Notes under the pieces: model-generated
Database searches by the model: none
What the model saw: only the letters and a program-made list of their open reading frames with translations
What the model was told of the DNA's origin: nothing
Program-made: the position numbers and the translations under genes
Assembly: GCA_002256025.1 (NCBI GenBank)
Contig: NKIB01000285.1
Coordinates: forward strand, 1-33,861
Source: Asterionella formosa
Taxonomy: Eukaryota
Direction of reading: 5' to 3'
Length of the DNA: 33,861 bases
Shown here: positions 1 through 33,861 of the stretch, piece by piece
Numbering within the stretch: position 1 is the stretch's first letter
Layout: each line of letters starts with the position of its first letter

Positions 1-85
1 ACCGTACTGTATTACAGTAGTGCATCACTACTAGTACATACATCACAGTACCACGTAGTACAGAACTATGTATGTCACACAAACA
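1..85 (-). repeat. 3' LTR (partial)
   Basis: 1-77 identical to 6476-6552; 78-85 cacaaaca vs 6553-6560 gactaaca (2 mismatches); begins TGTT on the element strand directly after the PPT. Confidence 0.93.
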
Positions 86-102
86 CCCCCCCCCCCTCGC
101 TC
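86..102 (-). promoter_or_regulatory. Polypurine tract (plus-strand primer site)
   Basis: Element strand reads GAGCGA followed by G11, immediately before the TG of the 3' LTR. Confidence 0.9.
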
Positions 103-1985
103 AAAAGGCTGTTTTGAGGGAAGAATCAAGTGGGACAGAGGAGACATAAGTTGGACCAAGGCGGCCAGTGATAGTATCAAGATGGCGGGCAAACAGGATA
201 CCTCCAGTTTGCTTTGTAATGGCATCAGCAGCGTTGAATCCTGAGGGAACATCCTCCAGAGCAACAAGATCACGTTCAACCCAATCAGTTAGGGCATAAT
301 GACGAATGTCAATGTGCCGTGACTGTTTAGTAGGTTGGCCGGCATGAGCCATCAAAAGGGCACCACGGTTGTCCTCATAGAGGAGGGTAGCATATGTCTG
401 GGGAACATGAAGTTCATCTAGCTAAGATGGAGCGAAGGTAGAGGGCCATTTTCCCAGCATCACTTGCAGCAAGAAATTCAGCTTCAGTGGAACTGAGGGA
501 GACTGTGGGTTGAACACGACATTTCCAGGCAATTGCAGCACCAGCAAGTTTGAAGACAATCCCTGATATGGAACGACGGTGATGGATATCCATAGCCCAG
601 TCAGAATCAACATACCCAAAGACAGCAAATGGAGAGTAATGCGCAGTGGCAGCAGAAACATCATGGAGGAGATGTTGATCATTTGGACGGGTAAGTAAAG
701 GAGGAGGAGATACAAAAGGGAGAGTGGAGTGGGGTGCAGTACGCCAATAGGTGAGACCATGGTCAATCGTACCAGAAAGGTAACGGAAGACCCGCTTAAC
801 AGCAGTGTAATATAAAGCTGAAGGACTGGTTGAAAACTGACTGAGTTTGACCACTGGAAAACTGATTTCAGGGCGACAAGTGATCATAGCCCAGATAAGC
901 TCCCCAATAGCACCACGATATCGGAAATGGGCTTTCTCTAAGGCATGACATTCGGTCTCAGTGGTAGGAGCAGTAGCAGTGTCAAGGGTGCGGATATATT
1001 CATTATCAGCAGGCATGGGCAAATGTGTGGGTTTCATATCATCCCAACCATGATTAGAAAGAAGTTTGCGGATATAAGAACCACAGTGTACAGTGATGAA
1101 GGTGCGAGTTTGAACAATGTCAAGACCATTATAGTGTGTCAAGAGTCCTTGGCGTTTCATGGGTACAAGAAGGTTTGTGTCAAGAGAGTTGCAAATTTGA
1201 GTGTAAAGCTGTTCATTGTTAGTGGCAATGGCGAAATCATCCACTTGGCGAAGAAATAGGACATTTTCTTTGTTGATAGTGGCACAATAAATGCAGGGAG
1301 CATGGACAGTAGGAATAAACTGGTAAGTTTGAAGGATATTATCAATGTGACGAGACCACTGACGAGGGGCTTCAGGGTGACCTTGGAGATTCTTGAGAAT
1401 GGGAATGACAAAATCTGCTGGAATGGGGGAACGCCCTTTGCTGGCCCACCAATCACGAAAGTGAACATCAACTCGCATAAAATATTGTTGTTCAGGAGCA
1501 GCAGCTTCAGCAAAAGCATTAGAAACATCAGCTCCATAGATTAACTTGTTTTCAAGAGTAGCAAGGGCAAAGAAGAGGCGAAGATCGGTCATATCAGGGG
1601 TGGGAGCATAAGTGGGTCCATGGATTTGTGCTTGGCCACCACGAGTAGAACCATCACAAACAGCTCTTGCCTTTTTACGATATTTATCTTCATCCTTAAC
1701 CTTGTAGATCCAAACCCAATGGAAGATTGCAGCACCAGGAGGAGGAGCAACAGGGGAACCAAACATGTCTTGCTTATCATATTGATCAAGCTGCTCAAAT
1801 TCGGAGGCAAGCCAATCGGACCAGTCAGATTGTTTTTGAAGTCCTTGTCTAGTAAGACGACAGGCAAGGGCACCAGAAGGAGTAGAAGAGGATTGACGAA
1901 GACTGTGAGTGATCGTGCGCAAGTCACGAAGTTGATCAAAGTAGAGTTGAGGAAGTCCAGAAGAAGAGAGAGAGTTCCGAAAATT
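101..1985 (-). pseudogene. pol: Copia reverse transcriptase + RNase H (frameshifted near 420)
   Basis: WIYKVK..KKARAVCDGS, GADVSNAF, LKNLQG, RQVDDF, GYVDSDWA..RRSISG, SLSSTEAEF; continues after a 4-bp insertion as LLYEDNRGA..SRHIDIRHY..AADAITK. Confidence 0.95.
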
Positions 1986-2290
1986 CATCAAAAGTAAAGC
2001 AGATGGTGCAGGTGGTGGCGTTATGGTGACGAAGTGTTTGAATGACTTGTTTAAAGTCAGAAAGATTGTCAATCGAAACATCATTGATGTAGAGAATGTA
2101 GGCAAGGCGAAGGCGGGATCTCCATCTACTGATGCGAGCAGCAGGTGTACCAGAAAGACAGGCCAGGAGACGAAGGCGACCACGAAGAGAATCAAATTGA
2201 AGGTGTAGACCAGCAGTTTCATGGGTTCCAGTGATTGGTATGGTTTCAACAAAGGACGGACCAAAGGGATTTCCAGATAATTCAATAGAC
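1985..2290 (-). other. PDZ-like domain within pol, between integrase and RT
   Basis: ORF 1936..2415: GLHLQF..RLRLLACLSGTPAA..LRLAYILYINDVSI..DFKQVIQTL..CTICF resembles the PDZ pattern Gxxh..hh.V.PGSPAA..L.xGDxIhxINg..v....h..h. Confidence 0.6.
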
Positions 2291-2559
2291 ATGACTTCAG
2301 GAGCAGTAAGGGATGCTGCTGCAGCAGCAAGAGGTGGACCACATTCAACAGATGGGGTAATGCTGCCTGTTGGAAGATGGGGATCTATAGGAGTTGTGGC
2401 AGGGCTGGACAACACGGCGAAATCATACTGGCATAATTCACCAAAGGGAAGAGGAAGTTGGCATGCAAGAGGAGAAGAGAAACGAGAGGGAAGGCCATGG
2501 TGCAGAGTTTTTCAACAGATAGGTGGAGGAATGTTCACTACTATCAGCAGCAGGAGTAG

Positions 2560-3688
2560 ACACCAATGTAGGTATCATGGCAGGATGGGAAGTATGTAAA
2601 CCAAGGTCAAAAAGAAATTGCGGACCAGGGGGTCGATGGGAGGAGGTATAATGTGATTCATCAAAGGTGAAACTGCCACCAACTTTAACCCGTCCAGCAG
2701 AATGAACATCAATATACATCACATTTTTGGTGGACCCTTCATAACCAAGGAATATACCATCATAAGTGTGACGATCCAATTTTGCAGGGCGATCACCAGG
2801 AATACGAGTTGTTAAAAGAGATCCAAAAACACGCAAGTGGGAAAGATCAGGCTTATGTCCGTTCCACAATTCAAAGGGTGTACAAGCAAGAGCAGAATGC
2901 CACAGACGGTTCTTGAGATGCACAGCATGGACAAGGGCTGCACTCCAATATTTGGGTGGTAGGCCAGAAGAATAAAGAAGTGAGTGCACCATGACACCAA
3001 AAGTGCCATTGAGACGTTCAACTTTGCCATTTTGATGAGGACTGTCACTACCAGTAGGTTCCATGATATATCCTGCATGAGCAGTGACATCTCGTAAGGC
3101 GGCAGAGCGCCAAAGCTCACCTCCTTGATCAAGGCGGAGAGCACGGTAACCAGTTGGAAGACCATTCTGGAGCAAGAAGGTTTTAACAAGGTCAATGGGT
3201 GGGGCCTTGCTGGTAGTGAGAAAAATCCAAGTGAATCGAGTTTTGGCATCCGTAATGAGGAGATAGGAATTGTATCCATCATAGGAGTCAACAACACGTG
3301 ATGCACCAGGTGTCTTATGAAAAATGAACCCAAAATCGAAATGAAAACGAGAACCAGGGAGGAGGTGATCGACAGGGGATATGGGGCCCATGGGATTCCT
3401 CCGGGCACGGGCATCACTGCAGATTTTGCAATGGTGTAGTGGATGAACTTGGTGATGTAGGCCATGAGGAAGACCAGTGGCACACTGTTGTAAATGGCGA
3501 AGCTGATGCATGCCAGGATGACCAAGTCGTTGATGCCAGAGTTCAGTGGAAAGCAAAGGTGACAATCTGCTGGCATGAGGTGTGATTGTCAATTGTTTGA
3601 AGTAGAAGAGATTGTTTGTGAGAGTCAAGGGCGCATCAGAAAAATGATCATCAGAGGATCTGAAGAAGCGTACAAATGCACTGTCCAT
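2560..3688 (-). pseudogene. pol: Copia integrase (HHCC zinc finger and DD35E core)
   Basis: LWHQRLGHPG...CKIC; HFDFG; LRLDQGGE; SPHQNGKVERLN; WNGHKPDLSHLRVFGS; GIFLGY; frameshift at about 2500-2560. Confidence 0.95.
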
Positions 3689-4357
3689 ATTGTGGCAGTG
3701 TATTTCAAAACCAGAGAAGTTGTTGTAAGATTGTGAGCAAATATGTTGTGGGGAAATCAGAGTCTCAGAGAGTTGTGGGCATCAATACATCATAATTTCT
3801 GCAGTAGTTCCATTAGTGAAAAACAGGGAGAAGAAACCAAAGCCAGGGCAGAGCATACCAGAGACAGAAGCGTCCGCACCTAAGAGGTCAAAAGGTTTGT
3901 CTAAAGGGGTATAGTGGTGGAGAAGGGAGAGATTGGCAGTAGCACAAATATTGGCCCCAATATCACATTGCTCACCCACAGCTGCATGAGGATGTTGTAA
4001 TGGGGTATTTACAGAAAGATCATTAAGACGAGCAGTATGGACAATAGGAAGGAGATCAGGAAAAGGAGCTGAATGGAGAAGTTGGGGGGGGAAGTGGGGG
4101 TGCACAGTCCAGATGGAGATGAAGGTTGTCAGGAAGAGTAACAGCCCTAGTAGGACATAGAAGTTGTGTGGTGTGGGGAGAAGCAACAAGAGGAGAAGAG
4201 GTCGTAGGAGCCAGTGGAGTAACCAAGAGCGGGAGATCACATGAAGAAGCCGGAGGTATTGGCGGTGACAACAGAGCATTGGGCTCTCCGACAGTTGTCC
4301 CGCCATCCCGAGGAAGCCGTTCATCATTCTGGGGATGGTAAAATGACCGGCTTAGAG
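3689..4357 (-). pseudogene. pol: pol N-terminus with aspartic protease
   Basis: QCDIGANICAT (D-[STI]-G-A motif) ... ETLISPQ; in-frame TGA at 3782-3784; frame change at the G8 run 4084-4091. Confidence 0.8.
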
Positions 4358-4364
4358 AAAATCC
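4303..4364 (-). promoter_or_regulatory. Candidate -1 programmed ribosomal frameshift signal (gag/pol)
   Basis: G GAT TTT heptamer at 4364-4358 just before the gag TAA; 6-nt spacer; stem-loop whose loop CCATCCC can pair with downstream GGGATGG; -1 frame is open to 4056. Confidence 0.6.
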
Positions 4365-5754
4365 ACTTCGTAAATGACATTGTCCAGTGTGAGATTAAGA
4401 TCAGAGACTGGAATATCAGGTTGAAGATGGTGTAAGTGATGTGCCATAGCACGCCGGTGAGTGGTGCTGTGAAGCTCTTTCCATGTAGCAGCAGCCCGAT
4501 CAGCATGGTCTTGATGAGAGGAGATATATTGGTGGACAAGGTAATGCTTGGCAAGGGTTGAGCACCGAGTGGCAGAGTGTCCCCAAGTGCCACATGCATC
4601 ACATTGAAGCTCCTCACGTTGGCGGAAGGGGTGATGAGGAGGCCTACTAGTAGATGAAGTGGGAGGTCCAGAGGAAGGAGGGCGGGAAGGATGATGCCGG
4701 AGACGGTGTGCAAAGGGAATCAAGGGAGTGTCATGATGAAAAGAACCTTAGAAAGTTCACCCTGCCGATAAGCTAGGATTGCTGCTGCAAATTTCACTGG
4801 ATCAACAGAATCAGAATAGCGAGGGAGTGGTGCAAGAGCTGATGAAGTAGTGTCAGCAGCATGGGCAAGGAGAGCATGTAAGAAGTAGTATGCAGCAAGC
4901 TTGCTATCAGAATGGGTGACATGCTCTAGGTAAAGGAGGCGAATAATTTCATTTTTCATGTCAAGGGCAGTGGAGCTTTGTAGTTTGAGAAGTAAGAGGC
5001 TACCCATTTCAAAGACAATAGGTGTGGGAAGATTTTGGGGCCAAAGAGCATGACCCTTTTGGAATTGGCAAAGAGGACAGAGATCAATCTGGGTGGCAGT
5101 AGCTTGTTGACAAAGTTTCCTATACCAGTCATGGATGTCAGCAGGAGCAGTAGAGGCAAGGGTAGGTAGGTCAATTGAGAGGAAAGATTTTTTATCGATA
5201 TTGATGGCAGTGGTGATACTAGTGGATTTCCAAAGGGGATGTGGACTCAACGGAGCAGTGGCAGCACCAGTACCAGAACGTCGCTCAAGATCCTTGGTGT
5301 CAGCCTGAAGAATAGCATCATGGTATGAATGGGAATATAGAGGAGGAGATGGTAAGCCAGGTGGGGAAAGGGTTGAACCAAGGTTGGCATGAGGAGTGTT
5401 ACTTGGAGGTTCAAGAAGGACGGCAGCAGGAGGAGAGTTTTGTAGAGCAGGAGGAGAGAGGAACAAAGCAAATGCATCACTATCAAACTCATGAATCCAG
5501 TCAAAGTTGTTGCTGCCACCAGTGTCAGAAGACTGTGCAAACCACATAACTAGTCCCATGATGGTGTCACTGTCAAGCCAATCCCACAGGGGGTCAGCGA
5601 CAAGAGAAGGGGGAAGAAGAGAGGTATCAGTGTCATCACCATGATGGATACGCCGCAATGCACGTTGGAATTTAGAAAGAGTGAGGCGGGGATGATTGGT
5701 CATAAAGACTGCAATGGAGTCGGGAGCTAGGCCTGCTTGAAATAAGATGTCCAT
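4352..5754 (-). pseudogene. gag: gag (broken into two frames near 4720-4745) with CCHC zinc knuckle
   Basis: ORFs 4720..5754 and 4352..4723; CDACGTWGHSATRC = CX2CX4HX4C; lies between PBS and pol. Confidence 0.85.
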
Positions 5755-6356
5755 AACAGATCCAGGAATGTAGGAGGGAGGGGAAGAGCTGGCCTTTTTT
5801 TTTTAAAGAAATGAATTGAAGAAGAAGTTGGAGAGACAGACAGACCGAGAAATGGGGGATGGAAGGACAGACCACAGAGGAGACCGAAAAAAAGGATGGA
5901 AGGACAGACCTTTAAAAGATAACACAGCCAAACAAAAGAAGAAAAAAAATGGTATCCACACCCAGGAAAAGGGAACAGAGAAGCAGACAGAACGTGCGAA
6001 TTTCGTGACAGATGGTTGTGTCACAGGAGCAAACAGGATGGTATGGGCTGATACGGAGATGGCTGGCGGCCTCTTTTGTGAAGGAAGACAAAAAAGATGA
6101 CAGGAATGTGCTGAAAAGAAGGGCAAGGAAGGAGAGAAGTAGAGGGGGGTGGTGGTAGTCCAGAACTTCAAGGAATGGGAAAGGCTGTGTGGCCGGAAAA
6201 GCACGTAGAAGTAATGCAAGACACAGAAGATGCGTTTTTGTACTGTGTAGACAGAATTTCAAAGCAGAAGCGAAGAAGAAGTGGGTTGAACGACACCTCA
6301 CAGTGGCTACGGAAGAGAAACAAGAAGAGGAGTTGAGGGGTCAGGCAACTGCAAAA

Positions 6357-6368
6357 GGGCTCATAACC
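6357..6368 (-). promoter_or_regulatory. Primer binding site complementary to the anticodon arm of initiator tRNA-Met
   Basis: Element strand GGTTATGAGCCC directly after the LTR terminal CA; complement GGGCUCAUAACC contains the CAU anticodon loop. Confidence 0.85.
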
Positions 6369-6560
6369 TGTCAATGCAATATCAAAAGATGAAATGCAAA
6401 ATTATAATACTACTCAGGATATTCTTCTACGATAGGAATGTAGGTAGATGTAGTGTAGATGCATATCAAGTACATACCGTACTGTATTACAGTAGTGCAT
6501 CACTACTAGTACATACATCACAGTACCACGTAGTACAGAACTATGTATGTCAGACTAACA
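6369..6560 (-). repeat. 5' LTR, 192 bp, TGT...ACA termini
   Basis: Bounded by the PBS on one side and by the end of homology with 1-85 on the other; flank aacct (6561-6565) is the candidate TSD, its partner lies outside the window. Confidence 0.9.
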
Positions 6561-6655
6561 AACCTTGACAGGCAATATGAACATTGCTGTCCTAAATATA
6601 TATATACTCATAACCCTTATACCTGGCAAAGTATCACTACCGTATACGGGTACCA

Positions 6656-8290
6656 GTTGTAAATGGCTTTGAGCCACATTATTATATTGTTTTCCGACTA
6701 ATTCTAGAAGTATGCTAAAATCGATCCCCTCTTAGCCCTTTGGCACGATATTTGTTAGTTCATTGAACTACATAAGAATTAGATCATTTCTTTACTTGAA
6801 CATATATTCACTGAAATCTATCCATTTTAAAAGTACCAAAAACGGTCGAAGTGGCTCAAAGCCATTGATTAAAATTTTGCCATACAAGTACTTATTTATA
6901 TAGCCAACGGTTAGAAAATATTATATCGTTTGCATGTTTTTTGCAGTTGTTGCATCGTTTTTAGACTGATGGTGTTCTTGTTGGTTCTATCTCCTCGCAT
7001 TTTTCGCAGTAGTTGTTGCATCATTCTTAGACTTGTGGTCCTCCCAAAGGGTGCTGAGGAAGTGGCGCTGTTTCAGCAGTTGCAACTGGTACTGCAGCAT
7101 CGCCACGCATCATTGTGTCATGGAATCTAGTAACTAGTAGTTTATTTGATGTTGGTAATAGAAGATCCTCGCCTGCTCGCTTTTATCACATCGCCATTGT
7201 TTTCATTTGTGTTACTGTCCACTCAGCTGGCTGTTTTTTAAGCGATCGGATTGCATAATCCTTGTTTGCAAGAACCATGTGTGCGTATATTTTCCGATTC
7301 TCTCGCTCAATCTACACTTCTTCTGCATGCCTCTTCTTCTTTAGCTGGTCATAGAACACTTCAGGCAGCAAGTACCTGCCTGCAGCGACATGAAGACCGG
7401 CTGTGTATCGTTTATTGCTTGAAATCGCCTCTAGTGCTGTTTCTTTTCGTTGGCAGGCAAGTTTGTCCAGATGTATTCCGTTTCTAGCATCCTCAAGATT
7501 GCTATACTGTACGATCTGATCCACAAGAGTTGCAGTGATGCCTTGGCTCAAGTTTAGCCCAGATGGGGGAATAGAAGAGACGGGTTGATTATTGTTTGTT
7601 TCTGATTGCAGATTTGAGGTACTTGCCAGTTGAATTTCTGGATGGAGTAACAAGTTGTTGTTCAATGGGACCCAACCTTTTTCAGCAACAACGATATGGG
7701 CAAAGGATTCATCCCATGCTTTCAACACCAGGTCAACAATACCTTTCTTTTCAACAGCACATGCAGTATGGCGCCTTTCCTTTAGGGTGAGTAAGTCTCT
7801 CTTGCATTTCGTGATTTGGATCTTTAAACTTGATTTTACAGTCAGGGTAGAAATTGATGAACTATGTCCTGCTAACAACTGTGAATCATTTATTGTCATA
7901 GTAGCATATAATTGCACTAATGAATTAGTTGCCTTTCCCGCCTGATTTAGCTTCTACAGATGGTACTGAACTAAAGTTAGTGTTTGCCAAGCCAGTGTAC
8001 TAGCCGCAATTGATGCAACAATATTCGATATTGCACCATATAGTAGTGTGACATTGTTATTTGCCTTTCAAAGTTTCTAATTCCATTACCATGTATTTTT
8101 TAAATAATTGACACTACAGTCTTATCCAAAGAAATAGGTAGTATCACCTTGTACTTTTTTGGATGGTTGAGGCTGCTTTCTTGCTGTCATAGGTTTGATC
8201 GTTGTTAATGAGATGACTGCGATTTGCCTCAATTTTTGGTTTGTTGTAAGAGATTTCTGCTGTGCATTACGGTCTCTGACATGAAAATAA
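6656..8290 (-). mobile_element. pogo-like DNA transposon derivative, copy A (internally deleted)
   Basis: ORF 7312..7917 has KCKRDLL..IVDLVLKAWDESFA..KGWVPLNNNLLLHPEI, resembling the C-terminal part of pogo/DDE_1 transposases; homologous in inverted orientation to 31965-33522; terminal 22 bp identical between copies. Confidence 0.75.
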
Positions 8291-8559
8291 TATGACTCCA
8301 TTTCTTGGCCTTGAAGAAATTTTGCATTCATTTACTAAGAGTGACTAATTGATTCATTTATCGCTATAGTACATGGTCCATGGCGGTTAAACGCAACTAA
8401 ATAAATATTAGATATTAAGTTTTCTACATAAATGTATTTATGTATTTCCCGGAGATGGTATAACATTTGTTTGCCACTTTTGGGCTGATCACTACTTTCC
8501 GACACATTCATCTGGTTATCTAAAACACAAGACCTAATCGACAACTAGATATCTTGTAT

Positions 8560-9021
8560 CCGGCGCAACATCAGGAACAAATTTGTTGTACTAAAAGTGG
8601 TCGTAACTGGAATATAAAAAAATCTAATCAAGATGATGCCCAAAAAGCATGGTGTTTGCAGGATCCGGTTGCCTTCAATATAGATTTGCTTCGGTTTTTG
8701 GGCAGCACAGTCAAGGAGCAACAAAATACACAAAGAGTATTTACAAGCAATGTGGAATGGAGATTACAGAACTCAAACAAGAATTGTTCTGGAAGCAAAA
8801 GGAAAAGCGCCAGAACGACGATGCAGTCTACAAAGCGAACCTGAAACAGAAGAGGAAAAGAACAAGAAAATACCTGCTGTACAATTTGAAACAGTGAAAC
8901 AAGCAAGACAAGACAACAAATCGGGTAAAACATACAGTACAGTTGTGGCGCTAACAGATGTTCATGAGGCAGCAGCAGGAAAGGACACAACGACAAATGA
9001 ACGATGCAAACATTGCGGCCA
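8560..9021 (+). pseudogene. Degenerate transposase-like C-terminal fragment (possibly Mutator-like)
   Basis: Frameshifted PKSMVFAGSGCLQYRFASVFGQHSQG, Lys/Arg-rich helix, DNKSGKTYS and CKHCG; ends at the TIR element starting at 9022. Confidence 0.35.
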
Positions 9022-10332
9022 TCTGCAAATAAAAACTATCATGCATATAGGATCAATGGTATTGTATGCTAAGTGGCACAGGATTTTTTTATGATAGTTT
9101 TTGGATCAAAAATATGATCAATATATCATATAATTATGATCATGCAGTAAACTTTTACCGAGCTTGAAGTATGATGATATTATCATAGCTATAATACCAT
9201 TGCATCATATTATTAGTTAAACATAGTCCTATGATTTGTATACTTCTGTCATACATCTATCTTATTGGGGAGAAAAATAGGCTTCTCTATGTTTGCCCAT
9301 TTTCAAGAATACATTCAAATGGACCAAGATTGTAGCTATTCGGTTCAACAATCAATGTATCTCGAATCTGCGGTGGCTGCTTTTCCTCGGCTCAATAAAC
9401 CTTGTTCATTTTGGAAGCGCTTAATCCATCCAGTCTTTGCTTTGAATGGCCCAACGACTGATCAAAAGAGAAAAAGAAATTGTATGTAGGATGCATCACT
9501 TTAATAACATCTACTGCATTATCAAACATTGCTTAGTGGTTATAGGTCCAGTAGCCTTCTTTGTTCCCTCCCTAATACTCAGCCAAGAAAGTACACTATA
9601 AGAAAGGCTTTATAAAAATGGACGAACCATAGACTTACATAGCAGAATCGGTATCAGCATAACTTGATACTAGTATTAGAGTGTGTTAATCACTCTGTTA
9701 ATGTAAATAGACAGTCTCTTGCTTCATTGTGCATATCACTTGCTTTGCTGCATTTCAATTCTAGATGTATTATGTTCTAGTTAGAGATGTTACATAGAAG
9801 TAAATTGTGCTGTTCTATATTGGATGTTCTTTATGATTGAGGTTGTAACACAGATCGATGCTTCCGGTGACAGACCAGAAACATTCTTGTTGTGTGATGA
9901 GCCATTTCGTTTTCATTGGATTTCTTTTCAAGCTCTTAATGGATTGCATACAAACATGCTGTGCACTGTAGATGATGATTAATCGAAGACATATGATGAC
10001 TTGAATGACAAATGAAGATTTTGTCACAAACACTCATTCATCTTGACATGGCTTTTTGTCGTTGTTGCAAGAATCGGAGTGAGGACTGGAGAGTATGATG
10101 AAACAAACCACATTACTTCAGCTGGTACATTGTTATCTTACCAAGAAATTTAAATAAAGGAACCCAATAGAAAGAACAATACACATAATAATTAAATGGA
10201 CAAAGTCAAAAGGGTTACTATTTATATTACGAGGGCATTTATCAAAATTATTAGATGTTATAACGAAAAATATGATCAGATGATCATAATCCTATGATGC
10301 ATCATAGTAATATGATGGTTTTTATTTGCAGA
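9022..10332 (-). mobile_element. TIR DNA transposon (IS630/Tc1/mariner-related), internally deleted
   Basis: 21-bp inverted repeats tctgcaaataaaaac(t/c)atcat at 9022-9042 and 10312-10332; subterminal tatgatca motifs; transposase remnant inside. Confidence 0.7.
9270..9720 (-). pseudogene. DDE transposase remnant (IS630/Tc1-related)
   Basis: Manual translation EY*GGNKEGYWTYNH*AMFDNAVDVIKVMHPTYNFFFSFDQSLGHSKQRLDGLSASKMNK..KQPPQIRDT; not in the ORF track because of stops. Confidence 0.7.
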
Positions 10333-10369
10333 CATATCTATGCTGACAATGGAAGCTTTGTACCATCTT

Positions 10370-11050
10370 ACATTTGCAATTGAGAAGACAGATGTAGTCG
10401 GAGTTGTTGCACATGCTAGGGAAAAATGTTTTGCGAGATTACGCACAAACAGGCTGGGGACCTTTTAACTATAATTGTTTGTTGAATCCTGAAATACAGC
10501 TGACGAAATTTGGTGTTGTCCCATTGAATTGAATCTCACACAGCAACAGAACCTCTATTATACCTGACCAGCTCAACCTGTGACAAGGACTTTCAGGAAC
10601 TCTTACAAATCAAATTGCTGAATAAAAAACAGAAAAGATTTGCGAAATGTTAATGATGCAGTAGAACATGCCAGGAAAAGAAAGCAATCAATACACACAA
10701 ACAAATGACTTCAGGACTGCACTTTGCTGTTGGAAACACTGGTCTAGGACCACCGCGTTTTGAGCACATGATAGAAATCAAATGCCAGCATAAAATTGAG
10801 GAACAAAAAAGGAGCAGAGATTAAATCAAAGGTTATTTGAATTGTCACAGAAGGTACATGCCATCAGAGGGACTGGAAAGGAAGCTGGAAGAAGCTACAA
10901 TGTATCTGAACTGAAAACAATGGTGACATGGAACAAGCTTGACGGCGATGCGCCGCTTCAAATAACCAGAAAGAACTTGTTGGGCAAGATAATTGGAGAC
11001 TTGTTGCCATGGAGAAAAGGATTCTCCATATCCAATTTGACCTCTTGATG
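10370..11050 (+). pseudogene. pogo-like transposase remnant, copy C (divergent)
   Basis: EKTDVVGVVAHAREKCFARLRTN / GWGPFNYNCLLNPEIQLT / LNLTQ / YNVSELKTMVTWNKLDGDAPL, paralleling motifs in copies A and B. Confidence 0.7.
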
Positions 11051-12258
11051 GTATTCTTGCTGTGGAAGCAAGGGCAGGAGCTTAGTAGGGATGAGGATGA
11101 TAGTGCAGTGGTGTGGATGGGCGCAATCACTTAATGTGGCTGAATGCATTTGTGTGTGATTGTGACATAAATACTGGATGCAAAAATTCTTAAAAAATAA
11201 TTTTGCGAAAACCAAATGGGGTAAACCATACTTATCATGATGGTATATAAAATTATATACAATTTATAGATGAAAATTTAAGTACTGCTGTGACCCATTG
11301 CCAGCAAATTTTGTCCACATAAAAGGGTTCGCATCTCAGTACCTCAACCTTCAATGAGAACATTGACAGATCCATAGCCTGCAGACTCCTTTGGTTAACA
11401 AGACCTGGAAGTTTGATTCTTGCAAATAATAGGTTTAGTCGAACTAATCAAACGAAAAGCAGAACTCATTGGGTAACAGCAGTTCTCTGGTAGGTACCCT
11501 GGCACCAGGGTACCTGCAAGTTGCGGTAAATTTGCTGAAACTAAAGATTTAGCTTTGTTAATCCCAGATTAAAATGTTAGTTCAAGCAAAATGACAGCAA
11601 CTTGCTGGTACCAGGTACCAGTACTCCGAATACATACACCTGATATGGGCAATACGTCAGGAGATACCAGTAAATCAGCCAAATCCCTCAACAAAGCAAC
11701 GGCAGACGATCAAACACATCCACGATCACGATCATCCCACGGTTTATGCATGCATACGACCTAGTTCATGTCATCCTGGTACTCCGTGTACCTGGTAATG
11801 GTACCAGTATGTACTCTGTACTACCCGTATTGATTTCAGTATTTTGAGAAGAAAAAATCAAGCAGAGGAGTTCATCATTATTTTCAAACAAGCAAAACTC
11901 CCAAATACTCCTCGCTGCCGGTGCCAGTGTGCGTGCGTACTGGTAGTACCGGTATACCGGCAGTCAATAGTCAATAGAAAGGTCCAAGTCGTTGATCGAA
12001 CAAGGAAGCATCAGCCATCAAGCCTCTGAAACCTTCCATTGCTGAAGTTCACAGTTGTTTTAGTTGGTACGTATTTGTTACTGGCACCAATGTACCTGGT
12101 AATTCGTCGCATACACTTTTGAGTATACCGTTATAGATGTGTGATGAGCATTTTGCAATAGCAACAGTCGTGCGAGTTTATTGTTGACCCGTTTCTTTGT
12201 GTTAGAGCATTTTCAGGTGACGCTCTTATTGCATTTCTATCTTTGATAGACCCAAACA

Positions 12259-14731
12259 ATGACGCTCCAAGAGCGAAGTGCGACGAAAAGAATTGAGGCC
12301 GCAGGAACACCATCAAAAAATATTTTTAAAAACGAGCCTTCCAGGGGACTGAATGTAACGCCTCTAAGGAATTATTTCACTCGCAAGTCATCGAAACAAG
12401 TCCGCACCAATGATGTAAGTTACCTTATTAGTAAACATGGAGGGCATCTTGGTAGATCAAACTCCATGCATTCGGGTTTGGTCACAATCACATTCAAATC
12501 ATTACTCTCACAAACTTTAGCTGCCTTTCGAGGACGGAGCGGTCGGGGCCGTTTCCCTTTGGGGGTTCATTTATTGCTGCATCTCTTTGACTGTTCCACT
12601 TGCATATATTTATATTTTGCTGATACTGTTGAGAGAGCTCTGTATGTACTTTCCTCAATCTATTTACGCAGGGATCAAATCCTATTTGCCATGGTTGGCA
12701 ACCGTGGTGGCTACAATGGCACAGTCTTCATTGCTTGTCGAAATCTGGTGCGTCGTTGAAGCAATATTTTTCGTCGGACTTAAGCTTCAAATTAGATATT
12801 TGCAACGAAAAGATCCTCTTGAAGCAAGCCTCAGTTCGGCACCGATGATGGAGTTGGTAGATCGACAAATCCTATGGGGACGGATGATGGCATCAGAATC
12901 CAAGGACCCCGTTGAATTTATCTCTGGCTGGTTTTTTGACGAGCCATTGGAAAAGATCAGCAAATATGATGTTCGAGACTTTGTAGCTTGGAGCATGTTT
13001 GAAGGGCGAAATCAAGAGCATTTGACAGGGGAGGAACTACAACAAGTAGACGAATTTGTGGAAGACTTTGAATATCGACTCAGTGTTCATTTGCACGGTC
13101 TATTGAAAGAAGATGGAATGGACGAGAAAGAGAATATTAATGCCAACCCAGAACTAAATTTATCTAGAAGCACACAAAACGATATCGATTGGAAGGAATT
13201 GGCAGTAATGAATCGACCCCTGCCTAAGGAAATCTTTCGATTTCACGAGAGTACAACTGACGAGCAGCCCAATTTTTTCTCAAACCTTTATGAAAATTAC
13301 AAACAGCACTATGAGCAATATCGAAGCATGCTCGAGAATGCTGATTTTCATCCTGTGCAAGACTTTCGAAATTTTATGGCGGAAGCAGAAGAGAATGCAT
13401 TGGCAACAGCCAGCCAAATGTACGAAAACGCGTATCACAGCTTGATTACACCAGGTTCCAGCATGGATAAGCAGTTGGCTGCATTGTCTCATGCGACGCA
13501 AGTACAATTGACTGAAGCATGGAACTCAGTGAAAGGCATGCGAAAACGTCTGGAAACCGCAGAATTTCTATCGACGCAACGAAAGCGACTACGACAGCAG
13601 CTAAAAGGATACCGTGTTTTACTCAATCGAATGAGAAGCATGTCATCTTCTGTTCCATCAAAGCAAATGGCCAACTTAATGCGAAAAATAACAGATTGTA
13701 ATGATGCCATGCAGAATATTGAAAATCGAGCAATGGATGCATTTGCCGAAGCCACTGGATATGCTCGCAAAAGCTTGATGCCGACTCAGGAACCTCAACA
13801 CTACGCAAAATACTCCTCTGATCCATTATTGGGGGTTGTAACATATCCCTTGGGTTTACATTTATTTATTTTGGGGGCTACTGAAATCCCTCTTCGTATC
13901 CTGATGCACCGGCGCAGTTTCACGCGCCTGGTAGTTGGAAAAGTCGCCTATTATTTTAACCCAGGGCAACAACACGATGATGACAATGATGAGGAAAAAA
14001 TACCTATTGTGTTTGTTCATGGTATTGGTATCGGACTCATTGCCTATATACCTTTAATTGACCAGATGCTCCAGTCTGGGCGACCAATGCTTCTTCCAGA
14101 AATACCATATGTTTCAGGATTTCGTCCCTTTCAATCTCCCAACTCCGTCTTATCTCCTGCGGTTGTTTCCAGCACCATGACGGACATGCTCGCAACACAT
14201 GGTTACTTGAGAGGGACATTTGTGGGCCATTCATATGGAAGTGTTTGGTTGTCATACATGCTGAAGTATGCACCAAATGCGATTGGTGCTGTCATTTTTC
14301 TTGACCCCATTTGCTTCTGTTTGCATGTTCCTCGATTGACAAAACAGTTTGTCTATCATCGGCCTGATCCTGGTACTGCCTCTTTCATGGTTCGAACTGA
14401 TGTGATCATCAACTGGACTATTCAACGCAGTTTCCCCTGGTCATGGATTGTCCTCTTTCATGAGCAGATCCACGTTCCCTGCAGTATCTTCTTAAGTGAA
14501 CGAGACATGCTGGTTCCTGCAACTAAGGTTGAAGCATACTTTCAGTCAAAAGGTGCCCCTATCAAGGATTTCTCCGATGTGACACGGAATCACTTTGAAG
14601 ATTGTGCAACAAATGTGACAGTTTTTCGAGGTGATGGCCATGGGGGTTGGTGTGAAAGGCCATTTTCAACAAGTCCAGTAATTGCTGAGTGTGTTGAAGT
14701 GCTTTGTCGCCGTGCTGAACAAGGATCATAG
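12259..14731 (+). CDS. Alpha/beta hydrolase fold protein, 2 exons (12259-12414, 12521-14731), about 788 aa
   Basis: Phase-0 intron 12415-12520 GTAAGT...TTTAG joins ORF 12259 to the long frame; PIVFVHGIGIG, nucleophile elbow GHSYGS, FLDPICF, distal GHGG; N-terminal hydrophobic segments. Confidence 0.88.
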
Positions 14732-15049
14732 ACACGACATGATTGTCAAATTAATAGCTTAATGCGTGATTGCTTGAATTCTGGTTCCTATTTTTGCCAC
14801 ATGATTATAGTCTAGTCTTCTGGTAGTCCATTCTATTTCACATAACAAATAATTATATGTTCCTTGCAAGCTTATGGTTGCCTCCTACTTGATGAGATCA
14901 CGCATCACCCTCATCTTTCTATTCCATCAAATTTGCTTGGAAATGTACTTGAACATGCTGATTAAGGCACCAGCTTTGTATCTACACAAGGCTTATAGTT
15001 CTATACTGAGAGTTCTTTAAACATTATTTTTAAAGTTACGATGAATTTT

Positions 15050-15900
15050 TTATCTGTGGTAAGTTATCCAATCCAAAGTGGACGTTCTTTTGCAAGTTTT
15101 CTGCATCACTGGTTGGTTGGCACCACCAGAATGTGCCAGCAAGAAATACCAAAACTCAAGAATGCGCCAGCAAGAAATACCAAAACTCCAAAACCAGATG
15201 ATGCTTCTACAATGAAAAAACCTGCTTTGATTCCAAATCACTTGGTCCCAATGTCTTGCTACTTTCCTCATCACTACCAGGAATTGGATCTACTTTGATG
15301 TCAATATAGACTTCAGTAGTTGGAGCAAAGGAAGAACTAATGGTAGATGATGGAAGGAAAGTGTTAGGTGCTCCAGAGGTAACGACTGTAGATGCTCCAG
15401 AGGGAGAGACAGTAGGTGCTCCAGAGGGAAAACAGTAGATGGTCCAGAGGGAAAGGAAGTTGCTTGCCTTTACCATATGCATTCACAAGTACCGTACTAA
15501 ATGGTTAGTTGGGAACAAAAGTCTTGCTCTGTGGCAAGGGAAAAATCCGGTCCTCTCCAGTTGTTCCCCACGAACAGGTGTCATTTTCCCACCGGCAAGG
15601 AATTGCTGTGAAGTAGGCTAGTGTGTCGCAATATAGTTTGTTCTTGGCATTCGGGGAGCATATCACCAATTGACCTCATAGATCAGGGTTCATGTCCTCA
15701 GGAAATCCACAATAGGGTGCGATGCTCACCAACTGCCGCAGATGGGCTTTATCATTATGAATGCCAGGAGATCTAAAAGCTCCTGCATTGGCCTTAGATG
15801 TGAAACAGGAAACTGGCATCCCAAGTAAGTGTACAAAGACCAAAACAGGAGAAATCAAAATTCGTGGCAAGATTATGTGATGAGGATGACAAAGTTAAGT
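15050..15900 (-). pseudogene. Decayed secreted/membrane protein with Cys-rich region, PSxAPT stalk and C-terminal hydrophobic segment
   Basis: Hydrophobic N-terminus, Cys-rich stretch with in-frame stops, PSGAPTVSPSGAST repeats, then GFGVLVFLAGAFLSFGISCW in another frame. Confidence 0.55.
15365..15459. repeat. 24-bp tandem repeat, 4 copies (third copy 23 bp)
   Basis: tag(g/a)tgctccagagg core repeated; encodes the PSGAPT repeats on the minus strand. Confidence 0.85.
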
Positions 15901-16611
15901 GAATGGAGTACAATATTTGTGAAATTGTGAGCTTCCAATGAGATCTGAAAGGACCTCGATTACATCATTGAAACAGGTCTACAGATGAAAATGGCGGCAG
16001 TTTCAATTCTCCATTCCATTCCATCAAAGATTATTTCATGAAAGTAACAACTGCTTGAAATAGTCAGATTGAGAGAGTCATTCGAACAGAATTATACAAC
16101 AGCAGACTTTGTCTACATTCACCTGTAAGAATATGTCTGTTAGGCTGTTGATGTTGACAGGTGTGCGAAGACTAAATGTAGTCTGACAAATGTCTAAACG
16201 GAAATAGACATTATATACATAGCAGAATAATATGCAAACAAGTGGCTCCAGAAAGATCTTAAGTGGTCATTCCAGCTAGGACAAAGCGCCATAAATTTCA
16301 ACATTCACCGTCCTTTTATTGATATCATGCATCGGCTTGAGAATGTTTGCTTGCGGTTGCTTTTTATGCACATAAGTAATAATGCAAAATGATTTAAGGT
16401 TGCAGCCCTGCAGTTACAGTAAGTCTGTTTTTTTCCAAAATAATTTTAGGATGGACTTAAAATGTAAACCGTGTGTACAGCTAAATAAAAAACCCGGTAG
16501 TTAAAGGAAAAATAATTTTTCACCAATACGACCACTTTGCAAATGCTTAGATACAGTCATTGCTCGACTTAGGGGTATGATCTATATTCAGCTATGGTAA
16601 GGTCCTCATTC

Positions 16612-16715
16612 CTGGAGAGAAGTGGCAGCTATCCCCCTAGGACTCATAACTATCCCAAGAAGATGCTACGAAGCTTTAAAAAAATCTACGAAGGATAAAT
16701 GCCACTTCTCTCCAG
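16612..16715. repeat. Inverted repeat, 16-bp perfect arms
   Basis: ctggagagaagtggca (16612-16627) and tgccacttctctccag (16700-16715), extendable imperfectly to about 25 bp. Confidence 0.8.
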
Positions 16716-16954
16716 AATTTAACTGCTGACGTTATAGAGTACAGGGCTATCTATTTTATTCTTCATGAAATCCCGTAGATAAAGAGCAATCTGACTCCAA
16801 AAAGTCGACCTTATTGGCTTTTTCAACAGTCGCCAAAATATTGGAATCGGAATTTGTACATGCATAAACGTTCTTGTATTGCTTAGGTATTTTTGCTGAC
16901 TATTTCTCTGTCCGAAAAGTTTCCAGGTTAAGTTCCCGCATCACTACACATATT

Positions 16955-17046
16955 CTGATTAGTTGAATTGAATTCACTCACCTGCTCCAGATTTGCTGAA
17001 CTGATTGGTTGAATTGATTTTAATCACCTGCTCCAGATTCACTGAA
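16955..17046. repeat. 46-bp tandem duplication
   Basis: ctgatt(a/g)gttgaattga...cacctgctccagatt..ctgaa starting at 16955 and 17001. Confidence 0.85.
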
Positions 17047-18754
17047 GTATCCCGGTTTTGTAAAATCACACCAGCCACACTTGAACCACATGTATTCGAT
17101 GTACTGCTTACTGATATGCTAAACAATCTGCACTACCAGGTACTGTATAGGTAGTTTCATCCTGTCTTCAATCATCATGAGACAGGATTATGTACCTGGT
17201 ACCAGTGAAAAACAGCATTGAACCACTGCTGGAAAAATTTCGAACTGTGTTGGCCCACTGATAGTATTGAAAAACACGTTTTGTCATAAAAAATCATTCA
17301 TTTTCTATTTCTTAAGCTCCAGAATGTATCTTGAGCATATAGCGGATGGAGTCATACTGTTAGTTCTCAGCCGATTGGACGTCGATCTTTCGTTAATTTA
17401 GGTCAAAAGTGGTGACCCCAAAAAAGTGAAAAGCACGGATTATCCGAAGTTTGGAGTTCTCATCTTATATTGTGTACAGCGATAAGAATAAATTTCTCGC
17501 ATTTTATGTCAATTCTGTAAATAAAAATTCATGAAACCCGGTGCGGCCATGTAATACCGGAATCTGTGTAGGCAGACCATCATAAGCACCTGGTACGACC
17601 TACCTATGCGTACAAAAGTGGTACATCTAATGGTACTGGTACCGTTTTTATGTGTGGAGCATCAAGCATTTCTTTATATCTTTTCGCTTTGACCCAAACA
17701 GGATAATCTGTGTTCACCAACGAATATATGGTAAAATTTTCATATACTGCAATGACCCACTGAGACTGAATTTTACGTCTAGATGAATATAGATATCTTC
17801 TGAACCAGTTGCTCAATTTAACTAGGCACAGGATGCTAATGTACCGACGCCTTAAGACATCAATACTTCCGAACAAATTTCAGAGACAGGCGAGCTAAGT
17901 GTTAGTCGAGTTAATCAAACGAATGGGATAAAACAGTGGGTCAATGCGGTTTTTCGTTGTAGTTTATATACTGGTTCTCCGGAACAGATATATATATATA
18001 TACCGGTATATGCCGTTGGGCGTAGAGTGGTATTGAAACTCCATACAGCGACGTGAATTTAATATAAACGTTAACATGACATCACCTCAGTTTTCCCGGG
18101 CAAAGTACCAGGAATCTGTGTACCTCCACCGGACAATTGTCCGGTATGCATTTGAGCAAATGATCAAACCACTGTTGATCATCAACACGAACACGGTGAA
18201 GCTAGTGATTTTCGGTTGAAGTTATAGTGAAGATCACCTTCATGGCGTTTTCCAGCAGGACAACTATCCAGTACCTGCCTGGTTTAGATCGTAGAAGCAT
18301 CCTACCAAAGTCTAAATTAATTTATGGATACCTGTGTTGTGTGCACGGATAAGTTTTTCGTGAGTTCAAGTGTGTTCAAAAGAATTTTGATGCATGCATC
18401 ACGATCAACACACTTACACACACCATGGCGTCATTGTTCCATCATTTCATTGCTGCAAGACTTGATTGCTTCCCACATGAATCATCCACTTGGCGAATGC
18501 TTATTGCGCTTGGTATACATTGCAGGAAGTCATCGAATAGTTGATGCTGGTTGAAATGCACATGCTAAGCAAGTTAAGTAGTAAAGCATATTTGATAATA
18601 TAAATATGATTTTTTTATTTGCTACTACTACTATATTATATGCTTTGGTTAAAAATCTTTCCCTTCCATCCATCATTCTCACAGAAATTGGCAATACTCA
18701 GCAGAACCTGTTTGATGTTTGACAGCTTATCTTTCCAACCTTCCTTCTTCGAAC

Positions 18755-19840
18755 AAGACTCAACTCAAGTAGAATTTGATTTTAATGATTCTGTCAGCAA
18801 ACCCAAATATATTTTCACTTTCCATATGTGTTAATATCCTTTGTCATGATTAAAAGAATCAACAACTCAATACCAGCAGCTATGTTAGTTTTCGTTTTAA
18901 CAAGTGGATGCGAATCAAATTGTAATACATTTCTCGACTTGAACTGGCTGTCAGTGGACCAAGCAACACCATATGTCGGTTTCAAATTCATGAAGTAATA
19001 AAGTTCGTCATGATGATGAAATGATCCTACAAATCAAAAAGGATAGTATGTTTTAAAATCCACTATTTGCAGGCAAGTCTTTCATTGTGCTCAACAAAAC
19101 AAAATATTCGCAGTTTAAATTATTCGACAAATAATTGAATTGCTTCATTGATTTGAACTTGCAGCAGACCCAAACCGAGTATCACTTTCAATATGAATCA
19201 TTAGCTTTCATGATATGACCCTTGATTTTCCAACACAACAATGCTGTTTTAAACCTAGTTGACGCAGACCTAATTACTATATCCATGATATATGACCCTT
19301 GATTATCCAACACAACAAAGCTATTATCATCTAATTAGTTTTTGGTTCAACTCTCAGTAGACCCAAATCGTTTCTTGCTTTTCGTATGCATCATCTCTAG
19401 TTATTATCATATAATGATAGATTATCCTGTACAACAAATAGTATGTGTGCACTTTTCGAGCAAGTTGACACAAATCTGACCGAACTTTTTGTTTTCGATT
19501 GAATGCTCACTGGATCCAAATTGAATTTCTCTTTCCATGTGAACAATTATTCTTTGTTGTGACAATTCCTTGCCAAGCAAAGCTCGACTCAAGTAGAATT
19601 GATTGATTACACAAACTGTCAGCTAACCCCAAATTATTTTTTCCTTGTTTACTTCCAGACCATAAGAATTATTATTATTCATCATGACCATAGATTTTCT
19701 TCAACAACTCAAAACATAACAAGCAATGCTGGTCCTTGGTTCATACAAGTTGTTCTTCATGATGACCTAATTACCTAACAAGTTAAAACAGTAAATTTGT
19801 ACTTTTTGGTTCCACTTAAATCTTGGTTCCACTTAAATCT
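18755..19840. repeat. Degenerate AT-rich repeat array, units of about 90-210 bp
   Basis: Recurring cag(c/t)agacccaaat..tttc..tatg motif near 18792, 18949, 19160, 19263, 19352, 19505, 19617; actcaagtagaatt twice; atatgacccttgatt.tccaacacaacaa twice; perfect 17-bp duplication at 19806-19839. Confidence 0.6.
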
Positions 19841-20842
19841 TAGCATGCCAAAATTGTTCGATCTGAATTGCTATTTATTGTCATGATGTGAGATCACATC
19901 CAACACCACCTCGAAATTGCATGACATTGGCACTGCTAGCTAACTCAAAATCGTACCAGTAGTCAAATGGTGCATTGAGTGTACTATGTATACCGGGTTA
20001 ACCGTACAAATCCATGCACGTTTTCATACACCCATTATGCATTTTTTAATTTGTTGTCGTATTTCGAAATCAAGTATGGCGTACGAACGGATTCTGGATT
20101 CCGTCCTGTGGTACACTCGTGTGTAGAATTTATTGTATGTAGCCTGTTCATATCTCACCTGCATAAATGTCGAAGTGTCCAGTAAAACTGAAATTCAACT
20201 CATCATTTCTTTTGTTTGAACAAGAAGAACCATCCGCAAACCATATTGGCATCGAGCAAAATTATGTCTACATACAGCAACATAGAGATAATGAAGACAT
20301 TGAAATTTCATTTTGGTTTGTTTAAAATGGAACTCTATCAATCTGGCGCCGATTCCTATTTAATTCAAATATTCAAATGGACACTCAAATCATGGGAATT
20401 CATAGAAGCAAACTCCTTGTTCCCTACCGCTTTTACAACCCTAACAGTTTTTTCTGTAAACTACCGGTAGGGCCGGGGCCCCAACTAAATATTGATGTGT
20501 TCGATATATTGATAGATTCATGTGTATGCATATGTAAAACATACATGTATATGTGTATATTACACTACTATTTGTTTTGCTGTGGTACTCATACCAGGTA
20601 CCTGATTGTAGCACAGTGGCATACCGGTAATTGCGTACAAAACGTAGACTCTAACGGTGAGCTCTGTCCTTTATAGAGCCAAATTTGTTTTTTCACTGAC
20701 TGTGACTATCATACTTATACCTCTGTGCATACTGGCATGTACTCTACGCTTCATACGCCTGTGAGCTGATGTCGACCGAGCACATTGCTCAGCGTCGTTT
20801 CTTATTTCAACCATTGCGACAACGATTTCTACAATCGGGGCC

Positions 20843-22924
20843 ATGAACCGGCGCATCGCTAGAGGAACTACCGGTAGCTTGCCGATGCTGCCACAACAAG
20901 TTAATGCTGAGCTGCTGGCTGCTACCAACAGGAAATCTACATGGGCCACAACAGCTTGCAAAGTTTTGTTCATTTTCGCTTTTGGGTTTGCGTGGTATGT
21001 GAGTGACCCACGCAGTTGGGAACTGCAAGTGGACCCTTATCCTCTCAGCACATCGCTTGCGATTACCGGTAGTTCCAAGAACAGGCTTATCAAATCCAAT
21101 GCGATTAGTAGTATTGATTCCATGAGTGAGAGTAGGCGCTCCATGCTGTCCGCCACAACTCTCCTCCCTTCCCTAATACCCCAACCTTTTGCTGACAATC
21201 GCTACGTAGAGAGATCCTTGGACGACTATCATGACCTTTGCGTTGTTGGAGCTGGATTGTCAGGAACTGTAATTGCCGAACGATATGCCAATGTTCGGAA
21301 CCAGACGTCCCTTGTCATTGAACGCAGAGACCATATTGCTGGAAACTGCTATGACTACATAGATGAAGAAACGGGCATTCGAGTTTCCAAGTATGGTGCT
21401 CATTTGTTCCACACGTACTTTGAACGTGTCTGGGATTATGTCCAAAAATTTAGCGATTGGACCAAATATGAGCACGAAGTGGTTGCTCTCGTGGATGGCA
21501 AGCATGTTCCTGTCCCAGTCAATATTGATACTGTCAATTCCTTGTTCGGTCTCAGTATTGACAGTGAGTCAAAAATGGATGAATGGCTCAAGAAAGAGCA
21601 AGTAAAGTTTGACATCCCGAAGAACTCTGAAGAAATGGCCTTGTCTCGAGTTGGTCAGCGTCTATATAGACTTATTTTTCATCCTTACACCATCAAGCAG
21701 TGGGCCAAGGAACCCAAAGAGTTAGGACCAGAAGTGACCGCCCGAATTCCTGTTCGAAACAATCGAGATAGCCGCTACTTTTCAGATCCTCACCAGGCCC
21801 TTCCCAAAAATGGGTACACTGCTATTTTCGAAAAGATGATGGACAACCCTCTCATTACTTTAAAGACTAATACCGACTTTTTCGAAGTTCGGGAGCGCCT
21901 TCGATGTGGAAAAATTTATTACACAGGACCTATCGATCGTTATTTTGCCGATTTGGGATGGAACAAGCTAGAATACCGATCGTTAGATTTTGGTCGCCAA
22001 GTTATCAAGAATATTGATTTCTTCCAGCCAAAGGGTGTGGTCAATCATCCCAATGCAACGACAAACTACACACGTATTGTTGAATACAAGCACTTTTTAA
22101 ATCAAACTTCGGATCATACAATATTGTTCTTCGAATATAGCAAAGATGACGGAGAGCCTTATTACCCAGTGCCTAACCCAGAAAATGAGAATTTGTTCAA
22201 AAAGTACCAGGCGATGGCAGACATGGAGCGCGGTGTAACCTTCGCAGGGCGACTTGCCAATTACAAGTACTTCAACATGGATCAGACTATTGAAAACGCT
22301 TTAAGTTTGTTCGAGAAGGACACCCAGTCGCTGGATTTGATAGTCAGCTATTGTGAAGGGGATGATTTGAACTGGATTAAAGAGTGGCACGTCAAGTTAA
22401 AAATCAGTCATACATACGTTTATGCATCATGCGAGGCGCCTTCTGTTGAAGCTGACCAAATCGCGAAAGCATTTACACGCGCTCTCAATATGAAAACTGC
22501 CATCGCCAGTGGTGCGCAAGGCAATGAAGATTCAAAAGAAGGCTTACACGATTCAATCCCGTTTGAAAAAGCCAACAAAATAATGAAGGACGGTATCCAA
22601 CCTGTTGTCGATCATGGAAGTGCCGACTCAATCACTCTTCACTTTTTGCGAAAAGATATTGAATTTGGCTCACAGTCAGTCTTCGTACAGGGAAATACGA
22701 AGATGACTGCTGAAATTGTACAAAACTCTGTGAAGGAAATTGAGGAATGGACAGTCTTCATCGACTTCGCCAAGCTCCCCTTCAAGGGTTGCGAAACCAG
22801 CAAGTGTGATCGCAATTTCAATCCAGAGGTTGGCAGTGACTTTTATGTTACACAAGAGGCAATAAAACGGTATTTGAGTGTCAACCTTGAAGAATTAAGG
22901 AGACGTGGGGCGGCACAGGAGTAG
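20843..22924 (+). CDS. glf: UDP-galactopyranose mutase (prokaryotic-type) with N-terminal membrane anchor and C-terminal DUF3431-like domain, 693 aa, intronless
   Basis: VVGAGLSG, IERRDHIAGNCYD, YGAHLFHT, YTIKQW, RIPVR, YTGPID, LEYRSL, YTRIVEYKHF, EPYYPVP, GRLANYKYFNMDQ. Confidence 0.93.
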   Translation: MNRRIARGTTGSLPMLPQQVNAELLAATNRKSTWATTACKVLFIFAFGFAWYVSDPRSWELQVDPYPLSTSLAITGSSKNRLIKSNAISSIDSMSESRRSMLSATTLLPSLIPQPFADNRYVERSLDDYHDLCVVGAGLSGTVIAERYANVRNQTSLVIERRDHIAGNCYDYIDEETGIRVSKYGAHLFHTYFERVWDYVQKFSDWTKYEHEVVALVDGKHVPVPVNIDTVNSLFGLSIDSESKMDEWLKKEQVKFDIPKNSEEMALSRVGQRLYRLIFHPYTIKQWAKEPKELGPEVTARIPVRNNRDSRYFSDPHQALPKNGYTAIFEKMMDNPLITLKTNTDFFEVRERLRCGKIYYTGPIDRYFADLGWNKLEYRSLDFGRQVIKNIDFFQPKGVVNHPNATTNYTRIVEYKHFLNQTSDHTILFFEYSKDDGEPYYPVPNPENENLFKKYQAMADMERGVTFAGRLANYKYFNMDQTIENALSLFEKDTQSLDLIVSYCEGDDLNWIKEWHVKLKISHTYVYASCEAPSVEADQIAKAFTRALNMKTAIASGAQGNEDSKEGLHDSIPFEKANKIMKDGIQPVVDHGSADSITLHFLRKDIEFGSQSVFVQGNTKMTAEIVQNSVKEIEEWTVFIDFAKLPFKGCETSKCDRNFNPEVGSDFYVTQEAIKRYLSVNLEELRRRGAAQE

Positions 22925-23111
22925 GCATTTGTGAGTAAGCAATTGAACTTCAAATGTGCACGCACTTTTGAAAACAAATGTAGCTTCTAGCTAGAAAATA
23001 TGCTTACGACACAAAGTTTTGAAAGGCGAGAAGGAGGTTCGGCTAGCAACAAAATCCTCCGGTGTATACACCCTTGCATTGCAGAAATGAACAGACACAG
23101 AATTTTTACTG

Positions 23112-26100
23112 TTAACCTGATTCATGAACGCTTTCCCAATATCTCGAATCATTGCCGGCGTCAGAATGATACCGGCGAGATCGTGCCTGAGTTGTCCCTA
23201 TCTGTTGCTTCTCCATCTCGAGCATACGTGAACGAAGCGTTCGGATTTCGCTTTCTTTCTCATCAATGATTGATGATAAGCGAACTTTTAGCTGTACGAT
23301 TTCGTCATTGCGGTCCTCGAAGCCTTTCTTCGCCCTTGCTGAAATCATTGCTGTAAGATCTTCGGCTTGAAACCTTCGAGTCTGCTCTGCCTTGAAGACT
23401 TCCATTGACACCCAGTTGTCAACATCCGAAGCAGATGCGCGTTGCGCTCTAAGGTGCTCGTTCTCCTTTTCGAGGAGTCGAATCCTGTGAGCTCCTAAAC
23501 TCAACTCAGCAGGGTACGATGCATCTGGGTCGTCAGCAAAGCGACCCCTGTAAGCATAGCCTCCACTGGACCGTTCTTCCATATCTTGTAAAACTTGAAA
23601 ATTACTTAAACGCCCAGATTTCGTTCGGGCATTGTTGACCATATCCAACTCGCGCTTCATCGAATCAATCGACGATTCTAGTTGTCCCAACTTCTTAGAA
23701 ACATCACTATTCTCAACCTCAACTGTGACCCTATTCGCTTCCAGTTCTTCGATTTGTTCACGAAGAGTCACTGAGCTTCTCTCAGCTCTTTCCTGATCTA
23801 CTTTGCATCGCTCAAGGTTTTCTGTCAATTTCTGTTTTGTGTCTTCGCACACCTTCAAGTCATTTACAGCTGTCGCTAGTGTGGATTCCATGGATCGCTT
23901 CTCCTCTACAATTCTGGCAACTTGCTCTCTGGTGTCTCTTTGAAATTTCTCGACAGTCTCTTTCATTGTTGTCATGTGTTTCATCGCTTGATTTCGCTCA
24001 ATCGTCATGCTCCTCAGCATTGACTGAAGTCGCTTTATCTCAGCGTTAAGAAGGTCACTTGTATTATCAGCATTCATTACAACGTCGTCTCGAGCTTTCT
24101 GGGAAGATTCCAGTTCCAGCTGAAGTCGGTTGACTTGGTCGCGCTCACGTCGGAGCTCATTGGATAGTGACAACTTCTCTTGCTTCGCCAAGTTGTCAGT
24201 TAGAACATGCTCCGTTTTCGTATCAACAAGGTGCTGCTGAGATAGAATTAACTCCTGGCTGAGCTTAGCAATCTCAATATTCAATCGTTTTAACTCTTCG
24301 TCGTTCACCTCATTGCTTTGTAGTGACAACGATTGCTGCTTCGATACAATCACCTTCATTTCATGGCAAGCATTCTTCCAGTGTCTGATTTCCTTGACTG
24401 TGGAGTCCAATTTACCCTTCAGTTCGACAATTTGAGCGTTCTCAGATTTAAGTCCTGTAATAATGTTTCTCTCACTTGTTAGCCTTTCCAACAATGTAAC
24501 CTGTTCCACAGTCAGAATTTCCACCTGATTGGCTAACTCAGCAATGGTAACATCACAATTTGAGTGGTCCAACGCTAACTCCGTCGCTTTCTTTTCGGAT
24601 GCTATCAGATCGGTCATTAATTGCTGATACGACTCTGTTAGTCTTTCGACTTCATCGTCCCTTTGTCGTAGTTGTTGTTCAGTAACTGAAAGCTCCTCCA
24701 TTTTCAATTTAAGCTCTCGTTCCATTCCAAGCTGTGACATAACTGCTTCTTCCGCGATCTTCTCGACAGAGCTGCGCTCAATAATTGTCAGATCTAGAAT
24801 TGAGTTCATGTTTGCCATTTCTTTCTCGTACTTTTTTTGTAAGCGGTGATATTCGTCGGTCCGTCTGGTTAGTTCCTTGTTTGCTTCTTCCGCATGATGT
24901 TCCGCAGATAAACGGGCTGCCAAAGCCTCGTCAAATCGTTTTTGTTGTGTATCTTGGAACGCTTGAAGGCGCTCAAGAGAGGTTGCACTCGATTCCCAAA
25001 GCCCGTTCTGCATTCTCTTAACTTCATCAACTGTCCCCTGCAAATTGTGGATTTCACTAAAAAAAGGAGTGCTGTCGATGGTTTCAGTCAATGGGCGTTT
25101 ATTCTCACCTGTTCCATCAATGCTGCTCATTTGTGACCTGTGCACTGAGGTGATTGACTCAGTTTCTGCGCCCACTGTATTGAAGGACTTCAAAGGAGAT
25201 TGCGATACTGAAGAATGCGCAAAGCTTCTAACAGGAATCGAAACGTCGTGTGCCTTTTCACAACTCCAGGGTCTGCTATCAGGCTGTTTGGAACGAGGAG
25301 GCTGAAAATCGATGTCTACGTATCTGTACCCGGCAAGTGCAGGTCCATCGCAATTACCTTCGTCATTTTGAGGAACAAGTCTTTCAAGGACAAGATTTCC
25401 TGGGTCTACCGCTCCATCTCTATCCATCGGGAAGCGGATATATTCCTGGTCCAAGTTGTCAAAATCCCGCTCCAATAAGTCTTCTTCCAACCATTCACCG
25501 AGAAGGGCCTCGTTGTCCACGTTTTGTTCCAGGTAGAATGTTGAATCATCAGGAGTTATAAGTGGAATCAAGCAGTCGCTGTGAGTATTATTCGTTGCCA
25601 TATCTGTAGTCTGGATCATTTCATGCTTTTGGATTGCCAAGTTCGGTTCACCGAGAAAACCAGGAAATTCTGGTTGTTTTTGGTATGGGTTCTCCTTCCT
25701 GGATTCCCACAATATTTGTTCGTTGTGAGGTGAAAAATCTGGAGACTCGATTTGGATATCAAATCTTTCGGTTTCTACACTTTCGCTGCATGCGTATTCA
25801 ACGTCATCCGCAAAAACCGTTCCATTTTCGCTAGCATTTACCTGAGCCACTCTATTACTTTCTCCAATAATCGCGGGCGTCTCAGTTTGCACAAATGAGA
25901 TGTCGCCGGGATCAATCGCCATATAATCTGTTGGCTGATAGCTCTCCTCCAAATGCAACCTTTTTGGTGTTACCCGAGGTTTTGCTGGTGACTTGCTTAA
26001 AAGCTTGGCCAAGCGCTGGCGAGGATCGGAAGTAACGCTCTTCATCAAACCCTCATCGGTACCACGTTGATCTATCAAAAGTTCTACAGGTGACGACTTG

Positions 26101-27731
26101 ATTGAATCTGGGGTTATTCGATCAAATGGAGACTGAGCTGTCGTTCCGGGTCGAATGAGCAATCTGTTGACATAGTCAAGTGTATGCAAAGTTCGCTCAT
26201 ACGCCAAAGCCTGAGCAGAAACAGAAGCGAGAAATACAGTTTGAGTGCCTTCCTCTGACAAGACACGCTGGAGGATCTTGGTTAGCGTGCACTCTCGGAA
26301 TGAAACAGAATGGCTCTCACTATTTATCTCTTGCAAAATAAGACTGCGCAGGACGCCACGCAAGAAAGATAGTGACTTGCGAGCCGACGCCATGCGTTTT
26401 CGCACCGTTGAACCCATTCCAGGAGAATCGTGGCCATTGCATAATTCAACAAATTGAAGGGTGACGCACTTGGTCGCATGATCCAAGTCCCTTTGAACTG
26501 CATTCTCCCAAATCTTGAATGTACATATTATGTGTCCACGAGGCCCTTCTCGTTTCCGAATGCGTAGAGCGGTTTGCGAATAAAAGGCCTTTCGGAGGAG
26601 GTGATCTAGTCCCATCAAAGAATCAACAGGAGAATCAACTAGATTCTGGAGTAATGCCCCACGATGATCGAGATGACGAATTTTGAGTTTAGACTGAGAG
26701 TCGATCGAATCGAGGCTAAGCATATCACGAATAGTCTCCTCGTCGGCAATTTCAAGAAACGAGATTGTGCAAACCGCGTCGTCGGGGAGGACTTTCAAAA
26801 TGTTATTAAATGTCATACCCAATATTCCAAGGGATTCAGGTGATCGGCTCAATGAAGGAGATTCCTCCAATCTTGGCTTGCCTCCTGATCCAAAGAGAGA
26901 GGTCCCCTTCAGGTTTCCCAAAGCGAAACAAACAACGTTTCGATGCCTTAGGGTCGCATCGTTTGAGAAACTCTCGGCCAGCCTTCCAATGGATCCCGCT
27001 TCTTCCGATCCACGAGACCAGACTACTTCGTCGAAGCGATACTTGCGCGCCCAGTCTTCAGATTCAATGTTGGCCTAGTTTCAGCGTGTCAGCCAACGTG
27101 GGGTAGTAGCAGGAATACTAGGTGCCAAAGAAGCAGCACAGATACTACGTACCACTTGAGCAACCAGCCGAGCAGTTTCCATTGTAAACTGTGCTGGAAT
27201 GTGTTTACCAAAAGCAGAAGGATTGACAACGACCAATTCTCTTGTCGATTCTTTGACCGCTTGCTGGATCGTCGCAGATATCGGACTCAAAAGATCCTCA
27301 GGGTTGGAAGGTGATGCAATAACTAAAGGGAATAGACACAATTTGCTCGATTTCGGGGCGTTTTCGTTGTTTTCTGGAACATTAACAGTGATAACGACAG
27401 ATACCTTTCGGCAAGAAATCAGGGATAGATTCGCATCGGTATTAAAAGCACATGAAGCCATAGCATCCACTTTCCCCTTTTCTGATTTCATGAGAGGTGA
27501 GAACGGTGACATTGGCCCACGATTCTGCCGTTCAAACGGCGGCAACTTGGTAGTTTTCACTGCGTTCTGAGGCGATCGTGAGATTGAAAGTCTTTGTTGA
27601 CCGACACTTTCAGATATCGACAGAGTAGGCCCATCGAGGACTTCTGCTGAGTCCAAGAGATCCTCTTTACTGCTATCAGAAGAGTCTGATCCAACAACCT
27701 CTGACAAGTAAAACGACAATTCAGTTTCCAT
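23112..27731 (-). CDS. Kinesin-like protein with divergent motor domain and long coiled coil, 2 exons (27731-27153, 27074-23112), about 1513 aa
   Basis: Phase-0 intron 27152-27075 GTACGT..CTGAC..CTAG; YRFDEV, SFLEIADEETIRDML, KSLSFLRGVL, VSFRECTLTKILQ, TVFLASVS..ERTLHTLDY; heptad-rich C-terminal half. Confidence 0.85.
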
Positions 27732-29496
27732 TCCTGCTGAATACTAGCATGTATAAAGAAAACTAATTCGATCGACCTCAACAAGATCATGCATTTGGAA
27801 TTTATGTATAATGATGGAGAACTGCTTTATAGCATCATGGCGATGCATCACAGCATCAAGATCGGTGAGCCTATATAGCGGTATACAGCAGCAATTGCTT
27901 ATGAGGATTATCTTTATTTCACACTGATACGACGATGTTACATGATGATTATAGCTATTCTTGATGTCGAAACAGAGGATGCCATTGTTTTGGCGCGCTT
28001 TGTTGTCGTTTTGGCTGATTGATTCTAAGAAATACAACGATACGGTTCCCGTTTCAAACGACTAAAATCACCCGGTAGGCTGAAATGTGCAGTGCCCGAC
28101 ATGCGGCCGAAGATCGAATATTGCGAAAATCTTTTATCTTCGTATTCAGGAAATTTTATGGCCATACTATGGTCCTGAAGATTAAATAATGCATCAATCC
28201 ATACGTCAAATGACCTGATCTCATAAATTGATATTTATTTCCTACATTAAAATTGGTAGTCTCATTCATAGGAATAATAAAGTAATTGATAATCATGAAA
28301 CTCATCAACACTCAACATTGCCATCATTGTTGTTGCTGTTGCTGTGAGGCGATTGGCCTTCACATCAGCCTATCTCATTTCCCCTCTCCCACCACCAGCA
28401 TCTTCCTACTGTCACTAAAAATGACTCATAAACATTTCATGTTAATACCAAATTTCACAACCAAGGCAGGCAGCACCAAATGTAAACAAGTATTTGACTA
28501 AATATCCTCCAAGAAGGCAGCACTCAGCCAGGAATGAGATGATCACGATTGATTCAGAGTTATGAAGAATTTGTAATCAATGCATGCCTAGAGCCAATCA
28601 ATGGCTGTCTTAAAACTGCCAATAAAATTCGACACAGTACCAGGCAGGACCAAGCTTGAAAGCTTGATACACTCCTGACATATAGAATATTATGGCTGGA
28701 GTATGCAGCAAGTGACAAATTAATTGTCAATATGCTGTTGATGATGCATGTGGTTGAAAACTTTAAGGAATGCAAACCGATTTTTCAGACTACCAAAGAC
28801 TCCTTCAATGTCTTTGCAAACAGACTCAAGCATACTAGCTGACTGCTAGCAAGTCCTGATTTAAAGAATATACAAGACATGGCCAGCGAAGACATCCACC
28901 ATCGCAAATATTTCGGCTCAATCAAGTAAGTGATCTCTGAAAACTGAAGAAGGGATCTTTGGCTGGTTGAGAAAAAAATGTAGGGGGGGGGGGGCAAGAA
29001 CCTTGGGGGCGGCCGGACAACAATAAAGTTTATGGTACCGGTACCTGGTACCAGGTACTGATATGTATGCTCTACGTTGCGTTTCCTATGTAAAATCAAA
29101 TCGCATTATCTCAGCTAAATAATTATATACCGACTCGCACGTCGCCTACCTCCTGTAGGTGTATCCCTCTACTGTTGCAGAAACAAAACAAGAATTGTCG
29201 TGTTACATGGAGATATAAATAACGTCTGTCAAGTTATCTACACAAAATGAAGAATTACAAGCTTATGACATCCTGGACCTGCCCAAGGAATTGACGATGC
29301 GCACCAAGCTTGTGCTCATCAGGTTACAACAGCTATGCAATGACACAGTGACGAGAAATCACAATAAAGAAAGATGGATGGAGTGGAGAGGCTACGTCGC
29401 GCCGTATAACCAATGTATATGTTGATTCGAATCAGAAGAACGGAGGATAAATAATAGAAAATAAGCCTTCAATGCAGCTAGGAAGAACATAGTCTC

Positions 29497-30963
29497 TCAA
29501 CTCCCTTGACCTGTCGAACGTTCTCTCAGGTAAATTTGAACACCCTTCAAAAGTCTGGACTCTACTTTTGGTGAAGAGTCTGATGTGGGGGAAGTGGCTG
29601 AAGTGGCCAAACGAGGCGGCCGTTTAGCAGCAAGCGCAGACTCCCGATTTGGCGGCTCATGAGCTTTGCGAGGGTGAGGACTTTGGGGGCGCTTCTTCGT
29701 TACTGTTTTTGACGGGGAAACATCGTGTCCGAATCCCACATTAAGGCTCAACTTCTCAGGCGACCCAAATTTATTGACCTGCTTGCTCATGTTCCAGTCC
29801 TCCTGGCTGGAAAGAGAATCGTCCTTGCTTGGTGTGGCAATTGCAACAATCTCGACGTCATCAGCAATATTCATGCTCGATCGATCAGCTTCGATTTCAT
29901 CCATTTCCTCTTCTGTAAAAAACAGCTTAGGCAGGTCTTCCGGATTTGGTCTAGGGCATTCACGTAGCGCACTAATAGGAGGGTAATCGAATGTGACAAC
30001 CCTCTTCCGTCGCGTTCGACGTTGCTCTCTCCGTCTTTGGGCGTGCTCGATCAATTCTGCAGGAATAATATTTCCATCGTCGTCCTGAATCACAACTCCA
30101 CTAGAGAGACTTCTCGAAGCAACGACACTGGAGCCAATGATGGGGCGTTCAGTCGAGTGCCCAGGGGCTATAGAATCAAGACTGGCCGAGGTTGCAGTGT
30201 CATATGTGGTCGCTGTGCCCAAAGTTCCTGTCGTTCCCCACGATGTAAGTCGGTGTAACTGAAGCATTTCTTCTTCGGCCTGAGAGTCCAAGGATGCCAC
30301 AGTTTGATTGTCTGTAAAGGAGCGATGAAATATTCCGATGTTGTTCATAGCCAGCTTTTTACGCATTTCCTCCTTACTAATTTCTTGAGTACACAGCTGA
30401 TCATCTGAATAAACCCCACAAGCAAGGAATGGTGAGACTAGATCCTGAATTAGAGATCGGGCAGGTGACAATGGAATAGTTCGTGTCGATTGCTGCTTGG
30501 CGAGACAACCGGTTGACGAAGTAATGTTTCGCGAGTCTTGCTTCTTTATTTGATCAGAATGGCCATCGAGTAAATTTCCCGAGTAGTGGGTGTGTTTGGG
30601 GTCATCCCTGTCAGTACACTTTGGGCTTGCAAAGAAATTATTCGTCGGCACAATACCATTCGGTGAGTTCGCCCAGTCTCGTACATTCTTATAGGTATCT
30701 GAGGCAGCTTCTTTGATTCCGATAACTGCATCAGAAAGCAGAGCGCTTGAGTATTGTTGAGCCTGACGAATAGGATTTCCATTGTCTTCATTAGTCGAAG
30801 TCGACAGGCTAGCCGTCGTGTCGCTGTTTGCACAGTCAATTCCTAACGAATGCGCTTGCGTTGCCTCCCGAGGTATGATGTTGTTGTGCTTGGGAGTAAC
30901 AACTGGTTTCGTCGTTCGAGCTGGTCGATCCGGAGATGAAACGTTCATTTCCCATGTCGTCAT
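29497..30963 (-). CDS. Hypothetical Ser/Thr-rich disordered protein with RVxF-type motif, 488 aa
   Basis: Long uninterrupted ORF from ATG; block RRKRVVTFDYPPISALRECPR..LFFTEEEMDEI looks like a conserved core. Confidence 0.85.
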   Translation of the reverse strand: MTTWEMNVSSPDRPARTTKPVVTPKHNNIIPREATQAHSLGIDCANSDTTASLSTSTNEDNGNPIRQAQQYSSALLSDAVIGIKEAASDTYKNVRDWANSPNGIVPTNNFFASPKCTDRDDPKHTHYSGNLLDGHSDQIKKQDSRNITSSTGCLAKQQSTRTIPLSPARSLIQDLVSPFLACGVYSDDQLCTQEISKEEMRKKLAMNNIGIFHRSFTDNQTVASLDSQAEEEMLQLHRLTSWGTTGTLGTATTYDTATSASLDSIAPGHSTERPIIGSSVVASRSLSSGVVIQDDDGNIIPAELIEHAQRRREQRRTRRKRVVTFDYPPISALRECPRPNPEDLPKLFFTEEEMDEIEADRSSMNIADDVEIVAIATPSKDDSLSSQEDWNMSKQVNKFGSPEKLSLNVGFGHDVSPSKTVTKKRPQSPHPRKAHEPPNRESALAAKRPPRLATSATSPTSDSSPKVESRLLKGVQIYLRERSTGQGS

Positions 30964-31913
30964 TTTGGCTCATTCCACTGAAGGTGTTAAAGCAAATTTG
31001 AATCAGGGCACCAGGTACCAGAATAGACTGGATTGTTAGCGATATGATTCACAGCAGTTGAGGACTTGAGAAATGCCGTTGTGTGTGCTTTATTGTCACC
31101 GTCCTCGTTAACTAACCGTCTCACGTATAATTCGGTGAACAGGCCACAAAAAATTGTTCGCCAAAATGGCGGGAAGTATCAATCATGAGTTTGTATTCAT
31201 GCCTGAATGAAATCATTTTCCGACAAATTCTCTCAAGTATGTATGACGTCAAATTTCACACCGGGTGACCTGGTGAGGCGGGCTCGTATGGTCAACTTTG
31301 GGACGACCTGGTCGTGTACGTCAACTGGAGGCGACGCGGAGAAGTCGGACAACAGCCACGTGGAGCCCTATGAAAAGTCGTTCTGTACTGTACATGCTTG
31401 TCTATCTTGTACCTGGGTACGTATCATGTACCTGTTACAGGGAATTCCGGATTGGCGGCGACGTAGATGTGAAACTATAAGAAGGAAAGTCGAGTCACGG
31501 CATTTTAATCCAAGATACAATTGAGCCTCCTCCTCAGCATTTAACAATAAGTTACTGAAGATATATGGGGAAATATGATGATAATTATAAATAGCGAGGC
31601 CAAACCAATATATACACATGTGAATATGTATATATACAGTAAATAGAGGAAGGCAAACTCGTTGCTGATATGCCAGTATCGTACAAGCCTTCCGCCAGGA
31701 AGGCCCGGTACCGTAGCTTATGTTGCATGCGCACTTGCCGGAATTCAGTTTCGACTCACTCCCAATGACTCATCCCATGTCTACCGAACGAGATAGGCTG
31801 GCTTTCCATTCCAAACTCTCTTACCGGTAAGTAACTTTCTATAATGTTAAAATTATCAATCAATCGTGTTCAACAACCCAGTACTCCTGCTGGTAATACT
31901 ACTATTTATTTAA

Positions 31914-33522
31914 ATGTCAGAGATTGTAATTCACATCAGAAATTGCAGCTGATGCACCACTTCACATGTCAGAGACCATAATTCACATCAGAAATTGCTT
32001 CAGATGCACCACAAAATGAAGCAAATTGCGATCATCACATCAACAAAGATGAAACCTACAGCAAGAAAACAGCCTCAACCATCCAAAAAGTACAAGGAGA
32101 TACCTTATTTTTTGGATAAGACTGAACGTAGTCTCGCTTATTCATTAAATGGAAATAACAATGGCAAACTGCCATACTATGGTGCAATATCAAATATTGT
32201 TGCATCTTACTAGGTGGCTACACTGACTTGGCTAACAAAATCTACTATGGTCCAGTAACATTTGCAGAAGCTACATCAGCCAGGTGGGAAAGGCAACTAA
32301 TTCACTAGTGCAATTACCTGCTATGACAATAAATAATTCCCAGTTGTTGGCAGGACATTCCTCATCAATTTCTACCCTGACTGCAAATTCGAGTATTAAT
32401 ACTCCACTCCTGTATCAACCAGTTGACACATTCATGAGTAGTGGTGGCGCAAATGGTGGTGCATGGGTAGAAATAATGAAGCGAAAGAAAAGGAAGCAAA
32501 TAATGGAGAAAAACTTACCTGTGAAAGGGGAGGGAACTTTGTGAAACTGACAACAATGATGACACCCGGAAGCACCAAAGCCATGTAACGAGAATATGAG
32601 CAACCCTTTGCACAAGCCAATATACAGTATTGCAATCATGAGGATCCTAGTTGGAACATAAACAAATCTGGACAAACTTACCCACCAACGAAAAGAAACA
32701 GCACCATTAAGAGCGATTGAAAGCAATAAACGATACACAGCTGGTATTCATGTTGCTGCAGGCGGGTACTTGTTGGTTGCTGAAGTGGTTGATGACCAGC
32801 TGAAAAGGAAGAGGTATGCGTAAGAAGTGCAAAGTGAGCGAGCGAGTAAGAAACATTTGCATACAAAGCGCTTGCAAACAAGGTTTATGCAATCAGAACG
32901 CTAAACAAACGCCATTAGAGTGGACAGTGGCGCAAATGAAAACAATGGCGATGCGGTACAAGCAAGCTGACAATATTCCACTACCAACTACAATGAAGCA
33001 ACTTCTACTTACCAGATATCATGGCCACATGATTCATGTCAACGCTGCAGTATTAGTTGCAACTGTAATGCCGCCACTTACTCACCCTTCAGTCGCTCTT
33101 ATTTCACGACAAGATATGATGGGAGGACCACCAGTCTAAGAATGATGCAACAACTACAGTGAAAAAACGTGCGAGGAGTCTTTGATTGAACTGATAAGAT
33201 ATGATGGGAGCATCACCATTCTTAGAGCCATGCAACTACTGCTCAAAAAATGGAAACTATATAATATTTTCTAACCATTGCCTATAAAAATAAGTACATG
33301 TAGTTTTAATCAAAGGCTTTGAGCCACTTCTACCGTTTTTGTTACTTTTAAAATGGATAGATCTCAGTTATTATATGTTCAATTATAAAAATGATTTAAA
33401 TTTCATGTAGCTTAATGAACTAACTAATATCATGCCAAAGGGCGAAAGAGGAGATCGATTTTAGCATATATCTAGAATTAGTCGGAAAACGATAAAAAAA
33501 GTGGCTCAAAGCCATTTACAAC
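31914..33522 (+). mobile_element. pogo-like DNA transposon derivative, copy B
   Basis: Inverted homology with 6656-8290 (e.g. KPTARKQPQPSKK, SQLLAGHSSSISTLT, SNKRYTAG.HVAAG); tandem duplication of about 50 bp at 31914-32012; ends gtggctcaaagccatttacaac. Confidence 0.78.
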
Positions 33523-33680
33523 AACCAGTAGTATGGCTGGAATCATGCTCAGAGTACATATAGTAGCCACCGTAGCCCTAGTATGATAGATAATTAGCAT
33601 AGGGAGTATTTTATGGATAAATATATTCATGCATGAGTTTACGTAATGTTGACAAGCATATAATAACATTAGTGCTCGCT

Positions 33681-33861
33681 TTATTCATCTACATTCATTA
33701 CAAACTTGTAATCGAAGTCCAAGGCACATCGATGTGTCTTCATCTTCTTTATAAGGTTGTCGATTTCGACAGGGCCATGCTTGGAGCGCTGCTGTTGCAG
33801 TTCTGGTTCAAATAAGCCAGAATCAAGAGCATGGTAAGCCAACATGTACTGGCGAGCTTGT
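33681..33861 (-). CDS. C-terminus of an IS630/Tc1-related transposase, continuing beyond the window
   Basis: Manual translation QARQYMLAYHAL..IDNLIKKMKTHRCALDFDYKF..*; ARxYMxAY and KTHR..LDFD resemble the C-terminus of the family seen at 9270-9720. Confidence 0.65.
   Translation of the reverse strand, partial: QARQYMLAYHALDSGLFEPELQQQRSKHGPVEIDNLIKKMKTHRCALDFDYKFVMNVDE

Follow-up and report, generated by a model that had tools for sequence, protein, structure and literature searches.

The gag stop codon of a Ty1/copia LTR retrotransposon in Asterionella formosa, which lies just past a slippery heptamer, raises the question of whether the break between gag and pol is a lesion of a decaying element or the site of a programmed -1 ribosomal frameshift. 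The element is encoded on the minus strand of the window, the whole 33,861-nt stretch of contig NKIB01000285.1 that was analysed, and it was compared with further copies in the same genome and with related loci from metagenomes. From this comparison we infer, at a probability of roughly 85%, that the clade to which the element belongs makes Gag-Pol by programmed -1 ribosomal frameshifting.

The element and its gag-pol junction

The element spans positions 1-6560 and was recognised by its domains, its LTRs, a PBS-like motif and a polypurine tract, all on the minus strand. The 5' LTR of about 192 bp (6369-6560) runs from TG at 6560 to CA at 6370-6369, its inner end being tentatively placed from the PBS-like motif that directly follows this CA (6357-6368) and that we take to resemble the half-tRNA-Met primer site of Drosophila copia. 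The 3' LTR (1-85), a direct repeat of the 5' LTR that is cut by the contig end, is 98% alike to it over the 85 nt that remain, and the polypurine tract lies at 86-99. Gag (4352-5802) occupies two frames (4720-5802 and 4352-4747), is broken near 4745, ends in YEVDFL and aligns with the gag of the metagenomic relatives L043, L046 and L047; at 4745/4746, RNA-library contigs from two runs have 169 letters more than the window. Its CCHC zinc knuckle (Cx2Cx4Hx4C, 4562-4603) is conserved in the Gag alignment. The protease region (3782-4085), with the catalytic Asp codon at 3964-3962 (QCDIGAN) and an in-frame TGA at 3784-3782, is out of phase with the -1 frame that follows gag. Behind it lie the integrase region (GAG-pre-integrase, core and SH3; 2438-3781; Pfam PF13976 and PF25597) and, in two frames (414-2384 and 101-421), reverse transcriptase and RNase H (101-2384; Pfam RVT_2, PF07727, E 7e-19), the tail ORF (101-421) resembling by eye the C-terminus of the intact 1,387-aa Pol protein P0003. 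The copia domain order PR-IN-RT-RH with a copia-type RT is found by Pfam in the window, L043 and L046. With breaks in gag, in the gag-protease linker and in pol, the window copy is decayed. Among its homologues only one bears a species name, that of Thalassiosira oceanica; an MMETSP transcript is a further homologue, and stretches nearly identical to the element are present in freshwater and estuary RNA libraries. The element is here called diatom-type copia, a designation that stops short of a CoDi group, since the homology searches returned no named CoDi sequence.

Elsewhere in the window, self-comparison reveals two inverted repeat copies of about 1.6 kb (6679-8283 and 31965-33500; 72-94% identical, 24-27 kb apart), likely another transposon family; an ORF at 7312-7953 has no Pfam match. 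The plus strand encodes a UDP-galactopyranose mutase that is extended N-terminally by about 160 residues (20765-22924; Pfam GLF, E 4.5e-67) and an ORF of 736 aa bearing a hydrolase-like G-H-S-Y-G motif (12521-14731), and the minus strand a 1,320-aa kinesin-like ORF with coiled coil (23112-27074), the latter two assigned by eye and having no Pfam match at E 0.001.

On the element strand gag ends GTG GAT TTT CTC TAA. The heptamer G_GAU_UUU (4358-4364), shared with L003-L005, L043 and L045-L047, is in phase with the gag codons and is followed by a 6-nt spacer (4352-4357) that contains the stop TAA (4354-4352). Heptamer, stop, spacer, stem, loop and the GGGATGG complement of the loop all lie where the original prediction had placed them. 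The -1 frame, which it described as open for about 100 codons towards the protease, is indeed open for 102 (4056-4364; ORF and peptide matches), yet it stops at 4056-4058, some 30 codons before the protease Asp at 3964, so that this evidence was incomplete in a copy broken downstream. The overlap between the -1 frame and gag is 43 nt in the window and in L002. Behind the TAA, the protease is encoded in the 0 frame, which has no stop for 189 codons, and the window copy taken by itself is therefore ambiguous between -1 shifting, readthrough and decay. In a C-run near 4086, however, a one-base indel distinguishes the window from RNA-library contigs of two runs, and the N-termini of P0003 and of L045 are matched by the -1 peptide of the window rather than by its 0-frame one, which together mark the 0-phase protease of the window as a later lesion.

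Related copies and the downstream RNA structure

A DNA search of the same genome returned 14 matches to the element. Family A comprises five junction-covering copies in this genome, the window included, four of which carry GGATTTT and one (L002) GGAGTTT, and the near stop is kept in three (window, L002, L003). Family B, about 67% identical to family A, reads A AAT TTT CTC TAG on seven of seven same-genome contigs; it has AAA where family A has GGA, a replacement after which the heptamer is predicted to be still slippery. A pattern search of the same genome hit seven places, all in families A and B, against none in the control. In L002, L009, L010 and L013 the -1 frame that starts at the heptamer reaches the protease uninterrupted, and it is lost within 13-86 codons in the other six of the ten same-genome copies besides that of the window; the overlap is 16 nt in L009, L013 and L003. 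In L008 pol stands in 0 phase behind a TAG, and we read the 0-phase pol or protease of L008 and the window as the outcome of later indels. The gag stop is found 3 nt past the heptamer in the window, L002, L003, family B, L043 and L046 and 15 nt past it in L047, and is gone in L004, L005 and L045. In one family-B copy, L012 (G000:C12475), the region from stop to hairpin is tandemly duplicated (about 81 nt).

Of 221 stretches picked up by a scan of metagenomes, 152 were confirmed, and the loci described here were taken from the best 80 of these 152. Among these best 80, six loci are closest to the element, and the junction is visible in five of them (L042, L043, L045, L046 and L047). At all five junctions pol is in the -1 frame and the heptamer is in phase (GGATTTT in four, AAATTTT in L042), and the -1 frames are open for 362, 1392, 365, 1323 and 391 codons, respectively, those of L043 (1,392 codons) and L046 (1,323 codons) being uninterrupted pol frames. 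The overlaps measure 16 nt in L042, 34 nt in L043, 16 nt in L046 and 61 nt in L047, and 346 nt in L045, where the near stop is lost. As a background, the pol frames of five relatives contain 16 in-phase slippery-like heptamers in 7,419 codons (0.0022 per codon). Averaged over five lineages, identity is 0.89 within the heptamer and 0.33 in the preceding 30 nt, and four U follow the A of the heptamer in every lineage. The earlier proposal that the break is programmed rather than decayed is borne out by these relatives, all five of which combine a -1 pol with a conserved slippery heptamer ahead of it and a 3' structure. In the alignment of copies that it had called for, the in-phase heptamer and the -1 phase recur in intact relatives and the near stop in most, and L043 and L046 have clean -1 junctions rather than a single ORF or a junction lacking the heptamer. 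A scan of viral contigs for the cassette pattern gave 34 pattern matches, none of them confirmed, and a scan of prokaryote genomes gave one distant match (28%) only.

In the sub-lineage formed by L005 and L045, TAC replaces the gag stop while heptamer and hairpin are retained; in L045 the 0 frame stays open for 113 codons beyond the heptamer, beside the -1 frame of 365 codons.

The protein ends of Gag carry a related signal. A knuckle is present in 71 of 158 Gag-like proteins and a tail of 55 residues or more in 66, and the 29 that score at least 100 bits are treated as close homologues. D-F or N-F occurs within the last nine residues in 25 of these 29, against a background of 3%, a count that includes the two query Gags and that depends on predicted termini which contig ends can cut; the other four are one G-F, one +1-frame peptide of family A and two with other ends. 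D-F is also found near the Gag end in outer clades with an in-frame stop, so the protein-level signal is partly one of peptide conservation. Of 16 such dicodons in those clades just one reads G GAT TTT, which argues against a heptamer that merely follows from the peptide, and a purely protein-driven D-F was rejected on this count.

The window has a bulged stem-loop at 4316-4351 (folds, RNAalifold and pair counts), with a 4-bp lower stem, a 3-nt bulge in the 3' arm, an 8-bp upper stem and a 9-nt loop; the 5' arm lies at 4351-4340, the loop at 4339-4331 and the 3' arm at 4330-4316, with the bulge GAA at 4322-4320. All lineages have such a two-part hairpin about 6 nt past the heptamer, the bulge reading GAA, or ACA in L046, and we take the two-part stem with its purine bulge to resemble the HIV-1 stem-loop. 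Over seven distinct sequences from about five lineages, 94% of the cells of the 12-bp hairpin are paired and four of the 12 pairs have changed on both sides. Only 0-1 of 500 shuffles match these pairing and covariation values, and slid controls pair at 14-59%; since structure and covariation come from one and the same alignment of few lineages, the covariation is to be regarded as good but not strong. The stability of the fold in the window is z +0.47 over 77 nt and z -1.72 over the 50 nt after the heptamer, z-scores are weak in most copies (+1.4 to -2.0) with only L047 reaching -4.07, and one RNA-library contig disrupts a lower-stem pair at 4348, adjoining the bulge. The hairpin is the conserved candidate for the frameshift stimulator. 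Rfam has no match on the cassette at gathering score and two weak matches (E 0.34 and 3.7) elsewhere in 4100-4600. A covariance model run against 43 sources recovered just its six training lineages (next best E 2.3), which indicates that the hairpin is not recognisably common to the UGA clades described below.

The original prediction had gone further and proposed an H-type pseudoknot, in which the loop sequence CCATCCC (4338-4332) pairs with GGGATGG (4303-4309), 6 nt past the stem. The second stem would have 7 bp in the window copy, with loops of 1, 1 and 6 nt. As a feature of the lineage this did not hold up in the relatives, where the best Watson-Crick stem 2 has 3, 3 and 2 bp in L043, L046 and L047. 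Of the retrovirus-style -1 frameshifting that was put forward, the -1 phase, the heptamer and the 3' hairpin are therefore conserved while the pseudoknot is not. A narrower version, by which -1 shifting occurs but the family of the window requires the pseudoknot (CCAUCCC/GGGAUGG) as its stimulator, is unlikely. The 7-bp complement, with a duplex of about -11.4 kcal/mol, is present in the window, L002 and L045 (at a second site), stem 2 has 6 bp in L005 and 4 bp in L003 and L004, and at least UCCC/GGGA is kept in all six family-A copies, as is UUCC/GGAA in all six family-B copies, whose stem 2 has 4-5 bp; in addition, a -1-phase RNA-library contig (3932-4340) appears to keep GGGATGG, none of its seven differences falling in 4303-4309 among those listed. 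These shorter matches have to be set against 4-bp matches in 11-39% of control windows, whereas a 7-bp loop complement occurs in 14 of the 6,270 20-nt windows of the element, the number that one site gives. L003 and L004 read GGGACGG, so that the T of GGGATGG may be a CpG transition, and the G-rich stretch doubles as code for a conserved C/G-G-T/M peptide in the pol frame. The pseudoknot is not the conserved signal of the clade; it may form in family A, where it would be accessory at most.

Production of Pol across the junction

The -1 phase of pol, the in-phase heptamer within a short overlap, its conservation amid diverged flanks and the covariation of the hairpin are observed at this junction, and a ribosomal frameshift would use them as follows. 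Most ribosomes would end at the gag stop just past the slip site and yield Gag. A minority would be delayed by the bulged hairpin that begins 6 nt further on while their tRNAs sit on GAU-UUU (or AAU-UUU), and a tandem -1 slip to GGA-UUU (or AAA-UUU) would carry them into protease, integrase, RT and RNase H. The stop three bases past the heptamer would perhaps also promote slippage. The hairpin would act as stimulator, and the proportion of ribosomes that shift at the site would set the Gag:Pol ratio.

Pol might instead be made without recoding, from a spliced RNA or by internal transcription or initiation, with heptamer and hairpin kept for packaging or for the Gag C-terminus, which is very unlikely here. 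Extracts of two reports on Tca2 describe de novo initiation and weak promoter activity of its junction, and no readthrough, in reporters (PMC2194720; PMC7175516), and in the -1 frames of three of six loci an AUG stands ahead of the protease Asp. In the other three (L013, L042 and L046), however, the first in-frame AUG comes after the catalytic Asp, which disfavours internal initiation. Splicing is disfavoured as well, since no splice joint across the junction is present in the contigs of four RNA runs (X2-X4 cover parts only, and contigs show presence, not absence) and since gag and pol are two separate ORFs on one MMETSP transcript. Moreover, production of Pol without recoding leaves the fixed -1 phase and the slipperiness-preserving change from GGA to AAA unexplained.

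It is still less probable that the break reflects the decay of a single ORF, or in-frame readthrough beside an incidental -1 frame, an explanation that L043, L046 and L047 largely refute. It draws on the 0 frame of the window, open after the TAA into the protease, on the similar state of L008, on related clades that keep an in-frame UGA and on some distant relatives with a single ORF. Yet it is the -1 peptide of the window that agrees with intact Pol N-termini, two long elements combine clean -1 junctions with uninterrupted pol frames, and none of the 29 close Gags continues into protease (the longest tail after the knuckle has 133 aa). Furthermore, the stop varies between TAA and TAG, moves or is lost, unlike a readthrough codon. 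Restoration of the frame in the RNA by polymerase slippage, for which the four U after A in every lineage might be invoked, is scarcely credible, since the U run is short, a structure at ribosome-spacer distance suits translation, and no indel at 4358-4364 is found among the RNA-contig differences listed (rare variants dropped).

Relatives with an in-frame UGA and known systems

While programmed -1 frameshifting is the preferred reading for the clade of the window, its relatives appear to follow another strategy. Of the other 75 loci among the best 80 of 152, 31 were picked for a readable same-frame junction, 11 form an outgroup and 33 remain as truncated, broken or unused. All 31 picked junctions (L048-L070, L077-L086 and L101) have TGA as the one stop that separates gag from pol, with GAA ahead of it in 24, making these loci candidates for UGA readthrough; 17 of the 31 come from one metagenome, three near-duplicate pairs are among them and the contig of L053 starts at the stop. 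Three of the 31 have TGA-CTAG and, behind it, a long hairpin (about 16-18 bp) that differs in sequence among them (L053:1-80, L069:1566-1645 and L084:444-520; z -2.2 to -3.6 versus mononucleotide shuffles). No earlier description of this candidate UGA readthrough in diatom-type copia relatives was found in the literature covered. UGA as a sense codon of a recoded genome was rejected, the pol frames of these clades ending in TAG (7), TGA (3) and TAA (2), all three stops of a standard code. A search of the A. formosa genome with a UGA-clade protein gave at least 15 matches of 33-57% identity, mostly on known contigs, with no close UGA-clade element among those listed. Among the 11 distant copia-like outgroup loci, knuckle and integrase share one ORF in ten, and some distant Gag homologues continue into a protease motif as one ORF.

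Two further features were noted in these relatives. A motif of 12-14 nt that codes for A-E-E-R turns up again and again in L051-L070, 30-90 nt past the gag TGA, often in several copies and with invariant codons; it may act as an RNA signal or reflect a repeat in the peptide. Many outer-clade Pol proteins (P0022-P0120) contain a dUTPase domain (PF00692), which the main text of PMC2806351 does not mention.

In a pol tree of 18 rows and 668 columns (LG+G4, no mixture model), which came with program warnings about long-branch joins and compositional unevenness, the -1 clade has a support of 100/99 and the UGA-CUAG clade is its sister at 99/99, the other UGA lineages lying outside; a first quick tree lacked four short rows (L045, L068, L083 and L085), and conclusions are drawn from the final tree. 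Forcing all ten in-frame-stop rows together, a group named after the first tree, was rejected (p-AU 0.006). With the -1 clade nested within UGA lineages, parsimony makes -1 shifting derived from an in-frame-UGA state, which suggests a switch from UGA readthrough to -1 frameshifting at this junction. Since the sister clade has UGA-CUAG and a long hairpin at the same place, the 3' hairpin may have passed from stimulating readthrough to stimulating frameshifting. We lean slightly towards the fuller scenario, in which -1 shifting evolved independently from a UGA-readthrough ancestor, with the 3' hairpin perhaps handed over and the slip site built on the D-F codons at the end of gag. If true, three gag-pol strategies (single ORF, UGA readthrough and -1 shift) would stand on one diatom-type copia tree, which would also supply natural recoding signals for diatom ribosomes. 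The position of the cassette inside UGA-junction lineages lets the question of a change of recoding mode at constant Gag:Pol ratio be tested, its hairpin would represent a new structured RNA family, and the signals could become recoding tools in diatoms.

Extracts of a study that maps differing gag-pol strategies onto one tree (bioRxiv 2022.12.06.519325) offer a parallel to the UGA relatives: the readthrough context GAA-TGA-CT of the fission-yeast Ty3/gypsy elements Tj1, Tosmo and Tcry1, along with the UGA-CUA type II context (extract of PMC3159437), resembles the GAA-UGA and UGA-CUAG of the sister and outer clades, not the -1 cassette. For the CoDi elements of diatoms, Maumus et al. (2009; PMC2806351) describe gag and pol as separated by a single stop or frameshift or by none at all; their main text gives no frame, slip site, readthrough or mechanism, while the supplement may list frames. 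Such junctions are easily mistaken for decay in surveys of diatom transposons.

Within the copia superfamily (Pseudoviridae), Ty1, Ty2 and Ty4 use a +1 shift, Ty5 has a single ORF, Drosophila copia regulates Gag by splicing, Tca2 has an in-frame UGA and SIRE1 reads through to env (PMC5009743; PMC2194720; PMC7175516). These elements share the superfamily and the need for excess Gag with the present one, and in the extracts of these sources no -1 shift is stated for a copia element. The ICTV profile allows one, two or three ORFs and does not name recoding (PMC8515867), and the relevant parts of PMC5445492, PMC7017206, PMC7082073, PMC3498833 and PMC8147415 contain nothing on recoding. A 2003 survey found -1 frames in 28 of 51 animal retroelements (Gao et al., as summarised in PMC5009743); the summary, in the part available, does not name the superfamilies, so that a copia case may be among those 28. 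No description of -1 frameshifting in a copia element, nor of any gag-pol mechanism for diatom elements, was found in the literature covered, the 2003 survey itself, most subscription papers, Repbase and GyDB lying outside its scope.

Among viruses, the same heptamer G_GAU_UUU occurs in umbraviruses, dianthoviruses, insect flaviviruses and mesoniviruses (PMC5009743, in part), in agreement with the original statement that GGAUUUU is a functional -1 site in some RNA viruses; the likeness is one of motif only, the viruses being unrelated and having other stimulators. In pea enation mosaic virus, an umbravirus with this heptamer, a stop 3 nt past the heptamer matters for shifting (PMC5009743, in part), and the window copy has the same spacing. 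G_GA heptamers and spacers of 5-9 nt are established for -1 sites in general (PMC5009743, in part). Further counterparts are the cassettes of retroviruses and Ty3/gypsy elements (Metaviridae), which are alike in a -1 pol, an X_XXY_YYZ heptamer, a 5-9-nt spacer and a 3' structure (PMC5009743, in part) and which include the -1 gag-pol cassettes of Tf1/sushi elements (bioRxiv 2022.12.06.519325, in part). The present element differs from them in its copia order (PR-IN-RT-RH, RVT_2) and in having no Rfam match, and its conserved -1 cassette would extend the -1 strategy of retroviruses and gypsy elements to the copia superfamily.

Follow-up and report, generated by a model that had tools for sequence, protein, structure and literature searches.

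Gene organization and transcripts

The window, the whole stretch of DNA analyzed (33,861 nucleotides, contig NKIB01000285.1 of Asterionella formosa), carries an intronless open reading frame of 693 amino acids without internal stop at 20843-22924 of the forward strand. Met1 is the first in-frame ATG, and an in-frame stop lies upstream, just before 20765. The order of domains proposed in the original prediction, i.e. a basic tail, a hydrophobic segment, a Ser-rich stem, a UDP-galactopyranose mutase (UGM) and a C-terminal domain, was confirmed. The features are as follows:

20843..22924, forward strand: gene; predicted signal anchor, stem, prokaryotic-type UGM and degenerate DUF3431-like GT-A domain
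20793..20842, forward strand: RNA contig starts (ends at 20793, 20801, 20803 and 20842), probable 5' UTR
20843..20950, forward strand: N-terminal tail, aa 1-36, basic beside the membrane segment, predicted cytosolic
20951..21001, forward strand: hydrophobic segment, aa 37-53, short and Phe-rich, predicted type II signal anchor
21002..21223, forward strand: stem, aa 54-127, Ser-rich, of variable length among homologues
21224..22318, forward strand: UGM catalytic domain of the prokaryotic class, aa 128-492, with intact motifs for FAD and substrate binding
21239..21241, forward strand: Cys133, specific to the clade, may form a disulfide with Cys355
21905..21907, forward strand: Cys355, specific to the clade, may form a disulfide with Cys133
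21299..21307, forward strand: sequon N153, found in 43/124 clade proteins
22052..22072, forward strand: sequons N404 and N408, found in 9/124 and 55/124 clade proteins
22100..22108, forward strand: sequon N420, found in 84/124 clade proteins and 13/75 viral relatives, absent among the bacterial sites listed
22325..22921, forward strand: truncated GT-A-fold domain of DUF3431 ancestry, aa 495-693, without the polar motifs of the family, probably a pseudo-transferase
22490..22621, forward strand: low-confidence insertion, about aa 550-593, aligned at the place of the most conserved DUF3431 motif (pLDDT of blocks 39-62)

RNA contigs from four runs in three studies span the whole open reading frame and run through the anchor, the UGM and the tail without a joint; coverage is absent at 20502-20703. 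The original prediction had named transcripts with a downstream start, lacking the membrane segment, among the findings that would refute it. The contigs begin at 20793-20842 and include the anchor, although contigs alone prove neither the start site nor the strand. A fusion created by sequencing or gene calling was rejected, since 22 homologues and an intact paralogue share the architecture, and the RNA contigs bridge the junctions.

The catalytic domain is of the prokaryotic class

The UGM domain, of about 365 aa, scored 337.4 bits against TIGR00031 (cut-off 303.75), matched PF03275 with an E-value of 4e-67 and aligned with the Deinococcus radiodurans UGM 3hdq at 1.9e-105. The T. cruzi UGM 4dsg gave merely a partial match to the core (6.4e-5). 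Ten residues (H187, H190, W287, R305, Y312, R411, Y441, R470, Y476 and D480) are invariant in 120/120 clade cores and 75/75 bacterial cores, and all of them align with 3hdq. They include the histidine loop and the Trp, Arg and Tyr residues of substrate binding, and the GxGxxG FAD motif is present as well. The FAD and substrate motifs had thus rightly been described as intact.

According to passages of PMC3624792, the prokaryotic and eukaryotic UGM classes share 14-18% identity, and members of the eukaryotic class are about 47-60% identical to AfUGM/TcUGM, with a domain longer by about 100 aa. Neither this identity nor the longer domain was found in the A. formosa core. By its sequence, the core is a prokaryotic-type UGM, outside the fungal and trypanosome class, which had escaped the original prediction. 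The enzymes of that class (AfUGM/GlfA, TcUGM) share the predicted reaction and feed Golgi glycosylation, but they are cytosolic, reduced by NADPH and dependent on the Golgi UDP-Galf transporter GlfB/UgtA (PMC4630932, in part). A search of the genome with the proxy NF005548 revealed no fungal-type UGM, a weak test because the assembly is incomplete and intron-bearing.

The 80 nearest bacterial loci, mostly of Bacteroidota, are 49-56% identical to the core, which itself falls in a eukaryotic clade comprising many diatoms and one cryptophyte. In the FastTree analysis, 123 of the 124 eukaryote-type cores formed a single clade (support 0.907), P0205 being placed outside. Bacterial contamination was rejected on the basis of this grouping and of the window itself, which contains eukaryotic neighbours and a copia element. 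Bacterial Glf proteins (TIGR00031, PF03275, 3hdq) agree with the A. formosa protein in domain length and in the motifs for FAD and substrate binding, but lack its signal anchor, stem, conserved sequons, Cys pair and fused GT-A domain. Unlike a soluble UGM, the A. formosa protein carries an RNA-covered extension of 127 residues that includes the hydrophobic segment.

The brittle star protein P0049 was considered as an animal branch and discarded, there being no other named animal among its best 120 matches. P0049 was therefore not used to explain echinoderm Galf (PMC3509529, in part).

Predicted membrane anchor and topology

The hydrophobic segment (aa 37-53) has a modest mean Kyte-Doolittle (KD) value of 1.68 over 17 residues; for comparison, the best 17-mer within the UGM cores of homologues averages 0.9, with a maximum of 1.54. 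Lys and Arg precede the segment and acidic residues follow it (charge difference C minus N of -3), and 16 of the 74 stem residues are Ser. Thus a single N-terminal hydrophobic segment, a positive N side, a stem and a catalytic domain follow each other as in type II proteins, a call that rests on hydropathy and charge rules.

The same layout extends over the family. An N-terminal 17-mer with a KD of at least 1.5 was detected in 90 of 121 homologues and in 22 of the 23 closest proteins, and all three UGM loci of the A. formosa genome encode a hydrophobic N-terminal segment. Among the 90 anchored homologues, the N side is more positive in 70 (type II bias) and the opposite bias is seen in 16. The segment is missing from 31/121 homologues; about ten of these resemble truncated gene calls, and the remaining ones, in which both cysteines are retained, may be soluble forms. 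In P0347 and some other members, the hydrophobic stretch stands at the very N-terminus, with the enzyme domain directly after it. Bacterial UGM loci have 8-27 residues ahead of the FAD motif (75/80 with a readable ORF). As judged from hydropathy, the predicted anchor is a clade-wide trait, which the original prediction had overlooked.

Two further features concern the core. Only 5 of 367 columns are near-invariant and diagnostic of the clade, and two of them are the columns of Cys133 and Cys355. This Cys pair is present in 122/124 eukaryote-clade cores, 0/75 bacterial cores and 0/75 viral cores. The four sequons noticed earlier were confirmed at N153, N404, N408 and N420. The ratio of observed to shuffled N-x-T reaches 1.96 in the clade; bacteria show 1.31 and viruses 1.42. 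Because the sequences are related, none of the family-wide counts given here, for anchor, charge, cysteines or sequons, represents independent events. N-x-S shows no excess, the absolute number of N-x-T per core is 2.25 in viruses versus 2.15 in the clade, and tail sequons are not enriched (19 observed versus 26.6 expected). Altogether, the family-wide anchor, the charge bias, the Cys pair and the N-x-T excess point to a catalytic domain that is probably luminal, and support as probable the type II topology proposed at the outset.

The C-terminal domain is probably a pseudo-transferase

The tail (aa 495-693) gave no match in Pfam, including PF11913 (DUF3431, gathering score 25 bits), NCBIfam or the ESM Atlas, and PF11913 matched neither the full protein nor the tail alone. 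Against a profile of 26 proteins passing the PF11913 cut-off, the tail scored 28.0 bits, compared with 7.6 bits for the best of 1000 shuffles and at most 4.3 for reversed tails; the test is not fully independent, because the 26 members were retrieved with a profile including the tail. The tail model displays a GT-A fold, with a core pLDDT above 90. Its top VIA-align hit was ArnC (Z 10.2, rmsd 3.3, 133 aligned residues), and all 50 VIA-align rows were GT-A transferases or nucleotidyltransferase-fold proteins. Foldseek returned no match at E <= 1e-3 for the tail model and 19 for the model of an intact relative. The latter reached Z 11.5 (rmsd 4.1, 187 aligned) by structural alignment. The resemblance to DUF3431 suggested earlier therefore stands as common ancestry, seen by profile and predicted fold, and not as a direct PF11913 match.

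Two polar motifs, Asn-x-Gly-Arg-Glu after strand 3 and Glu-Arg-x-Trp in the last helix, are kept in 69/75 and 70/75 intact DUF3431 members, respectively, and in none of the 23 close tails. The whole last helix and most of the near-invariant polar residues are absent from all 23, with varying replacements; four structural residues are retained in 21/21 close tails. Relative to the paralogue, pN is 0.30 and pS 0.74 in the tail, which indicates purifying selection. Many diatom homologues have no tail. Since the invariant polar residues are lost while the domain is under purifying selection, the tail is probably a pseudo-transferase. The domain had rightly been called degenerate. Channelling of the product to a fused module that is itself an active transferase does not agree with the loss of both motifs, and any active partner would need to be encoded separately.

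DUF3431 itself is uncharacterized. Compared with this family, the tail scores below the Pfam cut-off, is fused to a mutase and has a C-terminus about 40 residues shorter. Dead GT-A partner domains offer another comparison: CHPF, the catalytically dead partner of CHSY, has the same fold without catalytic residues. However, the A. formosa tail is fused to a donor-making enzyme, and a partner is only hypothetical.

Related domains and fusion partners

Three intact DUF3431-like type II genes were found elsewhere in the A. formosa genome by single-protein searches. A PF11913 search of the genome gave 0 matches, as did its control, and a search for shorter relatives of an intact tail returned just 3 pieces of that fusion itself. 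In viruses and in other protists, UGM-DUF3431 fusions with both parts intact occur repeatedly, and intact fusions are present at the deepest branches of the clade. A DUF3431-like ORF lies at most 2.5 kb from the UGM at 13/80 viral loci (4 fused, 3 distant lineages), where the controls for co-location, 5 and 4 loci, were too small and were set aside; within 1.5 kb, DUF3431 was found at 0/80 bacterial loci. No DUF3431 protein with demonstrated activity was found in the literature searched.

Among 30 homologues chosen for their long extensions, fusions to GT61 (3), DUF707 (3), TylF (2), Sulfotransfer_2 above cut-off (1), GT4 (1) and DUF5672 (1) were detected. GT61, DUF707 and Sulfotransfer_2 are luminal Golgi families. 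One cryptophyte chain combines an anchor, a GalE-family 4-epimerase, a UGM and an intact DUF3431-like domain. The fused epimerase of P0325/P0347 was classed in the GalE family; by its motifs, it may be a UDP-xylose 4-epimerase. The epimerases of A. formosa are about 22-38% identical to it over long alignments, and one GalE-like protein of this genome has an N-terminal hydrophobic leader. Plant-type UAM (PF03214) was not found in the genome.

Proposed pathway and alternatives

We favour, as somewhat better than an even proposition, a type II ER/Golgi protein with a lumen-facing flavoenzyme that turns a UDP-pyranose into the furanose on site, UDP-galactopyranose being the most likely substrate. 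RNA contigs show that transcripts of the gene include the anchor. With the N-terminus left in the cytosol, the anchor would place the UGM in the lumen, and there the enzyme would be N-glycosylated and held by a structural Cys133-Cys355 disulfide. UDP-Galp would be brought in by an ordinary nucleotide-sugar transporter, so that a dedicated UDP-Galf importer would not be needed. Reduced FAD would drive ring contraction as in bacterial UGMs, whose motifs are present, and the flavin would have to be reduced just occasionally by some luminal donor. Separate Golgi transferases would then consume the furanose donor; the three DUF3431-like type II proteins that are intact are the best candidates for this role. 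The C-terminal domain, with its residues lost, would be a non-catalytic relic of an ancestral mutase-transferase fusion, possibly retained for structure, docking or binding.

We agree with the original prediction that luminal flavin reduction would be required. NAD(P)H is a poor reductant of prokaryotic-type UGMs (PMC3624792, in part), which makes the luminal reductant a problem for the model. Four arginines specific to the clade, Arg180, Arg195, Arg273 and Arg385, are candidates for a site of reductant binding. In the literature searched, Galf was not clearly reported from any diatom glycan. A donor-making enzyme in the Golgi lumen would have a counterpart in the plant UDP-xylose 4-epimerase MUR4, which also has a type II anchor (passages of PMC6861824 and PMC12507850). 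MUR4-like enzymes are NAD-bound SDRs, whereas the A. formosa protein is predicted to need oxygen-sensitive reduced FAD and to form a furanose, a step that is cytosolic in plants and would be luminal here. UXS and GAE are further Golgi-luminal enzymes that interconvert nucleotide sugars.

The substrate need not be UDP-galactose, a point missed by the original prediction. The same luminal mutase might supply UDP-L-arabinofuranose, or a fuco- or 6-deoxy-furanose donor, for secreted polysaccharides, in line with the negative UAM search and with the presumed affinity of the P0325/P0347 epimerase. However, all motifs aligned with the Deinococcus UGM are retained, the genome's own epimerases are distant from the fused one, and L-fucose is normally carried on GDP. 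In the literature, as seen in passages of the papers cited, UGMs interconvert arabinose inefficiently (PMC6861824), CDP-D-fucopyranose is the substrate of a related flavin mutase (PMC12369002), GT61 includes arabinofuranosyltransferases (PMC12507850), and fucofuranose linkages occur in Chaetoceros exopolysaccharides, with no mutase named in Table 3 of PMC4584364; against this, passages of the last paper do not predict a UDP-arabinose 4-epimerase in diatoms. We regard another sugar as unlikely.

It is less probable still that the anchor holds a cytosol-facing mutase beside a transporter on the outer surface of the Golgi or ER, comparable to the plant UAMs at the cytosolic Golgi face. The flavin-reduction problem would then disappear, and the shortness of the hydrophobic segment, its absence from a quarter of the homologues, the reversed charge bias of some others and the cytosolic location of all characterized UGMs and UAMs (passages of PMC7278926 and PMC6861824) are compatible with this arrangement. 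Against it stand the prevailing type II charge pattern, the Cys pair specific to the clade, the excess of N-x-T, the members with signal-peptide-like N-termini and the fusions with Golgi-type domains.

Diatom plastid proteins likewise cross the ER membrane, and the protein could enter the ER and work in the periplastid compartment, the plastid or at the cell surface, on glycolipids or in extracellular remodelling. The Ser-rich stem, the GalE-like protein with a hydrophobic leader and the advantage of a reducing compartment for the flavin would suit this location, to which we give only a slim chance: a crude ASAF-type motif occurs in merely 1/90 anchored homologues, the segment begins at residue 37, the stem contains acidic residues, and the fusion partners are of Golgi type. 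Finally, the predicted GT-A fold, the purifying selection and the intact fusions of the deepest branches could suggest that the tail is an active furanosyltransferase with a remodelled site, the protein being a complete mutase-transferase as the original prediction leaned, but the loss of polar residues and last helix from every close tail, the variable replacements and the tail-less diatom homologues make this very improbable.

Significance of a possible luminal mutase

No membrane-anchored or luminal pyranose mutase was found in the open-access literature searched. Reviews (PMC7278926, PMC4630932, PMC6861824) place the synthesis of furanose donors in the cytosol, followed by import into the Golgi. 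If real, a luminal mutase would break this rule of cytosolic donors, bypass the export-reimport loop of plants and imply a previously undescribed reducing input to a luminal flavin.

More tentatively, and with our doubts outweighing our confidence, the luminal mutase could belong to a third furanose pathway held wholly in the secretory lumen of diatoms, cryptophytes and other protists. A giant-virus-related mutase would have been ancestrally fused to DUF3431, an unrecognized furanosyltransferase family, so that the furanose was made next to the transferases; the transferase would since have died in diatoms, and the mutase decayed in choanoflagellates. Such a pathway would require a Golgi-lumen system that keeps the flavin reduced. 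It would also explain the furanose sugars of diatom exopolysaccharides. Candidate donors are now at hand for testing whether DUF3431 proteins are furanosyltransferases. The gene offers a handle on these furanose residues, for which Table 3 of PMC4584364 names no mutase, and which bear on adhesion and marine carbon.

A membrane-anchored mutase of the prokaryotic class

The anchored prokaryotic-type UDP-galactopyranose mutase (UGM), as a feature, is real and general. The gene is a single open frame of 693 codons. Contig C285, from a eukaryotic assembly of 68 Mb, makes up the entire window. Matching RNA comes from algal and freshwater libraries and diatoms supply most of the named homologues, which makes a freshwater diatom the likely source. 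The elements of the window are:

1-6560, minus strand: Ty1/copia retrotransposon with interrupted pol frames; positions 1-85 and 6476-6560 are 97.6% identical and are probably its LTRs
6656-8283 and 31965-33522: decayed repeat present as an inverted pair with 77-82% identity
12521-14731, plus strand: frame of 736 aa that gave a weak alpha/beta-hydrolase match
20307-20455, upstream of the gene: short dispersed repeat, matched at 90-99% in each of the four runs by several RNA contigs unrelated to one another
20843-22924, plus strand: the anchored UGM gene
23112-27743, minus strand: convergently oriented gene that encodes a long coiled coil; its N-terminal part resembles a degenerate kinesin motor, and a Pfam search gave no kinesin match

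In all four RNA runs (three studies), contigs starting at 20793-20842 spanned the frame without a joint, and 20502-20703 had no RNA contig cover in these runs. The anchor is therefore part of the transcript; the contigs fix neither the start nor the strand. Met1 and Met15 both lie upstream of the hydrophobic segment.

Residues 128-492 scored above the TIGR00031 cut-off (337 bits against 303.75) and matched the Deinococcus UGM 3hdq (E 1.9e-105) far better than the Trypanosoma UGM (E 6e-5). Judged by sequence, the enzyme thus belongs to the prokaryotic UGM family and not to the fungal/trypanosome class; identity between the two classes is given as only 14-18% (PMC3624792). The FAD and substrate motifs, rightly described as intact, are invariant in 120 eukaryote-type and 75 bacterial cores. 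Some of the eukaryotic proteins carry the database label UDP-galactopyranose mutase. Three prokaryotic-type loci were detected in the genome: this gene, a paralogue on C14221 that is intact and has both anchor and tail, and a third copy on C4360 (assembly G000, locus L003), which has an anchor, no tail and a frameshift near the domain end, and which may be an allele, a pseudogene or an assembly error. No soluble UGM copy was found in this (incomplete) genome assembly.

The 120 best homologues showed identities of 51-99%, and their named members comprise numerous diatoms, one gregarine transcriptome and a single brittle star; a cryptophyte member was added by a separate search. A midpoint-rooted FastTree phylogeny was built from 124 eukaryote-type, 75 bacterial (from 80 loci, mostly Bacteroidota) and 75 viral cores (from 80 loci). 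One clade (support 0.907), sister to a mostly viral group, held 123 of the 124 eukaryote-type cores; protein P0205 fell outside it. The bacterial cores were sampled with a bias to the nearest relatives, so no donor is named. P0049, from Amphiura filiformis, was the sole named animal member seen; it carries an N-terminal DUF5672 domain, lies on a 68 Mb scaffold and may derive from transfer or contamination.

Predicted membrane side of the UGM domain

Reviews place UGM in the cytosol (PMC7278926) and describe UDP-Galf import in Aspergillus (PMC4630932), in agreement with what the original prediction had stated of characterised UGMs and fungi. Plant UAM is also described as cytosolic although its substrate arises in the lumen (PMC6861824), and PMC7773692 reports algal UGMs only for green algae. 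No report of an anchored or luminal mutase was found in searches of an open-access library.

An N-terminal 17-mer with a Kyte-Doolittle value of at least 1.5 was present in 90 of 121 proteins, with charge more positive before the segment than after it in 70 of these 90 and the reverse in 16. Bacterial relatives have 8-27 residues ahead of the FAD motif. Of the 31 proteins lacking the segment, about 10 are probably truncated, because their very first residue already aligns within the stem or domain of a longer relative. Cys133 and Cys355, which would lie on neighbouring strands of the UGM fold, occurred jointly in 122 of the 124 cores of the clade, whereas none of the 75 bacterial or 75 viral ones had the pair; of 367 columns, only five combine near-invariance within the clade with rarity elsewhere, and these cysteines are two of them. 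For N-x-T the observed-to-shuffled ratio came to 1.96 for clade cores, 1.31 for bacterial and 1.42 for viral ones; N-x-S showed no enrichment, nor did sequons in the tails (19 observed against 26.6 expected).

Extra domains in 30 homologues chosen for long extensions included GT61 (three), DUF707 (three), TylF (two), GT4 and DUF5672 (one each), and a sulfotransferase over cut-off in one. P0325, from the cryptophyte Geminigera cryophila, combines an anchor or signal peptide, a GalE-family 4-epimerase, UGM and an intact DUF3431-like domain; P0347 has the first three of these parts in the same order. Such proteins would hold a donor pathway within a single chain. Taken together, the anchor, charge bias, cysteine pair, N-x-T excess and fusion partners, all indirect and from related sequences, make a luminal UGM domain quite likely.

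The C-terminal domain

The tail (aa 495-693) gave no direct Pfam match. A profile from 23 close tails reached four longer tails (E 1e-14 to 1e-27), three of which match PF11913 (DUF3431) below its cut-off. A six-tail profile search returned 694 representatives at E <= 1e-3; 37 of 94 scanned sequences (three query fragments and 91 of 150 listed representatives, whose rank and length guided the choice) passed the PF11913 cut-off. Against a profile of 26 short PF11913-passing proteins the tail scored 28.0 bits, with 1000 shuffles at 7.6 or less, in keeping with the proposed resemblance. The tail derives from DUF3431, yet is not a member by the Pfam test. Its model (pLDDT 81) aligned best with GT-A enzymes (Z 10.2, rmsd 3.3, 133 aligned), and an intact relative gave a fuller GT-A alignment (Z 11.5; 19 Foldseek matches at E <= 1e-3); the modelled fold points to no particular donor.

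Two polar motifs, which 69 and 70, respectively, of the 75 intact members retain, were absent from all 23 close tails, which have also lost the last helix. Tyr527, His600, Phe614 and Phe667 are each conserved without exception (21 of 21), and comparison with the paralogue gave pN 0.30 and pS 0.74. With motifs and helix gone, yet structural residues kept and pN below pS, the pattern is that of a maintained pseudo-enzyme; the suspicion of a degenerate, perhaps non-catalytic domain fits this pattern. All 23 degenerate fusions group in a single clade (support 0.994), with intact fusions at the deepest branches and elsewhere.

By raw count, 13 of 80 viral loci had a DUF3431-like frame no more than 2.5 kb from UGM; none was seen within 1.5 kb flanks of 80 bacterial loci. 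Four of the 13 are fused and soluble, in three distant lineages; soluble viral fusions include L121:2492-4213, L131:2486-4273 and L147. The L121 fusion adjoins an apparent RNA polymerase large-subunit gene, so this locus is probably from a giant virus. In two choanoflagellate proteins the decay runs the other way, with weak UGM motifs and an intact DUF3431-like domain. P0225 (Choanoeca), P0232 (Hartaetosiga), P0227, P0315 and P0205 have a hydrophobic N-terminus, a divergent UGM with eroded motifs and an intact DUF3431-like domain; in these five the arrangement of the diatom protein is mirrored. The genome also has three DUF3431-like genes, scoring 60-78 bits, on G000 contigs C14438, C8417 and C1177 (loci L177, L179 and L180); each has a hydrophobic segment at its N-terminus and keeps most of the motifs intact. 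The two scanned gave no Pfam match, and in related proteins the domain is repeated in tandem, with 2-4 copies.

Proposed route and substrate

Most likely, UDP-Galp would enter the lumen via an ordinary transporter (the genome has 12 PF04142 matches as candidates), be contracted there to UDP-Galf by the UGM, and pass to separate transferases. The enzyme would then work like luminal nucleotide-sugar interconverting enzymes. The reaction is redox-neutral and trypanosome UGM performs about 1000 turnovers per reduction, so electron demand would be small; prokaryotic-type UGMs are described as poorly reactive with NAD(P)H (both from PMC3624792).

The substrate may instead be arabinose or a 6-deoxy sugar, a possibility to which the GT61 partners, the fucofuranose listed for Chaetoceros exopolysaccharide in Table 3 of PMC4584364, and the failure to find a UAM in the genome all lend weight; against arabinose, the epimerase fused in P0325 and P0347 has no close relative in this genome. 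Two further genes, GalE-like with an N-terminal hydrophobic leader (G000 C6909, L182) and UXS-like with a type II anchor (G000 C9122, L188), may encode luminal donor-making enzymes. The type of epimerase in P0325 and P0347 would decide between galactose and arabinose.
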